Virus record (IMG/VR): IMGVR_UViG_3300025723_000017
Span: 1 to 64,000 of that record
Source: a virus
Lineage: Duplodnaviria; Caudoviricetes
Direction: 5' to 3' (one strand)
DNA length: 64,000 nucleotides
Both the position numbers and the translations under genes were made by a program. Numbering within the stretch: the stretch's first letter is position 1; the number at the start of each line of letters is the position of its first letter. The notes under the pieces were generated by a model, which was not told the DNA's origin, ran no database searches, and saw nothing but the letters and a program-made list of their open reading frames with translations. Below are positions 1 through 64,000 of the stretch, in pieces.

Positions 1-2
1 GC

Positions 3-986
3 GTAACTGCTTATAACGTAGCTGCTGCAAACATCACAGGTAATGTGTTGTCAAGCAATGTTACTTCAAGTAGCTTAACTGCTGTTGGTACTTTAGCTAA
101 CTTAGCTGTAAGCACATTTATTACTGCAACTGATATTTCAGCAAGTGGTAACGTAAGTGCAACAGGTAATGTATATGCTGGCAACGTAAGTGCTACTGGT
201 AATGTATATGGCACTATGGTTGGTGATTTATACGGTAACGTATTTGCTACTAACGTAAGTGCAACTGGTGCTGTTAGTGCTGCTGGTAATATTACTGCTG
301 GTACTGCATTCTTTGCTGATGCTGCTGCTAATATTGTTGTTGTTGGTAATACAACAGTAACAACAGGCGCTACATTTGCTGTTAATGCTACTGACTCGAT
401 GTTAATTCCAGTTGGTAACACAGCTCAACGTCCAGTTACTGCTGCCGTTGGTATGTTACGTTACAACAGCACAACATCAAGTTGTGAAGTTTGGAACGGC
501 GCAGCATGGGTAGCTGTTGGTGGATCTGCATACACTGTTATTGCTAATGATTCATTCACAGGTGACGGTACTACTACACAGTTTACTTTAGGTTCAAGTC
601 AGACAACATTAAGCTGTATTGTTACTATCAATGGTGTGGTACAAGCTCCAACAACAGCATACGCTGTAAGCGGAACTTACCCAACTTGTGTATTGACATT
701 TACTGAAGCTCCAATGGTTGCTGATATAATTGAAGTACGTGAAATCACTACTACAACTACTGTAACTGCTATTAGTAACTCAACTGGTAGTTCTGTTGTT
801 TCTGTACAAGAAACAAGAGGCGAAGTTGATATTACTGGTAACTTAGTTGCTCAGCTTAATGCTGCTGCTCCTAGCTTATCAACTAACTCAACTATGTCAT
901 TCCAGTTAGTTAATAATACAACTTTAGCTGTAATAGTACGTGGTACAGATGGTACAACAAGAACTGCAACTTTAACATTAGCTTAA
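3..986 (+). CDS. Tail fibre / virion structural protein, 5'-truncated by window edge
   Basis: Frame is open from the window start. G/N/V/T/A-rich with repeated NVSATGNVY units and an 'IPVGNTAQRP..GMLRYN..EVWNG' fibre module. Confidence 0.7.
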   Translation, partial: VTAYNVAAANITGNVLSSNVTSSSLTAVGTLANLAVSTFITATDISASGNVSATGNVYAGNVSATGNVYGTMVGDLYGNVFATNVSATGAVSAAGNITAGTAFFADAAANIVVVGNTTVTTGATFAVNATDSMLIPVGNTAQRPVTAAVGMLRYNSTTSSCEVWNGAAWVAVGGSAYTVIANDSFTGDGTTTQFTLGSSQTTLSCIVTINGVVQAPTTAYAVSGTYPTCVLTFTEAPMVADIIEVREITTTTTVTAISNSTGSSVVSVQETRGEVDITGNLVAQLNAAAPSLSTNSTMSFQLVNNTTLAVIVRGTDGTTRTATLTLA

Positions 987-1011
987 TTGCTAGTTAATTA
1001 GTGTAGTAATT

Positions 1012-1040
1012 CATAATAGGGCCCTAGTGGCCCTATTATG
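1012..1040 (+). terminator. Stem-loop, probable intrinsic terminator
   Basis: CATAATAGGGCC-ctagt-GGCCCTATTATG perfect 12-bp stem just after the stop codon; T tail is weak. Confidence 0.6.
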
Positions 1041-1069
1041 TTGATTGAACAATCATAGCCACAATTAAA

Positions 1070-1076
1070 CTAAATA
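1070..1076 (+). promoter_or_regulatory. T4-like late promoter (CTAAATA)
   Basis: TAAATA core upstream of a structural gene; the motif recurs before most structural genes in the window. Confidence 0.6.
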
Positions 1077-1100
1077 ATGTTAATATTTTAGGAAATAATA

Positions 1101-2780
1101 ATGGGACTAACCCGAATTCGAGCTGGTCAGATATCAAATATCGACTATAAGCAATCAGTTAGAGTTAATTCAACTGTAAATGTTGGATTAACAAATGGTA
1201 CACCAAATACAGTTGATGGAGTAAGTCTTGTAGCAGGTGATAGGATTTTAGTAACTGGGCAGTCAACTGCCAGTCAAAATGGACTTTATGATGTAACCAT
1301 AGTTGGATCTGGCAGCAACGGCACTTGGGTACGCACAAGCGATGCTAACGCTACTGGTGAAATTGCAGCTGGTATGATTGTAATGGTAACTGAAGGTACG
1401 CTTTGGGCAGATACTTCTTGGAAATTGGTGACAAATGACCCTATAGTTGTTGGTACTACTGGACTACAATTTTTATTAAATACTGGCAATAGCATCAGCG
1501 TTATCAACGCAAATGGTACTCCAGTAATAGCCAGCGGTGTTAGCTCAACAGTTAATTTTACTTCCGGTAATAATTTATTAATAACTGGCAATAATACATC
1601 AGAAACTATTACTTTTGCAGTTTCAAATAATCCAAGTTTTACTGGAAACATTGTCGGAGCATCATTTACCACAACTGGAACGGGCGGTAATATAACCGGC
1701 GCAAATGTTGTGCTGGCCAACGTAGTCAGTGCAACAGGCAATGTATATGCGGGTAATATTATTACAACTGGGGCAATTACATCAGGCACATTTTCTGGAA
1801 ATTTGGTTCCATCAGTTGATAATGCTTATATTTTAGGCAATGCTACTAATCGTTGGGCTAATTTATGGCTGGGACCAGGTACACTTTATATCACTGATTC
1901 TGCCAATGTTGCCAATGTAGCTGAATTAACTGTTAAAAATGGTATACTGCAAGTTAACGGTGCTACTGGTCTTACTGCTAACTTGATATCTGGTAACAGC
2001 ACAATAACTTTAGCCAATTCAGGAAATATCACATTAAACGCTGCTGGATCAGGAAATACAATGGTTGTTAGCTCATTCGGAACAGCAATTCAGGGCAACT
2101 TATCAGTATCGGGTAATGTTACAGCAGCTGGCGCTAATACACAAGTACAATTTAACAACAGCGGTAACTTAGCTGCTACATCGGCATTTACATTTAATAC
2201 TGTTGGCAATGTATTAAGCGTAACTGGTAACGTGGCAGCTGCCAATGTAAGTGCAAGCGGAAATGTGTATATCGCCGGTGACTTATCAGTAGCAGGAAAT
2301 ATTAACTTTGTTCCCGGGACCTATGGAAGTTTTGCTAACATTACCGCCATAACGGCATCGGCTGATAATACCGCTTATCCTATATTATTATCAACAGCAC
2401 TTGCCAATTCTGGTGTTTCGTTAGGTAGTGGCACAAGTAACAGTAGAGTAATAATCAGCAAAGCTGGCACCTACAGAGTACAATACGATGTTGGGTATAC
2501 AGTAAGTGGAGGCACGCCTGTGGGATATTTCTGGTTAAGGAAAAATGGAGCAGATATTCCCTATAGTCAGACCAGCGTTGCAGGCACAAATAACACAATT
2601 ATACAACTTACTGGAGATTTTATTGTTACAGCAGCAGCAAATGACTATATTGAACTGTATTGGGCAACAGCTAATCACAATCAAGCTTCATTAGCATACA
2701 CAGCGGCTCAAACTACTCCATTTGCTATGCCAGCCAGTCCATCAGTAATTGTGACAGTAACACCAGTAAGCGTATATTAG
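1101..2780 (+). CDS. Tail fibre-like structural protein
   Basis: N-terminal 'DYKQSVRV..DGVSLVAGDRILV..Q..SQNGLY..WVRTSDA' phage fibre module, GN-rich beta repeats, C-terminal beta-sandwich; AGGA RBS. Confidence 0.7.
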   Translation: MGLTRIRAGQISNIDYKQSVRVNSTVNVGLTNGTPNTVDGVSLVAGDRILVTGQSTASQNGLYDVTIVGSGSNGTWVRTSDANATGEIAAGMIVMVTEGTLWADTSWKLVTNDPIVVGTTGLQFLLNTGNSISVINANGTPVIASGVSSTVNFTSGNNLLITGNNTSETITFAVSNNPSFTGNIVGASFTTTGTGGNITGANVVLANVVSATGNVYAGNIITTGAITSGTFSGNLVPSVDNAYILGNATNRWANLWLGPGTLYITDSANVANVAELTVKNGILQVNGATGLTANLISGNSTITLANSGNITLNAAGSGNTMVVSSFGTAIQGNLSVSGNVTAAGANTQVQFNNSGNLAATSAFTFNTVGNVLSVTGNVAAANVSASGNVYIAGDLSVAGNINFVPGTYGSFANITAITASADNTAYPILLSTALANSGVSLGSGTSNSRVIISKAGTYRVQYDVGYTVSGGTPVGYFWLRKNGADIPYSQTSVAGTNNTIIQLTGDFIVTAAANDYIELYWATANHNQASLAYTAAQTTPFAMPASPSVIVTVTPVSVY

Positions 2781-2788
2781 AGGAATTT

Positions 2789-3451
2789 ATGGAAGCAAGA
2801 TATAGACAAGATTATCCAGGTGAATTTGTAATCACTCATTCAAAATGGGCTGGTGGCAAAAAACAAGAAACACGCGAGTGGATTGAAAATCCCATTGATA
2901 ACCAACACTTGTCAGGTCGTGCGGCTGTTATAGGCAGCAGTGATGATAGAGATAGATTTGATTATCGAAGATTGGAAAAACATCGTGGCGGACTGCTAAG
3001 TAGTTTGAAATTACAAACGTATGGTACTGCTAAAATTGCACTCGAAATGCGCTTAGATTTTGCAGTTGATATTGACTTTGACAATTTACAACCGTTAATT
3101 GATAACAAATACGTAGAAAACAATATTGTGTACACTAGTTCTAAAAATTGTATACGAAATCCTGGTGAATTTTATTTAATTCCATTAAATCCACACCTAT
3201 GTACTGAAGTATTGCCAATTTATCTAGCAGCGTTTGATGGACATACAGAAATTTATTTACATGGGTATAGTAAAGAAAGTCCAATTCTACATCAAAGTTG
3301 GATAATACAAGTTACTAATATTATAAATGCATATTCAAATATTAAATTTTTTATTGTAGGTAACGAATTTAATATGCCTGATGAATGGTTAGAATGTAGC
3401 AATACCAAAGTAATGGATTTTAGAGATTTTATAACTTATTGCGATGTTTGA
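2789..3451 (+). CDS. Hypothetical protein (Rossmann-like; 'AAFDGHTEIYLHGY' motif)
   Basis: 220-aa ORF with GAGG RBS; function not assignable. Confidence 0.6.
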   Translation: MEARYRQDYPGEFVITHSKWAGGKKQETREWIENPIDNQHLSGRAAVIGSSDDRDRFDYRRLEKHRGGLLSSLKLQTYGTAKIALEMRLDFAVDIDFDNLQPLIDNKYVENNIVYTSSKNCIRNPGEFYLIPLNPHLCTEVLPIYLAAFDGHTEIYLHGYSKESPILHQSWIIQVTNIINAYSNIKFFIVGNEFNMPDEWLECSNTKVMDFRDFITYCDV

Positions 3452-3873
3452 AGTTGTTGTTGTATAACTGCTATTTTTTCACGTACTGCTTCAAAATTTA
3501 TTGTTGACCACAATCCCGGATGTAATGGTTTAGGCCAAGTGCCTGAATCAATCCAAGCATATCCCAAATGCTCATTATTGAGTGTAGGTTTGAATTCATC
3601 AAACACCACACAAAAAAATGTATTGTAAACAAATCCATTATCAGCTGATGTAAATTTCTCTAACGGCATAAGTTTAATATAATCTGGCATGCCACCTAAT
3701 TCTTCTTCACATTCTCGAACCATTGCAGCCATAATGCTTTCCCCTGATTCGATTTTACCTCCCGCCAAACCCCATGAGTCAGGATGCTTAGAATCATTCC
3801 TAAGCAAGTATAGATAACGATTTGTTGTTTGACTATAAAACCAAACGCCCACTGCTGAAATTGTATTATTCAT
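3436..3873 (-). CDS. Nudix hydrolase
   Basis: Nudix box GGKIESGESIMAAMVRECEEELG. Start placed at 3873 because of the TAATG overlap with the upstream stop. Confidence 0.9.
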   Translation of the reverse strand: MNNTISAVGVWFYSQTTNRYLYLLRNDSKHPDSWGLAGGKIESGESIMAAMVRECEEELGGMPDYIKLMPLEKFTSADNGFVYNTFFCVVFDEFKPTLNNEHLGYAWIDSGTWPKPLHPGLWSTINFEAVREKIAVIQQQLQTSQ

Positions 3874-5273
3874 TAAATGATAAGAGCCCATTGCCCACCT
3901 GGATATAGGCCTTGGAATGATTTAATCCAGTTATAACCGGTCCATTTGTACTGTATTTCTGTAACAATATTAGTAACATATTGTGTATTTACAACAGAAG
4001 AATCAGAGTTAAAAGAAATTATCCAACGACTTCCGTCATATTCTATAATATCATTAACATGTGCAACTAAAATCTCCCCTGCTGTTCCGGCCCATGCTTG
4101 TGCATATCCATTGTCACTGCCTGTAGATTCTGTTAACAAATAACGTTGTCCTATAGTAGCAACAGGTAATCCCTCGCCGGGCCCACTAACTAAAGGATTG
4201 ATAACTGAATTAACTGGCGACATGGTATTAGACGGAATTGAATCTTCCATTACTGAAAATAATAAAAATTGGTCATTTGTTGGATCATAACTTACTGTTC
4301 CGTAAACCTGGCTACCATCTTCTTGAGTTAATGCTATTAGACTAATACCCGGACGTAATGTTCCATACATATTAACAACTGGTGTCCACAAAATATCGCT
4401 AGGTTCTACAGCATTTGGCGGAGGCAGTTGATTATTATTTTCGTCGACTACAGCTGAACGTGCTAAAATTTGTAATTTATTGCCAATTAATACAACTTGA
4501 TATCCATATGGGGTAATATACTGTCGAGTGCCTAATAATAAATCATTATTAGCAATCGCATTAACTAAATCTCCCGATCCGTCGTAAATAGATGCAATGA
4601 TAGTTTCCACTACTCCTAATTTTTTAACTTTAGCAGGTAATGATAGCCAAACTGGCAGAGCAAATTTGATAGTAGAAATGTCGATTGGATCTTCTGAGCC
4701 CATTGGAATTGATTTACTACTCCATCCTGTGCTAACCAATTCTACAATACTTAAACTAGTCCAATCTAAAAAATTGTCTGTATTTTGTATTTCTAAACTG
4801 GGATTAAACAATGGTAAAATTTGCTCAAGTAATTGCATTTTTTGATTGGTATTAGATGTCCAAATATCTAAATTAATTGACAATTTATACGGGGCTGGCA
4901 TATAACGCTCAACCATAAACGCATTGCCTTGCGTAGTTTCATAAGTTCTTGTATTTTGATCGTATTCTCTTTGTCGAATAGATTTGTTATCAACATACGT
5001 GGGATTTTGCATACGTGGTCGATCAAAATCTAATCCAGTTATATAAAATGTCATTAATGGTGTTGACGGCATATTACTGGCGCTATTTTCTTGCAAAATG
5101 GTTTGAACTTGACGAGTACTATCTCCATATCTTACCGGCACACGATATAATGTATCGCCTGTACCAGGTGCGCCAGCTTCGTTACGCCCAAATTCTACTT
5201 GGAATCCGGAAAACATACGAGCGAATTGTGTTAGGTAACGGCGCAATTGTCCGTCATAGAAATAACTTTGCAT
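3873..5273 (-). CDS. Tail sheath stabiliser / tail completion protein (T4 gp15-like) with C-terminal extension
   Basis: 'YFYDGQLRRY..QF..F', 'VPVRYG', 'PAPYKL..L.I', 'QLLEQILPLFNP' match the gp15 family pattern. Confidence 0.75.
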   Translation of the reverse strand: MQSYFYDGQLRRYLTQFARMFSGFQVEFGRNEAGAPGTGDTLYRVPVRYGDSTRQVQTILQENSASNMPSTPLMTFYITGLDFDRPRMQNPTYVDNKSIRQREYDQNTRTYETTQGNAFMVERYMPAPYKLSINLDIWTSNTNQKMQLLEQILPLFNPSLEIQNTDNFLDWTSLSIVELVSTGWSSKSIPMGSEDPIDISTIKFALPVWLSLPAKVKKLGVVETIIASIYDGSGDLVNAIANNDLLLGTRQYITPYGYQVVLIGNKLQILARSAVVDENNNQLPPPNAVEPSDILWTPVVNMYGTLRPGISLIALTQEDGSQVYGTVSYDPTNDQFLLFSVMEDSIPSNTMSPVNSVINPLVSGPGEGLPVATIGQRYLLTESTGSDNGYAQAWAGTAGEILVAHVNDIIEYDGSRWIISFNSDSSVVNTQYVTNIVTEIQYKWTGYNWIKSFQGLYPGGQWALII

Positions 5274-6625
5274 TATCGTCCTGGGGGTCTTGGGTTAGGT
5301 GGTAAATTTCCACCTTCGTTACCATTATCAGCTTGCGGTTTAAGCAGCTCAGATAATGATTGACGCGATGGTATATTGCCTTGATCACTAGTTGATACAG
5401 TATATGGATTATTAACAAAAGAACTACGTTGTGTAAGATTTTGTGTGCCCCAATCTAATGGAGTACGTACATCGTCACTGATGGCAATCCAATTACTACC
5501 GTTGAAACGAAACAGCCTATTAGGGAAATAATCTAATCGCAAGCAATAGTCGCCAGATGCAGGCCCAAGCGGAAAACTAACACCGGGCGTAACTGGTAAT
5601 CCGTTCGGAGCTAATTTATCTCCAGTTAAGTATCCCATAGTCCACCCGAAACTTTTTGGACTAGTACCTTCTCCTGACTGTGCTCCGTCGACAGTTGGAC
5701 TTGTTTGATCAGTAAATAATCCCTCGTTTGATGGCTGTTCGCTAGGTGTAGTTGGCAATATATAAAATGATACATTGTCGTAACCTGATAACGGAACATC
5801 AACATTGGCCTGTACAACTAATGCATCATTAATAGCTAAATCTTTTTTACGGGTCGAATTAACATCCCCTATAGTAGTGGGATTTTCAATCAATCCCCAA
5901 TATGCAGGATCATTTATATCAGTTCCGGGAGGAACATTTTTAGTGGCTTCATAAAATTTACCACCGTCATTCACTACCATACCCTGCGGATAAAAGTTTC
6001 CATTATCCCAAATGTTATCTGGCATTAAAGGCTGATTGGTAATTTGTTGATATTCCTGTGCATTAACCATAGGAGTAGCTTTAACACGCCATAAATGTGG
6101 CAACCAAGTTTGACTAAATCCCTCAGCAGCATAAGCAGCGTCTTGTATTACGTAGTATTTAGGCAAAGCTCTTGTAATATTTTGATTTAGTGGATAATAG
6201 TCCTTCATATTAGGTAATTCCAAAACATCGCCTGTCATCAATTTACGTCCATATGTATCAATCATATCATTGTAATGAAACGTAATGTATAGTGTATCGT
6301 TGTTTAAAAACAACCCAAATTGTGTTAAATCAAAGTTAATATCTTGATGCGTATAAACTCCACGCATGATATAAATGTTTGGGTCATAAGAACGATCTCT
6401 GTTTTCTAATAATAGCAAATCTTCGATGAAAAGAGGATTTTCTGAATTATAAACAGGCAGTGTGGCATTGGCATTACCGGGATTATCTGTAGTATCTACT
6501 ATTGGTCCCATGTATTTGTGAACAAATATATCGAGACCGCCAACAGTGTACTTTTCGGAAATTATACGATCCAAAAATTGATAATCATTAGTTCTATTAG
6601 GCCTATAAAGTGACAGTCTTGGCAT
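5273..6625 (-). CDS. Neck/head-completion protein (T4 gp14-like)
   Basis: Adjacent to the gp15-like gene and has a late promoter; 'LTQFGL', 'GDVLELP' segments; embedded CBM5/12-like motif. Confidence 0.55.
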   Translation of the reverse strand: MPRLSLYRPNRTNDYQFLDRIISEKYTVGGLDIFVHKYMGPIVDTTDNPGNANATLPVYNSENPLFIEDLLLLENRDRSYDPNIYIMRGVYTHQDINFDLTQFGLFLNNDTLYITFHYNDMIDTYGRKLMTGDVLELPNMKDYYPLNQNITRALPKYYVIQDAAYAAEGFSQTWLPHLWRVKATPMVNAQEYQQITNQPLMPDNIWDNGNFYPQGMVVNDGGKFYEATKNVPPGTDINDPAYWGLIENPTTIGDVNSTRKKDLAINDALVVQANVDVPLSGYDNVSFYILPTTPSEQPSNEGLFTDQTSPTVDGAQSGEGTSPKSFGWTMGYLTGDKLAPNGLPVTPGVSFPLGPASGDYCLRLDYFPNRLFRFNGSNWIAISDDVRTPLDWGTQNLTQRSSFVNNPYTVSTSDQGNIPSRQSLSELLKPQADNGNEGGNLPPNPRPPGR

Positions 6626-6632
6626 AGTCTAG

Positions 6633-6639
6633 TATTTAG
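6633..6639 (-). promoter_or_regulatory. Late promoter CTAAATA (minus strand)
   Basis: 7 nt upstream of the ATG at 6625. Confidence 0.6.
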
Positions 6640-6650
6640 TTAATTTATGG

Positions 6651-6679
6651 TTGACTATTAAATACATTCGATATATAAT
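6651..6679 (+). promoter_or_regulatory. Sigma70-type promoter
   Basis: TTGACT-17-TATAAT; ATG follows 6 nt later (leaderless). Confidence 0.75.
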
Positions 6680-6685
6680 TGCAAC

Positions 6686-6970
6686 ATGGATCAAATAAAC
6701 ACTTTCAATTACGGACTGCATGATATAGTAGATCGTTTATCAAAAGCAGAAAAACAGATAGTAACCTCTGTTAAAAACAAGAGATCTATTCGTGATCTGC
6801 AAAAAATGGTAAGGAATATTGATTCAATGGTAACTGAAATTAGTCGAGAATCAGTAGAATGCAGACGCCTTAATAAAGAAACTGCGCGATATAAAGATTT
6901 AATAGACTCAGCAGTACTTTTATTAGATAACTTAGAACAGTACATAACTTTGGCACTGTTATTAGGTTGA
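6686..6970 (+). CDS. Hypothetical helical protein
   Basis: 94-aa ORF directly after a sigma70 promoter. Confidence 0.65.
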   Translation: MDQINTFNYGLHDIVDRLSKAEKQIVTSVKNKRSIRDLQKMVRNIDSMVTEISRESVECRRLNKETARYKDLIDSAVLLLDNLEQYITLALLLG

Positions 6971-6995
6971 CATTTTTTAACTTAACACATATACT
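6967..6995 (+). promoter_or_regulatory. Sigma70-type promoter
   Basis: TTGACA-17-TATACT. Confidence 0.75.
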
Positions 6996-7004
6996 GTAGA
7001 TACT

Positions 7005-8150
7005 ATGACAAAAACACAACCTGTAATTAAACGTTTGACACCAAAAGGTGAAGATGCTAAATTTCTTGGTCCAGAACCAGAATGGAAAATCCAGCCAGAA
7101 GATGACTTTCGTATTGGTGCGTTAACCAAAGCATTTAATTGGTATAACTATTCCTATGGTAAAAAAGAAGCTAGAGATTTGATTATTCAATATTTTGAAT
7201 TAAATCAAAAACCTAAAGAAGCAAAAATAATGCGAGGCATTCCTGACAGTCGTGTTACACCTACTACTGGATGGATTTGCAGAATGACTGTATTAGGGCT
7301 TGTTCTCAAAGAACATGAACAATCTGTTTTAGATGAACATTTGTCAGTATTGCTAGCCGGTAAACAAATAGAAGAAAAAGCTCCAGTTTCCTCAGAAGAA
7401 ACTGCTCGACAAAAACTTACAATTCAAGACCATTTGAAGGAAAAAGCGTCTGAATGTGCAGGCGAATTAGAAGGAATGTATGATGAATTTGTTGAATCTG
7501 GAGCAAAATTAACAGCAAATTTCAAACCATTATCATTAATTCGTGGTATGAATATTGCTACACAAATGATTCCTAACATTACTGCCGTATGGAATTTAAG
7601 ATTAGCAGAACTTAATGAAGTTTTAGAAGGAAAAGATCCCCAATTGGTAGAGGGATATAGTCATCTTACTAAAACACAATTGAAAAATTGTACAAAATTT
7701 TGCGAAACAGTACTTGCTGATTGCCAATCTTATATTTCTCTTAAGAAAGTAGAACGTAAGCCACGGGCTAAAAAGGCAGTAAGTCCAGAACGTACAGCAA
7801 TAAAATTTAAATTCCTAAAAGAATTTGCAGAGTTGGAAATTAAATCATTGCCTCCTGCAAGTTTAGTTGGAGCAAGTGAAGCATTTTTATACGATGTTGC
7901 AAAACGTAAATTAGTTCATGTTATTGCTGATTCACATGCAGGTACGTTTACTATCAAAGGTTCTAGCTTAGTAGCATTTGATGCAGTAACTACAGTTCAA
8001 AAAACTTTAAGGAAACCTAAAGAGCAAATCAAATCTATTATGAGTGTAGGTAAACCGGCAGCTCGTAAGGCATTTAAAGACATTAAGGCTACTGAAATTA
8101 AATATAATGGACGTAGCAATGAAAATTTAGTTATCTTAAAGGCGTGGTAA
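7005..8150 (+). CDS. Hypothetical protein (basic C-terminus)
   Basis: 381-aa ORF after a sigma70 promoter. Confidence 0.75.
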   Translation: MTKTQPVIKRLTPKGEDAKFLGPEPEWKIQPEDDFRIGALTKAFNWYNYSYGKKEARDLIIQYFELNQKPKEAKIMRGIPDSRVTPTTGWICRMTVLGLVLKEHEQSVLDEHLSVLLAGKQIEEKAPVSSEETARQKLTIQDHLKEKASECAGELEGMYDEFVESGAKLTANFKPLSLIRGMNIATQMIPNITAVWNLRLAELNEVLEGKDPQLVEGYSHLTKTQLKNCTKFCETVLADCQSYISLKKVERKPRAKKAVSPERTAIKFKFLKEFAELEIKSLPPASLVGASEAFLYDVAKRKLVHVIADSHAGTFTIKGSSLVAFDAVTTVQKTLRKPKEQIKSIMSVGKPAARKAFKDIKATEIKYNGRSNENLVILKAW

Positions 8151-8180
8151 ATCTGCTAAATATATGGACCGGGAGTCCAT

Positions 8181-8951
8181 ATGGCAGAACAATCACAATC
8201 CACTTTAGAAACACTAAAACAGGATCTATTCGAATACGTTAGATATCAATTAGCCGACGAAATTATTGATATTGAACTAGATCCTGCTCATTTTGAGTCC
8301 GCTTATCGTAATACTATTGGCACTTATCGTCAACGGGCTCAAAATGCCTACGAAGAAAGTTACATCTTTATGGAATTGGTTACTAATGTAAACATTTATG
8401 ACCTACCCGATGAGGTTATTCAAGTTCGACAAATTTTTAGACGAACTTTTGGCGATTCAACTGGCCCTAATGCTTCAAATTTTGATCCTTTTAGTCAAGC
8501 TACATTAAATGTTTATTTAATGAACTTTAACGTAGCCGGCGGATTAGCTACATATGATTTTTATAGCCAGTACGTTGAATTAGCTGGACGTATGTTTGGT
8601 GCTTACATGAACTATACTTGGAATCCGGTTACCAAAAAACTACAACTTATACGTGATCCCAAAGGAGTTGGCGAAAATGTATTATTATGGACTTACAACT
8701 TAAAGCCTGAAGTAAATTTGTTGAGTGATTTTCAAATTCGTCAATGGTTACGTAATTTCATGTATGCTAATTGCAAAATGATTATCGGCGATGCCCGTGA
8801 AAAATTTGGTACAATAGCCGGCCCACAAGGCGGAACAAGTCTAAATGGTGCTGCCATGAAAGCCGATGCTAAAGAATTAATGGCACAATGTCTTGAAGAT
8901 TTAAAGAATTATGTAGATGGCAGTTTTCCGCTTACCTGGATAATTGGCTAA
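8181..8951 (+). CDS. Neck protein (T4 gp13-like)
   Basis: 'L..EIIDIEL', C-terminal 'G.AREKF..IAGPQGGTSLNG' typical of gp13; late promoter at 8156-8162. Confidence 0.8.
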   Translation: MAEQSQSTLETLKQDLFEYVRYQLADEIIDIELDPAHFESAYRNTIGTYRQRAQNAYEESYIFMELVTNVNIYDLPDEVIQVRQIFRRTFGDSTGPNASNFDPFSQATLNVYLMNFNVAGGLATYDFYSQYVELAGRMFGAYMNYTWNPVTKKLQLIRDPKGVGENVLLWTYNLKPEVNLLSDFQIRQWLRNFMYANCKMIIGDAREKFGTIAGPQGGTSLNGAAMKADAKELMAQCLEDLKNYVDGSFPLTWIIG

Positions 8952-9002
8952 TTGGATGAGAAAAGATTGACTTGAGTTATCGGATAGTATATAAATAGTA
9001 GT

Positions 9003-9827
9003 ATGAAAAACATACTACAAACCATTATCGATAACGATACATCCTATAATAAATCTGCTACCAGATACCTAGTTAGAACACATCCTGATCTCTGGCAACA
9101 GATATTAGTAAAGACAATCTTTCTACCAATTACTGCGAAACCCAAACAAAGAGTATGGCATATCTTAAACGATATATGGGAAATACCCAAATGTCCTGAA
9201 ACTGGACAGGAAGTTAAATGGTGGGAAAATAGATACCTAACCTATATTGATTTCAAATCAAGCAGAAAAGATGTAGCAAAAAAAGTTAGTGAAACTACAA
9301 AAGGAAGTGGGCATTGGCGCAGCAAAGATCCTGATAAATCGAAAAAAGCTAACAAAAATTTTACTAATGGATTCACAACAGGTGCGCATAAACCCTGGGA
9401 AGAACGCGATAGAGATCCAAAGGCGTATGCTGTAAAAGCGAAAGAAACCTGGCTTGAACAATACGGAGTAGATAATCCCAGTAAACTTAAAGAAGTGAAA
9501 GAAAAAATCTACCAGAAAGCGGTATCCCGAGGTTGCACTCGTCGTGAAGAAAGATCAGATCGCCGGATTTATTATGATGCTGTATGGAAATTTACAGAGG
9601 AAAGCTGGCGAAATCATTTTGACGATATAAATCCTACGAGATTAAATCGTTCGCATAATTCCCTGGATCATATCTATTCAATACAACAGGGTTTTCGTGA
9701 TTGCATACCACCATATATTATCGGACATTATACCAATCTACGTGTTATTAGTCTAAGCGAAAATGGTATTAAGGGTATGCGGTGTGATAAAACTCGAGAA
9801 GAATTATTTGAAGATTGTTTCGGTTAA
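9003..9827 (+). CDS. Putative HNH-type homing endonuclease
   Basis: C-terminal 'LDHIYSI..GF..GHYTNLRVI..SEN..KG' HNH-like motif and a 'YGVDNPSK' repeat; free-standing with its own promoter. Confidence 0.6.
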   Translation: MKNILQTIIDNDTSYNKSATRYLVRTHPDLWQQILVKTIFLPITAKPKQRVWHILNDIWEIPKCPETGQEVKWWENRYLTYIDFKSSRKDVAKKVSETTKGSGHWRSKDPDKSKKANKNFTNGFTTGAHKPWEERDRDPKAYAVKAKETWLEQYGVDNPSKLKEVKEKIYQKAVSRGCTRREERSDRRIYYDAVWKFTEESWRNHFDDINPTRLNRSHNSLDHIYSIQQGFRDCIPPYIIGHYTNLRVISLSENGIKGMRCDKTREELFEDCFG

Positions 9828-9834
9828 ACAATTG

Positions 9835-9864
9835 TTGACTATGATGTAATAGTATTGCTATAAT
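9835..9864 (+). promoter_or_regulatory. Sigma70-type promoter, extended -10
   Basis: TTGACT-18-TATAAT with TGn before the -10. Confidence 0.65.
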
Positions 9865-9870
9865 AGCAAT

Positions 9871-10398
9871 ATGAGCTTACATTTAATGATAGACATTGAA
9901 GGACTGGCCACTACACCAGATGCCACTATTTTAACGATTGCTGCACAATCGTTTGATCCATTTGGAACTGGATACTACGAAAAACATTTCTATTCTCGTG
10001 TGACTTTAGAAAGTCAAGAAGATCGAGTTATTAATGATCAAACTGTAACATGGTGGTCTACTCAGAGTGCAGAAGCACAAGAGGAAGCATTTAACGAAGA
10101 AAATCGTATTCCTTTAGACGATGCCTTAGATGAGCTATATAAAATTGCATGGCAACATGATTTTATCTGGGCAAATGGCCCGACATATGATATGAATATA
10201 TTAGAACATGCATATCGTTCAAGAAATAAAAAACAACCCTGGCAATATTACAAAATTCGAGACGCTCGTACGGTCTACAGTCTATGGCCTGATTGTCCGA
10301 AACCCCCTACATCACATCACGCATTAGAAGATTGTCGTCGTCAAATCGAAATGTTACAGAAAACTCTTAAGCACCTAAATGTAACGAAACTTAAATGA
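9871..10398 (+). CDS. 3'-5' exonuclease, DEDDh (DexA / Rv2179c-like)
   Basis: MIDIE, WANG..YD, RDART, HHALED motifs. Confidence 0.85.
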   Translation: MSLHLMIDIEGLATTPDATILTIAAQSFDPFGTGYYEKHFYSRVTLESQEDRVINDQTVTWWSTQSAEAQEEAFNEENRIPLDDALDELYKIAWQHDFIWANGPTYDMNILEHAYRSRNKKQPWQYYKIRDARTVYSLWPDCPKPPTSHHALEDCRRQIEMLQKTLKHLNVTKLK

Positions 10399-10784
10399 TT
10401 AACCTTAAATCCACCAGTCCAAAATACAACCCATATGTTCCTGAAAAGAGTCTCAGACCCAAGTGTGACCATGCCGGTTGTTCTGAACCAAAGGTTATTT
10501 GCACTATATCTAAAAAAACTAACGCACCATTATACAACAGATTGTGTCGTAAGCATCATAATCAAAAATACTACAACGGTGAACCTCCTATAAATTCCAC
10601 TGCTAAAAAATTGGGATTGCCTACTTGGAAATATGTTGAACGTGCTGCTTTAATACGTGGATTTAATTCATATAATGAATATGAAAAATGGTTAAAATCA
10701 AAACCTAAACAAGCATTGCCAACAATTAAAGACGTTATATTCACGGAAATTAGTGCAAGATCCAGGGTAACTACGGCAAAATGA
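10395..10784 (+). CDS. Hypothetical protein (possible Zn-binding C/H motif)
   Basis: ATGA overlaps at both ends; CxxxxC...LCxKH. Confidence 0.6.
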   Translation: MINLKSTSPKYNPYVPEKSLRPKCDHAGCSEPKVICTISKKTNAPLYNRLCRKHHNQKYYNGEPPINSTAKKLGLPTWKYVERAALIRGFNSYNEYEKWLKSKPKQALPTIKDVIFTEISARSRVTTAK

Positions 10785-11257
10785 TTTCCATAGAAATATA
10801 CAATGAGTTAACGGATCCAACCGAAGCTGGTGAATTACTTAAGCAATCTTTTGTTTATACTCCTGCTGGCGAAATGCCCTCATTGATATCTAAAAATGTA
10901 GAACATGCTATCGAAGTTGAAAAAATAAAATATCTAATCAACTTAATTGATGGAGTAAAATTCTATATTTTAGCAAAAGAACAGGACAAACTAATAGGGT
11001 TTGGCCTTATAAGCGAATCAAATTTACAATATTTTTATGACTTAACTTGGGTTTGTGTTGATCCTGCATATAGGAATCAAGGGTTAGGTAAACAGATTAC
11101 AACTCGTGCAGTTGAATTTGCAAAAAGTCGTGACCGTAAAATTATTATTACTACAGAAATTCCCAAATTTTATACAGACTTGGGATTTATACAATTAGGA
11201 TCTTACCGCCCAGGGTGGTATCTAATGACCTCATCTACATCAAAGGACAACTTATGA
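10781..11257 (+). CDS. GNAT-family N-acetyltransferase
   Basis: Motif A 'VCVDPAYRNQGLGK' and 'FY..LGF'. Confidence 0.85.
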   Translation: MISIEIYNELTDPTEAGELLKQSFVYTPAGEMPSLISKNVEHAIEVEKIKYLINLIDGVKFYILAKEQDKLIGFGLISESNLQYFYDLTWVCVDPAYRNQGLGKQITTRAVEFAKSRDRKIIITTEIPKFYTDLGFIQLGSYRPGWYLMTSSTSKDNL

Positions 11258-11916
11258 TTATTGGAATTTGCGGCCTTATAGGCAGTGGAAAAGATACTAT
11301 TGCAGACTACTTGCAAAATATACATCAATTTCGACGTGAATCATTTGCTCATGCATTAAAAGACGCGGTATCATCAGTCTTTCATTGGGATCGAGAATTA
11401 CTAGAAGGACGTACACGCGAAAGCAGAGAGTGGCGTGAAAAAAGAGATGAATGGTGGAGCAACAGATTAGGTAAAGATATTACTCCACGATGGGTATTGC
11501 AATATTGGGGTACAGAAGTATGTCGTAAAGGATTCGATGATGACATTTGGATTGCTGCATTAGAAAATAAATTACGAACCACTACCGATGATATTGTAAT
11601 ATCCGATTGTCGTTTTCCTAATGAAATAGCAGCAATAAGACGTGCTGGCGGTGCAGTAATACGTGTTGTTCGAGGGCCAGAGCCAGAATGGTTTGAATTG
11701 GCTGAAATTGTAAACCAAGGCCCTGTGCATAATCAAAAATGGGCAACTGCTAAAACAGAATTAGTAAAATATAATATTCACGCTAGCGAAACTGCTTGGA
11801 TTGGGACTAAGTTTGATGCAGTCGTCGATAATAATGCAGATGGATTAGACAATTTATATCGTCAGGTCAAGCGTCTGGTGAAAGATCTCCAGGACGCCAC
11901 GGTAAATCAGCCTTAG
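11254..11916 (+). CDS. Deoxynucleoside monophosphate kinase (T4 gp1-like)
   Basis: IIGICGLIGSGKDT P-loop, SFA..LKD, TPR..LQ..GTE, ISDCRFPNE, HASE; start placed at the ATGA overlap. Confidence 0.9.
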   Translation: MIIGICGLIGSGKDTIADYLQNIHQFRRESFAHALKDAVSSVFHWDRELLEGRTRESREWREKRDEWWSNRLGKDITPRWVLQYWGTEVCRKGFDDDIWIAALENKLRTTTDDIVISDCRFPNEIAAIRRAGGAVIRVVRGPEPEWFELAEIVNQGPVHNQKWATAKTELVKYNIHASETAWIGTKFDAVVDNNADGLDNLYRQVKRLVKDLQDATVNQP

Positions 11917-12214
11917 TTACATCAATTACACAATTTTGACAGATAGTTTTTAGATTACGTACATGAGTGTTATTTAGATTACCATCTAAATGAAATACTA
12001 AAAGTTGTGCTGACCATCTTGCTCTAAATCCGCATCGCTCACATACCATTTTCTTTACATACCCAGCAGTGGCCCAACGTGGATTCGCTGGGGATTTGTT
12101 GCGGATACGCTTTATGCAATTTTCACAACGACTTCGATATTGTATTTTACCATTAGGTCTATAATAAGATATAGCTCTAGGATGTTGATTGCAGGTTAAA
12201 CACACGGGTCTCAT
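11867..12214 (-). CDS. Small Zn-finger HNH-family protein
   Basis: Four CxxC pairs and 'FHLDGNLNN..NL..ICQNC'. Confidence 0.75.
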   Translation of the reverse strand: MRPVCLTCNQHPRAISYYRPNGKIQYRSRCENCIKRIRNKSPANPRWATAGYVKKMVCERCGFRARWSAQLLVFHLDGNLNNTHVRNLKTICQNCVIDVTKADLPWRPGDLSPDA

Positions 12215-12277
12215 ATATCTATTTATTATTAAACCTACTAGTAGGGGGCCGTTCCTGGTGTCTTTTTCAATAATCTA

Positions 12278-12284
12278 CTAAATA
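12278..12284 (+). promoter_or_regulatory. Late promoter CTAAATA
   Basis: Upstream of the tail sheath gene. Confidence 0.65.
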
Positions 12285-12312
12285 TTGTATATTATTATAA
12301 AGGATTTAAATC

Positions 12313-15300
12313 ATGTCTAGCACATTAGTTTCCCCAGGTGTACAAGTCACTGTAGTTGATCAAAGCCAATATCTGCCAGCCGCTACTAATTCGGTTCCGC
12401 TTGTTGTTATTGCCACTGCATCAAACAAACTATCTTCAGATGGTACTGGCATTGCTCCTGGTACTTTAGCTATTAATGCCAATCAATTATTTTTGGCAAC
12501 TAGTCAACGTGCGTTGTCTGCTAATTATGGTACTCCATTCTTTTATACAACTACAAATGGAACTCCTATTAATGGATACGAGCTTAACGAATATGGCTTA
12601 TTAGCTGCCTATTCAGCATTAGGCGTTACTAACCAATGTTACGTGTTACGTGCTGATATTGATTTAGCTGCTCTTAGCGCCAGCTTAACACGCCCAACTG
12701 GTAATCCATTCAATGGTACTTATTGGCTAGACACTGTTAATACTACATGGGGACTATTTCAATGGAATGTTAGTACTAGTACATTTACTAATCAAATTCC
12801 TTCGGTAATTACTAATGCAGACTATTTGAATAATAGCTCATCTGTGCCATTGCAAACATATGGTAGCATTGGAAATTATGCAGTAACTGCCACATATTCT
12901 TCAAACCCAATTTACTTTAAACGCGGTGGTCCAACTACTACACAATCTAATGATACTAGAATTACTTCTTTATATAATACTTGGGTATTAGTAGGTAGTG
13001 ATGATTGGCAATCAGCATGGGCAACTGTGCAAGGATCTACTACACCAACTAGTTTAATTGCTGGTAATACTTTTACAATTAATGGAAGTACTATCACTGT
13101 TCCAGTTGGGCCAAATAATACAGTTAGCGGTGTTGTTAATGCAATTACTACTGCTGCAATTACTGGCGTATATGCAGCTAACATTGGTGGTTCACTAAAT
13201 TTATATTGTGATAAAACTGCTGCCAGTGGTGCAGGTACAATTACTATAGCAAATCTTTCAGGCACTGCTCTTACTACATTGGGAATAACAGAGGGGACAT
13301 ATTATGCCCCGTACTATCAAGCATCGCCAAGTTATCAAGTTCCAACATGGAGCACAGGTGGTACATCAGCTACTGGTGTTACAGGTTCTATATGGCAAAA
13401 AACTAATTCAGTTAACAATGGTACTACACTTGTTATGAAAGAATATAATTCAACTCTGGGTGTATTTGTAATTAAATCTTGCCCAGTATATTCTTCAGAT
13501 GCCACTGCAATTTATAGTTTAGATCCATCGGGAGGCGGCCAAAATATTGCTTCTGGATCATTATATGCAGAATCGACTCCTTTTAATGACAATACTGCGG
13601 GATTTACAATTTATGAACGCTATGCAGCTGGATCAACGATTGTTACTGGATCCAACACAACGCAAACTTTTATTTCTGGTAACTCATTTACTATATCAGC
13701 AACACAACCAGGTACAGCATCTATTACAACTGCCACTGCTATATTAAGTGGAACTACTACAAGTGATTTTATAGCCGCAGTTAGTTCAGCTGCCATTCCT
13801 TATGTTAGTGCTTCTGTTGCTAGTACTGGTGCAATTGTGTTTACACACAGTGCCGGCGGAGATATTACATTAACCAATGTTAGTGGTACACCAGTAACAG
13901 CCGCAGGATTTACTACAAATACTTTCTTATGCCGTCAAAATTATATTGATGGTTCAGATTCGGGACTCATTTTAAGTAATTGGGTTGGTAGTCCGACATT
14001 TAGCTATACTGCATCAGCAACTGCTCCAGATCAAAACCCAACAACAGGAACATACTGGTATTATAGCGATCCTACACAAGTTGATATTATGATTCAACAA
14101 AATGGAGAATGGGTAGGCTATCAAACGGTTACTTCTGATTCACGTGGTTATAATTTAACAATGTGTAATGCGACTGGTCCTATTATCAGTACAACTGCTC
14201 CCCTAACTCAAACAGACACAGCAATGAGTCCTTTAGTATATGGAGATTTATGGATTAACACTAGTGATTTAGAAAATTATCCGTTGGTATATCGTTGGCA
14301 AAATGTTAATGGTGTTGATCAATGGGTACAAATTGATAATGCAGATCAAACACAATCTAGTGGTATTTTATTTGCTGATGCACGTTGGGCCCCGAACGGT
14401 ACAACTGACCCAATCGCAGATGCATTACCAACTATTGAAAGTCTGTTAACTAGCAATTATTTAGATCCGGATGCACCACTAGCTGAACTTTATCCAACTG
14501 GTATGCTATTATGGAATACACGTCGTTCAGGATTTAATGTTAAGACATTTGAATTGAACGCTTGGAATAATCAAGCATGGCCAACATATGATTGGAGCGC
14601 AAGCACAACTTATACTATCGGACAATACGTTCAATTTGACAATATCGTATATGCCTGTATCAAAAATAGCACTAATAACGAACCTGATACAAGTCCTACA
14701 TATTGGTCTATTCAAACACAAACTAATACATGGAATTCTGCGGTTGGTTCTCGTCCGGACGGAAGCCCATATATGGGTCGTCAAGCACAACGTAAGATTA
14801 TTGTTGACGCTTTAAAGAATGCGATTGACACTAATACAACAATTCGTGAAGAACAAAATTCATATAATCTAATAGCTGTTACAGGTTATCCAGAGTTGGC
14901 TCCTAACATGGTAGCATTAAACAACGAAATTAATAATGTAGCATTTAGTATTATTGACACTCCATTGCGTTTATCTCCATCGAATGTTACAACATGGGCT
15001 ACTAACAATAACGGATTAGGATTACCTACAGGTGATGGTAATTTAGCATCAGGAGATAGCTATGGCGCAACATTTTACCCAAGCTGTGAAACAACTGATT
15101 TAAGCGGAAACACATGTGTAACTTATCCAAGTCATATGATGATTCGTACAATTATACGTAGTGACGAAATTGCTTATCCTTGGTTAGCTCCAGCTGGAAC
15201 ACGTCGTGGCTTAGTTGATAATGCATTCCAATTAGGCTATTTAAATAGTATAACTGGTGCATTTGAGACATTAGGTGTTGGTCAATCAATACGTGATGTT

Positions 15301-15723
15301 TTATATGTTAATAATATTAACCCAATCACATTTATACCTGGTGTTGGTATTACTAACTTTGGTAATAAGACATTACAAGGAACTGCGAGTGCATTAAATC
15401 GTATTAACGTAGCAAGATTAGTATGTTTTATTCGTGCTAGACTTAATACAATTGGTAAGCAATACTTGTTTGAACCTAATGATCAAATTACTCGTACTGA
15501 AATTGGGAACACAATTACAAGTTTAATGATTGATCTAGTGGCCAAGCGTGGAATTTATGACTATTTGGTAGTGTGTGATAATACAAATAACACTCCTAGT
15601 ACTATTGATCAAAATCAATTATGGGTTGACATCGCAATTGAACCAGTTAAGGCAGTGGAGTTTATCTATATTCCATTACGTATTGAAAATACTGGAGCAA
15701 TTGCAGCGCAGGCTGCTGCTTAA
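12313..15723 (+). CDS. Contractile tail sheath protein (gp18-like), enlarged
   Basis: N-terminal LVSPGVQV.VVD; C-terminal WLAPAG.RRG, INPI, FGNKT, RINVARL, LFEPND, VVCD..NNT, IEPVKAVEFIYIP. Confidence 0.95.
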   Translation: MSSTLVSPGVQVTVVDQSQYLPAATNSVPLVVIATASNKLSSDGTGIAPGTLAINANQLFLATSQRALSANYGTPFFYTTTNGTPINGYELNEYGLLAAYSALGVTNQCYVLRADIDLAALSASLTRPTGNPFNGTYWLDTVNTTWGLFQWNVSTSTFTNQIPSVITNADYLNNSSSVPLQTYGSIGNYAVTATYSSNPIYFKRGGPTTTQSNDTRITSLYNTWVLVGSDDWQSAWATVQGSTTPTSLIAGNTFTINGSTITVPVGPNNTVSGVVNAITTAAITGVYAANIGGSLNLYCDKTAASGAGTITIANLSGTALTTLGITEGTYYAPYYQASPSYQVPTWSTGGTSATGVTGSIWQKTNSVNNGTTLVMKEYNSTLGVFVIKSCPVYSSDATAIYSLDPSGGGQNIASGSLYAESTPFNDNTAGFTIYERYAAGSTIVTGSNTTQTFISGNSFTISATQPGTASITTATAILSGTTTSDFIAAVSSAAIPYVSASVASTGAIVFTHSAGGDITLTNVSGTPVTAAGFTTNTFLCRQNYIDGSDSGLILSNWVGSPTFSYTASATAPDQNPTTGTYWYYSDPTQVDIMIQQNGEWVGYQTVTSDSRGYNLTMCNATGPIISTTAPLTQTDTAMSPLVYGDLWINTSDLENYPLVYRWQNVNGVDQWVQIDNADQTQSSGILFADARWAPNGTTDPIADALPTIESLLTSNYLDPDAPLAELYPTGMLLWNTRRSGFNVKTFELNAWNNQAWPTYDWSASTTYTIGQYVQFDNIVYACIKNSTNNEPDTSPTYWSIQTQTNTWNSAVGSRPDGSPYMGRQAQRKIIVDALKNAIDTNTTIREEQNSYNLIAVTGYPELAPNMVALNNEINNVAFSIIDTPLRLSPSNVTTWATNNNGLGLPTGDGNLASGDSYGATFYPSCETTDLSGNTCVTYPSHMMIRTIIRSDEIAYPWLAPAGTRRGLVDNAFQLGYLNSITGAFETLGVGQSIRDVLYVNNINPITFIPGVGITNFGNKTLQGTASALNRINVARLVCFIRARLNTIGKQYLFEPNDQITRTEIGNTITSLMIDLVAKRGIYDYLVVCDNTNNTPSTIDQNQLWVDIAIEPVKAVEFIYIPLRIENTGAIAAQAAA

Positions 15724-15725
15724 AG

Positions 15726-15751
15726 AAAGTTGGGCATTTTTGCCCAACTTT
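15726..15751 (+). terminator. Intrinsic terminator / stem-loop
   Basis: AAAGTTGGGCA-tttt-TGCCCAACTTT, followed by late promoter CTAAATA at 15757-15763. Confidence 0.7.
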
Positions 15752-15784
15752 ATTAACTAAATAAAGTATATCGGAGATTAAGAA

Positions 15785-16441
15785 ATGGCAACATCCTCAC
15801 TAACTAACATGACCGTTCCTCTAGGAGCAGACGGCCAAAGCGCATCAACCCAAGGCTTATTAATGCCTAAATTGACGTATCGTTATCGCGTTTTCTTTAG
15901 TAACTTTGGCGTTAGCACTCCTACAACAGAATTAACTAAACAAGTTATGAAGTTTGATCGTCCACATGTGCAGTTCGAAGAAATAAAATTACCAATTTAT
16001 AACAGTACAATTAAAATTGCAGGTAAACATACATGGCAAGATGTCACATGTGACCTACGTGACGATGCACAAGGTAATGTAAGTCGTTTAGTTGGCGAGC
16101 AACTACAAAAGCAATTGGATTTTATGGAACAAAGTTCAGCTGCATCTGGCATTGATTATAAATTTACAATTCAATTGCAAGTGCTTGATGGCGGCAACGG
16201 TACACATGAACCTAACGTATTAGAGCAATGGCAAATCCTTGGTTGCTATTTAAAAGATGTAAACTATAATTCTATGGATTATGAGCAATCGCAAGCAGTT
16301 AAGATTACAATGGCAATTACATTTGATAATGCTATTCAAGTTAATGGTGCTGGTACTCCAACCGGGGTTGGTCAATCTATTGCTTATACTGTAGGATCTG
16401 TTGCGACTGGTGCTGCTACTGTAAACACTAGTACAATTTAA
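15785..16441 (+). CDS. Tail tube protein (gp19-like)
   Basis: Directly after the sheath gene; 'PKL.YRYRV', 'AGKHTWQD', 'W.I.GC', 'I.FDNA'. Confidence 0.85.
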   Translation: MATSSLTNMTVPLGADGQSASTQGLLMPKLTYRYRVFFSNFGVSTPTTELTKQVMKFDRPHVQFEEIKLPIYNSTIKIAGKHTWQDVTCDLRDDAQGNVSRLVGEQLQKQLDFMEQSSAASGIDYKFTIQLQVLDGGNGTHEPNVLEQWQILGCYLKDVNYNSMDYEQSQAVKITMAITFDNAIQVNGAGTPTGVGQSIAYTVGSVATGAATVNTSTI

Positions 16442-16446
16442 ACAAC

Positions 16447-17637
16447 ATGGGAAACGGCTTTTTTGGCCAGGGTGGTAGTCTATTACAAGCATTTGGGCAA
16501 GGGATAGTAAGTGTACCTGGCTTAAAAGACTACACCCATGCATCTAACACTTTCCTGCCTAACGGGTATCAGCTAACCCCACGTCTTAAATTTTTATATC
16601 ATGTGTATTTTAATATCAACACAGGACAAATTCCACAATTACAAGCTGCATATGGCTCAGGTAGTGTAGAAACTATTGGATTAATGGTTAAAAGTATTGA
16701 TTTACCTAAATTTAAAATTGATACCACATCAATGAATCAATACAATCGCAAACGTGTAATCCAAAGCAAAATACATTATGAGCCAAGTCGCATAACTTTT
16801 CATGACGACCAATCTGATTTGATACGTAATATGTGGTATAATTATTTTACATATTATTATAAAGATCCAAGTCAAAAATACAATAACGTTCCTAATACCA
16901 GCGGCGCAATGGGTCAACCTCAGGGAATTAGCAAAGGCATTGGCTATCAAGATAGTGTATATATTCCTGATTTAGCATCTGCTGATTGGGGATTTATTGG
17001 AGAAAGTTACACAGATGGAACTAATACCGGCACTAACAGTAATGGTAAACCGGCATTTTTCCGTGATATTACCATATATGGATTGAGTCAGAAAAAATAT
17101 GCAGCATGGACATTAATAAATCCACTTATTACAAATTGGAATAGTGATACATATGATTATAGTGAAGGCGGTGGCACTATGAAAAATGATGTCACTATCG
17201 AATATGAAACTGTAAAATATTACAGTGGAGCAGTAGGTTCTACACATCCGTCAAATACTGTAGCTGGATTTGCCGACGTCAATCATTATGATACCACTCC
17301 TTCAGGTATCACACGTCCTGGCGGAACACAATCGGTATTTGGACAAGGTGGATTATTGGATGCTGTAAGTGGTAGTGTAGAAGATTTACAAGCATTAGCA
17401 TCAGGTCAAGGTGGACTTCAAAATGTCATCGGTGCTGTGCAAAATGCAGGCACTGCCTATAACACATTTAAAAATGTAAATCTTGCACAAGTTATAAAAC
17501 CAGAGTTACAACAAGCAGCTATTAGTTCAATACAACAAAGTTTACCTAATGCAACTAGATCAGCGGTTAATTCGGCTAACGGAATGCTATTCCCAAGAGC
17601 CAACATACCAGCATCTTCAACAGGCGGTGCACCTTAA
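16447..17637 (+). CDS. Tail-tube-related baseplate protein (gp48/gp54-like)
   Basis: Tube-like motifs 'VKSIDLPKF', 'NQYNRKR', 'ITFHDD', 'LINPLIT.W..D..DY'. Confidence 0.6.
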   Translation: MGNGFFGQGGSLLQAFGQGIVSVPGLKDYTHASNTFLPNGYQLTPRLKFLYHVYFNINTGQIPQLQAAYGSGSVETIGLMVKSIDLPKFKIDTTSMNQYNRKRVIQSKIHYEPSRITFHDDQSDLIRNMWYNYFTYYYKDPSQKYNNVPNTSGAMGQPQGISKGIGYQDSVYIPDLASADWGFIGESYTDGTNTGTNSNGKPAFFRDITIYGLSQKKYAAWTLINPLITNWNSDTYDYSEGGGTMKNDVTIEYETVKYYSGAVGSTHPSNTVAGFADVNHYDTTPSGITRPGGTQSVFGQGGLLDAVSGSVEDLQALASGQGGLQNVIGAVQNAGTAYNTFKNVNLAQVIKPELQQAAISSIQQSLPNATRSAVNSANGMLFPRANIPASSTGGAP

Positions 17638-17639
17638 TT

Positions 17640-17999
17640 ATGGCTACAATTAACAATACCAATCCTAATATTGATTTAACAGTACAAATTTTTGATAAAT
17701 TTTATAATTATCAACAATCAGTCTCGGCTCAAGAATATGATGCTGTTCGTAGCTATTTACTGTCGGTATTTGGCACAGCAAAACAAGCTGATAATTTTAC
17801 CTCTACGGTGTTTCGTATTTCAGAATTATCAGGTATTCCAGTTATGCAATTACTACAGTCTATTGAAGGCATGTCGGGGCCGCAAATTACATTAACATTT
17901 GCATTTTATCTAAACACATATCAAAGCCCAGCAACTATGTTGGGAATACAAGCTACAGTAGTACCTAATTATTACATAGCACATAACATTAAACAGTAA
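17640..17999 (+). CDS. Hypothetical virion protein
   Basis: Tightly packed within the tail operon. Confidence 0.65.
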   Translation: MATINNTNPNIDLTVQIFDKFYNYQQSVSAQEYDAVRSYLLSVFGTAKQADNFTSTVFRISELSGIPVMQLLQSIEGMSGPQITLTFAFYLNTYQSPATMLGIQATVVPNYYIAHNIKQ

Positions 18000-18001
18000 T
18001 C

Positions 18002-18436
18002 ATGCCTAGCTTTCGTCAAGGATTATACGAAGTAAATAATGCACACAAATATGTAGGCAAAGGAAAACCCAGATACCGATCAGGATGGGAAATGACTTTT
18101 ATGCATTTTTGTGATAACAACGAGCATGTGATAAATTGGGCCAGTGAACCGGTTAGAATTCCCTATCGTCATCCACTTACCGGCAAAATGACCATGTATG
18201 TTCCTGATTTTATTGTGGTATATCGAGGTCCACAAAATACTACAAGAGCCGAATTAATAGAAATTAAGCCACGCAATCAAAGTGTGATTGAAGGAAAAAT
18301 GAAGGATAGTCAACGTGCTGTAATAGCAGTTAACTATGCCAAATGGGCAGCGGCTCAACAGTGGGCCAAACAAAATGGATTAAGTTTTCGTGTAATTACT
18401 GAGTCGGATATTTTCCACCAAGGACGAAAGAAGTAA
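18002..18436 (+). CDS. Head completion nuclease (T4 gp4 / TnsA-like)
   Basis: YRSGWE..FM..CD, WASE, IPY, YVPDF, IEIKP, N.AKW.AA, FRVITE. Confidence 0.9.
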   Translation: MPSFRQGLYEVNNAHKYVGKGKPRYRSGWEMTFMHFCDNNEHVINWASEPVRIPYRHPLTGKMTMYVPDFIVVYRGPQNTTRAELIEIKPRNQSVIEGKMKDSQRAVIAVNYAKWAAAQQWAKQNGLSFRVITESDIFHQGRKK

Positions 18437-18468
18437 TTGCTATCCTCCAAAATACTGTAAATAACAGT

Positions 18469-18969
18469 ATGACAAAAAATTTAGAAACCCTATTTGGATT
18501 TGATAAACTTGATATCGAACAAGATCCACCTGTTGTTGAAAATATGACCCCGGAAGAAACTCGTGATGCTATTGTACATATTGATGAAACAATAGACAAG
18601 ATAGACGAAGCTTTACCGGCCATTAGAGATTTGGCTGCATCAGATAGAGAATTAGATGAACTAGCTGACCTTGCTAAACAAAGTTATCAGGATTTATCAG
18701 ATCTCGGAATGAATGTAGACAGTAGATATTCAGCTGAACTATTTGCAGTAGCTGGTACTATGCTAGGTCATGCACTAACTGCCAAAACTACCAAACTTAA
18801 TAAAAAATTAAAAATGATTGATTTACAATTGCGTAAATTAAAGTTGGATCAAGATGCGGCTAAAAAATCTGGAGAGTTAGGTGATATTCCAACTGCACAA
18901 GGACAAGTATTAACACGTAACGATTTGCTTGAACGTCTGCTTAATGACAGAGCACAAAAAGACAATTAA
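18469..18969 (+). CDS. Putative terminase small subunit (gp16-like)
   Basis: Helical/coiled-coil core, C-terminal 'V.TRNDLL', late promoter; positional inference. Confidence 0.45.
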   Translation: MTKNLETLFGFDKLDIEQDPPVVENMTPEETRDAIVHIDETIDKIDEALPAIRDLAASDRELDELADLAKQSYQDLSDLGMNVDSRYSAELFAVAGTMLGHALTAKTTKLNKKLKMIDLQLRKLKLDQDAAKKSGELGDIPTAQGQVLTRNDLLERLLNDRAQKDN

Positions 18970-18994
18970 CATAAATATAATATAGGAATAAATC

Positions 18995-19606
18995 ATGAAA
19001 AATTTTAAAGACTACTTGGCCGAAAGCGAAAGAACCTATAACTATCGCATTAAGATAGTGGGTGAACTGCCTCAGGGATTTTATAATGCTCTAAAAGGTA
19101 AACTAGAACAATTTGATCCATTAAAAATTGGTTCAGAAAAGTCTACTCCAATACAGGCAAAACCTGCTGACTTTCCTGCATTTGAAAATGAAAAAGTTAC
19201 CAGTGTTGATGTTATGTTACGTTATCCTGCAATTGAACCGCAAATTAAACAAATTGCTCGTTTATTAGGGTTAGATGAAAATAAAATTATCATGCAAACT
19301 TCTGTATATGATGATACCAATGCAGAATATCAGAAAAAACTTGAAGCACAACCAGAATCATTGTTAGCTGATACCAATTACCCAGCTGATGACGCAGAAC
19401 AAGCAGCATTGAAAGCTGATTATTCTGCTGATCCATATAATCATGCAGTATTGAAAAATGCGTATCGTTCAGATTTCACTATTGCTGGCGGTAGTCCAAA
19501 AGCAGCAGAAACAACAAATGATTTAAAGATGGGTAACACCAGCCCAATGACTCATGCAGAAAAAAGACCCAAGCGTCCAGCTACTGGCGCCCAACCTAGA
19601 GGATAA
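18995..19606 (+). CDS. Putative internal head protein
   Basis: N-terminus MKNFKDYLAE resembles the T4 capsid-targeting sequence; late promoter at 18971-18977. Confidence 0.55.
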   Translation: MKNFKDYLAESERTYNYRIKIVGELPQGFYNALKGKLEQFDPLKIGSEKSTPIQAKPADFPAFENEKVTSVDVMLRYPAIEPQIKQIARLLGLDENKIIMQTSVYDDTNAEYQKKLEAQPESLLADTNYPADDAEQAALKADYSADPYNHAVLKNAYRSDFTIAGGSPKAAETTNDLKMGNTSPMTHAEKRPKRPATGAQPRG

Positions 19607-19611
19607 TAGTA

Positions 19612-22578
19612 ATGAACCCATTTTACAAACTTAACAAAACATTAGCCGGTATTGATGCTGACAAGCAAACAATATCAGAAAGTAAAACTGTTACCAAAAG
19701 CTCAGTGCAAACGACACTGGAAGATGCATTACGTACAGACTTACGTAATTTAATGGAAGATGGCACCGGCGGTGCAAATTTTTCTGGTTCAGGTTCATTG
19801 GAAGAAAAAACAGACAAATCATTAAGTAAAGCTGCCAAGACCATTAAAAAAGGAGCCTTACATAAGCAAGAAGGTATTCCACAAGATAAGAAAATTGGCG
19901 ACAAAAAATTACAAAGTCTAAAGAAATCAGGTACCCCACTCGAAAAGAAACGTGCTAATTTTGCACTAAACATTCAGGGTAAGGGTAAGAAAAAAGTTAA
20001 CGAATGGGGCGGCGATCCGAATGATCCAACAGAACAACATTATGAAATGATAGAATCTTGGTACGATGCAGTTGCTGACGAAATAGAGAAAAACTACAGT
20101 TTTAGCATTGAATTTCCTATGAGACCTAGCGAATTAGCACAAATAATAGATAAATTAACAAAAAACATTTCTAATACGTTAGGTTGTCCGCCTGATATTG
20201 TTAAAGAAATTATAGAAAGCATTAATTTTGAGGCAATAAACGCTGCTGATAGTGAGATGGACGAATGTGATATGCATGGGCAAAAGCCTATGGATACAAA
20301 TCCTAGAAATAAAGACTGGGACGCAGCCGCATTACAGCAACACAAGTCTAAATTAGCTCGCGAAATGCCTAAGCTAGCTCGACAACAGCAACAGAAATCT
20401 CGCCATCCAGATGATTTGGAAGAATCAGAAGATGAAATCTTATCCTATTTGAAAGATAAAATAGCACCACAACATCACCAAGCTCGTTCGATGAGTCGCC
20501 CATATAATGGGTCAGCTGGTGCTGCTGATGCATACAATGGAATGGAATTTGAAGAAACCGCAAATGGACCACATGGCAAACCAGGTTGGTTAATTGATGC
20601 TGAAAAAGATGCTGAACGACGTGCTGGACACGATGTAGATGAAAGTGCATGGCCAGGCATTTGGGAACCACGAGAACCAGAAGCAGATACACATCCAAGA
20701 CATAATGTACGTAAAACCTCAACTGGAACCGTTTATTCACGTAAACATGAAGAACCTGCAGACGATGAAGTAAGAGGTCCAGGTGGACAAGCAGGATCAA
20801 CGAGAGGTAGCTACGGCGCTCGTACTAAAGGTAGTTTAATTAAATCACATATGAAATCTCGTGAGATGGAAGAAGGATCTGAACAAGATTATAGTGACGA
20901 GGGCGAAACATTTAAAAATAGTTTACATACTGTAATTCGCGTAGCAACACATTTGGATCATCATCTCAGTACAAATTCAGAATTACCTGAATGGGTATCT
21001 GAAAAAATGGGTGCCATTAAAGGTATGTTGGTAAGTGTTATGGATTACTTACTAAGTGATCAAGAAATGCAGCATGACCCAGATGCTATGTCACAGAGTG
21101 GAGCAGAAATGCCAATCGCTGAAAAATCAACTAGTGAAAAGCAAGCACGTACTATGGCAGCGGCTGCACACAATCCTAAGTTTGCTAAGAAAGTAGGAAT
21201 CAAAGGATCTGTTGCTAAAGAATTTAATAAAGCTGACAAAGGTACAAAGCAATTAAGTAATGCTATGAAGCACAAGTCAAATGAGTCAGAAGTTGACGAA
21301 GAAAAAGCAGCCGCAGGACAGCGTCATTTCTTTGACAAATTAGCACCTGCTGCTAAAAAAGTAGCCAAAGTAGTAGGTAATGTTACTAAAGGTGCTAAAA
21401 AAGAAGTAGATGAGAAAAAAGAATCTACTTCCAAGAGTGATGGTAAAGCCGAAAAAGCCGGTAAAAAAGTTACTAAAGACATCGAGTATGATGAGAAAAA
21501 GAAAGATGGGATAAGTGGTAAAAAACGTGAGCCAGAAGACAACAAAGCTGAAAAAGCTGGCAAACGTGTAACTAAAGACATCGAGCATGATGAGAAAAAA
21601 GTCGAAAAGAAAGCTGAACCTAAGAAACCTAAAGAAGAAAAAGTTGAAGAAACTACAACTTCTGGGTCAGTAGCTCCATCCACTTCTAGTAAATCTTCCG
21701 GCGGCATGGGTATTGGACAAGGCATTTACGATAGCTGGGAACACAAATATACTACACTATTAAGTGAAGGTATCAGCATTACTAACGATTCTTCTAAAGG
21801 TGACGACGGAGAAGAAGTTGAAAATATAACTATTTCCGTAAGCGGTGATGACGTTTCACGTATGAAAGAAATGCTGCATAATATGGGCATTTCACATGGT
21901 GACGAAGCTGGTCATGAGAATGGTGAAGAACCTTGTGATTCATGTGGCGGTATTCCTTGTCAATGTGACGAAATGGTCGAAGCAAACCAACATGATGCAG
22001 ATGATGATTCAGAACAATTAGTTCAAGATTATTTTGATGGAAAATTAGATTGGGATGAATTTTTGTCTGCCGCAATTGATATGACTAGAGTTAATGGCAC
22101 GATAAACCCTGCAGGCGTTGATAATATACTTCGTCAGCTACATGATCCACAAAAATCAAATGAGCCAATAACTTACGATATGTTGATGAGACACGCACAA
22201 CAGGATCGTGAACAGAATAACAATTACTACGACGATGACGATCACCAAGCATATAATAATGACACTGATTATCCAGCCAAAGATATTCCTAAAGCTCAGT
22301 TTGAAGGTGATATGGAAGAAGATGATACTGCCCACAAAAGAATGATGGAATTAGCTGGGTTAGAAGAAGCTGATGCAACATATACTGAAAACGAGCCAGA
22401 TTATCCAACTAATCAAGAAGAATCAGACGATGCAATGCAATATAGTGGTGGACTAAATGGTAAAAAATCAACTGGACAAACTACTATTCCTGTATTAGCA
22501 AGTCAAGAAGAGCGTCAAATGTCCGAAAGCGACAGCTTTTTAAATTTGTATAAAGCATTTTCAAAGATTAAAATTTAA
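19612..22578 (+). CDS. Large charged modular protein, putative head core/internal protein
   Basis: 988 aa, D/E/K-rich, recurrent hydrophobic-X-E sites, internal repeat; GAGG RBS. Confidence 0.65.
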   Translation: MNPFYKLNKTLAGIDADKQTISESKTVTKSSVQTTLEDALRTDLRNLMEDGTGGANFSGSGSLEEKTDKSLSKAAKTIKKGALHKQEGIPQDKKIGDKKLQSLKKSGTPLEKKRANFALNIQGKGKKKVNEWGGDPNDPTEQHYEMIESWYDAVADEIEKNYSFSIEFPMRPSELAQIIDKLTKNISNTLGCPPDIVKEIIESINFEAINAADSEMDECDMHGQKPMDTNPRNKDWDAAALQQHKSKLAREMPKLARQQQQKSRHPDDLEESEDEILSYLKDKIAPQHHQARSMSRPYNGSAGAADAYNGMEFEETANGPHGKPGWLIDAEKDAERRAGHDVDESAWPGIWEPREPEADTHPRHNVRKTSTGTVYSRKHEEPADDEVRGPGGQAGSTRGSYGARTKGSLIKSHMKSREMEEGSEQDYSDEGETFKNSLHTVIRVATHLDHHLSTNSELPEWVSEKMGAIKGMLVSVMDYLLSDQEMQHDPDAMSQSGAEMPIAEKSTSEKQARTMAAAAHNPKFAKKVGIKGSVAKEFNKADKGTKQLSNAMKHKSNESEVDEEKAAAGQRHFFDKLAPAAKKVAKVVGNVTKGAKKEVDEKKESTSKSDGKAEKAGKKVTKDIEYDEKKKDGISGKKREPEDNKAEKAGKRVTKDIEHDEKKVEKKAEPKKPKEEKVEETTTSGSVAPSTSSKSSGGMGIGQGIYDSWEHKYTTLLSEGISITNDSSKGDDGEEVENITISVSGDDVSRMKEMLHNMGISHGDEAGHENGEEPCDSCGGIPCQCDEMVEANQHDADDDSEQLVQDYFDGKLDWDEFLSAAIDMTRVNGTINPAGVDNILRQLHDPQKSNEPITYDMLMRHAQQDREQNNNYYDDDDHQAYNNDTDYPAKDIPKAQFEGDMEEDDTAHKRMMELAGLEEADATYTENEPDYPTNQEESDDAMQYSGGLNGKKSTGQTTIPVLASQEERQMSESDSFLNLYKAFSKIKI
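21445..21600 (+). repeat. Imperfect direct repeat (two copies, 99-nt period) encoding KAEKAGK[KR]VTKDIE[YH]DEKK
   Basis: Copies at 21445-21500 and 21544-21600. Confidence 0.85.
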
Positions 22579-22588
22579 GGATTAATAA

Positions 22589-22879
22589 ATGAGTCAAGCA
22601 AATGTTTATACATCTGTATCTAATGCAGTATGGTACACTGATAAATGTGAAATTGTAACAGGTAATGCCACTGTTACATATCAAGTTTATGCACCAGCAT
22701 TAGGTACAGCCTCTGCGGTAGGTAATATTTACTCAGCTGCTCCACAAGTAGCAGCTAACGCACGACAACAAATTTATGTAGGCGCTGGCAATAAATTGAC
22801 AATTACAGGCACAAATTTTACTGCACGCGAATTAGGCACTGCTTCTTCTGCGCAAGCAGGTGTTATTGGACAAGGTTAA
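22589..22879 (+). CDS. Small hypothetical virion protein
   Basis: 96 aa, AAGGA RBS, beta-rich composition. Confidence 0.65.
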   Translation: MSQANVYTSVSNAVWYTDKCEIVTGNATVTYQVYAPALGTASAVGNIYSAAPQVAANARQQIYVGAGNKLTITGTNFTARELGTASSAQAGVIGQG

Positions 22880-22881
22880 TC

Positions 22882-23247
22882 ATGAGAGCTCGTGAATTTA
22901 TACGCGAGTCTTCTAGCAAGTTTGGTGCAGATCAATTAGATGCAATGCCGGGCATGGAGGTTTTACCAGGATTAGATAACTCTAATCCCTATCACATGTG
23001 GCGTTTTATTGTTGCAGCCGGCGCCCTTGATGGCAAAGGTAATGGCTATAAAATGTCAAAAGATGGACCACTTGGACAAAAATTAAATACAATATCGTAT
23101 ACTCCGGAAGATGCCGCGATTATTAACGCAACTGCCAAGGCATTGGGACTTAAAGTTAATGAAGTTAGTGATAAAGAATCACATGAACCACCAGATACTG
23201 ATGCCATAAGTCCTATAGTAGGGTTTAAAGGTTATAAACGTCGATGA
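22882..23247 (+). CDS. Hypothetical protein, paralogue A (CTS-like N-terminus)
   Basis: MRAREFIRES...EPP..SPIVGFKGY. Confidence 0.7.
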   Translation: MRAREFIRESSSKFGADQLDAMPGMEVLPGLDNSNPYHMWRFIVAAGALDGKGNGYKMSKDGPLGQKLNTISYTPEDAAIINATAKALGLKVNEVSDKESHEPPDTDAISPIVGFKGYKRR

Positions 23248-23639
23248 GAGCAAAAGAATTTATAACCGAAACCTCAGTTGGTGACTTACCCAAAGAACAT
23301 AAACATCCAATGCAACAATCTGCATTAGTTAGAGATGTAGGCGGATATGATAGAATTTATTATTTGAATCGATTAGGGATGGCAATGGCTTCTGCTGATG
23401 GTAAAAATCCTGGTGCTATTGACGGTGTTGATTCTTCAAGTTGGGTAGAAAAATATAATAGTGTGCATCCATATACTGCCGAAGAACAATTAATGATTGA
23501 TGCAGCAATTGCTACTATACCATCAGAATCGCAAACAAGTGTTGCTGCACATGGATCAGCTGAGCCTCCTGGTACACATAAAACAAGTCCAGTAACTGGG
23601 TTTAAGGGTTATCCCAGAAATACATCAAAGAGAAAATAA
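23244..23639 (+). CDS. Hypothetical protein, paralogue B (CTS-like N-terminus)
   Basis: MRAKEFITET...EPP..SPVTGFKGY. Confidence 0.7.
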   Translation: MRAKEFITETSVGDLPKEHKHPMQQSALVRDVGGYDRIYYLNRLGMAMASADGKNPGAIDGVDSSSWVEKYNSVHPYTAEEQLMIDAAIATIPSESQTSVAAHGSAEPPGTHKTSPVTGFKGYPRNTSKRK

Positions 23640-23641
23640 AA

Positions 23642-24466
23642 ATGAAAAAAATATTAATAGGATTATTATTTGCAGTATTATCAACATCTACATTTGCATG
23701 GACACAACGTCCAGTTAATCCAGTGGCCGCGTGCCAAGTACATGCACCTTATGGTTTTCCGGAAAGCATCAAGCCAGTGCAGGCTATTTGCCGCCAAGCG
23801 TATTTGGTAGGATATGATGCTGCTGCTAAATTACCTGAGTTCGTTATGTACGAGCTTACCCCGCCAAATGCATTGGGATGCGTAGCACGTACAAACGCAT
23901 TTGCAGCTGATCAATCAGTTCCTGATGGTGCTGTTCCTGGCGATTATGCTGGCACAGGTTACGACAAAGGACATATGGCACCAGATGGTGATTTAAGTTG
24001 GGACCCGCAGGTTGAATATGAATCATTCCTGATGACCAATATGTCGCCGCAAGCTGGTTCATTAAATCGTGGTATTTGGAAATTATTAGAAACTTCAGTG
24101 CGTGGGTGGGCTGTACAACATAATCAATCATTTACAATTGTATCTGGTGGATTATATAGTGCAGGAGACAAGACTATTGGCAAAGGCGTAGTTGTTCCGC
24201 ATGGATTTTACAAGATAGTTATTAACAATCAAACTAAAGAAATCGCAGGTTGGGGATTTCCGCACGTTGCCCCATATCCAAATCTAGGTAATGATTTAAC
24301 TAAGTTTCGTATTCCCGTTGCTACTATTATGGCAGATGCTGGGGTTAAATATGCTTTACCTGCAGGTGCAATTGAACTAGCACCTGGAAAGGAATGGACA
24401 GTTGACTTTGGTGCATTAACAAATGCAAAACGAGCCAAGTGTGGAGCCAACGCCACTGATGACTAA
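23642..24466 (+). CDS. DNA/RNA non-specific endonuclease (NucA/EndoG family) with signal peptide
   Basis: GYDKGHMAP, F.MTNMSPQ, LNRG.W..LE, VP..FYKIV; N-terminal MKKILIGLLFAVLSTSTFA. Confidence 0.9.
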   Translation: MKKILIGLLFAVLSTSTFAWTQRPVNPVAACQVHAPYGFPESIKPVQAICRQAYLVGYDAAAKLPEFVMYELTPPNALGCVARTNAFAADQSVPDGAVPGDYAGTGYDKGHMAPDGDLSWDPQVEYESFLMTNMSPQAGSLNRGIWKLLETSVRGWAVQHNQSFTIVSGGLYSAGDKTIGKGVVVPHGFYKIVINNQTKEIAGWGFPHVAPYPNLGNDLTKFRIPVATIMADAGVKYALPAGAIELAPGKEWTVDFGALTNAKRAKCGANATDD

Positions 24467-24722
24467 ACAATATAGAATCACAACACAAAATTTGACTCAG
24501 AGTAGTGACAACGATTGTTACCTCGAGCCAGATGATCCTATACACGAATTATTAATATCAAGTCATTTAGGTGGATTAGGAAGTCAGGCAAAATTAGCTG
24601 AGTATAATCGTATTACAGCCGAACGCCGACAGTCTAAAATTTCACCTGAGTTAGAATATGCTCGTACTACTGGAATACGACCAGGTACACCTGCATGGTA
24701 TGCTCTTTTTCCTAAGAGATAA
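24459..24722 (+). CDS. Hypothetical protein
   Basis: Likely start MTKQYRI at 24459; ends 'IRPGTPAWYALF'. Confidence 0.6.
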   Translation: MTKQYRITTQNLTQSSDNDCYLEPDDPIHELLISSHLGGLGSQAKLAEYNRITAERRQSKISPELEYARTTGIRPGTPAWYALFPKR

Positions 24723-24725
24723 ATT

Positions 24726-26288
24726 ATGTCATATGACGCACAAGCACTGGCTAAATCGCCTTATAAAAAAGAACTATATACAGAAAAGCAATTAGAAGAA
24801 TTTGCCGCATGTGCAGATCCCGTAACCGGGCCTGAATATTTTATGCGTAACTTTTTCTATATTCAACACCCAACACAGGGGCGACAGCTATATGATCCTT
24901 TTGAATATCAATTACGTTTAATTGATACTTATCATAACTATCGTTTTGCGATTGCTATGATGCCGCGACAAACCGGTAAGTCAACTTCGGCTGCCGGATA
25001 TTTGTTATGGTATGCAATGTTTATACCTGATTCGACGATTTTAATCGCTGCACACAAATATGATGGTTCACAGGAAATTATGAAACGTATTCGTTTTGCC
25101 TATGAACTATGTCCTGATCATATACGTGCCGGCGCAACAAATTATAATTTAGGTTCTGTAGATTTCGATAATGGGTCACGTATTGTGTCAGCTACAACTA
25201 CCGAAAATACTGGTCGTGGTATGTCTATATCACTACTTTATTGTGACGAGTTTGCATTTGTACGACCCAGCGTAGCTCAGGAATTTTGGACTTCAATTTC
25301 GCCAACACTGTCAACAGGTGGTAAGGCTATTATTACAAGCACACCAAATAGTGACGAAGATCAATTTGCACTTTTATGGAAAGGTGCAAATAAAATGGAA
25401 GATAGTCACGGTAATCCGCAAAATATAGGAATTAATGGCTTTAGGGCATTCCGTAGCTATTGGCGAGAACATCCTACTAGAGACGATGCATGGGCATCAT
25501 CTATGCGTGCTCAGCTAGGCGAGGATCAATTTCGTCGAGAAATGGATTGTGAATTTATCATTAATGATGAAACGCTTATTGCTCCGGCTAAACTTATAGA
25601 CTTAGAAGGAATTGAGCCGGTTCATAAAACTGCGCAAGTTAGATGGTATAAACTGCCCGAAGCTGGTAAAATGTATTGCGTGGGGCTCGATCCATCATTG
25701 GGTACAGGTGGAGATCCTGCGGCTATACAAATATTCGAAGCTAACACTACAGAACAAATAGGTGAATGGAAACACAATAGAACTACTATTCCCGAACAAA
25801 TACGTATTCTTGCTGATATTGTAAAATACATATACACATTTACAAAAGATGAGCAGTCTATATACTACTCTGTTGAAAATAATACCATTGGTGAGGCAGC
25901 ACTTATATCTATTGAACAATTTGGCGAGGAGAATATTAAGGGCTATTTCCTGTCTGACCCTACACGAGGAGCCGGCAGATATCGTAAAGGATTCAATACC
26001 AGCCCCAAAAACAAACTAACTGCTTGCTCTAAATTTAAAACTTTAATAGAATCGAAAAAAATGAAATTGCATAGTCGACCATTAATTTCTGAGCTCAAAA
26101 CTTTTGTAGCACACGGAGTAAGTTATGCAGCAAAACCAGGTTCAACCGACGATTTAGTAATGGCTACATTACTAGTTACACGTATGATGATACTATTACA
26201 AACATATCATCCAGAGATGGATACTCAAATGAGGGATCATGGCGAATCTATAACTCCACCATTACCTTTTATTGCGACAATGTATTAA
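24726..26288 (+). CDS. Terminase large subunit (gp17-like)
   Basis: PRQTGKST Walker A, LYCDEFAFV Walker B, ITSTPN, GLDPS.G, VENN, DDLVMA. Confidence 0.95.
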   Translation: MSYDAQALAKSPYKKELYTEKQLEEFAACADPVTGPEYFMRNFFYIQHPTQGRQLYDPFEYQLRLIDTYHNYRFAIAMMPRQTGKSTSAAGYLLWYAMFIPDSTILIAAHKYDGSQEIMKRIRFAYELCPDHIRAGATNYNLGSVDFDNGSRIVSATTTENTGRGMSISLLYCDEFAFVRPSVAQEFWTSISPTLSTGGKAIITSTPNSDEDQFALLWKGANKMEDSHGNPQNIGINGFRAFRSYWREHPTRDDAWASSMRAQLGEDQFRREMDCEFIINDETLIAPAKLIDLEGIEPVHKTAQVRWYKLPEAGKMYCVGLDPSLGTGGDPAAIQIFEANTTEQIGEWKHNRTTIPEQIRILADIVKYIYTFTKDEQSIYYSVENNTIGEAALISIEQFGEENIKGYFLSDPTRGAGRYRKGFNTSPKNKLTACSKFKTLIESKKMKLHSRPLISELKTFVAHGVSYAAKPGSTDDLVMATLLVTRMMILLQTYHPEMDTQMRDHGESITPPLPFIATMY

Positions 26289-26304
26289 GCATAAATAACA
26301 TATC

Positions 26305-28110
26305 ATGAATCATAATAAAGTTTCGCAATCATTAATGAATTTATTAGTTAGTAGAGATTTTGAACCTACAGCGTTGAATGCTCAAGGACAAGCGCCGACT
26401 AATGATTCCCCTGCCATTTCCTTTTCATTTTCCTTTAAAGGAAACACAGATAAAGATTATGGGACAGTAGTTATATTATTAGGTAATGATTCAACACAAG
26501 GTGAACAAACATTAACTGTATTTTTTGGCGACAATATTGGCCGAACAATGGATGATTTAAGTGATAAAAACAGCTGGTTTAGTTTTTTAGAGCAAATGAA
26601 AAATTTTGCTGTTCGAAATGGATATTCATTCACAACAGATAATATTAACAAAGTTAAATATAGTATGCAGGGACAAACTGCTATCAAGGAAGGATTACTT
26701 GAAGGATGGACAGGTAATAAGGCATATTCCTGGAATGGAGTTGAAACTGAAGCCAGATTAATGATTAAACATAAGCGTGTCATCGGGGAGAATGATGCAC
26801 GTTTTCGTTATGTTGAAAGTTTATTTGTAGAAACAGCAGAAGGTGAGCGTTATAAATTGCCTTTTACAAAACTTGCTGGCGGGCGTGCTATGGTAGAACA
26901 TGTACGTCAAGGCGGAAAACCATATGATGCTCGTGGCAATCATATCGCTACGGTAGTGCAAGAAATGAATTTACTCAGTAGATTCAAACGTGCTAACCAA
27001 GGAAAAATATTCGAAGGTGATACTCTACAGTTAGTTGAACAAGCTGAAATGTATTACGAAAGATTGCAACAAAATTTAAAGAAATTAAGTACAAAAACGG
27101 GATATGCAAGTTATTTTGAATCCTGGGATCCAGCGGTAATAACTGACGAAGACGTCATTATTGAGGATTTACGACACATGTTTGTTGAACAAAATATTGA
27201 CTCTCGTGTCGAACAAGTATTACCGTTATTGGCAAAATTACAACAGGAACAAAAAATGAAAGAAGTTAATGTATTTGAAAATTGGGCTAATCTTATATTC
27301 GAAGGTACTTGGGCATTACCAGATACAAAAGAAAAACAATCTAAATTAGTAGAGCTTATGAGTCAAGAGTTACCTGTCGGACCTGATGCTACTAATACTA
27401 TTGAACAATTGGATAGTTTATTAGGGGACGATGAATTATTTGATCGTTTAAAGAATTTAGCTGATGAAAATGCAGATGCAGATGCTCGACAAATTATACT
27501 AGATCGTTTGGAAGAATTAAAAGATAATCCAGATGTAGCACAGGTTATTGGGCAATTAACAACCCCTTCATCAAACCAAGCGGAACAAGATAACGTAAAT
27601 GAAATAAACAGATTATCTAGAGAACCAGTTAAAGAAAATCGTCAACAAGAAGGTGAGTACGAATTCAGTACAACAATTACAAATCCAGCGTGGATTGAGT
27701 GGGAAAATTCAGCAGAAGACCCATTACCTGATGAACCAGAAGAAACCATCCCAGTTACTGTAACCTTTAATACAGAAGGTGAATATCATGCAGCTACGTG
27801 GGGGGATGCTGGCGGCAGCCCAGCTGAGGGAATTGTATATGAAATTGTAACAGTTAGAAATGATCAAACACGCGAATATATTGATCTTGATTTAGTAGAT
27901 ATACCATATTTAGAAGAAAAAGCCCAACAATTTTACGAAGCAAATATGGAAGAATCTGTCGGAGGAGGCAATTGGTTAGAAGAATCAAATCAAGATGAAA
28001 AATCTAAACTTGCAGGCAAATACGGGCATTCGGGAAAAATGAAAGCAGTAGAAGGAGTTGATGCAGACATGATGGAACGCATTAAATTCTTAGCAGGTTT
28101 AACTAAATAA
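26305..28110 (+). CDS. Hypothetical protein, putative head-associated
   Basis: 601 aa, late promoter at 26291-26297, acidic C-terminal modules ending 'RIKFLAGL'. Confidence 0.7.
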   Translation: MNHNKVSQSLMNLLVSRDFEPTALNAQGQAPTNDSPAISFSFSFKGNTDKDYGTVVILLGNDSTQGEQTLTVFFGDNIGRTMDDLSDKNSWFSFLEQMKNFAVRNGYSFTTDNINKVKYSMQGQTAIKEGLLEGWTGNKAYSWNGVETEARLMIKHKRVIGENDARFRYVESLFVETAEGERYKLPFTKLAGGRAMVEHVRQGGKPYDARGNHIATVVQEMNLLSRFKRANQGKIFEGDTLQLVEQAEMYYERLQQNLKKLSTKTGYASYFESWDPAVITDEDVIIEDLRHMFVEQNIDSRVEQVLPLLAKLQQEQKMKEVNVFENWANLIFEGTWALPDTKEKQSKLVELMSQELPVGPDATNTIEQLDSLLGDDELFDRLKNLADENADADARQIILDRLEELKDNPDVAQVIGQLTTPSSNQAEQDNVNEINRLSREPVKENRQQEGEYEFSTTITNPAWIEWENSAEDPLPDEPEETIPVTVTFNTEGEYHAATWGDAGGSPAEGIVYEIVTVRNDQTREYIDLDLVDIPYLEEKAQQFYEANMEESVGGGNWLEESNQDEKSKLAGKYGHSGKMKAVEGVDADMMERIKFLAGLTK

Positions 28111-28163
28111 CTAAATAAAAGATATTAATAAAACGGCAACATGAGTTAACTCTAATGTGTCGT

Positions 28164-28965
28164 TTTAGTAGTAGACACAGACCTAGATGTGTATAATTTA
28201 CTAGGCAAGCAACTAATACAGGCAACATGGCCAAGCAACAAAATGAAACCGTACACATATCTTATTAGATGGACAAAGCTAAACATTAGCTACTATGGCG
28301 TTAGATACGCACAAGATTGCAACCCAAGTGATCTATGGAATCCATATAAAACCTCATCCAAACACGTAGCAAAATTTATTGCTGAACATGGCGAACCAGA
28401 TGTTGTTCAAGTTCGTAAAACATTCATTGAAATTAGTGTCGCCCAAAACTGGGAGCACCGGGTGTTAAAAAGAATGAAGGTGATTAATAGCGATAAATGG
28501 CTAAACCGAACGGATAACAAATCTATTGCTCCTCAATACGGCGAAGACCATCCACACAAAAAAGGTGAACTATCGCATATGTACGGTGTAAAACGGCCAG
28601 ATATTTCAGATAGACAAAAAGAACGTTTTGCTAATAAAACTCATCAATTTTTGGATCCTATTGCAAGAACTAAATCAATAGTAACTCGTAGTGGTGATCG
28701 TCATCATATGAAGCAATCGGAGGTAGCAGAAAAAGTATCAGGTGCAAATCATTATTCTAAAAAAGAAGGATATGTATGTAAAACTTCAGGGAGCAATAAT
28801 CCTATGAAGTCGGGATACAAATATCGTAAAATCATTTGCCAATATTGTGATAAAGAATACGGAGCAAGTGGATTCAAAAGACACGAAAACTTTTGTAAAA
28901 ATACGATAACCAGTTTAGTAGTAAACACAGACCAAGATGTGTATAATAACTTGGCAATCAACTAA
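28164..28965 (+). repeat. Imperfect ~52-nt direct repeat flanking the GIY-YIG gene
   Basis: 28164-28216 TTTAGTAGTAGACACAGACCTAGATGTGTATAATTTACTAGGCAAGCAACTAA versus 28914-28965 TTTAGTAGTAAACACAGACCAAGATGTGTATAATAACTTGGCAATCAACTAA. Confidence 0.9.
28243..28965 (+). CDS. Free-standing GIY-YIG (Seg-like) homing endonuclease
   Basis: PYTYLI...YYGVRYA, Y.TSS, WE..VL, WLN; NUMOD-like C-terminal repeats (NNPM) and CxxC. Confidence 0.75.
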   Translation: MKPYTYLIRWTKLNISYYGVRYAQDCNPSDLWNPYKTSSKHVAKFIAEHGEPDVVQVRKTFIEISVAQNWEHRVLKRMKVINSDKWLNRTDNKSIAPQYGEDHPHKKGELSHMYGVKRPDISDRQKERFANKTHQFLDPIARTKSIVTRSGDRHHMKQSEVAEKVSGANHYSKKEGYVCKTSGSNNPMKSGYKYRKIICQYCDKEYGASGFKRHENFCKNTITSLVVNTDQDVYNNLAIN

Positions 28966-29021
28966 AATCTAATAATAATTTAGATAGGCATCACATTTAA
29001 TTTAAAAAAGGCATCAACATT

Positions 29022-30011
29022 ATGGCTAGCTTACAAGAAATACGTGCTCGTTTAGCACAATCAGAAAACAAACAAGGCAATCAATCACAAGGCGATCAAT
29101 CAATTTATCCGCATTGGAACATTGAAGAAGGCGCAGAAGCAGTACTCCGTTTCGTCCCCGATGGTAATAAAAAGAACACATTCTTCTGGCAAGAACGTGC
29201 AATGATCCGCTTACCATTTGCTGGTATTAAAGGAGAAATGGAATCTAAACAAGTACAAGTCCGTGTTCCGTGCGTTGAAATGTGGGGAGATACATGCCCA
29301 ATTTTAAGCGAAGTACGTACATGGTTCAAAGATAAAGATCCTGTATTAGAAGCATTGGGTCGCAAATATTGGAAAAAACGCGATTACATTTTCCAAGGAT
29401 TTGTTCGTGATAATCCACTTACAACTGATAAAGCCCCAGAAAATCCAATTCGTCGTTTTATTATTGGCCCACAAATTTTCACATTAGTCAAAGGTGCATT
29501 AATGGATCCTGAGTTGGAAGAATTACCAACTGACTATTTACGCGGTTTAGACTTCCGTATCACTAAAGGTACCAAAGGTGGCTTTGCTGATTATAGCGGA
29601 TCTAAATGGGCACGTAAAGAGTCAGCACTTACTGAAAAAGAACAAGCTGCTATTGAACAATATGGATTGTTTGATCTTTCTTCTATTCTTCCTAAACGTC
29701 CATCTGAGGTTGAACTTAATGTTATGAAAGAAATGTTTGAAGCATCAGTTGATGGACAAAGCTATGATGCTGAGCGTTGGGGACAGTATTTCCGCCCAGC
29801 TGGTGTAAATGCTCCGACATCTTCAAATGCAGCATCTAATGCATCAGACGAAGATGCTCCATCTGCTAAGGCAGCTATATCAATTCCTGAATCAAACAAC
29901 TTCGAGGAAGACGATGTTCCAGTAGCATCAGCTCCGGTATCAACAACTCCTACTGCAACAGCAGGTGCACAAGATATCTTGGCTATGATTCGAGCACGTA
30001 AAAACGCCTAA
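29022..30011 (+). CDS. Single-stranded DNA-binding protein (gp32-like)
   Basis: LRFVPD, PC.EMWG..CPI, RKYWKKR.Y, G.DF.I.K, ADY..S.W; acidic tail. Confidence 0.9.
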   Translation: MASLQEIRARLAQSENKQGNQSQGDQSIYPHWNIEEGAEAVLRFVPDGNKKNTFFWQERAMIRLPFAGIKGEMESKQVQVRVPCVEMWGDTCPILSEVRTWFKDKDPVLEALGRKYWKKRDYIFQGFVRDNPLTTDKAPENPIRRFIIGPQIFTLVKGALMDPELEELPTDYLRGLDFRITKGTKGGFADYSGSKWARKESALTEKEQAAIEQYGLFDLSSILPKRPSEVELNVMKEMFEASVDGQSYDAERWGQYFRPAGVNAPTSSNAASNASDEDAPSAKAAISIPESNNFEEDDVPVASAPVSTTPTATAGAQDILAMIRARKNA

Positions 30012-30025
30012 AGCACTAGCCAAAT

Positions 30026-30055
30026 AATAACACAGGATTAATTTCCTGTGTTATT
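30026..30055 (+). terminator. Stem-loop / terminator
   Basis: AATAACACAGGA-ttaatt-TCCTGTGTTATT. Confidence 0.65.
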
Positions 30056-30084
30056 CATCTATACAAATAAAAAAAGGATTACAG

Positions 30085-31143
30085 ATGGCTAAACCATTTG
30101 ATGTATCAAAATTTAGAAAAGATCTTACAAAATCAATCGACGGAATGTCAGTTGGATTTAATGATCCTACCGATTGGATTTCAACCGGCAATTATGCACT
30201 AAACTATCTCATTAGTGGAGATTTTAATCGAGGCATTCCACTTGGCAAAGTAACAGTATTTGCAGGTGAATCTGGTGCAGGTAAAAGTTATATCTGTTCA
30301 GGAAATATTGTAAAAAATGCGCAAGAACAAGGAATTTTTGTTGTTCTTATTGATAGTGAAAATGCTCTGGACGAAAGTTGGATGCAGGCATTGGGTGTAG
30401 ATACAAGCCCAGATAAATTACTCAAATTGTCAATGGCTATGATTGACGACGTGGCCAAAACTATTTCTACATTTATGGTAGATTATAAAGCAATGCCTGA
30501 CGGCGAACGTCCTAAAGTACTATTCGTTATCGATTCATTGGGAATGTTACTTACTCCTACTGATATCAAACAATTCGATGACGGCGATTTAAAAGGCGAC
30601 ATGGGACGCAAGCCCAAAGCACTTACGGCATTAGTTCGCAATTGTGTTAATATGTTTGGCAGTTATAATGTTGGTATGGTATGTACTAATCACACTTATG
30701 CTTCGCAAGACATGTTTGACCCTGATGATAAAATTTCAGGTGGGCAAGGCTTTATCTATGCATCGAGTATTGTTGTTGCTATGAAAAAAATGAAGTTGAA
30801 AGAAGACGAAGATGGCAACAAAATTTCCGATGTTATGGGTATTCGTGCTGGTTGCAAAGTAATGAAAACTCGTTACGCGAAACCATTTGAAGGTATGCAA
30901 ATTAAGATTCCTTATGAAACTGGCATGAATCCTTATAGTGGCATGGTTGACTTAGCTGAAAAGCGTGGTTTACTAAAGAAAGAAGGCAATAGTTTAGTTT
31001 TCACAACCAGTGATGGTGAAGTTATTAAACAATTCCGCAAAAAGTGGGAAGCCAATGACGAAGGTTCTTTAGATAAAATCATGAAAGATTTTGAAAATCT
31101 AAAAGAAACAGTAAGTACTGATGACATACAGACGGAGGAATAA
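30085..31143 (+). CDS. uvsX: RecA-like recombinase UvsX
   Basis: ISTG...LN..ISG, AGESGAGKS, IDSENALD, VIDSLG, NHTY, SGG.G..YASS. Confidence 0.9.
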   Translation: MAKPFDVSKFRKDLTKSIDGMSVGFNDPTDWISTGNYALNYLISGDFNRGIPLGKVTVFAGESGAGKSYICSGNIVKNAQEQGIFVVLIDSENALDESWMQALGVDTSPDKLLKLSMAMIDDVAKTISTFMVDYKAMPDGERPKVLFVIDSLGMLLTPTDIKQFDDGDLKGDMGRKPKALTALVRNCVNMFGSYNVGMVCTNHTYASQDMFDPDDKISGGQGFIYASSIVVAMKKMKLKEDEDGNKISDVMGIRAGCKVMKTRYAKPFEGMQIKIPYETGMNPYSGMVDLAEKRGLLKKEGNSLVFTTSDGEVIKQFRKKWEANDEGSLDKIMKDFENLKETVSTDDIQTEE

Positions 31144-31145
31144 AA

Positions 31146-31403
31146 ATGTCAGTAGAATTAGCGAATGAAATTTATAATGAATTGAAACGTTTTGTGAATG
31201 CAGTAGATCGTGAAGAAGCCGCAGAAGTATTAGTATCAGTTTTAATTGATAACGATATTTCTGCAGACGATATTAAAATTGCATTCAAAGGCGAGAGTGA
31301 TGTCAAACGAGCTCTTACTAGCTATCTTAAAGATCATACAGACGACGATGAAGAAGACGACGATAGCATGTATGGGTGGGGCGATGATGACCACGAGGAT
31401 TAA
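31146..31403 (+). CDS. Small acidic hypothetical protein
   Basis: GGAGG RBS, D/E-rich tail. Confidence 0.7.
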   Translation: MSVELANEIYNELKRFVNAVDREEAAEVLVSVLIDNDISADDIKIAFKGESDVKRALTSYLKDHTDDDEEDDDSMYGWGDDDHED

Positions 31404-31405
31404 TC

Positions 31406-31858
31406 ATGTGGTATAGTCGAGTAACAGCTGACTTAGGTGCAATACCAGATTTTATTGCATACTATGAGGCTGAACTTGAAAATGCTAAAAAAGAATGTCG
31501 GGTGGGGGGTATTATTGAAAAAAATATTACTAACTTACCTGGCATTACTGAGCATAGATTTAATCAATTGCAGGAAATCGAAGCTGTACTAAATTATCTC
31601 AATATTCAAATACGTAAAATACGACGAAAACATTTTCAAAAATACTTAGAAGGGTATGCTCGTGCATTATCCAGTCGAGATGCAGAAAAATATGTTGATG
31701 GCGAAGATGAAGTAATTGATTTTGAAACATTGATAAATGAGGTGGCTTTACTACGTAATCGCTACTTGGGAATTATGAAAGGAATGGAGTCTAAGAATTT
31801 TATGCTAGGGCATATAGTAAGACTTCGTACTGCTGGAATGGAAGACGTACAGGTATAA
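31406..31858 (+). CDS. uvsY: Recombination mediator UvsY-like
   Basis: Helical 150 aa near uvsX; 'KYLE.Y..AL..RDAEKYVDG', C-terminal 'IVRLR.AG'. Confidence 0.7.
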   Translation: MWYSRVTADLGAIPDFIAYYEAELENAKKECRVGGIIEKNITNLPGITEHRFNQLQEIEAVLNYLNIQIRKIRRKHFQKYLEGYARALSSRDAEKYVDGEDEVIDFETLINEVALLRNRYLGIMKGMESKNFMLGHIVRLRTAGMEDVQV

Positions 31859-31859
31859 C

Positions 31860-32612
31860 ATGTTTAAAAACGACGATGAATCACATCAACATAGTTTAGA
31901 AACCCTTAATCAGTTATATAATTATTCTGATTTTATGGAATCTATTAAAACCATGGCTGATATAGGATGCGGATCAGGTAAAGATTTAGAATGGTGGGCA
32001 ACAAGAACCACTAATGATGAGTACTCTACCCCACTTAATATTGAATGCCAAGGGATAGATATACTTGATAAATTACCTGTTGCAATGTCTTACCCTAACA
32101 TTACCTATCAAAAAACTGATTTTGAAGGTACAATTTATACATCTAAAGATAAATTCGATGTATTATGGTGTCATGATGCTTTTCAATATGCAGTCAACCC
32201 ACTACAAACTTTAATAAATTGGAGAGATATTACTACCGACGGCGCAATGTTAGCACTTGCACTGCCGCAGACTACCAATTATTATCGAAAAGAATTAGAC
32301 TTTACATTAAGTAACGGATGTTATTATCATCATACTATTGTAAGTCTTATTCATATGTTAGCTGTTGCTGGATGGGATTGCAAAGCGGGATTTTTTAAAA
32401 AAAGTATATCTGATAATTGGTTGCACGCCATTGTATATAAAAGCAATCAAGGTCCATTTGATCCAAAAACAACAACTTGGTATGATTTAGTAGATGCTAA
32501 ACTATTACCTGAATGGGCTGACCGTTCAATTTTATCCAGGGGAATATTGCATCAAAAGGATTTAGTTCTTCCGTGGTTAGACAAAGGATTGTATAGAATG
32601 GCATCTCAGTAA
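31860..32612 (+). CDS. Class I SAM-dependent methyltransferase
   Basis: ADIGCGSG motif I; FDVLWCHD. Confidence 0.8.
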   Translation: MFKNDDESHQHSLETLNQLYNYSDFMESIKTMADIGCGSGKDLEWWATRTTNDEYSTPLNIECQGIDILDKLPVAMSYPNITYQKTDFEGTIYTSKDKFDVLWCHDAFQYAVNPLQTLINWRDITTDGAMLALALPQTTNYYRKELDFTLSNGCYYHHTIVSLIHMLAVAGWDCKAGFFKKSISDNWLHAIVYKSNQGPFDPKTTTWYDLVDAKLLPEWADRSILSRGILHQKDLVLPWLDKGLYRMASQ

Positions 32613-32620
32613 TATTTCTT

Positions 32621-32645
32621 AGCCCTATTAGTAGGGCTTTTTGTT
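32621..32645 (+). terminator. Intrinsic terminator
   Basis: AGCCCTA-ttag-TAGGGCT followed by a T run. Confidence 0.75.
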
Positions 32646-32672
32646 GACATTTAATTCAAATGCAAGTATAAT
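32644..32672 (+). promoter_or_regulatory. Consensus sigma70 early promoter
   Basis: TTGACA-17-TATAAT, perfect consensus. Confidence 0.9.
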
Positions 32673-32700
32673 TTGAACATATTAAACAAATGGAGTTAGA

Positions 32701-32877
32701 ATGAATACTAATGATATAGTTTATGTCACTTATACTGCCTATGAAAAAGGCAGTCCTAATGTTGTCAGTGAAGGTGTAATCCCATTGCATGGATGTACAA
32801 CTTGGCAAGCCGAGCAAACGGTCAAAGCAATGTTTAGCACATTGGATGTTAGCATTCGTTCTTCGTCTAGAGTTTAA
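32701..32877 (+). CDS. Small early protein, 58 aa (absent from ORF track)
   Basis: MNTNDIVYVTYTAYEKGSPNVVSEGVIPLHGCTTWQAEQTVKAMFSTLDVSIRSSSRV; GGAG RBS and consensus promoter. Confidence 0.7.
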   Translation: MNTNDIVYVTYTAYEKGSPNVVSEGVIPLHGCTTWQAEQTVKAMFSTLDVSIRSSSRV

Positions 32878-32891
32878 ATTTAATATTTCGA

Positions 32892-32920
32892 TTGATTAAA
32901 AAATATTTTGAAATTATAAT
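32892..32920 (+). promoter_or_regulatory. Sigma70-type promoter
   Basis: TTGATT-17-TATAAT. Confidence 0.7.
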
Positions 32921-32950
32921 ATTACTTTACAAATAGTTAGGAGCTATAGT

Positions 32951-33961
32951 ATGTCGAGTGTACTAATCAAAAAAGGTATTTATCGTGGTATGTCTATTGA
33001 AAATCAAACTCTACCTTTAGTTAGAGGATATACTGCTGGAGCAAAAAATAATTATATTACTGTTAACAGTAATGGATTGTTTGGCAATGCGTTTGATATT
33101 GTCCGTGTCAAAGTTGACAGTACAGATGACTTTGTCATCATTCCCACAGAATCAGAATTAATTTCAACTACCTCATCTATTGCAGTTGAATCTGATGATG
33201 AGATTATGGATCGAATTGAACAGAGATTTGAAATCCTACAACAAATGACTCGAGCAATCATTTCAGGTGATGTACGTGCAATGATTGTAACTGGCCCGCC
33301 TGGTGTGGGTAAAAGTTATGGTGTAGAATATGAATTAGAAAAATATGGTTTATTTGAACATATTTCTAGACGAAAAATTAAGTATGAAGTTATCAAAGGT
33401 GCCATGTCTCCCATTGGATTGTATTGTACTTTGTATAAAAATTCTGATCCAAATAATGTATTGGTATTCGATGATTGCGATAGTGTATTCCAGGACGAAT
33501 TGGCGTTGAACATTCTCAAAGCTGCATTAGATTCAGGCAAAAAACGTAGAATTCATTGGAATTCAGATTCATCTATGCTACGTCGAGAAGGTGTGCCAGA
33601 CTGTTTTGATTTTAAAGGTGGTGCTATTTTTATCACTAACTTAAAATTTGATCACTTAAAATCTAAACGTATGCAGGATCACTTGGAAGCATTACAATCA
33701 CGCTGTCACTTTTTGGATTTGACACTGGATACAATGCGTGATAAATTTTTACGCATCAAACAGATTTTTCGCCAAGGGCAATTATTCAATGATTATGAAC
33801 TTACTAAAGAAACTGGTGAAGAGATCTTGGCATTTATGGATGCTAACAAGAATCAGTTACGTGAAATGAGTTTGCGTATGGCTTTGAAATTAGCCGACTT
33901 AACCAAAGTATCTGAAACAAACTGGAAAGCATTAGCAGTTTCAACTTGTATGAAAATTTAG
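32951..33961 (+). CDS. AAA+/P-loop ATPase
   Basis: GPPGVGKS Walker A, LVFDDCD Walker B, IFITN sensor 1, ALQSRC arginine finger. Confidence 0.85.
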   Translation: MSSVLIKKGIYRGMSIENQTLPLVRGYTAGAKNNYITVNSNGLFGNAFDIVRVKVDSTDDFVIIPTESELISTTSSIAVESDDEIMDRIEQRFEILQQMTRAIISGDVRAMIVTGPPGVGKSYGVEYELEKYGLFEHISRRKIKYEVIKGAMSPIGLYCTLYKNSDPNNVLVFDDCDSVFQDELALNILKAALDSGKKRRIHWNSDSSMLRREGVPDCFDFKGGAIFITNLKFDHLKSKRMQDHLEALQSRCHFLDLTLDTMRDKFLRIKQIFRQGQLFNDYELTKETGEEILAFMDANKNQLREMSLRMALKLADLTKVSETNWKALAVSTCMKI

Positions 33962-33969
33962 TCATGTTT

Positions 33970-34060
33970 TATAAATATTGCTAAGTATTTGTATAGCTCC
34001 TGCATCGTCCTAACTACGATGCATTTTACCAGGCACCTGTAAAATGGTGCCTGTTTTTTT
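33970..34060 (+). ncRNA. Candidate structured regulatory RNA (3' UTR or late sRNA) ending in an intrinsic terminator
   Basis: TATAAATA at 33970-33977; hairpin TGCATCGT-cctaact-ACGATGCA; terminator CAGGCACC..GGTGCCTG-T7; complementary to 32928-32948. Confidence 0.5.
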
Positions 34061-34094
34061 GACTTTGCAGAGTCAAATATGTTACTATATCTGT

Positions 34095-35555
34095 ATGAAA
34101 ACTGCAACAATAATAATTAAAGATGAAGTAAATATTAAAATTGAAGGACTTGATCTTGACGCACGCAAGAAATTAGTTAGTACATTTAAATATGATGTAC
34201 CAGGTGCTAGGTATCAACCATCAGTTAGATTAGGGCGTTGGGATGGCAAAGTTGCTTATTTTCAACTAGGCGGAAGCACATATACTAACTTGCTACCAGA
34301 AATCGTGCCTATACTAGAAAATTTTAATTATGATTTTTTGATTGATGATCAACGAGAATATCAAACAAATTTCACATTCGAGCGTGTAACTGAAGATACA
34401 TTTGCACATATTAACTGGGCAGATGGTCATCCGATGGCAGGGCAACCAATTAAATTGCGTGACTATCAAGTTGAAATTGTCAACAATTTTTTAGAAAATC
34501 CTCAGGCTATTCAGGAAATTGCCACTGGTGCAGGTAAAACTATTATGACAGCGGCATTAAGCCAACGTTGCGAAGCACACGGCCGTACTGTTGTAATTGT
34601 ACCCAATAAATCACTCGTTACACAAACAGAAAAAGACTATCGAGGCTTGGGATTAGATGTTGGTGTTTACTTTGGTGATAGGAAAGACATAGGAAAAACC
34701 CATACAATATGTACTTGGCAAAGTCTAAATATACTATTAAAAAATACAAAAAATCACGAAGCAGACATAACAATACATGAATTTTTAGAGAATGTAGTAT
34801 GTATAATGGTTGACGAGGTACACATGGCCAAGGCCGATGCTCTTAAGACATTATTAACTGGAGTGATGAGTCGTATCCCAATTCGTTGGGGACTGACTGG
34901 CACAGTACCTAAAGAAGCATTTGAATTTCAAGCACTAAAATGTAGTTTGGGTGCAGTCATTAATCAATTATCTGCTAGTGAATTGCAAGACAGAGGTGTA
35001 TTGGCACAATGTCATGTAAATATAGTACAGCTGGTCGACCACGCAGAATTTGCAAATTATCAAAGCGAATTAAAATTTTTATTAGAAGATAGTAAACGTT
35101 TAGAAACAATATCCAAATTGGTTGCTAATGTAAACCAAACAGGAAATACATTAGTATTAGTGGATCGTGTTGCAGCAGGGCACGCATTAGTAGCTCTGTT
35201 AGGTGATCGTGCTGTATTTGTATCAGGTGCAACAAAAGGAACAAAACGCGATGAAGAATATGCAGAAGTTGCAATCAGTGATGATAAGATTATTGTGGCT
35301 ACCTATGGTGTTGCCGCTGTGGGTATTAATATCCCTAGGATTTTTAATTTGGTTCTTGTTGAACCCGGAAAGAGCTTTGTCCGCGTTATTCAAAGCATTG
35401 GGCGTGGCATAAGAAAAGCTGAAGATAAAGATCATGTACAAATTTGGGATATCACCAGTACTTGTAAGTTTGCTAAAAGACATTTAACTAAGAGAAAAGT
35501 TTTCTATCGCGACGCCAATTATCCGTTTACACAAGAGAAGTTGGAATGGAAATAA
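34095..35555 (+). CDS. uvsW: SF2 DNA helicase UvsW-like
   Basis: LRDYQ, ATGAGKT, DEVH, GLTGT, VGINIP, QSIGRGIR; start MKTATI follows a sigma70-like promoter at 34059-34088. Confidence 0.9.
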   Translation: MKTATIIIKDEVNIKIEGLDLDARKKLVSTFKYDVPGARYQPSVRLGRWDGKVAYFQLGGSTYTNLLPEIVPILENFNYDFLIDDQREYQTNFTFERVTEDTFAHINWADGHPMAGQPIKLRDYQVEIVNNFLENPQAIQEIATGAGKTIMTAALSQRCEAHGRTVVIVPNKSLVTQTEKDYRGLGLDVGVYFGDRKDIGKTHTICTWQSLNILLKNTKNHEADITIHEFLENVVCIMVDEVHMAKADALKTLLTGVMSRIPIRWGLTGTVPKEAFEFQALKCSLGAVINQLSASELQDRGVLAQCHVNIVQLVDHAEFANYQSELKFLLEDSKRLETISKLVANVNQTGNTLVLVDRVAAGHALVALLGDRAVFVSGATKGTKRDEEYAEVAISDDKIIVATYGVAAVGINIPRIFNLVLVEPGKSFVRVIQSIGRGIRKAEDKDHVQIWDITSTCKFAKRHLTKRKVFYRDANYPFTQEKLEWK

Positions 35556-35560
35556 AGTGG

Positions 35561-35589
35561 TTGCTATACGTCGACATATACTTTATAAT
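35561..35589 (+). promoter_or_regulatory. Sigma70-type promoter
   Basis: TTGCTA-17-TATAAT. Confidence 0.65.
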
Positions 35590-35610
35590 ATCACTACACG
35601 GAGAAATAAA

Positions 35611-36111
35611 ATTAGAATTTTAACACTTGACAATGAACCTTATGACTTAGATCATTTACCTGACGAAATAGATGATATGCGATTTAGTATTTTAGACAAT
35701 TCTAATCCGCAAGACCCTGACTATCACTACATACCATTAATATTTTTGGAAAGTTTTAATAGTCCTGCGTTAGTTTTACAAATAGGCAAATATAAAATTC
35801 GAATGCCAGTTGATTGGCAATTGCTTATTGGTGATCCGGATGCTGGAGACTTAGAAGTTATACCGTTATCAGCTCTTAACGATAGAGGTTTCAAAGCGTT
35901 TCAATTTAATCCCTTGTCTAGTTTTAGACCAAGTTTTTTGGACGTTGAAATTTTAGATGTATATCAGGATGTAGCATGGTACGCTCCAAAACTTAAAAAT
36001 GGACAGTTATTGTGTATTCCATTAGGGGAAGGTAGTAAACCTGAGTGCGTATATTTTGTTAAAGATATTAGTCGCACTTGTGAAATAGTTAATTACAGCA
36101 AGTCCTTTTAA
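35611..36111 (+). CDS. Hypothetical protein, probable ATT start
   Basis: GGAGA RBS lies 6 nt before the in-frame ATT; the ORF-finder GTG at 35557 is upstream of the promoter. Confidence 0.65.
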   Translation: MRILTLDNEPYDLDHLPDEIDDMRFSILDNSNPQDPDYHYIPLIFLESFNSPALVLQIGKYKIRMPVDWQLLIGDPDAGDLEVIPLSALNDRGFKAFQFNPLSSFRPSFLDVEILDVYQDVAWYAPKLKNGQLLCIPLGEGSKPECVYFVKDISRTCEIVNYSKSF

Positions 36112-36112
36112 T

Positions 36113-36331
36113 ATGGCAAATATTTTCGAACAATATAATCCAGATGAAGAACCCATTAAACCTAATCGCATAGCCGTTAAAGAAAAAATGGTTATTGATT
36201 TAGAAAGCATGGTTAGAAATCTTCAAGCTGCAAATGAAAAAAATGTAAGAATTATTAATAAAATGGAACGCGACATTGTACGTCTCAAAGATCAAATTAG
36301 CCAATTAGCAGGTGCAATTAAACGTGGATAA
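36113..36331 (+). CDS. Small coiled-coil hypothetical protein
   Basis: 72 aa, heptad pattern. Confidence 0.65.
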   Translation: MANIFEQYNPDEEPIKPNRIAVKEKMVIDLESMVRNLQAANEKNVRIINKMERDIVRLKDQISQLAGAIKRG

Positions 36332-36764
36332 ACTTAGTATTGCAAATGAAATGGCATGTTTTGATCGTAAAGATCGTAAATTTTACGATAATCTTACTGA
36401 TGAAGAGCGTAAAAAATTTAGCAATTATCTAATGATTCGCTGGGGTAGTAGTGTGCAAGGAAGTTCTGAATTACAAGAATATTATCTAATTGCCACTAAT
36501 GAAAGATTGAATAAACATTTCTTTGACATTAATAAGCATCCTAAGTTACAATGGTTATGTTCTACTACAGTAAGTCCTGATATGGGAACGTATCGACACA
36601 ATTGGATTTCTAATAAGAAAAAGGATATTGCATCTGGTGGCATTACAAAACAATTAATTGAACTATTTCCCAATTTAAAAAATGACGAAATTGAACTAAT
36701 GGCTAAAATTAATACTAAGAAAGACATTGATAATTATTTAAAAGAATTGGGTCGTGACAAGTGA
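36324..36764 (+). CDS. Putative clamp-loader small subunit (gp62-like)
   Basis: 'YLMIRWGS', 'NE..N..F...KHPKLQW', 'H.WI' pattern and size; GTG start. Confidence 0.45.
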   Translation: MDKLSIANEMACFDRKDRKFYDNLTDEERKKFSNYLMIRWGSSVQGSSELQEYYLIATNERLNKHFFDINKHPKLQWLCSTTVSPDMGTYRHNWISNKKKDIASGGITKQLIELFPNLKNDEIELMAKINTKKDIDNYLKELGRDK

Positions 36765-37435
36765 GTTATATCTGTCAATATTGTAAAAAAAACTTTGTAA
36801 AAGAATCTAGTTTGACTGTGCATTCTTGTGAACCAAGACGCAGGCGACAGGAAAAAGATGAAATAGGAGTACGATTAGGTTTCCATGCATACTTGAAATT
36901 TTATGAATTGACACAAGGATCATCTAAATTAAAGACATATGATAATTTTTGTGAAAGCCCTTACTATAAAGCATTTGTAAAATTTGGTAGATATTGCGCA
37001 AACACTCGTGTTATTAATCCAGCTCGATTCACAGAATGGATATTAAAACAAAACAAAAAATTAGACTATTGGTGCAGTGATAAGTTATACGAAGAATATC
37101 TTTTATTTTATCTCAAAGTTGAAACAATGGAAGATGCACTGACTAGGGCCATTGAACATGCAATAACTTGGGGAGAAGAAAAGGATTCTCCGCCTAACGG
37201 ATATTTGCGCTATGGTAATCATAATGCTATTGCACAAGCTATATTAACGGGCAAAATCAGTCCGTGGGTATTATATAATTGTGAATCTGGACAAAAATTT
37301 TTAGCACAGTTAAATACTGAACATCAATCTATGATATGGCCATATATTGATCCTGATGTATGGAATAAAAAATTGAAAGAAGATCCAGCCAATCGTGCAG
37401 CAGCACAAGAATTACTTAAGAGAGCCGGCTGGTAA
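36761..37435 (+). CDS. Hypothetical protein with N-terminal Zn finger
   Basis: CQYCKKNF...L.VHSC. Confidence 0.7.
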   Translation: MSYICQYCKKNFVKESSLTVHSCEPRRRRQEKDEIGVRLGFHAYLKFYELTQGSSKLKTYDNFCESPYYKAFVKFGRYCANTRVINPARFTEWILKQNKKLDYWCSDKLYEEYLLFYLKVETMEDALTRAIEHAITWGEEKDSPPNGYLRYGNHNAIAQAILTGKISPWVLYNCESGQKFLAQLNTEHQSMIWPYIDPDVWNKKLKEDPANRAAAQELLKRAGW

Positions 37436-38034
37436 TGAGCGCAGATGTTGATTTAGATTTAGCTGATAGAGAACAAGTTCTAAAACTTATTAGAGCAATT
37501 CCGGCGTGTCAACTTAATCAAGGACAAGTTAGAAGACATAATTCAGGCATTTATGTAACTGACATTCCTTATGATCCATTGAATCAATGTGCAGCAATAG
37601 ACTACGAAACTGCCGAAAAACGCGGATATTTTAAGATAGATTTATTGAATATGTCGGTATATCAACTTATAAAATCTCAACAACACTATGATGAGTTATT
37701 GGGTAAGGAACCTGATTGGCAACGTCTTTGGACTGATGTTCAATGGGCTAAACAAATTGTTCATATAGGTAACTATACTGATTTATTGGCAAAGATGAAG
37801 CCGGATTCCATCACACGTATGGCAGCATTTATAGCTATTATACGTCCAGGTAAAGCACATTTGCAAAATCGACCATGGAAGGAAGTTTTTGATTCAGTAT
37901 GGGATGGTGATGCTAGTCTTGGGTTTGTGTTCAAACATTCGCATTCGATTTCCTATGCGGCACTTGTTGCGCTACATATGAATCTCTTAGACGAAAAAAC
38001 AGTTACTAGTCCGGCATCCGGCGTACAAGAGTAA
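37435..38034 (+). CDS. Miniature DNA polymerase III alpha (DnaE)-like protein
   Basis: ADVDLD, HNSGIYV, GYFKIDLLN, AIIRPG, FKHSHSISYA correspond in order to family C polymerase core motifs. Confidence 0.75.
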   Translation: MSADVDLDLADREQVLKLIRAIPACQLNQGQVRRHNSGIYVTDIPYDPLNQCAAIDYETAEKRGYFKIDLLNMSVYQLIKSQQHYDELLGKEPDWQRLWTDVQWAKQIVHIGNYTDLLAKMKPDSITRMAAFIAIIRPGKAHLQNRPWKEVFDSVWDGDASLGFVFKHSHSISYAALVALHMNLLDEKTVTSPASGVQE

Positions 38035-38386
38035 TGGATTTTCTTTTGGATTTCTTACGGGCTATTTCAGCTAAACTACATGCTGGTCCATGTATTATTT
38101 CTAAATCTTTATTGGCAAACGTTCTAGTATAACCTCTAAATGGTTCCCATTCCTGTTTAAGAAATATGTTAATGGGAATGCTTCTATTGCTTTCCCACCA
38201 CCAAACATTAGCTAATTCTAAAAATAATTTTTTAGCTTCTATATTGACTATGCTGCCAAAATCGTACATGGTGGTGATAGCATCATCGCGGTTCTGAATT
38301 ATCCCTACATATTCTTGGGAAGCATACACACACAGCGTTATAAACGGATATTTTTCGCTTAATTGATTAAAAATTTCTTTATTCAT
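38006..38386 (-). CDS. Hypothetical protein
   Basis: Likely start MNKEIF; 'WWWESNR.IPINIF' motif. Confidence 0.7.
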   Translation of the reverse strand: MNKEIFNQLSEKYPFITLCVYASQEYVGIIQNRDDAITTMYDFGSIVNIEAKKLFLELANVWWWESNRSIPINIFLKQEWEPFRGYTRTFANKDLEIIHGPACSLAEIARKKSKRKSITLVRRMPD

Positions 38387-38456
38387 TGAATGGCAGTTAT
38401 CATATAGCAATATTTATGTTCCAAAAATAAGTTGTAAAATATCACTAAATACTGGT

Positions 38457-39605
38457 ATGTATTCAACCACTGCTTATCTTTATCAGCAACGAACAACCGT
38501 GCTATTGCTCGACAGCAGTGGGCAATATTTCACAATGAGGTACAATCCAGTGTACGCTAAAAAACTAACTTTAAATTTAGGAGTCGATAATGTACTCTTA
38601 TTTTCCTTTGTTAACCAAGATGAAAAACCAGTTAACGTAAACGGCTGCACCTTTACATTTCGTATCACTGATACACAGGGCACAAATTTATTACTACAAG
38701 AACCAATGACCATACTTAATGCAGCTACTGGTCAAGTAAAAGTTTATGTTCCTGCTGCTGATACATTGGAATTAATTGCACAACCTGCTAGTTATTCCAT
38801 TACTGTTCAAAGTGGTAATCTAAATCAAGCAGTATTTACAAATTCTCAAGCTGGTGCCCGTGCTCCTATAGACCTCGTTAATTCAGTATTTCCACAATTT
38901 ATACCTTCAATTCCTTGCACCATACCAACTACTAGTTTAAGTTCGCAAGCACAATTAGATGGCACAGCATACCAAAACTATCCTGGGTGGGCTGGTAATT
39001 GGTATTATGGTGGTAATGGAAGTAATTTTTTCAATAATTATCAAAATACAGAATTCCATTCGAGTTTTATCCAACCTCGTAATTATGTAACTACAATTCA
39101 ATTGGATTTGATCGGATATACAGGTACTATCAAAGCACAATGGGCACAAAATTATGAGAGTATTTGGTACAATGTTACTGAATCCACTACTTATCTGAAC
39201 AAAACTGGCACCATTTATATGAACGTATTAGGGTGGTATCCGTTATTACGTTTATGTTTTAACAACAGTATATTTTCTACACCAAATCCTCCTGGGGTAC
39301 CAGCTTCGGCCTATGCGGTATGTACTGACGGTGTATTGACTGATGTAGTATTACAAAATGGCGGGTCAGGATACTTAGCTCCGCCTAAAGTTGATATTTT
39401 AGGGAACGGGTCAGGTGCGATAGTCACAGCTAACATTGGTGGAAACGGTACAGTTACTGGGTTTAACATTATCAGTGGTGGATCAGGATATTGGCCGATA
39501 CCATCAGGTGGTGTGAATCCATCTGCGTATCCGGTGCCGCCAGCTAGTCAAGGTGCATTTCCGATTATATCAACTGGCTATGCTACAAACATTCTTTACC
39601 GTTAA
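38457..39605 (+). CDS. Virion structural protein (baseplate/fibre-associated)
   Basis: Late promoter at 38445-38451; Ig-like N-terminus; 'NGGSGY..P' repeats. Confidence 0.65.
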   Translation: MYSTTAYLYQQRTTVLLLDSSGQYFTMRYNPVYAKKLTLNLGVDNVLLFSFVNQDEKPVNVNGCTFTFRITDTQGTNLLLQEPMTILNAATGQVKVYVPAADTLELIAQPASYSITVQSGNLNQAVFTNSQAGARAPIDLVNSVFPQFIPSIPCTIPTTSLSSQAQLDGTAYQNYPGWAGNWYYGGNGSNFFNNYQNTEFHSSFIQPRNYVTTIQLDLIGYTGTIKAQWAQNYESIWYNVTESTTYLNKTGTIYMNVLGWYPLLRLCFNNSIFSTPNPPGVPASAYAVCTDGVLTDVVLQNGGSGYLAPPKVDILGNGSGAIVTANIGGNGTVTGFNIISGGSGYWPIPSGGVNPSAYPVPPASQGAFPIISTGYATNILYR

Positions 39606-39642
39606 ATTTGAATTAGCATAGAACAATCTGCTAAAATATAGT

Positions 39643-39732
39643 ATGAATTACTATGTATATCTGTATCTGCGTAAAAACGATCTAACACCTTACTATGTTG
39701 GTAAAGGCAAAGGCTCGCGAGCATATGATTGA
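39643..39732 (+). pseudogene. Truncated GIY-YIG homing endonuclease remnant (29 aa)
   Basis: MNYYVYLYLRKNDLTPYYVGKGKGSRAYD*: N-terminal GIY-YIG motif ending across the primase start. Confidence 0.75.
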
Positions 39733-40714
39733 TATCTTGTCTTTTTTGCCAGCTAAACGTAAACAAACATCAAGCGGGTGGTGGAGTTTTTGCGCGCCGT
39801 GTTGCATACATAACGGAGATAGTCAGGATCGACGTATGCGTGGCGGACTCAAAGTCAACGCAGATGGATGGAGTTATCATTGTTTTAATTGTAATTTTAC
39901 AGCCAGTTTTGTATTAGGACGCAATCTTTCTATTAAGGCTCGTAAATTATTATCGTGGGTTAATGTTCCGCAAGAAGAAATCGAACGTGTTAATCTAGAA
40001 AGTATGAAGCATCGATCTATGGAAGGATTGATTCACGATCGTAATCAAACAGCTGAGGCATTATTAGGAATTCATTTCAAAGAAAGTGCTTTGCCGCCGA
40101 GTTCGATTCTATTGGATAATCAAGATCATGCTAAGGAGCTAGATTATTTAAAATCTAGACATATTCCAACAGATTATCCTTTTTTAGTTCGAACAGAAAA
40201 TGTCGGGATACACTGGTCACGGCCTCACATTATAATCCCATTTACATATAAGAATATTATAGTAGGACATACTAATAGATTTTTAGATAATAAAACTCCC
40301 AAATACATAAATTCTATACAATCTGGATATGTATTCGGTACTGATTTACAACAGACTGACTGGCAATATGTAATTGTAGTCGAAGGAGTGTTTGACGCAT
40401 TAAGCATCAATGGACTAGCAGTTATGCACAGCACAATTAATGATGCACAAGTCAGGCTAATAAGAAATTTAGGAAAAGAAATAATCGTAGTTCCAGATCA
40501 AGATTTGGCTGGTATGGAATTAGTAGATCGTGCAATAGAATTAGGATGGGCAGTTAGTATTCCTGATTGGCCTGACAATGTTAAAGATGTAAATGATGCA
40601 GTAATAAAAATTGGCAGGATTGCAACACTGCTAACTATATTGCAATCTAGAGAAACTAGTAAAATTAAAATTGAATTGAGGAAAAGACAACTTGTTAAAC
40701 GATTACGGCATTGA
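39725..40714 (+). CDS. DNA primase (gp61-like)
   Basis: Zn-binding 'PCC...YHCFNC', TOPRIM 'VVEGVFDA', 'VPDQD..G', 'KDVNDA'. Confidence 0.9.
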   Translation: MIDILSFLPAKRKQTSSGWWSFCAPCCIHNGDSQDRRMRGGLKVNADGWSYHCFNCNFTASFVLGRNLSIKARKLLSWVNVPQEEIERVNLESMKHRSMEGLIHDRNQTAEALLGIHFKESALPPSSILLDNQDHAKELDYLKSRHIPTDYPFLVRTENVGIHWSRPHIIIPFTYKNIIVGHTNRFLDNKTPKYINSIQSGYVFGTDLQQTDWQYVIVVEGVFDALSINGLAVMHSTINDAQVRLIRNLGKEIIVVPDQDLAGMELVDRAIELGWAVSIPDWPDNVKDVNDAVIKIGRIATLLTILQSRETSKIKIELRKRQLVKRLRH

Positions 40715-42086
40715 CACACAACGATTATTTTTAGAGATGATGTTACACGACGCAGAATCATTTGTACGTGTGCAAAACATTTATAATCCAGAAAATTTTG
40801 ATCGAAGCATTAAACCAGCGGCTGAATTTATTAAAAAACACTACGAAGATTATAGTTCATTGCCTATACTGGCACAAGTATCAGCTGCGTCTGGAGTAAA
40901 ACTTACAGAAATTCCTGAATTACCCGATGGTAGTTTGAATTGGTTTATGGAGGAATTTGAAAAATTTACACAGCGGCAGGAATTGGAACGTGCTATTCTT
41001 AAGTCTGCAGACTTATTAGAAAAAGGTGAATTTGGGCCTGTTGAAAAATTAATCAAAGATGCAGTACAGATTAGTTTACAAAAGGACATGGGAACAGATT
41101 ATTTTTCTAATCCTAAAGAACGCAATGACAAATATTTTAATAGTGGGGGACAAGTCAGTACAGGATGGCCTAGCTTAGATAAAATATTATATGGTGGGTT
41201 TAGTCGCGGTGAATTGAATATTTTTGCTGGTGGATCAGGTTCAGGTAAATCATTGGTTATGATGAATATTGCCATTAGTTGGTTGCAACAGGGACTAAGT
41301 GGTGCATATATTACGCTAGAACTTAGTGAAGAATTAGTAGGTTTAAGAACTGATGCTATGCTTTCAGGCATGTCAACCAAGGACATTAGAAAAGATTTAG
41401 ATACCGCAGAATTAAAAGTTAGGATGTTTGGAAAAAAAGCAGGGCAATATCGAGTCAAAGGATTGCCAGCACAGAGTAATGTCAATGATGTAAGGGCATA
41501 TTTAAAGGAAGTGCAGGTACAAACGGGTATTGCAATTGATTTCGTAATGGTAGATTACTTGGATTTGTTAATGCCAGTTTCGGCTAAAGTTAGTCCAAAT
41601 GATTTATTTGTTAAAGACAAATATGTATCGGAAGAATTACGTAACTTGGCTAAGGAATTGAATATATTATTTGTCACAGCAAGTCAATTGAATCGTTCAG
41701 CTGTAGAAGAAATTGAGTTTGACCACAGTCATATTTCAGGTGGTATTAGTAAAATTAACACAGCAGATAATGTATTTGGTATTTTTACAAGTCGAGCTAT
41801 GAAAGAACGTGGGCGTTATCAATTACAATGTATGAAAACACGTACTAGTAATGGAACTGGGCAAAAAGTTGAGCTAGAATACAATGTAGAAACTATGAGA
41901 ATTACTGACTTACCAGAAGAAGCAAGCCCAGTAAGTTCATTTAAACGTCCTAATGTATTAGATAATATAAAAACACAAAGTCGAGTAGTTGACGGTACAT
42001 CGATGTCGTCAGAAACTGGAAAAATTACAGCCGAAGTGCAAAGTAATAAATTAAAATCTATGTTAGCGCAAATTAAAAGTGTATAA
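40692..42086 (+). CDS. DnaB-like replicative helicase (gp41-like)
   Basis: STGW..LD, GGSGSGKS, TLEL, VDYLDL, TASQLNR, KINTAD; TTG start. Confidence 0.92.
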   Translation: MLNDYGIDTQRLFLEMMLHDAESFVRVQNIYNPENFDRSIKPAAEFIKKHYEDYSSLPILAQVSAASGVKLTEIPELPDGSLNWFMEEFEKFTQRQELERAILKSADLLEKGEFGPVEKLIKDAVQISLQKDMGTDYFSNPKERNDKYFNSGGQVSTGWPSLDKILYGGFSRGELNIFAGGSGSGKSLVMMNIAISWLQQGLSGAYITLELSEELVGLRTDAMLSGMSTKDIRKDLDTAELKVRMFGKKAGQYRVKGLPAQSNVNDVRAYLKEVQVQTGIAIDFVMVDYLDLLMPVSAKVSPNDLFVKDKYVSEELRNLAKELNILFVTASQLNRSAVEEIEFDHSHISGGISKINTADNVFGIFTSRAMKERGRYQLQCMKTRTSNGTGQKVELEYNVETMRITDLPEEASPVSSFKRPNVLDNIKTQSRVVDGTSMSSETGKITAEVQSNKLKSMLAQIKSV

Positions 42087-42139
42087 TTTAGGGCCTGATA
42101 TTTAAAAATCCAATAAATAATAAAAAGGTTCTGGCAAAG

Positions 42140-42388
42140 ATGCAAAAGAAAACTCGTAGTTTATTAGAAGAATTAGATTCTATGTATGTTGCACGTGATC
42201 AACGACATATAATCGAAAATCGAGCCAGTAATATAATCACTTCGGCTATTCGTTTATTAGAACAAATAGACGAATCCTATACCCCCGAGCAAGCAGAAAA
42301 TCTTACACGAAAATTAATTAATGCAATTAAAATGCGTGATCCGGGTAAATTTACTCGCACTGTGAGGAAAACTGATGCAAATTCATGA
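42140..42388 (+). CDS. Hypothetical protein
   Basis: 82 aa after late promoter at 42113-42119. Confidence 0.7.
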   Translation: MQKKTRSLLEELDSMYVARDQRHIIENRASNIITSAIRLLEQIDESYTPEQAENLTRKLINAIKMRDPGKFTRTVRKTDANS

Positions 42389-43472
42389 AATAACTAAAGG
42401 GCCTCAACGTACTGACGAGGGTATTCTCGACAAGGTTAAAGCGGGTGTAAATGCTGTTAAAACTGGATATAATAAAACTAGTGATAAAGTAGATGCAATT
42501 ACACAAAAAATTGGTAATAATGCTCGTGATGCACAATGGAATAATACACAAGATAAAATAAATCGACAAGCTGCTGCTGCGGCTAAACGATTGCATAAGC
42601 AAGGATTTAGTGTCAATAATGTAGATCAAAAAGGAAATCTTGTAGCTCCATTGCCAAGAGCAAGTACTCCAAAGAATGTAGCTGCACAAAAAGCTGCGGC
42701 TGTTGCTGCACAAAAACAGCTTCTACAACAATTTTTGCAGTCATTTGTTGGCCCACAACAGCCAGCAGCAAATGTAAATACTGCGGCCACTCCAAAGGGT
42801 ACAGTATATACACCAAATACTGCTAATACCAATGCATTAACACCAGGACAGGCTAATCAACAAACTGCTGTACAACAAATGAAAGCAACTAATTCGTCTA
42901 ACATTCAACAAAGTAATGCCGATAATCAACTCAGAGCTGCATATCGTGCAGCAATTGCCAAACCAGGATTTAACAGAACTCTAGCAGATAAAAATGCTAT
43001 AAAAGCTGCTACTGCACGTGGTATCAAAGAAGATCAGGAATTAACAAATGGGCAACATCTTGACATACAAAGAGATTTTCCTAATTGGATTAGTAAACAA
43101 ATTCCTGGTTTAGCCAAAGCAGAAAAAAATCCAGAAGTAAAGCAACAATTAGATCAAGAATTAGCGGCCATGGTTGCTGCAAAATCTAATATACAAGCAT
43201 TATCTGCGGCATTTGAAAAATATGTTTCAATTGCAAAATCTGCAATTGCTAAAATAGATACAAGCAATGTAAATAGTAATCCTTTAGGCAGCACAAATGT
43301 ACCTGGGTATGCATCGAGAAATCTTGCATTTGTGGCTAAAAATTTAGGAGTAGATCCATCGGCATTGCAAAAGATACAGAATAAAATATATCAAAATAAA
43401 GAATCGGTACGTCCTGTAGACACTGGATCGCCAACAATGAATACCATAATCAAAGCCATGAAACCAAAATGA
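42375..43472 (+). CDS. Hypothetical A/Q/N-rich protein, putative internal virion protein
   Basis: MQIHEIT N-terminus, 'TDEGILDK' segment, low complexity. Confidence 0.65.
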   Translation: MQIHEITKGPQRTDEGILDKVKAGVNAVKTGYNKTSDKVDAITQKIGNNARDAQWNNTQDKINRQAAAAAKRLHKQGFSVNNVDQKGNLVAPLPRASTPKNVAAQKAAAVAAQKQLLQQFLQSFVGPQQPAANVNTAATPKGTVYTPNTANTNALTPGQANQQTAVQQMKATNSSNIQQSNADNQLRAAYRAAIAKPGFNRTLADKNAIKAATARGIKEDQELTNGQHLDIQRDFPNWISKQIPGLAKAEKNPEVKQQLDQELAAMVAAKSNIQALSAAFEKYVSIAKSAIAKIDTSNVNSNPLGSTNVPGYASRNLAFVAKNLGVDPSALQKIQNKIYQNKESVRPVDTGSPTMNTIIKAMKPK

Positions 43473-45037
43473 AATTATTAAAAGAAAATGATGGTATGTT
43501 CAAAGATAATGATGGACAAATGGACACACAGCGTATAAATCAAACTGACATTAAGACAACAGTAGATTGGCTTGAACAAATGATTGACTTAGATTTATTA
43601 GATACTATAGAAAATAATGGTGATAGCAGTTTAAGTAAATTAGAATTATGTATAGATTCAAATAAGTTATCTCCAGATCAGTTGATTGCTGAACTAACAC
43701 AATGGTGTAATAGTCATGATCTCAAAGCTAGAGAATATGTAAAAAATTCAGGTTCAAAGATTTATTTTAAGACCCCAATCAACGGAAATCCAAACAACGG
43801 ATATATACAAACTAATTTCAGTTTTGCGAAATCTAACGAAACACACACTGAATCAGAAGTACACTTTTTATCTAGATTAAGAGATCGTATAGTTAATCAA
43901 GGTATGTTAAAATTAATTGAGTCGGATGAAGTTAAAATTAATGGCGGTAAAGCAAAAGGTATAGAGCATATCGAAGATTTAGTATTTAGAAAAGGAACAT
44001 CTGGAATTAAAGATGCATTAATGCATATTAAACATTTAGCATCTGATACTAAAAATTCCGCCACTATTAAATGGGATGGTAAACCAGCAATTATATTTGG
44101 TAGAAATCAAGATGGTGAGTTTATATTAACTGATGTCAGTGGATTTAAAGCTAAAGATTATGACGGATTGTTCACTAGTCTAGTACGTATTAGAGAACAT
44201 TTAACCCATCGAGATAGTAATGCACCTGGTATTGCACATCGTGTTGAACAACTTGGTCCTATATACGACATATTATGGCCCATGTTGGAACAAGCGGTTC
44301 CTGCAAATTTTAAAGGATACATTCAAGGCGACTTATTGTATACTAATACCCCAGAAGAAGAATCAGGTGCTATGGTTTTTAAACCAAATACCATAGAATA
44401 TAACATTCCAGTTAATACCAAATTAGGTGAGGAAATTGCCAATAGTCAAGTAGGCATCGCTGTGCATACTTATTATAAAGATCATGACAGCAATAAAGAG
44501 CCAATTTTTGATGTAAAATTACTTACTGTTCCTGGGTTGCTACTAATCAAACCTATACGTCCAGTTGAAAACGTCAAACCTAAAGATGCTAAATTAATTA
44601 AAGAATTGAGAAGTATACTAACTGCATACGGGGATTCACTTGATACCTTGTTTAATCCAGCAGAACTTAGACAATTACAAATTAGTGATTTACCAAAATT
44701 ATGTATAGACTATATTAACAGTTTAATTAATGACGAATCTGAAGTTGGATTCGACATAGATACATTGATACCAAAATTTGGAAATTGGCTAATGAATAAT
44801 ACCAGTCGAAGAAAATATAAAAATATTGTAGAATATTTACAAAGTCCACGATCTAATGCAGAAGGCATGAGTGCGGCATTTACTGCATTTGTATTATTAC
44901 ATGATATTAAGCTAGATTTATTGCAACAATTAGATAGACAAAACCCCGGTCAAGAGGGTTGGGTAATTGCTACACCTGGTGGATTATGTAAACTTGTCAA
45001 CAGATTCAAATTTACACGTAACAATCAAAAAAAATAA
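43469..45037 (+). CDS. Protein with ligase-like KWDG motif (DUF6267-like)
   Basis: 'GIEHIEDL', 'TIKWDGKPAIIFG', 'QGDLLY', 'F.PNT..Y', 'EGWV', 'KLVNR..F'. Confidence 0.6.
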   Translation: MKLLKENDGMFKDNDGQMDTQRINQTDIKTTVDWLEQMIDLDLLDTIENNGDSSLSKLELCIDSNKLSPDQLIAELTQWCNSHDLKAREYVKNSGSKIYFKTPINGNPNNGYIQTNFSFAKSNETHTESEVHFLSRLRDRIVNQGMLKLIESDEVKINGGKAKGIEHIEDLVFRKGTSGIKDALMHIKHLASDTKNSATIKWDGKPAIIFGRNQDGEFILTDVSGFKAKDYDGLFTSLVRIREHLTHRDSNAPGIAHRVEQLGPIYDILWPMLEQAVPANFKGYIQGDLLYTNTPEEESGAMVFKPNTIEYNIPVNTKLGEEIANSQVGIAVHTYYKDHDSNKEPIFDVKLLTVPGLLLIKPIRPVENVKPKDAKLIKELRSILTAYGDSLDTLFNPAELRQLQISDLPKLCIDYINSLINDESEVGFDIDTLIPKFGNWLMNNTSRRKYKNIVEYLQSPRSNAEGMSAAFTAFVLLHDIKLDLLQQLDRQNPGQEGWVIATPGGLCKLVNRFKFTRNNQKK

Positions 45038-45127
45038 CCTACAAATTTAAACCAAAACTGCACTTTTTTATCATTTAACTAAATACAAGTAGGACCTTTG
45101 AGTCCATAAACTTAGGAGATTTAAAAA

Positions 45128-45577
45128 ATGGCACAGATTCCATTAGTAAACGGCGGTTCGCAACCAGTATTCGCTATTGATACACTCAATGGCCCACAAT
45201 TATCAGCTAACACAACATATAGCCCAGCTGGTACACCAGTACAAATGGCAGGTCCAAAACTGGACTTTTTCGGTATTGGTTTAGGTAACTCAGCTTTTAA
45301 TCAAGCTGGTGTTAACGGTGCAGTTCAGTTGATTCTTCAAACAATTCAACAAACAGCTACAGTAGCAATGTATCAAGTTGACAACACAAATAACACTGTT
45401 GACTTCAGCGTTGCAATTTACCCAACAGCAGCTTATACAGCTTCAACATTACAAGCAGCTATCCAGGGTTTAGGTAACATTTATAACTCAACAGCTAATA
45501 CATATTGTAACGTAGCTGCTGCTACTGTTACCAATGTTGGTTTCCGTTTAGCTTCAACAGCTACATCAGCTAGCTAA
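45128..45577 (+). CDS. Highly expressed small virion protein (possible decoration protein)
   Basis: Late promoter at 45079-45085, AGGAG RBS, own terminator. Confidence 0.65.
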   Translation: MAQIPLVNGGSQPVFAIDTLNGPQLSANTTYSPAGTPVQMAGPKLDFFGIGLGNSAFNQAGVNGAVQLILQTIQQTATVAMYQVDNTNNTVDFSVAIYPTAAYTASTLQAAIQGLGNIYNSTANTYCNVAAATVTNVGFRLASTATSAS

Positions 45578-45601
45578 TTTTAAAGGCAACTTTAAGACAC
45601 T

Positions 45602-45623
45602 AACCCGCTTCGGCGGGTTTTTT
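45602..45623 (+). terminator. Intrinsic terminator
   Basis: AACCCGC-TTCG-GCGGGTT plus T run; UUCG tetraloop. Confidence 0.9.
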
Positions 45624-45660
45624 GTTGACATCATATAATAATTAGTTAAATACACACATA

Positions 45661-45906
45661 ATGATGGTCAGCAAAATAACAGAATTAACAATTTTTGAAA
45701 GCCCAGACGGCGGACGCACAGTGTACGCACGTAAACCTGGGCATAACCAACGCGAAATGTTTTCTCGAGATGAGCTTAGAGAGAAAGAAACAGCTGAATA
45801 TGAACGTTGGCTTAATGTTTTTAATGCTAGACGTACTAATACTGCATTAGATGAGCTTTGTAAGCAAGCTGAGATATTATATGAATTATCTAAGAAATCA
45901 GAATGA
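45661..45906 (+). CDS. Hypothetical protein
   Basis: 'IFESPDGGRTVYAR' motif. Confidence 0.7.
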   Translation: MMVSKITELTIFESPDGGRTVYARKPGHNQREMFSRDELREKETAEYERWLNVFNARRTNTALDELCKQAEILYELSKKSE

Positions 45907-46316
45907 GATTTTCCTGCAAAACACTATTCGATATTACTGCAACAGGTGTCACTGGGCATTATAAATCAGCACGGGTTCCATTCAAAGACTTGTCAGGAAA
46001 AATGATAGAAGATGAAAAATCCTGGAATCATGCGAGAAATCAGCAGCGTAATTGGGAAACATTGACTCAGTTGATAGGATTGCGAACTCAAATAGCTAAA
46101 ATGAGTAATCCAGTTAAGTCCAATATTACATGGAGTTTTGACTTTGAAGTAGATACTCCTTACGTATTTGGACCTGAAAATAATCCCACTGAAATGCTTT
46201 TGTCTGATTGTATTGGTGTACCAATGTTAATAGGATTAGAAAATGTAAAAACTTTATTGCCTTTTTTGATAGTCGAAGGTATTGATCAAAACATATGGTT
46301 TGGAACTTTAGACTAA
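45903..46316 (+). CDS. Hypothetical protein
   Basis: 'TLFDITATGV', 'RNQQRNWET..Q'; ATGA overlap. Confidence 0.7.
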   Translation: MRFSCKTLFDITATGVTGHYKSARVPFKDLSGKMIEDEKSWNHARNQQRNWETLTQLIGLRTQIAKMSNPVKSNITWSFDFEVDTPYVFGPENNPTEMLLSDCIGVPMLIGLENVKTLLPFLIVEGIDQNIWFGTLD

Positions 46317-46335
46317 ATAGTGTAAAGGAATCGCT

Positions 46336-46599
46336 ATGATCGAAACTACTGATATTGAAAAAAAGAGCCTAGAAGCGCATGTTGAGTTATGCGCTGAACG
46401 TTATAATGCCGTAGATACCAAATTAGTTACCTTAGATGATAAAATCAGTCATTTATGCTCAGAGATTGCAGAAGTTAAAACTAGTCTGTCAAAATTAAAT
46501 GAAAAAAATACTGATCGTTTAATTACATGGGGAGTTTCAATCATCGGAGTTATGGCATTGATTATAGGATTTTTTATAGAGCACTACGTTGTAAAATAA
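46336..46599 (+). CDS. Coiled-coil protein with C-terminal transmembrane helix
   Basis: SLEAHVELCAERY plus heptads and a hydrophobic C-terminus; late promoter at 46313. Confidence 0.65.
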   Translation: MIETTDIEKKSLEAHVELCAERYNAVDTKLVTLDDKISHLCSEIAEVKTSLSKLNEKNTDRLITWGVSIIGVMALIIGFFIEHYVVK

Positions 46600-47093
46600 T
46601 GAACGAAATTTTATTTGACAAATTATTCCGTAAGGAATTTCCGGAAATGACATCCAATCTTATTTTTCAAAATGAGAATGGAGAATATGAAGTTTTTGGT
46701 CGTTTCATTATCAAAAAAGAAAAAAATCTGTGTCGAGTATACTGTTCAGATACAGAAAAAGGTGTTTTTAGCAGTACAAAATCAGCATTAAGTTGGTGCA
46801 TTGCCATTAAATTTTATCAATATAACTTAGCTCGTGATATATTAAATTTAGATAATAAATTAACATCACTAAGCAATGATATAAATGCAAGAGCTAATAT
46901 TGCAGATCAAAGCAAAAATCTAGATTTCCAAGAAACTGTGGAAATCAAATTAGAAAATAAAATTATCCATAAAAAGCAAATGGAACAACAATTAAATAAA
47001 TGTATCAATTACGCTAAATACTATCAACAAAAAGGATTTAATAATGAAACTGTTCGAACTGGCATCAACTACGCCATCAAAACAAGCCGCTAA
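46599..47093 (+). CDS. Hypothetical protein
   Basis: Likely start MNEILF at the TAATG overlap. Confidence 0.65.
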   Translation: MNEILFDKLFRKEFPEMTSNLIFQNENGEYEVFGRFIIKKEKNLCRVYCSDTEKGVFSSTKSALSWCIAIKFYQYNLARDILNLDNKLTSLSNDINARANIADQSKNLDFQETVEIKLENKIIHKKQMEQQLNKCINYAKYYQQKGFNNETVRTGINYAIKTSR

Positions 47094-47994
47094 AGTATTC
47101 GAAAGTTACTTTGGTGATACCATCAATGTCGATGTGATTTCTCCGCGTCAAGCACGCATGATGTTAAACAAAGTATCCAAATTAGTAAATGAACATCGTG
47201 CTACACCTGATTTTCATCATAGTGAGCAGAATCCAACTTATCTAAAATTGATGATGATGGAGCGTGTACTAAAAGCTAAAGTTAATGAAACTCCTACTGT
47301 AGCTGTAGGTTCAACTGCTGGGGCTACTAATAATCAACAACAATCCACTACAGGTATGCCTCCAGTTAATCCTACGGTAGCCGCTGGCGATGCTGCTAAA
47401 AAACAACAACAGCAAGCACAAGTCAACAGCATTAGCGATCCTAAACTCAAAGCCGCAATGCAAAAGGCTACGCAAGGACAAACATTGAATCCAATGGATC
47501 AACAAATGGTTGCACAAGCAGCATTGCAAACAGAAAGTAAATCAATGCGTCGTCAATTGTATCGTTTGTTACGCGAATCTGAAGTACAACAAGCGCAAGT
47601 TGTTCTTGCCGCACAAGCTATGGTTGATGAAATCCAAACCATGTTAGAAGAAACTACAAAGATGCAATTCAAAGATTTACCAGGGTTAGTCAGTGAAATG
47701 AAAAACCAATACGGTGTTGATCGTGCAATGCAATTCAATACAGATGCGGTAGCAGCAATTAGCGCATTGGTTCAAAGCATTCAAACTGCTAAACAACAAA
47801 TGGATCAAGCATTAGGTGTAGTGACTGGGCAGGCTTCTCCTGTAATGCCAGGTGAAGAGCCAGGTGAAGAATCAATGGATGAATTACCATTACCAGGCGA
47901 TGAACCTGATTTAGATACCGATGCAGGAATGGAAGAATTACCTCCCGAAGAACCTGAAATGAATGGTGCTGGTCTAGGCCGTACTAAACGCTAA
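47044..47994 (+). CDS. Putative prohead core/scaffold-like protein
   Basis: MKLFEL N-terminus, helical body, acidic Pro-rich tail, AAGGA RBS. Confidence 0.55.
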   Translation: MKLFELASTTPSKQAAKVFESYFGDTINVDVISPRQARMMLNKVSKLVNEHRATPDFHHSEQNPTYLKLMMMERVLKAKVNETPTVAVGSTAGATNNQQQSTTGMPPVNPTVAAGDAAKKQQQQAQVNSISDPKLKAAMQKATQGQTLNPMDQQMVAQAALQTESKSMRRQLYRLLRESEVQQAQVVLAAQAMVDEIQTMLEETTKMQFKDLPGLVSEMKNQYGVDRAMQFNTDAVAAISALVQSIQTAKQQMDQALGVVTGQASPVMPGEEPGEESMDELPLPGDEPDLDTDAGMEELPPEEPEMNGAGLGRTKR

Positions 47995-48350
47995 TGTTAA
48001 TATTTGAAGTAGAAAATTCTGAGCCAGTAGATACTGCCAAATTAATGGCATTGGTAAATCTATTGGCTGGCAGAGCTAACGATACCGATTCAACTAAACA
48101 AATATCTTTAGCTGCATTTGCTAATGCAGCGAAAAAGATAGGTATCAATATTAGCGGAAACGAGGAAGAAATCAGTAATTTGATCGATAATCCTCCTTTG
48201 AGTAATTTATTGTTACCATACGAGCCAGGATCAAATGTAATTAAATTTAAGGGCAATAATGATCCAGGTGATCAAACAATGCCAGTAAATCAAGCCGAAC
48301 AAATAGTAGCAGCTAATGCCAAGTCTGCTATGAAAAATTTTGGTAAATAA
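47994..48350 (+). CDS. Hypothetical protein
   Basis: MLIFEV N-terminus; TAATG overlap. Confidence 0.65.
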   Translation: MLIFEVENSEPVDTAKLMALVNLLAGRANDTDSTKQISLAAFANAAKKIGINISGNEEEISNLIDNPPLSNLLLPYEPGSNVIKFKGNNDPGDQTMPVNQAEQIVAANAKSAMKNFGK

Positions 48351-48417
48351 TCAAATATCTTGATTTTTCATACTAAACTAAATACAATCAATATACAGTT
48401 CATCTAAGAGGTCTATT

Positions 48418-48753
48418 ATGGCAAAGAAAAAATTTATTTTATCATTGATTTTAGCATTTACTGCCACCTCATCATTGGCTCAATATCACAGTGGACATAC
48501 GTATCATGGTCCAGTAGTCGTTAATCGTTATTATGGACATGGCGGATGCTATGGCTGTGGTATCGGTGCTGCAATTGTAGGTGGTACTATTATTGGATCT
48601 GTCTTATCACGACCTTACTATGCTCCTGCTCCGATTATTGTTACTCCACCCCCGATAGTGTATACAACCCCAGATGTTCCGTACGGATATCATTGGCAAA
48701 CCATGTTAGATTCTACATGTAATTGTTATCGAAATGTGTTGGTTCCCAATTAA
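48418..48753 (+). CDS. Exported Gly/Pro/Tyr-rich small protein
   Basis: Signal peptide, glycine-zipper-like GAAIVGG..IG, Pro-rich segment, CNC; late promoter at 48378. Confidence 0.7.
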   Translation: MAKKKFILSLILAFTATSSLAQYHSGHTYHGPVVVNRYYGHGGCYGCGIGAAIVGGTIIGSVLSRPYYAPAPIIVTPPPIVYTTPDVPYGYHWQTMLDSTCNCYRNVLVPN

Positions 48754-48780
48754 TATTATACAGCGATAGTAGAATTTTTT

Positions 48781-48798
48781 TATAGTATAAATACTATA
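48781..48798 (+). promoter_or_regulatory. Late promoter TATAAATA embedded in an inverted repeat
   Basis: TATAGTAT-AA-ATACTATA; TATAAATA at 48786-48793, 7 nt before the ATG. Confidence 0.65.
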
Positions 48799-48800
48799 CT

Positions 48801-49628
48801 ATGAAAAAAATACTATTACTTTTGACATTATTGCTTACAAACACAGTGGCTATGGCCCAACTGTCTACATCTGCCGTGCCTCTTCCGCCAGATATCGCTG
48901 CAATTAAAAAACGAAATGTTTTAGTTGTAGCAATGACTAAGCAAGATTCCCCTCCCTTTTACAGCGGTGATGCAGAACATCTACAGGGATTAGATGTTGA
49001 TATTGCCAAAAGCATAGCACATATATTAAATGTACCTGTTGAATTTCGTCGAGATGCAGCTAGTTTTGCCGATGTTGCTGAACAAGTACGAGATGGTCGT
49101 GCCGACATAGCTGTCAGTAAATTATCTATTACCCCGCCAAGATTACAAACATTAAGATTTAGTGTTCCTTATCTACGTCTTAAACAGGCTATGATAGTTA
49201 ATCGCTTATGGTTAAGCAAAAATTTAGACGGCAGAGAACCTTATGAAGCAATAAGAAATTTTAATGGTCGTTTGAGTTTTATCAAAAACAGCAGCTATGA
49301 AACATTTGCAAAAATTAATTTTCCCAATGCCGAGTACAACTCCGAAGTAAATTGGGGGAAAATTGTAGAAGATGTAATGTCTGGACGTAGTGCTGGTGCA
49401 TATCGAGATGAGTTTGAAATGAAAAAAATCAGTTTCGAAAAACCAGATGCAGCACTTAGTACTAAAGTAATCACTATAAGCGATGCTGTCGATGATATTG
49501 CAGTAGCAGTTAATTACCAATCGCCGCAATTACTGGCTATAATTGACTATGTTATTACTAATCAATATAGCAACATTAATGTTAAAAAATTAATGGATCG
49601 TTATAAATCAGAAATTTCAAAGAAATAA
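48801..49628 (+). CDS. Periplasmic amino-acid substrate-binding protein (family 3)
   Basis: Signal peptide; PPF, G.DVDIAK.IA..L, V.DG.ADIA.S..SITP.R...FS.PY. Confidence 0.88.
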   Translation: MKKILLLLTLLLTNTVAMAQLSTSAVPLPPDIAAIKKRNVLVVAMTKQDSPPFYSGDAEHLQGLDVDIAKSIAHILNVPVEFRRDAASFADVAEQVRDGRADIAVSKLSITPPRLQTLRFSVPYLRLKQAMIVNRLWLSKNLDGREPYEAIRNFNGRLSFIKNSSYETFAKINFPNAEYNSEVNWGKIVEDVMSGRSAGAYRDEFEMKKISFEKPDAALSTKVITISDAVDDIAVAVNYQSPQLLAIIDYVITNQYSNINVKKLMDRYKSEISKK

Positions 49629-49643
49629 TCGGGATAAATCATA

Positions 49644-50936
49644 ATGTCATATTTAAAAAGTTTTTTAACGAGTCCATGGACCATATTAGGTTCTATTATA
49701 TTAGGGGTACTGACGGGAATTTATACTCCTGAGTTTGCAGTAAATTTTGAACCTGTTGGCGGTATCTATATTAGCTTATTAAAAGTTGTTGTATTGCCAT
49801 TCTTATTTGCTACTATTATGGTAGGTGTAATTAATCTACTGCAAAAAGAAGGCAGTCAGACTATGATTAAGCGTATCATTTTGGGATTCCTAGCAAGTAT
49901 GTTTCTTTCCTCGCTGATAGGAGTGGGTACAGTGGTTATTACAGGAAGCGAAATGACCACTGAAAAGAAAATACAATTGGGAGCATTGGTTAATAATAAA
50001 GATCAATCTTCGGACATGAATATTACATTGCACGAACCTATGCCTGTAACTGAAAAAGTTAATCCAATGGCAGTAGCCGATAAATTTATTCCTGAAAATA
50101 TTTTTGCCACATTGGATCGCGGAGAAAGTTTAAAGATTGTTATATTTTGTTTAATATTTGGTATTGCATTAGGCAGTATCAAATCCCCAGGACAGCGTAT
50201 TATAGTGGATATATTCCAAAGTGTACAACTAGCTAGTATCAGTATTTTCAAATTCTTAAACTATGGATTACCATTTGCTCTATTGGCTATGATTAGCGCA
50301 CAAGTAGCCAAAGTAGGCGTAGGTATATTTGGCACAATGATAGAATTTATCTATCAGCAGTTTATTGGCGGCATGTTAATCGTTATTGTAGGAACACTAG
50401 TAATTTGGGTAAGAGCTGGTGGCAGTATTATGAATGTAATAAGAGAAACCAAAGAAACGTTGATTGTTGCAGTAAGCTCACGCAGTAGTTTGGCATGTAT
50501 TCCTTATGCACAAGAAGCACTGTCTAGATTACAATTTGACAAATCTGGAGTTGAACTTACGGTTCCATTAAGTTTTACTGTTAATCGAGTTGGTAGTGTA
50601 TTGTATTATGCTATTGCGACTGTTTTCATTGCCAATATATATGATACTCCAATGACAATTGGAACCTTAATGGTGGTATTATTTGGCAGTATATTAGCTG
50701 GATTAGCCAGTGCTGGTACTACTGGTATACTAACAGTGGCTACTGTGGCTGTTGTTTGCGATTTATTAAAATTGCCGAGCGAGGCAGTGCTAGTACTATT
50801 GATAGCCGTTGACCCATTGATGGATATGATTCGTACTGCAAGTCATGTACATGGTAATGTTGCAGTGACTGCATTTGTATGTGATAAGGAAAAACAAGAT
50901 GAGCGAAATCAAACAATTCCTACTCAATCTACTTGA
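49644..50936 (+). CDS. Dicarboxylate/amino acid:cation symporter (DAACS, GltP family)
   Basis: Multi-TM; IP.N.F, SSRSS..P, PL..TVN..G, LAS.G, VDP.MDM.RT. Confidence 0.92.
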   Translation: MSYLKSFLTSPWTILGSIILGVLTGIYTPEFAVNFEPVGGIYISLLKVVVLPFLFATIMVGVINLLQKEGSQTMIKRIILGFLASMFLSSLIGVGTVVITGSEMTTEKKIQLGALVNNKDQSSDMNITLHEPMPVTEKVNPMAVADKFIPENIFATLDRGESLKIVIFCLIFGIALGSIKSPGQRIIVDIFQSVQLASISIFKFLNYGLPFALLAMISAQVAKVGVGIFGTMIEFIYQQFIGGMLIVIVGTLVIWVRAGGSIMNVIRETKETLIVAVSSRSSLACIPYAQEALSRLQFDKSGVELTVPLSFTVNRVGSVLYYAIATVFIANIYDTPMTIGTLMVVLFGSILAGLASAGTTGILTVATVAVVCDLLKLPSEAVLVLLIAVDPLMDMIRTASHVHGNVAVTAFVCDKEKQDERNQTIPTQST

Positions 50937-51507
50937 ATGGATAGGACATAGTCCTTTTAGATTATTTACAGTAATATTATTGTGTTTCTTAACCTTTATT
51001 GGGTGGGTCGGATATACCGAAAAAGATAAATTCATGGAAAGCTATCGCGCCCAACAGGCATTGCCGCACATGAATGGTAAGTATGAAGAAGCGTCTAATT
51101 TTATAATCAAGAATAGTCAAGCAGAGTTAATTGCTATTTACGAAGTTAACACACTATTAAACACACGCAAGTTGATATATTTTACCACACGTAGTGGTGG
51201 GCAGGACACCACTAGGTATGGATCAGATGTTGGACTACTGACAAAAGATTATGACAATAATAATGATGTCATTTCCATGATGTCAGGTAAAGTTCCTTGT
51301 CAAACTTATGAACGTCCGCAAAGTTTTATGGGATTCGTGTATGTAGAGCATGGAGTAAAGTATATGTGCAGAATCAGTGTACCGACAGAACCTGGCACAT
51401 TCATAGGACAAATTTCAGTAGGTTGGAAAGAAATTCCCAGTAAACATGATATTGAAGTTGGACAAACTGTAATGTCAGTCGCCAGCGGTATATTGTATAA
51501 AAAATGA
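50899..51507 (+). CDS. Single-TM membrane protein with periplasmic GAF-like domain (T4 holin T-like architecture)
   Basis: Amphipathic N-terminus, one TM helix, ~160-aa C-domain ending 'YMCRISVP..GTFIGQISVGW...ASGIL'. Confidence 0.5.
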   Translation: MSEIKQFLLNLLEWIGHSPFRLFTVILLCFLTFIGWVGYTEKDKFMESYRAQQALPHMNGKYEEASNFIIKNSQAELIAIYEVNTLLNTRKLIYFTTRSGGQDTTRYGSDVGLLTKDYDNNNDVISMMSGKVPCQTYERPQSFMGFVYVEHGVKYMCRISVPTEPGTFIGQISVGWKEIPSKHDIEVGQTVMSVASGILYKK

Positions 51508-52190
51508 AACGGCTAGGCGTATTGGGTGGGATGGGACCAGCGGCTAGTGCAGAATTTCTTGTAAGATTGACTGAACAAACTCCAGCAGGATGTGATCAGG
51601 AACATATTCCTGTTGTGGTATGGAGTGATCCAACTGTGCCAGATCGCAGCACTAGTTTGATTAATCAAGATGATCAGCCTTGGCCTAAACTCTGTCAGGG
51701 TATGCTAGGATTAAAAGCGGCCGAATGTGATCATATAGTAATTCCCTGTAACACAGCACATTTTTGGTATGATCGAATGATGGAATTTGGTATACCGATT
51801 ACACATATTGTAGATAGTGTAGCTGATGAATTAAAGTCTCAAAATATAAAAGGTACCATTGGTATATTAGGAACTCGTGCCACCATGCGGTTGGGTCTGT
51901 ATGATCAAAGACTCACCGCAATGGGATGGGATTGTATAACTCCCACTGTAGAAGAAATAGAAAACTATGTGCAGCCTGGTATAGATTTAATTAAAGCTAA
52001 TCAATTCGAAATAGCTCATGGATTGTTTGTTACAGTTATCGAATCTTTAATTAATCGAGGGGCATCAGCAATAATTTTAGGCTGCACTGAAATTCCATTG
52101 GTTGTTAAAGAAACACAATATCATAGTATTAGTTTAATAAATAGCATTGACAGTTTAGTTAAATCGACTATTAATAAATTCAAAGGATAA
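51504..52190 (+). CDS. Aspartate/glutamate racemase family (RacX/YgeA-like)
   Basis: GVLGGMGP.A, PDR, IPCNTAH, ILGCTEIP; both catalytic cysteines present. Confidence 0.92.
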   Translation: MKRLGVLGGMGPAASAEFLVRLTEQTPAGCDQEHIPVVVWSDPTVPDRSTSLINQDDQPWPKLCQGMLGLKAAECDHIVIPCNTAHFWYDRMMEFGIPITHIVDSVADELKSQNIKGTIGILGTRATMRLGLYDQRLTAMGWDCITPTVEEIENYVQPGIDLIKANQFEIAHGLFVTVIESLINRGASAIILGCTEIPLVVKETQYHSISLINSIDSLVKSTINKFKG

Positions 52191-52193
52191 ATT

Positions 52194-52391
52194 ATGTTGA
52201 CATTTGTAAAATCATTAGTTATACTAGCAGTATTAGTAGGCACATACCATGGTATGTCATGGGCAATTGACAAAAAAGCCGATGAAAAAGCATTATCTAT
52301 GATAATGACTGAATATCAAACAAGTGCTCGCGAAGATGCAAGAGATCAGGCAATGAAAGCAATCGTAGATTCATATGTAGCTAAAAAATAA
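52194..52391 (+). CDS. Small membrane-anchored hypothetical protein
   Basis: Hydrophobic N-terminus, AAGGA RBS. Confidence 0.6.
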   Translation: MLTFVKSLVILAVLVGTYHGMSWAIDKKADEKALSMIMTEYQTSAREDARDQAMKAIVDSYVAKK

Positions 52392-53833
52392 TGGCCTATT
52401 CAGATAAAGTTTTAGATCATTATGAAAATCCTCGCAATGTGGGTTCATTTGCCAAAGACGATGCTGATGTTGGCACAGGCATGGTAGGAGCTCCTGCGTG
52501 TGGAGATGTAATGAAGTTACAGATAAAGGTATCAGATGGCGTTATTACAGATGCAAAGTTTAAGACCTACGGATGTTTAACTAGTAATACCCCTGTTAAT
52601 ACTCCAACATGCGTTAAAAAAATCAAAGATTTAAATATCGGAGATGAGGTACTGGCTTGGGATGGCAATCGCATTGTTAATCAAAAAATAAGAGATATAA
52701 TCAAACATTCAGTTGATATCAGTGATTTGTTGGTAGTTTCATTCCAACGAGAAACAAGTAGAAAAAATATCAATCCCGGCACCTTTTCGTTGATTTGTAC
52801 CAAAGAACACATATTTTGGAATGCCGATAATAATCCTGTAGAAGCACAACAACTACAGGTGGGGCAAGAATTATATGAAATAACCGAACATGAGTTAAGA
52901 ATTCTTACCAACAATAGACATCGAACAGAAATTAAACAGAAAAATAGCGCAAGAATGAAAAAATGGAACACCGAATTTGATCATTCTGTATTGCCACAGA
53001 ATCAACCCGGATATGTATGTAAGAACCCAGAAGCTAAAAAGCAACGCTCCAGTGCTGCTTCAATTAAAAACTGGCAAGATCCTAGTTATATTGAAAAGTG
53101 GCAACAAGGAATGGCACAACGAGATTGGTCTAAACCTACTAGTATTGAAAAAAAATATATTGATTTATTTGAAGAAAATAATGTAGCGGCAAGATGGAGT
53201 GCTGGAACAATATGGATTCAAACCACATCAGGCCCCGCAAGTCCGGATTTTATTGTTCCCGGCAAGAAAAAATGTATAGAAGTTTATACAAAGAAAATGC
53301 CAAAGTTTATGCAAGATAGATCAGAAGAATCGGATTATGTCCAAAAAAGAAGTCAACAACTTGCAACAGCAGGATACGATTCATTATTTTTGTCAGTAGA
53401 AGAAATTGAACAGGCACTGCCTAAGGTACAGAATTTTATACATAATGGCATGAAAATTATCGATATTTCTCCAATCACACATCATAATCAACTACGAGGA
53501 TGTGAGCGTGATGACAAAAATGTTGTAGTATATGATTTAAAATTAGAGGATGGTGCCCATGTATTTTTTACAAATAGAGTCGGCTCACACAACTGCGGAT
53601 CAGCAATCGCAAGTAGTTCTTTGGTCACTGAATGGGTCAAAGGAAAATCTCTCGAAGCTGCTGGATGTATTAGAAATAGCGACATTGCCCAAGAACTGGC
53701 ACTTCCACCAGTCAAAATCCACTGTTCAATCCTTGCCGAAGATGCAATTAAAGCAGCAATAGCTGATTATAGAAACAAACATGAAACTACCAATAGTTCG
53801 ATGGCCAGATCCAGTACTACTGACACCATGTAA
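52391..53833 (+). CDS. iscU: Fe-S cluster scaffold IscU, intein-containing precursor
   Basis: MAYSDKVLDHYENPRNVG..GAPACGDVM..FKTYG | intein | CGSAIASSS..LPPVKIHCSILAEDAIKAA. Confidence 0.95.
   Translation: MAYSDKVLDHYENPRNVGSFAKDDADVGTGMVGAPACGDVMKLQIKVSDGVITDAKFKTYGCLTSNTPVNTPTCVKKIKDLNIGDEVLAWDGNRIVNQKIRDIIKHSVDISDLLVVSFQRETSRKNINPGTFSLICTKEHIFWNADNNPVEAQQLQVGQELYEITEHELRILTNNRHRTEIKQKNSARMKKWNTEFDHSVLPQNQPGYVCKNPEAKKQRSSAASIKNWQDPSYIEKWQQGMAQRDWSKPTSIEKKYIDLFEENNVAARWSAGTIWIQTTSGPASPDFIVPGKKKCIEVYTKKMPKFMQDRSEESDYVQKRSQQLATAGYDSLFLSVEEIEQALPKVQNFIHNGMKIIDISPITHHNQLRGCERDDKNVVVYDLKLEDGAHVFFTNRVGSHNCGSAIASSSLVTEWVKGKSLEAAGCIRNSDIAQELALPPVKIHCSILAEDAIKAAIADYRNKHETTNSSMARSSTTDTM
52574..53593 (+). 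mobile_element. Intein (340 aa) with internal PD-(D/E)XK/Vsr-like endonuclease domain
   Basis: Block A CLTSNTPV, block B CTKEHIF, block F VVYDLKL, block G SHN|C; internal 'KPTSIE..PDF....CIEV'. Confidence 0.92.
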
Positions 53834-54275
53834 CACTTGGTTCTTTGACACGTTGACGGAACCTAATATAGAACAAGATCTCATCGATACATTGTTAGGT
53901 GAAAGTGCATTGGGACTAGCAGCAAATCAAGTGGGCATTCCTTATCGAGTATTGGCTATGAATGTACAAGCAGGTGAGTTTGCTGGACAACAGATAGTCA
54001 TGTATAACCCCGTTATTGATTCTGTCTCGACCGATCTATGGGAGCATAGCGAGGGTTGTTTGAGTTTTCCCGGAGTATGGTTATCTATCTCTCGTCCTAA
54101 TTCCGTTGATGCCAGTTGGCAAGACCAGGCGGGGATATCACATTCATCAACCTTTACGGGAATGGATGCCCGATGTTTCCTACATGAAATGGAACATTTA
54201 GATGGGCATGTATTCAAAGAACATGTAAGTGATCTGAAATTTACTCGAGCATTAACAAAAGCGAGGAAGAAATAA
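53781..54275 (+). CDS. def: Peptide deformylase
   Basis: GLAANQVG, EGCLS, HEMEHLDG motifs. Confidence 0.93.
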   Translation: MKLPIVRWPDPVLLTPCNTWFFDTLTEPNIEQDLIDTLLGESALGLAANQVGIPYRVLAMNVQAGEFAGQQIVMYNPVIDSVSTDLWEHSEGCLSFPGVWLSISRPNSVDASWQDQAGISHSSTFTGMDARCFLHEMEHLDGHVFKEHVSDLKFTRALTKARKK

Positions 54276-54502
54276 TGGGATTAGGCCCATCGGTTTGTCA
54301 GCATTGCCAGGTGATTGCTGAATACGAGCACAATGATATCGCACCCTTTCATCGCACTTGGTGTAAATACTGTGGTGAGACAGATATAACAGATTATTCA
54401 GGCTTGAATGATGAGCGTTGGGAAATGCTGGAAGATAATAGACGCCGACTTGAACGATTTCATAACTTTGTAAAAGGTATAGACAATGATAACAATAACT
54501 GA
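54275..54502 (+). CDS. Small Zn-ribbon hypothetical protein
   Basis: CQHC...CKYC; GAGG RBS. Confidence 0.6.
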   Translation: MGLGPSVCQHCQVIAEYEHNDIAPFHRTWCKYCGETDITDYSGLNDERWEMLEDNRRRLERFHNFVKGIDNDNNN

Positions 54503-54812
54503 AACAGCAGCAAAAAAAATCGTAGCTAACATAGCCAAGCGTGGGGCAGGTATTGGAATTCATGTTGGTGTAAAGACTACAGGATGCTCGGGACTGGCCT
54601 ATGTATTAGAATACTTGGATCATGCACCTGTTACTAGAGATTGGTTCCGTTATGAAAATGCCGGGGCTACGGTTTGGATTGCAGGAAGAGATCACGTATA
54701 CTTAGATGGATTAGAAATTGACTATGTACGTCGAGGACTCAACGAAGGCTTTGAGTTCCGGAATCCTCGGGAAAAGGCTCGCTGCGGATGTGGTGAATCG
54801 TTTACAATCTAA
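54486..54812 (+). CDS. iscA: A-type Fe-S carrier IscA
   Basis: GVKTTGCSGLAY, IDY, F.F.NP, CGCGESF. Confidence 0.93.
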   Translation: MITITETAAKKIVANIAKRGAGIGIHVGVKTTGCSGLAYVLEYLDHAPVTRDWFRYENAGATVWIAGRDHVYLDGLEIDYVRRGLNEGFEFRNPREKARCGCGESFTI

Positions 54813-54851
54813 AAGGTTGTTTTATATCAACTGGTTTGCTATACTTGATTA

Positions 54852-55571
54852 ATGTATACACCTAAATTTGACTATAAAAATCTATCACGAACTACTGATG
54901 AAGCAGGAAAGCGATTATATAGCACTCCCGACGGACGACGAGTTCCATCAGTCACTACAATTCTTTCCGCGACACAACCAGAAGAAAAAAAACAAGCATT
55001 ACAAAATTGGCGTAAATCAGTTGGAGTTGACCGTGCGCAAGCTATTACTACAGAGGCTGCTAATCGAGGTACTAGGATGCACAAATATCTCGAAGATTAT
55101 ATTCGCAATGGAGTAATAAGTGATCGTGGATCTAATCCCTATAGTTGGGCAAGTCATAGAATGGCACAAACTGTAATCGAAGATGGGCTCAAAAATGTTA
55201 ACGAAATATGGGGTGTAGAAATACCCTTATATTTCCCTCAATTATATGCTGGTACTACTGACGGATGTGGTATACACATGGGAGACGAAAGTATTCTTGA
55301 TTATAAACAAACAAATAAACCTAAAAAAATAGAGTGGATCGAAGATTACTACTTACAGTTGGTAGCGTATGCTTTAGCGCATAATGAAGTTTATGGAACA
55401 AATATACGTAAAGGAGTGATTTTGATGTGTGTCAAGCCTCCTGTAGATCCTAATACTATGGAACCAACTGAACGTCCTCAATATCAGGAATTTATCTTGA
55501 AACCTGAAGATTTCTCTCATTGGGAACAAGAATGGTGGAAACGATTAGAACTCTACTACACGAATAGCTAA
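54852..55571 (+). CDS. PD-(D/E)XK exonuclease
   Basis: PSVTTIL, RGT.MH..LE, YAGTTD, ILDYKQ, QL.AY. Confidence 0.85.
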   Translation: MYTPKFDYKNLSRTTDEAGKRLYSTPDGRRVPSVTTILSATQPEEKKQALQNWRKSVGVDRAQAITTEAANRGTRMHKYLEDYIRNGVISDRGSNPYSWASHRMAQTVIEDGLKNVNEIWGVEIPLYFPQLYAGTTDGCGIHMGDESILDYKQTNKPKKIEWIEDYYLQLVAYALAHNEVYGTNIRKGVILMCVKPPVDPNTMEPTERPQYQEFILKPEDFSHWEQEWWKRLELYYTNS

Positions 55572-55597
55572 ATACTTAATATTAAGGAATCAAGTAA

Positions 55598-57418
55598 ATG
55601 GCCATTGTCCAAATTTCACAAATCACGAATCGACTAGGATTAAATGCAGATTTACCGCAACTTGCGGGGGCTGAACTAGGTTGGTCCACTGACACCCGTC
55701 AACTCTATATCGGCAATGGCACTTTATCAGAGGGTGCACCTGTTATTGGCAATACTGAGATTTTAACAGAATTTTCTGACATTTTAAATATAGCTGCTAG
55801 TTATACTTATAAAGGCACCGCAGCTGGTTATACTGTACAAACTGGACCAACTCCTAGCACTCCGGTTAAATTAAGTTTACAAAATTGGATGGATCAGTTT
55901 GCATCTGTTTTAGATTTTGGTGCAGTTGGAGATGGGTTGACTGATGATACCGCTGCTATTAATCGTGCATTAAATCAATTATATTGTCAACAATCTAATC
56001 CACAGATTCGAAGAAATTTATTTTTTCCCGCGGGAGTATATGCAGTTTCTAGTCCAATTAATATTCCCCCGTATGCCACCTTGTACGGCGAAGGATCAAA
56101 TAGTTCCATCATAAGAATGATAGCATCAGGAGGAACCGGAACTTGCGTGGCACAAACCGCAGATAGTTTGCAACAAACTGGGTCTAATATCGGAAATGGT
56201 AGTGCGATCCCGCCTCAACATATTACTATTAGTACTATGGGATTTCAAAGTTTAGACAATACAAAAAATATATTTTTAGTTGATTCTGCCACCAGCACTA
56301 CATTTGACAATGTAGGATTTTTTGGACCAGGTAGTACCAGTACATTAACTGTTGCTACATTAAATACCTCTAGTGTAGCTTTTGTAATATCGAATGGATT
56401 TAAAATAGAAGATATAATACTTGATAATTGTAGATTTTTTGGAACAGTTTATGGGGTTTCTGATAATGTTTCTACAAAAGGTGTTACAGTTACAAATAGT
56501 AATTTTAATACATTATATCAAGGTGTTAATGTAACGAATGGAGCAACAGGAACACGTATTACTAATAATATATTTGATAATATTTATGAATATGGTATTT
56601 TATTTGGTACTGTATCCCTTAATGTAAGCGGATATAATATATTTTATGATGTCGCAAATCATTTTCTAGGTACAACATCGCCGCAGCAAGCAGTAATATT
56701 AATCGAGGGCAATAATAATGCCAGTGTTGGAGACATGTTTCAACGCTCAGATTTATATGCAGAACAATATCCTCGAGTATATTTAACTGATACAGTTAGT
56801 ATCGCAACAACTAATGGATCTCAATTACAATTAGGTAATAAAACAGTTGAGTCAGGTGTAGCAGTTGAATTACAAACTGGACATGCTACCCCAACAACAT
56901 TATTCACTGTTGATAATTCTATATTTTGGCAACAAGCAGTAAGTTTCAAAATAGATTATTCAATAATATTAGGAGCTGGTCAATTTAGAACCGGAGTATT
57001 ATTTGTAGCTAGTTCAGAACGTGGCGGCACAATATTGCCCATAACAGGTGCATCAGGCGACGGTACTACCGTGACTTTAACATTTACTACCCAACCTACT
57101 GCACCATTCGCTATAGGCAGTGTAATTTCAATTGACGGAATTTATCCACTTGATTATAACGAAACATACGCTACCGTTACATCATGTACTACATCTACAG
57201 TAAGTTATGCTAGTGTTGCGACTGATGCATACGTTAGCGGTGGACAAGTAAGTTTAAATAATCTCAACTATAGTGATGACTATGTTGAAAACAGTGATAC
57301 TGGAATTGTATTGACTGTTTCTCAAATAGGAACTGTAGTATCAGTACAATATACTTCACTAGCAGCAACGAATGCTGGACAAATGAGTTATTCTATTAGT
57401 TATTTTAATGTGGCATAA
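55598..57418 (+). CDS. Tailspike/fibre protein with pectate-lyase-like beta-helix
   Basis: N-terminal 'LPQL..AELGW..D..QLYIGNG'; 'SVLDFGAVGDG.TDDTAAIN..FPAGVY'; late promoter at 55568. Confidence 0.8.
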   Translation: MAIVQISQITNRLGLNADLPQLAGAELGWSTDTRQLYIGNGTLSEGAPVIGNTEILTEFSDILNIAASYTYKGTAAGYTVQTGPTPSTPVKLSLQNWMDQFASVLDFGAVGDGLTDDTAAINRALNQLYCQQSNPQIRRNLFFPAGVYAVSSPINIPPYATLYGEGSNSSIIRMIASGGTGTCVAQTADSLQQTGSNIGNGSAIPPQHITISTMGFQSLDNTKNIFLVDSATSTTFDNVGFFGPGSTSTLTVATLNTSSVAFVISNGFKIEDIILDNCRFFGTVYGVSDNVSTKGVTVTNSNFNTLYQGVNVTNGATGTRITNNIFDNIYEYGILFGTVSLNVSGYNIFYDVANHFLGTTSPQQAVILIEGNNNASVGDMFQRSDLYAEQYPRVYLTDTVSIATTNGSQLQLGNKTVESGVAVELQTGHATPTTLFTVDNSIFWQQAVSFKIDYSIILGAGQFRTGVLFVASSERGGTILPITGASGDGTTVTLTFTTQPTAPFAIGSVISIDGIYPLDYNETYATVTSCTTSTVSYASVATDAYVSGGQVSLNNLNYSDDYVENSDTGIVLTVSQIGTVVSVQYTSLAATNAGQMSYSISYFNVA

Positions 57419-57818
57419 AGATTTTAATGATCGACTAAAATCCTGGTCGGCCTTACGTACAGAAATTCAAACTATCCCATTAGAGCAAGCTCTCTATATG
57501 ATTAACGATTGGTGGCATCAAGCACCATGGACTGGATATTATCTACATTGGGATGACCGGGAAACATGGCCTGACCCTTGGCAACTTTTGAGCGATAACA
57601 TTTATTGTGATGTTGCTCGTGGGCTGGGAATACTGTATACTGTAACTTTAACGCAACATAAAGAGTTGACTTCTGCAGAGTTGGTTTTGACTGAAGATAG
57701 TCGTAATTTAGTGTTAATTAACAAAGGAAAATATACGCTTAATTGGGACAAAGAAGTTATGGTAAATACTCCATTATCAAAAAAAGTGAGACATTGTTTT
57801 ATAAAGTCTGGGTTGTAA
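57408..57818 (+). CDS. Hypothetical Trp-rich protein
   Basis: 'WPDPWQLL..N.YC' motif. Confidence 0.65.
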   Translation: MWHKDFNDRLKSWSALRTEIQTIPLEQALYMINDWWHQAPWTGYYLHWDDRETWPDPWQLLSDNIYCDVARGLGILYTVTLTQHKELTSAELVLTEDSRNLVLINKGKYTLNWDKEVMVNTPLSKKVRHCFIKSGL

Positions 57819-57859
57819 TAGTATCATAAGTAGTACACAAAATAAAAAAAGAGAAATAA

Positions 57860-60187
57860 ATGACTCAAATTACAGTTGTAAAAAGAGGCGGAAATAAAGA
57901 ACCGCTACAAATTGAAAAATGGCAAGCTCAAGTAGCAAAGGTTTGTAAAGGCATAGCTGATGTAAGTCAATCAATGGTGGAAATTAAAGCACAATTGCAT
58001 TTTTATGATGGAATTACTACTGAGGAAATTGATGGGATTACACTTAGGGCTATTGTAGATCTTATTGATACTGAAACAAATCCTGATGTAGGCCATACCA
58101 ACTACCAGTATGTTGCTGGTAAACAAAGATTGTCAATGCTAAGAAAAGATGTGTATGGGTCATATGATCCACCTGCACTTTATGAAATTGTAAAGAAAAA
58201 TGTTGCAGTAGGTTTATATACCCCAGAACTTCTTGAATGGTATACAGAAGATGATTGGAATCGTATGAATGATATGATTGATCATTCTAAAGATGAGCAA
58301 TATGGGTATGCGGCCATTGAACAACTTATTGAAAAATATCTAGTCCGTAATCGTGCTACAAAGGAGATCTATGAAACTCCTCAAGTTAGATACATGGTGG
58401 CCGCGGCCACAGTCTTCCATCGAGAAGAACCTAATACAGTCCGTATGCGCTACATTAAAGAATACTACAATGCGGCAAGTGATGGCTTATTCACTCTTGC
58501 CACTCCTGTGCTTGCAGGCCTTGGGACTCCTACTAAACAGTTTTCATCTTGTGTTCTTATCCGCAGTGACGACAATCTCGATAGCATCTTTGCTTCCGGC
58601 GAGATGATGGCCAAGTATGCCGCCAAACGTGCAGGCATTGGGCTGGAAGTTGGTCGTTTACGTCCATTAGGCAGTCCTATACGTGGCGGTGAAGTAATGC
58701 ACACTGGTATGATACCATTTCTTAAAAAATGGTTTGGCGATCTGCGTTCGTGTTCGCAAGGAGGTATTCGTAATGCTTCGGCTACGATTTTCTACCCCAT
58801 TTGGCATTACCAATTCGATGATCTTATTGTTCTTAAAAACAATCAAGGTACAGATGAGACACGAGTAAGATTTATGGATTATGGAGTTGTGTTATCTGCA
58901 TTTTTCTGGCGTAGATTTAAGAACAAAGAAAATATTACTTTCTTTGATCCCAATGAAGTGCCTGACTTATACGAAGCATTCTACAAAGATACTGAATTAT
59001 TCGAAAAATTGTATGTAAAGTATGAAAAACGTAAAGACTTACGTACTAAAACAATGGCAGCTGAAGATGTATTCAAAGGCGGCATATTAAAAGAGCGCAC
59101 AGATACTGGACGCATTTATCTTGTGTTTATCGACAACGTACAGAATCAAGGTCCATTTGATCCTGAATACCACACCATTTATCAGAGTAATCTTTGCTGT
59201 GAAATTCTCCTTCCTACTAAATCCTTTAAACGTCTGGATGATGACGCTGGCCGTATTGCTTTGTGTACGCTTGGTAGTATTAACTGGGGATCTTTCCGTA
59301 ACCCAGAGGACATGCGGCGTGCTTGCCGTATTCTTCAGCGTAGCCTGTGCAATATACTTGACTACCAAGATTTTCTAAGTATTCAATCTAAATTAAGTAA
59401 TGACGAAATCCAACCATTAGGTATTGGTATTACAAATTTAGCCTACTGGCATGCTAAACGCGGGTTGAAGTATGGCGACGCTGATGCATTACAAGAAGTT
59501 AAATCTTGGATGGAACACCAAGCATTTTATCTTACAGAAGCTACTGTAGAGTTGGCTAAGGAACGTGGTAAATGCTTAGATTCAGATCGTACTCGATATG
59601 GACAAGGCGTATTTCCTTGGGAATTACGTGCCCGTGGCGTTAATGATCTAGCTGACTTTACTCCAGAACTTGACTGGGAAACCTTGCGCACTAATATGAA
59701 AGAATATGGGGTCCGTAATGCTACATTAATGGCAGTGGCACCTGTAGAGTCAAGCAGTGTGGTGATTAATAGCACTAATGGAATTGAAATGCCTATGAGT
59801 TTGATCACAGTTAAAGAATCAAAAGCAGGGTCACTGGTACAAGTTGTTCCGGAATATAACAATTTAAAAGTTCGTAAAAACTATCAATTGATGTGGGATC
59901 AAAAAGATTGTAGTGGATATCTAAAAACTGCTGCAATATTGGCAGCTTTTGTGGATCAATCTATTTCAACTAATACTTTTTATAATCCAGCACACTTTGC
60001 AGATCGTAAAGTACCAACTACATTGATTGCTAAGAATTTGATGAATTTCTGGTATTGGGGCGGAAAAACTCTGTATTACTCACTCATAAACAAACAGGGT
60101 AGTAAAGGACAAGATGCCGAAGAAACTAAACTTGAAATAATTGATTTTAGTGAAGAAGAAGAGGATTGCATCGCCTGTAAACTTTAA
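57860..60187 (+). CDS. nrdA: Ribonucleotide reductase class Ia alpha subunit with ATP cone
   Basis: VVKR ATP cone, FSSCVL, SQGGIR, QSNLCCEI, LCTL, AP.ESSS, KTLYY, C-terminal CxxC. Confidence 0.97.
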   Translation: MTQITVVKRGGNKEPLQIEKWQAQVAKVCKGIADVSQSMVEIKAQLHFYDGITTEEIDGITLRAIVDLIDTETNPDVGHTNYQYVAGKQRLSMLRKDVYGSYDPPALYEIVKKNVAVGLYTPELLEWYTEDDWNRMNDMIDHSKDEQYGYAAIEQLIEKYLVRNRATKEIYETPQVRYMVAAATVFHREEPNTVRMRYIKEYYNAASDGLFTLATPVLAGLGTPTKQFSSCVLIRSDDNLDSIFASGEMMAKYAAKRAGIGLEVGRLRPLGSPIRGGEVMHTGMIPFLKKWFGDLRSCSQGGIRNASATIFYPIWHYQFDDLIVLKNNQGTDETRVRFMDYGVVLSAFFWRRFKNKENITFFDPNEVPDLYEAFYKDTELFEKLYVKYEKRKDLRTKTMAAEDVFKGGILKERTDTGRIYLVFIDNVQNQGPFDPEYHTIYQSNLCCEILLPTKSFKRLDDDAGRIALCTLGSINWGSFRNPEDMRRACRILQRSLCNILDYQDFLSIQSKLSNDEIQPLGIGITNLAYWHAKRGLKYGDADALQEVKSWMEHQAFYLTEATVELAKERGKCLDSDRTRYGQGVFPWELRARGVNDLADFTPELDWETLRTNMKEYGVRNATLMAVAPVESSSVVINSTNGIEMPMSLITVKESKAGSLVQVVPEYNNLKVRKNYQLMWDQKDCSGYLKTAAILAAFVDQSISTNTFYNPAHFADRKVPTTLIAKNLMNFWYWGGKTLYYSLINKQGSKGQDAEETKLEIIDFSEEEEDCIACKL

Positions 60188-60196
60188 GGATAGATA

Positions 60197-60817
60197 ATGT
60201 TAGAAACTATATGTGAAGTATTAGAAGACGCATACAAGCGTAATTGGATTACCAGTAGAGATGGCAATGTAAGTATTCGTCATCACGACCGGGATCATTT
60301 TTATATTACACCTAGTGGTGTACGTAAGCAGACCTTACAACCTGATCAGTTCAAAAAGATCAGTATACACGGACTGCTATGGCAAGAAGAATATTATACT
60401 GACATCAGTTCTAATCTAAAGCCCAGTGGAGAAATACCTTTACACTTTGGGTTACAGCGCAACATGGGACAACATCATGAAGAAGTTCGTGTAGTCGTGC
60501 ATGTTCATCCTACTTACTGTATTGCTGCTATGCACGCTGGAATTGATCTAAGTACTATTTGCGACGCATTTCCTGAACTTAACCGATATACTCGTGTAGC
60601 ACCAAATGTAGGAGATGTGGCACCAATTAGTCAGGAACTGGCAAATGAATGCTTTAAAAATTTGAAATTAGACAAGCATGGTAACATTGACTATGACATT
60701 GTAGGCATTAAAGGGCATGGAGTAGTTGCAATTGATACGAACCCATGGCGAGCATATGAACATATCGAACGCTTGGAACATATTTGTAAGATTGTGTTAG
60801 CCAGTGGAAAATATTAA
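60197..60817 (+). CDS. Class II aldolase/adducin family protein
   Basis: GNVS, ITPSG, PSGE..LH, VVHVHP, KGHGV, E.LE. Confidence 0.88.
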   Translation: MLETICEVLEDAYKRNWITSRDGNVSIRHHDRDHFYITPSGVRKQTLQPDQFKKISIHGLLWQEEYYTDISSNLKPSGEIPLHFGLQRNMGQHHEEVRVVVHVHPTYCIAAMHAGIDLSTICDAFPELNRYTRVAPNVGDVAPISQELANECFKNLKLDKHGNIDYDIVGIKGHGVVAIDTNPWRAYEHIERLEHICKIVLASGKY

Positions 60818-61046
60818 ATTTGCGTGGTGGCCAACACGAGTAACAAGTGGTAAGTGTGTATGGCTAACAAAATATATATTACATCAACAGTTATATGATG
60901 ACTCAACCGGACGTCCACCGATAAATAGTTTATATTTTGTATGGACCGAAACACTTCAAGAAAAAACTTGGAGATTATTAAAAGAACAAATGGTTCACAA
61001 CAGAAATATCTGGAATGAACCGGTACTAACACAACAAGATTTATGA
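60804..61046 (+). CDS. Hypothetical protein
   Basis: 'KFAWWP...SG..VWL' phage-type motif; GTG start. Confidence 0.55.
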   Translation: MENIKFAWWPTRVTSGKCVWLTKYILHQQLYDDSTGRPPINSLYFVWTETLQEKTWRLLKEQMVHNRNIWNEPVLTQQDL

Positions 61047-61067
61047 AAACTATATGAGAGTTAAATT

Positions 61068-62171
61068 ATGAGTAAAGAACAATATAATTTGAAGAATAAA
61101 ACTGACTATCTTAGTCGTAAGATGTTTCTAGATCCCGCCGGCCCAGTTACTGTACAACGGTTCGAAGAAGTGAAATACAATAAGTTAACAAAATTCGATG
61201 CCGAAGCTCGTGGATTCTTTTGGGTGCCGGAAGAAATTAGTTTAACCAAAGATGCAGGTGATTTTAAAGAAGCAAGTAATACAGTAAAACATATTTTTAC
61301 CAGTAATTTATTAAGACAAACTGCATTGGATAGTTTACAAGGTCGTGGCCCAACACAAGTATTTACACCAGTATGCAGTATACCTGAACTAGAAGCGTTG
61401 ATGTATAACTGGGGATTTTTCGAAACAAATATTCACAGTCGATCATATAGCCATATCATTCGTAATATTTACAATGTGCCTAAAGATGAGTTTAATAAAA
61501 TTCATGAAACAAAAGAAATCATTGAGATGGCATCGAGTATCGGAAAATACTATGATGAATTACATCGTCTCAATTGTATCAAAGAACTAGAGATCAGTGG
61601 GTTAACTGAACAAACTCATATTAATGCTATATGGTTAGCACTTAATGCCAGCTATGGATTAGAAGCGTTTCGTTTTATGGTATCATTCGCTACAAGTTTA
61701 GCCATGGTGGAAAATCGTATCTTTATTGGTAACGGTAATATTATCAGCTTGATTCTACAAGACGAAATTCTACACAAAGAATGGACAGGTTGGATTATCA
61801 ATCAAGTTGTTAAAGAAGATCCGCGGTTTGCTCGTGCTAAACAGGAATGTGAAGCAGAAGTTTATCAGATGTATTTAGATGTTATACAAGAGGAGAAACG
61901 ATGGGCTGACTATTTGTTTAATCAAGGTCCAGTAATTGGACTCAATGCTAACATTCTAAAGGACTTTGTTGATTATACTGCAATGATTTCACTGAAAGAG
62001 ATTGGTATTAAGTATCAAAATTCTGCACCCAAAACTACACCAATCCCATGGTTCAACAAACATGTCAATGTAAGCAATAAACAATCTGCGTTACAGGAAA
62101 CCGAATCAACAAATTATGTAATCGGTGTTATGGGCGATACTTTAGACTATACTGCACTGCCTGATTTATAA
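61068..62171 (+). CDS. nrdB: Ribonucleotide reductase class Ia beta subunit
   Basis: FFW.PEEI, LDSLQGR, ETNIHSRSY, LEAFRF, DEILH, QETE. Confidence 0.96.
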   Translation: MSKEQYNLKNKTDYLSRKMFLDPAGPVTVQRFEEVKYNKLTKFDAEARGFFWVPEEISLTKDAGDFKEASNTVKHIFTSNLLRQTALDSLQGRGPTQVFTPVCSIPELEALMYNWGFFETNIHSRSYSHIIRNIYNVPKDEFNKIHETKEIIEMASSIGKYYDELHRLNCIKELEISGLTEQTHINAIWLALNASYGLEAFRFMVSFATSLAMVENRIFIGNGNIISLILQDEILHKEWTGWIINQVVKEDPRFARAKQECEAEVYQMYLDVIQEEKRWADYLFNQGPVIGLNANILKDFVDYTAMISLKEIGIKYQNSAPKTTPIPWFNKHVNVSNKQSALQETESTNYVIGVMGDTLDYTALPDL

Positions 62172-62173
62172 AA

Positions 62174-62332
62174 TTAAATTCTTACAGTAGTCCATTTAGC
62201 ATCAAATTTTTTGCCTTTAGCTTTATGTTTTACAATTTTGCGGAATTCTTCTTTACGTAATTCCGCAATTTTGTTGTCATCATGTTCTAAACAGGCTTGG
62301 TAAAGTCTAGTAATTAATTTTTTTTGTTTCAT
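62174..62332 (-). CDS. Small basic protein, 52 aa (absent from ORF track)
   Basis: [52 protein letters not shown]; GGAG RBS; late promoter at 62365-62371. Confidence 0.6.
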
Positions 62333-62386
62333 ATCTTCTCCATGTAATAAAATTGTAATAAAAGTATTTAGTATATAAAAATAAAA

Positions 62387-63262
62387 TTAGATTACAGTCA
62401 AATGTTCTTGTATTAGTTGTATTGCTCGTTCTTTGTCGGCTCCCTTTGGGGTTCCAATTTCGCCTGATTTGACTGATATCATGGAACGAAATAATCCTTT
62501 GATACGGGCAAAACTACGGGGATTTTTAATTTTAGTTTTAATTTCTGAAACAAAATTTTCAAAGTTATCTGTTATATGATATCCAGACAATAGATACAAC
62601 ACATGTGTGAAATGAGTAGATGTCCAGATTATTTCCCGACTAATTTGATTAAAAGTGCCTGCTGCATACCGCACTCGTCTTAACTGTAGTTCACTACTGG
62701 ATAAATTAAATTCATATTCCTCATCTGGACCTAACTTATCCGGACCAAATGGAAGCTGCAATCTTATAAAAAGCTCTTCGATGGGATTTTCCAATGTAGC
62801 AACTTTGACTAATCCCAGTATCAAGCCTTGCATTGGTGCCGTCAGATTTAAAAACTTTATTTTAAAATCAGCCTCCTCGCCACTAGTCGCAATAATATTA
62901 TCTATTTGTGCAGAATAACCCAATTTGGAATCATAATATCTTACCGTTACAATTTCACCTGAATTATATGTGCGTCGATCTAGATATTTAGGATTACTAA
63001 AGGGTATAATAACATCTACTGGTTGATTGTTAAAAAACTCAACCAGTGACTTTTTAAGAGTTGTTTTGGTCAATTTGGTGCGAAAACACACAACTAAATC
63101 CATATCGCCAAATGTTTCTTTATCTAAATCTGAATTATAGCTGCCGGTTGGTGCCATGTAATACGGCTCAGAAAACTGCTTAATAAGATAAAAATAGCTT
63201 GTCATAAACTGTTGGAAATCTTTTCGACTTCTAATACGGTCTGCGCCTGCTACCCCACTCAT
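62387..63262 (-). CDS. Pol-beta superfamily nucleotidyltransferase
   Basis: TGSY...FGDMDLVV and a downstream QID third carboxylate. Confidence 0.7.
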   Translation of the reverse strand: MSGVAGADRIRSRKDFQQFMTSYFYLIKQFSEPYYMAPTGSYNSDLDKETFGDMDLVVCFRTKLTKTTLKKSLVEFFNNQPVDVIIPFSNPKYLDRRTYNSGEIVTVRYYDSKLGYSAQIDNIIATSGEEADFKIKFLNLTAPMQGLILGLVKVATLENPIEELFIRLQLPFGPDKLGPDEEYEFNLSSSELQLRRVRYAAGTFNQISREIIWTSTHFTHVLYLLSGYHITDNFENFVSEIKTKIKNPRSFARIKGLFRSMISVKSGEIGTPKGADKERAIQLIQEHLTVI

Positions 63263-63645
63263 AGCAACTCCTCAGATTTTTCAAAAGCTATAATCGCTGG
63301 TAGTATCAATATAGCTCGTTGATCACCTAATGCCGTCAACACGCGAACTTGATTTATTGGTAATGATAGATAATCAGCCGATTCGGGCCAGACAATTAAG
63401 GCTAATATGGCAGAACATGCCACAGAATAAACTGTCGACGTATATACCGCAGAAGCCGCGTTTAAAGCCTCTCGTACAATGAATTTAAATTCGACTGCAT
63501 TTCTGGCTGCCTCATGACGTGCATCCCAAGTAGTTTTGTTAATCACATCCCACGCCGCACTCAAGTTGGCTAGATTGGGTTTTAGATCGGCTAAGATTCG
63601 ATCTATATGTGCGGCATTGGGTAGGTGACTCCAAGCTGTGGTCAT
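63259..63645 (-). CDS. Hypothetical Ala-rich protein
   Basis: 'WSHLPNAAHIDR' start; ATGA overlaps. Confidence 0.65.
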   Translation of the reverse strand: MTTAWSHLPNAAHIDRILADLKPNLANLSAAWDVINKTTWDARHEAARNAVEFKFIVREALNAASAVYTSTVYSVACSAILALIVWPESADYLSLPINQVRVLTALGDQRAILILPAIIAFEKSEELL

Positions 63646-63998
63646 AATGCCGCCCTCAACTTAGAATCTTCTGGCAAAAACTTACCAGTCAATTGCAATC
63701 GATCTCGTCTATCTAACCATTCTGCTTGTAAGTCATCAGGAATATCAGCACGGGTGTGATCCAAAATTTCAAAATAGATATCAATCATTCGGTCATAATC
63801 AGCTGTTGAAAGTTGATATTGTAACAGAGTATTGAGTTTGTAATAATCTTCAGCGATACTACGTGTAATATCAACCCCAAGTCTTTGGTTGAGAATTGTT
63901 AGGGCCTGATCTGGTTCAGTAGCCAACATCATTTTACTGATCCTATCTTTAACACCAACTCCATGACTGAATGATAATCCAGCGACACGAAACGCCGA
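63642..63998 (-). CDS. Hypothetical protein, 5'-truncated by window edge
   Basis: Frame is open to the window end; C-terminal 'ILD.TR.DIP.DLQ..W...L.GKFLP..S.L'. Confidence 0.6.
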   Translation of the reverse strand, partial: SAFRVAGLSFSHGVGVKDRISKMMLATEPDQALTILNQRLGVDITRSIAEDYYKLNTLLQYQLSTADYDRMIDIYFEILDHTRADIPDDLQAEWLDRRDRLQLTGKFLPEDSKLRAAL

Positions 63999-64000
63999 TA

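Follow-up and report, generated by a model that had tools for sequence, protein, structure and literature searches.

Post-transcriptional control by phage-encoded RNAs is poorly charted. In phage T4, the genes e, soc and 49 carry local hairpins that sequester their ribosome-binding sites (RBS) and that are relieved by late transcripts. In Staphylococcus aureus, the 5' and 3' untranslated regions (UTRs) of the icaR mRNA pair with each other (PMC3868564), and in Vibrio cholerae OppZ and CarZ are autoregulatory small RNAs (sRNAs) derived from 3' UTRs (PMC7398697). Pairing between 5' and 3' UTRs is also known to control mRNA decay (PMC5737220), and in Bacillus subtilis anti-Shine-Dalgarno (anti-SD) 8-mers located hundreds of nucleotides downstream repress expression (PMC12697547). 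Surveys of virulent phages list putative UTR-derived RNAs but assign them no functions (PMC10914365).

The locus described here lies in the first 64 kb (the window) of a 154-kb IMG/VR contig from a T4-like jumbo phage, and its features are collected in Table 1. The ATPase ORF (32951-33961) has, besides its full-length family match, a weak match to AAA_16; by tblastn, its annotated counterpart is nrdC.10 of Acinetobacter phage Acj9 and its nearest cultured relatives are those of PA5oct-type phages (41-47% identity). A relative of solved structure was looked for and none was found, and the literature on NrdC.10 yielded nothing useful. The ATPase gene sits in a variable region, and the gene 3' of it encodes the UvsW helicase, with best matches in Phosso, Atu_ph07 and PA5oct-like phages. 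Since a promoter and an intrinsic terminator bracket the ATPase gene, it forms a self-contained early transcription unit. The TATAAT box stands at an equal distance from the SD in nearly all homologues and is followed by about 20 nt, AGGAGC and the start codon. With transcription predicted to start near 32927, the 21-mer TACAAATAGTTAGGAGCTATA (32928-32948) is essentially the entire 5' UTR, and the conserved pairing segment of this leader is AGGAGCTATA (32939-32948). At the other end of the unit, the T-run of the terminator merges into TTGAC, the -35 box of the early uvsW promoter that comes next (34059-34088). Fusions of this type are seen in the window at 32621-32672 and 34054-34088, and the layout recurs at homologous loci; the promoter at 32644-32672, that of a 58-aa ORF, agrees with the consensus throughout (12 of 12 positions).

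Table 1. Features of the ATPase transcription unit and of its 3' module (positions in the window).
Feature	Coordinates	Strand	Basis or remarks
Sigma-70-type early promoter of the ATPase unit, TTGATT-17-TATAAT	32892..32920	+	predicted start near 32927
5' UTR (leader)	32927..32950	+	SD AGGAGC at 32939-32944; about 23 nt predicted
NrdC.10-like AAA/P-loop ATPase gene, 336 aa	32951..33961	+	phrog_1250 full-length, E=1.4e-87
Extra hairpin, TATAAATA (33970-33977) paired with TATTTGTA (33986-33993)	33966..33997	+	fold; absent from homologues
Whole 3' module	33992..34060	+	covariance model R1, 76 bits, E=4e-17
Anti-SD 1, TATAGCTCCT, directly 5' of hairpin 1, conserved seed	33992..34001	+	GCTCCTG invariant in 41/41 aligned elements
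Hairpin 1, 8 bp, loop CCUAACU (34009-34015)	34001..34023	+	fold; stem covariation
U-rich single-stranded linker UUUUAC, conserved	34024..34029	+	alignment A1 (41-element consensus AUUUUAC)
Intrinsic terminator, 8-bp stem then T7	34030..34060	+	hairpin 34030-34053; fold and terminator prediction

An earlier note on this DNA had claimed three exact complements of the leader downstream of the gene. All the strings were found in place: the leader 21-mer itself, TATTTGTA at 33986-33993, TATAGCTCCT at 33992-34001 and TCCTAACTA at 34008-34016. The same is true of TATAAATA at 33970-33977, and the terminator announced 3' of the element is borne out by a hairpin followed by seven T. TCCTAACTA had been described as displayed in the loop of an 8-bp hairpin; the hairpin exists, but its loop has 7 nt, so that only seven of the nine complementary bases are looped. 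This second anti-SD, carried by the loop of hairpin 1, is specific to the window, as is the second pairing segment of the leader, TAGTTAGGA (32934-32942). The three matches cannot form simultaneously: TATTTGTA breaks colinearity with the SD pairing, and AGGA is contested by the window's two anti-SD copies. The intergenic region folds into four hairpins (z=-5.45), including hairpin 1 and the terminator.

Six 8-mer positions of the leader are matched, and six or more were reached in 2 of 5000 dinucleotide shuffles. We counted, for 92 crude gene calls in the window, the leader bases covered by complements of at least 7 nt within 110 nt 3' of the stop codon: the count is 21 for the ATPase gene, 9 for the next best gene and 0 for 80 genes, and the ATPase gene is the only one of the 92 with such complementarity between leader and 3' end. 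Over the 154-kb contig its own leader ranks second among 2483 candidate start sites for pairing to the 15-nt seed. Taken by itself, the RNAduplex energy of the window's pairing does not reach significance (-16.5 vs -14.1 +/- 2.6 kcal/mol). Among the SD variants of this phage GGAGC is common, being present at 30 of the 96 GGAG-type sites of the contig, and its C cannot pair with 16S rRNA. A RegB-like nuclease was considered as an explanation of GGAGC and rejected, PF10715 giving sub-threshold matches only. On the minus strand of the contig, outside the window at 96-115 kb, a cluster of small genes has common leaders of the form AGTAAACAAACAGGAGC..ATG.

No DNA-level relative was found among the 50,697 deposited phage records searched, so that homologues could be reached only through protein. 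A protein-guided search of IMG/VR gave 160 loci (64-79% amino-acid identity) from uncultured T4-like jumbo phages of 320-345 kb; these reduce to 104 unique combinations of leader and 3' region, 98 of which have a recognisable terminator. In 94 of these 98 unique loci the first terminator after the ATPase gene is closely preceded by a complement of the SD-containing leader, so that they show the hallmark of icaR-type control, a 3' UTR motif whose complement is the SD of its own mRNA. Only the SD pairing between AGGAGCTATA and TATAGCTCCT is conserved among the three matches; that of TATTTGTA is neither conserved nor colinear. The module keeps its 3' position despite the insertion of one ORF (200-700 nt) after the ATPase gene: in the loci with such an ORF (L002, L003, L007, L012, L015, L021, L031, L036, L071 and L140) it still ends the unit, before the first terminator. 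The anti-SD is absent from the L131-type clade and from L093. In this long-branch clade (L131, L145, L151, L155, L156, L159) and in L093 a hairpin and a terminator are kept after the ATPase gene and GCTCC is lost; these loci would serve as natural controls.

The alignment of 41 elements is made of an invariant single-stranded GCTCCTG, a hairpin, the U-rich linker AUUUUAC and a terminator, with compensatory changes in 12 of the 16 structural base pairs of the module and an invariant seed. The covariance model R1 detects the element in 78 of 80 loci, the two misses being contigs cut at the end, and in 46 of 51 further loci. On the 154-kb contig, the module of Table 1 is its only full-length significant match, and the element is single-copy in five genomes (317-345 kb, 89-100% complete by CheckV) as well as in this contig. 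Rfam holds no such family (best score 21 bits against a cut-off of 50); the RNA family is new, and the proposed mechanism is of a known kind. Three architectures are found, with the seed beside the hairpin, with the seed in a loop of 15-19 nt, or with two copies, one of them looped (L076), and in local folds of all three the anti-SD is unpaired. The second, loop-borne anti-SD of the window fits this pattern, yet it is unique, occurring in 1 of 75 standard loci, and the loop kissing put forward by the earlier note does not extend to a general feature.

A TAAGTA box lies 4-7 nt 5' of the anti-SD in the window (33981-33986) and in many loci with a longer 3' UTR (e.g. L004, L014, L023, L036); a processing site or a weak promoter are possibilities for it. 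In L061 the module occurs twice (2523-2586 and 3531-3593), flanking an inserted 283-aa gene, and a remnant of the C-terminal coding end of the ATPase stands duplicated 5' of the second copy; the module with its terminator therefore seems to be a recombination joint for gene insertion. In a distant cultured relative, Pseudomonas phage PA5oct (L082), the leader GGAGTAGCAT (850-866) has a complement, interrupted by a 2-nt bulge, in the 3' arm of the hairpin ATGCTAC..TCC (2020-2050), which directly follows the homologous gene and has no terminator there; this match may reflect the same principle or chance.

The two sides of the pairing change together. When GGAG was kept fixed and the other leader bases were shuffled, the mean z was -2.05, with p<0.05 in 56% of loci. 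Among 13 classes of elements, own pairs reach -184.9 kcal/mol against -159.0 +/- 5.9 for swapped pairs (P=3e-5, class permutation). In the standard clade, 95% of loci have a pair at leader position L-1 (3 pair types), 95% at L+1 (3 pair types) and 89% at L+2 (2 pair types); slid registers give 0-0.3 for most. The bases after GGAGC in the leader and those before GCTCC in the element are, respectively, TATA and TATA in this window, TA(A) and (T)TA in the L058 clade, ATTC and GAAT in L094, GAA and TTC in L091, AA and TT in L076 (two copies), and (N)TAGAC and GTCTA in a large clade, where the variable N forms a bulge. The ATPase tree places these matched variants on separate branches, which implies six or more coordinated changes. 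The invariant core GGAGC/GCTCC shows by itself no covariation, and L+1 is mismatched in some clades (A.A in the L041 group, G.A in L002). The typical duplex has only 8 bp, the range being 8-13 bp. Complementarity under selection, as in systems of the icaR type, is thus seen here as covariation. The covariation between leader and 3' element that the earlier note had named as a check was found in homologous loci (P=3e-5; at least six coordinated changes), and its central claim, a 3' element pairing with the leader and SD of the upstream ATPase gene, stands as a pairing conserved and covarying in about 100 unique loci and kept in 94 of 98; in the window, the number of matched leader 8-mer positions is rarely equalled by shuffled sequences (2 of 5000).

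On this comparative evidence, we consider it real that this early phage mRNA ends in an anti-SD module which is conserved and co-evolves with the leader. Our preferred reading, to which we give a probability of about 0.62, is that of a 3'-end riboregulator which would block the RBS of its own gene and most likely would act also in trans. Directly supported are the conservation of the module, the accessibility of its seed in local folds, its covariation with its own leader and its presence as a single copy per genome. The last 70 nt or so of the early ATPase transcript would constitute a riboregulatory module in which an exposed anti-SD seed is followed by a hairpin, a U-rich linker and an intrinsic terminator, and the seed would form 8-13 bp with the SD and neighbouring leader positions of the mRNA species to which it belongs. 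The pairing of 16S rRNA with AGGAG involves only about 5 bp, so that a seed duplex of 8-13 bp, once formed, should exclude the 30S subunit from the message; ATPase synthesis would in this way be capped or fed back on, and the module is probably a translational brake on its own gene. Pairing in vivo, translational repression, processing, the involvement of Hfq and action in trans are steps of this model that we infer.

Most likely the module also acts in trans, either as a released 3'UTR-derived sRNA comparable to OppZ or as the tail of an intact mRNA, and a purely intramolecular fold-back comparable to that of icaR is almost as likely as a trans-capable module. In the strict form of the fold-back, which we hold to be a serious possibility short of an even chance, the anti-SD would work only within the full-length mRNA, with no released RNA and no other targets, and would close the 5' and 3' ends once transcription is complete, limiting the rounds of translation per transcript. 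The own leader is indeed the one partner that covaries everywhere, no conserved internal promoter is present and synonymous sites vary freely in the last 20 codons; long-range repression by anti-SDs is an experimental fact (PMC12697547). Both ends are paired in whole-transcript folds, the SD being paired with the 3' GCTCC at p ~1 for 12 of the 14 divergent loci folded; as the SD finds partners in silico even when the transcript is truncated, whole-transcript folding is weak evidence. Against a strict fold-back, hairpin 1 and the U-rich linker are kept by selection and are not obviously needed by a bare anti-SD in cis, the leader of a CsgF-like gene pairs better than the own leader in three related genomes (G003, G002 and G005), and the number of predicted targets is enriched in G003. 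The earlier note had likened such a fold-back to that of type I toxin mRNAs: the fold-back survives as one of two live mechanisms and the toxin analogy does not. A hok-like toxin mRNA, with an ORF for a small toxic peptide and an antisense RNA antitoxin, was rejected, the gene encoding a 336-aa P-loop ATPase.

A fuller version of action in trans, which we regard as tentative and rather doubtful, would see in the 3' UTR of this early mRNA an sRNA with a small regulon, in which feedback on the ATPase is combined with the holding down, by RBS blocking, of a late CsgF-like gene and perhaps a few others. In G003, which is 99% complete, 15 leaders pair at -15 kcal/mol or below, where seeds with permuted flanks give 2.65 +/- 2.6 (P<0.005); for the 154-kb contig to which the window belongs (G000), the enrichment of targets in trans is not significant (P ~0.2). 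Target ranks are biased by false internal start codons; with this bias, the CsgF-like gene, about 40 kb away, is the best seed match in G003 (rank 1 of 1192; 10+6 nt, -27.9 kcal/mol), and its orthologue has rank 5 of 863 in G005, rank 20 of 1214 in G002, with the 10-nt exact match CCAGGAGCTA, and a weak match in G004. As an orthologue cluster it comes second of 360 (Fisher p=3.1e-5, about 0.01 after correction); the top cluster of this comparative ranking was set aside, as it resembles false internal start codons. These pairing data make the late CsgF-like gene a probable second target, reached in trans. The gene itself (PF10614, E=4e-15) encodes a protein with a signal-peptide-like N-terminus and is found at G003:42112-42558, G002:55091, G005:179949, G004:188465 and in L265; a (T/A)TAAATA motif resembling a late promoter precedes its start codon by about 25 nt. 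A conserved 92-aa membrane-like protein, with the SD AGGAGCT(A/G), is encoded at G002:53860, G003:51864, G004:195164 and G005:186936; its leader is possibly a further target, or possibly a leader conserved by descent.

As for the origin of a separate RNA, the two marks of OppZ/CarZ-type sRNAs, the intrinsic terminator of the parental mRNA and an exposed seed, are present, and the hairpin, the U-rich linker and the long U-tail are, by analogy, arranged like those of Hfq-dependent sRNAs. A search for a conserved promoter or processing site that could yield a separate sRNA gave none, and synonymous variation at the end of the coding sequence, where an embedded promoter was looked for, is not reduced; codons were numbered from the stop partly out of register, which makes this a weak test. 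Given the absence of an excess in the own contig and of an internal promoter signal, action in trans is a supported lead and not a result.

The 5'-3' pairing could instead act on stability, shielding the leader or the ends from nucleases as in hbs of B. subtilis, or creating a processing site. The complementarity predicted by this reading is identical; however, the paired bases are those of the SD itself, so that protection and ribosome exclusion coincide, and no RegB-like nuclease cutting at the SD was found in these genomes, which leaves the reading improbable.

The late promoter invoked by the earlier note fared worse. It would give rise to an independent sRNA of about 80 nt, transcribed from TATAAATA at 33970-33977 and shutting off the early ATPase gene late in infection. 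TATAAATA does match the T4 late promoter consensus 15 nt 5' of the anti-SD, and related genomes do have late-type motifs 5' of the CsgF-like gene; but TATAAATA is absent from every homologous locus, where the anti-SD in many cases starts 3-6 nt past the stop codon, it has just three copies in the window, without enrichment, and in the RNA fold it is buried in the window-specific hairpin. A conserved TATAAATA upstream of the RNA start, as expected of a T4-type late transcript, is therefore missing, and we consider this origin very improbable.

Least probable is that no RNA-RNA feature exists, the complementarity being due to chance, to a DNA inverted repeat of a mobile cassette or to the RBS of a minus-strand gene: chance is excluded by the shuffles, the class permutation and the comparison of 92 genes; a cassette repeat would agree with a repeat bracketing a gene in a variable region and with the duplication of the module around the inserted gene of L061, but is unlikely, one arm lying inside the transcription unit, 3' of the promoter and not at the end of the cassette, and the G-U pairs and bulges fitting RNA pairing instead; and a minus-strand RBS, suggested by the motif reading AGGAGC on that strand, is rejected because a start codon with an ORF of at least 30 aa follows the minus-strand GGAGC in only 18 of 93 loci, no conserved minus-strand feature having been found at the element.

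Since its partner and its seed are defined and compensatory variants exist in nature, the element is directly testable by a simple reporter. If the preferred reading, a 3'-end riboregulator of its own gene, is true, the logic of bacterial 5'-3' UTR pairing or of autoregulatory 3'UTR-derived sRNAs would be used also by large lytic phages in dosing an early protein, and a new family of structured RNAs, outside Rfam, would be added. The module would moreover offer a natural case of a distal anti-SD that is selected for, where in bacteria such sequences are selected against. Should the small regulon be real, it would amount to RNA-based temporal control in a lytic phage by means of a new and widely conserved RNA family.

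Compared with the systems described so far, the phage module shares with icaR an anti-SD in the 3' UTR complementary to the SD in the 5' UTR of the same mRNA and a proposed effect on initiation, and differs from it in belonging to an early gene of a virulent jumbo phage, in its shorter duplex (8-13 bp) and in its compact arrangement of hairpin, linker and terminator. With OppZ and CarZ it has in common the use of the parental mRNA's terminator, an organization like that of Hfq-dependent sRNAs and its own transcript as the pairing partner, in the phage a predicted one; OppZ, however, targets an internal cistron, while the phage element targets the first and usually only SD, and OppZ and CarZ are characterized by RNase E processing, Hfq binding and effects on Rho, whereas the phage element is known here from its sequence. 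As in hok/sok, the two ends of one mRNA would pair, 3' with 5', and keep it untranslated, but the phage locus lacks a small toxic ORF and an antisense antitoxin and gives no sign of activating 3' trimming. Like the e, soc and 49 genes of T4, it would be a case of a T4-type phage controlling an SD by RNA structure, with the difference that the T4 hairpins are local and that the partner is here 1.0-1.7 kb away, at the 3' end of the transcript. The long-range anti-SDs of B. subtilis resemble it in being pyrimidine-rich 8-mers that lie far downstream of the ribosome-binding site they pair with; there, distal anti-SDs are selected against (PMC12697547), whereas the phage one is conserved and covaries with its partner.

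Follow-up and report, generated by a model that had tools for sequence, protein, structure and literature searches.

Why does a gene for an iron-sulfur (Fe-S) cluster scaffold protein, carried by a bacteriophage, contain an in-frame insertion of 340 codons, and why does that insertion stand exactly before the codon for a cysteine that holds the cluster? The gene lies in an IMG/VR virus record (IMGVR_UViG_3300025723_000017), a linear contig of 154,059 bp with a CheckV completeness estimate of 45%. Positions below refer to the window, the first 64,000 nucleotides of this record. Phage hallmarks encoded in the window include a tail sheath, a large terminase, a helicase and a class I ribonucleotide reductase (RNR). 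The nearest match of the large terminase in the "phages" collection is to the group of the Pseudomonas jumbo phage PA5oct, with 53% identity. The tail sheath protein (window 12313-15723; phrog_10581, E 1.5e-196) is unusually long, at 1136 amino acids.

The interrupted iscU gene and its neighbors

The iscU sequence forms a single intact ORF of 480 codons (Table 1). Its product is matched by the Pfam NifU_N profile in two separate stretches (E 2e-47), the N-terminal one covering residues 2-65, and it scores 202.8 bits against a cut-off of 192.4 with the curated equivalog NCBIfam TIGR01999 (iscU). A phmmer comparison to the PDB aligned precursor residues 1-62 with E. coli IscU residues 1-63, and precursor residues 402-466 with IscU residues 63-127 (E 1e-55). 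These profile and PDB matches to IscU are far beyond what chance would give. Because the alignment to E. coli IscU splits there, the insert was assigned to residues 62-401 (340 amino acids; 52574-53593); E. coli IscU itself is contiguous across the site, so that the in-frame insert splits a conserved protein. With a slash for the splice point, the junctions read FKTYG/CLTSN... and ...VGSHN/CGSAIASS. An insert of this length breaking IscU at FKTYG/CGSAIAS had been proposed in the initial annotation, and the ORF and the PDB alignment confirm it along with its coordinates. The same phmmer alignment upholds the accompanying claim that the residue following the insert, the +1 Cys402, corresponds to the cluster ligand Cys63 of E. 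coli IscU.

Removal of the insert is predicted to leave an IscU of 140 amino acids (480 - 340), as the initial annotation had expected, with all ligands retained. The exteins contain counterparts of Cys37, Asp39, His105 and Cys106, as well as the LPPVK motif. In the full-length AlphaFold model (120 sequences; pLDDT 80) both exteins of the precursor close into one IscU fold (TM-score 0.96 to 3lvl_A; Z 22 to 4eb5_C), so the splice junction would sit at the metal site.

Table 1. Features of the iscU locus, with positions in the 64,000-nucleotide window
Feature	Position	Strand	Evidence or content
Asp/Glu racemase gene	51504-52190		PF01177, E 5e-40
iscU precursor ORF	52391-53833	+	480 amino acids
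IscU N-extein, residues 1-61	52391-52573	+	Cys37 and Asp39 in GAPACGD; ends FKTYG; aligns with E. coli IscU 1-62
Hint domain, N-terminal part, intein residues 1-105	52574-52888	+	block A Cys1 52574-52576; block B TKEH 52799-52810
Putative in-frame homing-endonuclease domain, intein residues 106-290	52889-53443	+	helical NUMOD-like putative DNA-binding part, then Vsr-like/EDxHD-like core ~53138-53446
Hint domain, C-terminal part, intein residues 291-340	53444-53593	+	block F VYDLKLEDGAHVFF; block G VGSHN
IscU C-extein, residues 402-480 and stop	53594-53833	+	Cys402 (= Cys63), LPPVK, His444 and Cys445 (= His105 and Cys106); aligns with E. coli IscU 63-127
Peptide deformylase gene	53781-54275		PF01327, E 1e-36
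IscA/HesB-type A-type carrier gene	54486-54812	+	PF01521, E 3e-14

The gene is flanked by genes for an Asp/Glu racemase and a peptide deformylase, after which comes a gene for an IscA-type carrier. The IscA-type gene is a conserved neighbor of iscU in this phage group and adjoins it in most related loci, whether or not these contain the intein. A longer module, consisting of iscU, iscA, a PD-(D/E)XK nuclease gene, a gene for a 606-amino-acid tail-spike-like protein, and nrdA (window 52391-60187), recurs in many uncultivated phages. No IscS gene, radical SAM gene or second iscU was found in the 154-kb record, and no second copy of the IscU intein. The spliced phage IscU presumably partners with the IscS and HscA/HscB proteins of the host. 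Megablast of the locus against cultured phages gave no match, and tblastn of the whole protein gave, among cultured phages, only uninterrupted IscU proteins such as that of Phage C48C1.

Splicing motifs, Hint fold and endonuclease domain

We conclude that the 340-amino-acid insert is a class 1 intein, which presumably splices. The block A nucleophile, Cys62 (intein Cys1), is present in all 38 loci identified, is invariant in 26 aligned inteins, and is at least 90% conserved across 120 homologs. The Thr and His of block B (T137-K-E-H140) are invariant both in the 120 homologs and in the 26 inteins. Also invariant across the 120 homologs are D382 of block F, H400, N401 and C402, along with a non-catalytic cysteine, Cys136, that adjoins block B; H390 of block F is at least 90% conserved. 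The splicing blocks that had been read from the sequence in the initial annotation (Cys1, TxxH, HN and the +1 Cys) are thus present, and conserved across the 120 homologs. About 69 phage alleles read KTYG/CGSAIASS with no insert.

The predicted structure points in the same direction. When a model of the intein by itself was searched with Foldseek, the top matches were all to inteins, BIL domains or Hedgehog domains (E 2e-5 to 1e-3, probability 1.0), and VIA-align gave Hint matches with Z of 7-8.4 over residues 61-397. Structures matched by the Hint part include 2lwy, 6riy, 6qaz and 6zgq. Curated intein profiles scored below their cut-offs on the precursor (Pfam Hint, 21.8 bits against 29.7; TIGR01443, 12.2 against 15.6), and PF14890 had no match in the phage's own record. 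When the intein alone was searched against Pfam and NCBIfam, only the sub-threshold Hint match was obtained and the endonuclease part was unmatched. We read these low scores as a sign of divergent sequence, a profile match not being what defines a splicing mechanism; since the profiles fall below cut-off, the case for an intein rests on motifs, fold and comparative data.

The comparative data include a natural mini-intein of 155 amino acids at the same IscU site (locus L038, 6001-6465). It lacks exactly the residues corresponding to intein residues 106-290 and keeps all of the splicing blocks. L038 comes from a bin assigned to a Fischerella metagenome-assembled genome (MAG); it is probably a phage contig that was binned with a cyanobacterium, because its neighbors are the phage IscA, nuclease and RNR genes.

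The segment that is missing from the mini-intein appears to encode an endonuclease whose type, neither LAGLIDADG nor HNH, is the more unusual feature of this intein and was absent from the initial annotation. Its assignment to the Vsr-like (I-Bth0305I-like) family is supported by the modeled fold and, in part, by motif. Residues 250-352 of the model align by VIA-align with I-Bth0305I (3r3p_B; Z 10.2, rmsd 2.8 Å, 91 of 98 residues), which ranked first among the non-IscU matches in a set of 48,161 chains; the next structural matches of the nuclease core were the DUF559-like 3hrl (Z 8.8) and Vsr itself (1cw0, Z 8.5). This match was taken from the full-length model built with 120 sequences, which was preferred because the intein-only AlphaFold model was poorer in the nuclease core (pLDDT 43-53).

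In a profile search covering 1.84 billion representative sequences, free-standing proteins of 200-290 amino acids were found that align with the endonuclease part. One of these (P0209) contains a NUMOD3 motif (E 4.5e-13); the corresponding N-terminal region of the intein's endonuclease is helical in the model and has no Pfam match of its own. A profile of the 26 inteins only, searched against the PDB, gave spurious matches for the nuclease part, and the free-standing relatives were needed to reach 3r3p. With a family profile made from 5 intein-borne and 26 free-standing endonuclease domains, 3r3p was the sole PDB match below E 0.1 (E 2.4e-5).

E253, Pro-Asp286-Phe, K293 and E297 are invariant across the intein-borne domains and the 26 free-standing relatives. 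As a hallmark, Vsr-like homing endonucleases have a Glu where Vsr itself has Phe62 (PMC2677866), and the intein endonuclease has an invariant Glu at this position. The last Asp of the EDxHD motif may be D309. The His of this motif (Vsr His69) has no clear aligned counterpart in the intein branch, and some of the free-standing relatives have WH there; nuclease activity is for this reason not assured. Estimates of dN/dS, made with dS near saturation (1.7-1.9), were 0.13 for the N-terminal Hint part, 0.12 for the endonuclease and 0.10 for the C-terminal Hint part, values that indicate purifying selection on the splicing and endonuclease parts alike.

Distribution and probable mobility of the intein

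Homologs of the interrupted protein fall into at least 120 protein clusters at the 90% identity level, with IscU proteins of 405-486 amino acids that are 65-92% identical to the query over ~97% of its length. Intein carriers were located on 36 IMG/VR contigs and 2 MAG contigs, and in all 38 the insertion is at KTYG/C...SHN/CGSAIA. The two MAG contigs were the only ones found among species-representative prokaryote genomes, and phage synteny is seen in at least one of the two (L038). IscU had been described in the initial annotation as an unusual host for an intein. That description agrees with the literature, since a full-text search for an intein with IscU or NifU found no paper describing one, but it does not hold for the metagenomes, where so many clusters and contigs have an intein at the identical site. 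The element is sporadic yet common in uncultivated large phages, and is not a rarity.

Most of the related phage iscU alleles are nevertheless uninterrupted. An iscU gene was found in more than 600 IMG/VR contigs, as against the 36 with the intein. When 77 further phage iscU loci were fetched by C-extein similarity, the site proved empty in about 69 of them. Many of the empty-site loci share the IscU-IscA-PD-(D/E)XK-p606-RNR module with the intein-bearing contigs. In a tree of extein DNA, the intein is carried by 27 of 97 alleles, which are scattered; its presence or absence requires 13 changes on this tree, compared to a mean of 23.3 when states were shuffled. Though short and poorly resolved, the extein tree has well-supported branches that by themselves force at least 2 changes of state.

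The most similar intein, in L001, has 79.7% nucleotide identity to ours over iscU plus intein, while the flanks are more distant (69%). The reverse is seen for L023, in which the flanks are closer (76.6%) and the intein region is more distant (71.7%). By these sequence comparisons, intein similarity and flank similarity disagree. The GC content of the intein (0.34-0.36) matches that of the genome (0.367), so that it is no recent arrival from a distant source. In the DNA around the insertion site the first and second codon positions are nearly invariant in both types of allele. When the L001 gene (L001:2280-3671) was compared, minus its intein, to the nearest empty alleles (L110 and L095), nucleotide identity was 68-72% in the N-extein and 88-93% in the C-extein, a step that is suggestive of a recombination breakpoint at the intein site. 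The phages compared are too diverged (~70-80% nucleotide identity) for a search around the L001 site to reveal a fresh co-conversion tract. Taken as sequence data, the distribution has the pattern that would be expected of a homing intein cycle of gain, spread, endonuclease loss and absence.

We think it very probable that the insert is both a class 1 intein and a selfish homing element. From the established motifs, folds and exact site, the presence/absence polymorphism, the endonuclease-deleted derivative, the purifying selection and the patchy, discordant distribution, we infer splicing, DNA cleavage and homing along the following lines. The gene would be translated as a 480-amino-acid precursor. 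An N-S acyl shift at Gly61-Cys62 would be followed by transfer of the N-extein to Cys402, cyclization of Asn401 and an S-N shift, and the products would be a 140-amino-acid IscU, in which Cys402 becomes the cluster ligand Cys63, and a free intein of 340 amino acids. During co-infection the putative NUMOD-plus-Vsr-like endonuclease would cut the intein-less iscU of related phages, and recombinational repair would copy the intein into the cut gene. We propose two reasons for the choice of this particular site: its DNA hardly varies, and it provides the Cys nucleophile on which splicing depends.

Several features of the endonuclease could also be accommodated if splicing were retained and the nuclease had become inactive or been repurposed, with the intein persisting by vertical descent and general recombination only. 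In the intein branch no His lines up with the residue proposed as general base in Vsr and I-Bth0305I, the domain has already been lost in the lineage of L038, and a tblastn search of the "phages" collection with the domain yielded a single, non-significant match (E 0.5). We nonetheless regard this explanation as unlikely, since the dN/dS of the domain is as low as that of the splicing parts, E253, D286, K293 and E297 are invariant even in the free-standing relatives, and the distribution of the intein is patchy, with similarities that are discordant between intein and flanks.

The nearest relatives outside of IscU are inteins in phage QueE radical SAM enzymes (P0147, P0151, P0161, P0163, P0177 and others). 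Their site, GCNLxCxx/C...HN/CDT, immediately precedes the last Cys of the CxxxCxxC motif, the third [4Fe-4S] ligand, and these inteins carry the same type of in-frame endonuclease. The same family of inteins and endonucleases was also seen in family B DNA polymerases, in a GATase-QueC fusion with two inteins, and in transglutaminase-like proteins (P0143, P0167, P0164, P0139 and P0188). Two further IscU homologs, P0133 and P0134, have two inteins each: a different mini-intein before Cys37 (GAPA/C...HN/CGDV), and a mini form of the IscU intein before Cys63. A third, P0140, has only the Cys63 mini-intein. The N-termini of these homologs, together with a replaced LPPVK motif, suggest that they belong to a different lineage, possibly of mitochondrial type.

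In the initial annotation it was suggested that the intein could make phage Fe-S assembly conditional on redox or metal status. In an adaptive switch of this kind, oxidation, Zn, Fe or a nascent cluster on the precursor would block or release splicing and so adjust Fe-S assembly by the phage to conditions in the cell; such a role would be compatible with mobility. In the model, Cys1 and the +1 Cys would lie inside the IscU assembly site, adjoining Cys37, Asp39, His105 and Cys106, which makes the geometry of a sensor chemically plausible, and the invariant Cys136 next to block B has no catalytic part in splicing. Related inteins likewise interrupt Fe-S ligand cysteines (QueE CxxxCxx/C and IscU Cys37). 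Sensitivity to Zn or oxidants in vitro is common to many inteins with Cys1 and Cys+1; it is likely here as well, and would be no proof of function. A precedent for a switch is the SufB intein of Mycobacterium tuberculosis, to which a sensor role for oxidative and nitrosative stress has been ascribed (Topilina 2015, as cited in PMC8891592). However, most related phages have an uninterrupted iscU, which argues against a required switch. The intein is not fixed in the lineage (27 of 97 alleles), so its distribution lends the switch no support, and its endonuclease is under purifying selection, as would be the case for a parasite. Homing alone would account for the choice of site, since the ligand cysteines offer the most conserved Cys codons available. 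An adaptive switch thus seems improbable to us.

A broader version would have a whole clade of inteins specialized in Fe-S ligand cysteines, with splicing gated by Zn, Fe, the cluster or thiol oxidation. The gate would arise because Cys1 and the +1 Cys sit in the metal site of a precursor that is already folded like IscU. We hold this, too, to be improbable.

That the insert simply destroyed iscU and left no functional scaffold is very hard to credit, as nothing beyond the interruption itself speaks for it, whereas the 480-codon frame is intact, more than 120 homologs retain all of the splicing residues and IscU ligands, all parts appear to be under purifying selection, and the 154-kb record has no second copy of iscU. 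Readings of the gene as a pseudogene, or of the insert as a BIL domain, were rejected on the basis of the intact frame, the conserved splicing residues and the purifying selection.

Significance and comparison with known systems

With a homing intein as the preferred reading, IscU, interrupted at a cluster-ligand Cys, joins the proteins known as intein hosts. It further appears that Vsr-like (EDxHD-like) endonucleases also occur in frame within contiguous inteins; in the literature searched they were described only as separate or antisense ORFs. The locus offers, as a resource, a compact and naturally Cys-dependent intein with a natural mini form of 155 amino acids, together with a candidate endonuclease whose target site is long. 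The related inteins at Fe-S ligand cysteines of IscU and QueE would provide a clean system for testing control of splicing by a metal site. If a splicing gate did operate, the infected cell's metal and redox status would govern maturation of the phage Fe-S scaffold.

Within Fe-S biology, the nearest analog is the SufB (Pps1) intein of M. tuberculosis. It likewise interrupts a protein of the Fe-S assembly machinery, and it too is a class 1 intein with Cys1, a block B His, His-Asn and a +1 Cys; at 359 amino acids it is similar in size (PMC8891592). Its host is a component of the SUF system, whereas the host described here is the ISC scaffold, and its endonuclease is of the LAGLIDADG type rather than Vsr-like. 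The SufB intein is reported to be conserved across mycobacterial species, while the IscU intein is sporadic. Stress-sensitive splicing has been shown for the SufB intein, according to the citation of Topilina 2015 in PMC8891592.

Related intein sequences also occur in radical SAM proteins, both in QueE and in the intein-containing proteins of NF038136 (the Rv2578c family), with hmmsearch E values of 1e-23 to 1e-8. As in IscU, the +1 Cys of the QueE intein is an Fe-S ligand, although the two inteins differ in host enzyme and flanking residues.

In its nuclease core, the intein appears to have the same catalytic fold as the nearest known relatives of its endonuclease, I-Bth0305I and other Vsr-like (EDxHD) endonucleases (Dassa 2009, PMC2677866; Taylor 2011, PMC3239194; 3R3P). 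It shares with this family the conserved Glu before the Mg-binding Asp, that Asp, and the Glu at the Vsr Phe62 position, as well as a phage and metagenome setting; the helical region N-terminal to the nuclease may be of the NUMOD type, too. Members of the I-Bth0305I family are encoded by a separate ORF, which lies within a group I intron or separates the two halves of a split intein (PMC2677866, PMC3239194), whereas the endonuclease of the IscU intein is in frame within a contiguous intein. The His of EDxHD is not evident in the IscU intein, and its target would be iscU, unlike the DNA-metabolism genes that are targets of the I-Bth0305I family.

A parallel for an endonuclease of this type within a full intein is found among the non-canonical inteins of actinobacteriophages (Gosselin, Arsenault, Gogarten 2025, bioRxiv 10.1101/2025.01.02.630785). 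These have endonucleases other than LAGLIDADG, some of them Vsr-like or EDxHD-like with matches to 3R3P and 1CW0, and, like the IscU intein, they show a patchy distribution that suggests ongoing transfer. They interrupt polymerase, minor capsid, terminase and ThyX proteins, not IscU, and their Vsr-like endonucleases are encoded on the antisense strand of the intein rather than in frame. This survey places Vsr-like endonucleases solely with split inteins and, as a new finding, antisense in full inteins, and the in-frame endonucleases that it reports are LAGLIDADG or HNH only (bioRxiv 10.1101/2025.01.02.630785). Since only split and antisense cases are listed there, the in-frame Vsr-like fusion is undescribed in the literature we searched; in metagenomes, by our profile search, it is clearly common.
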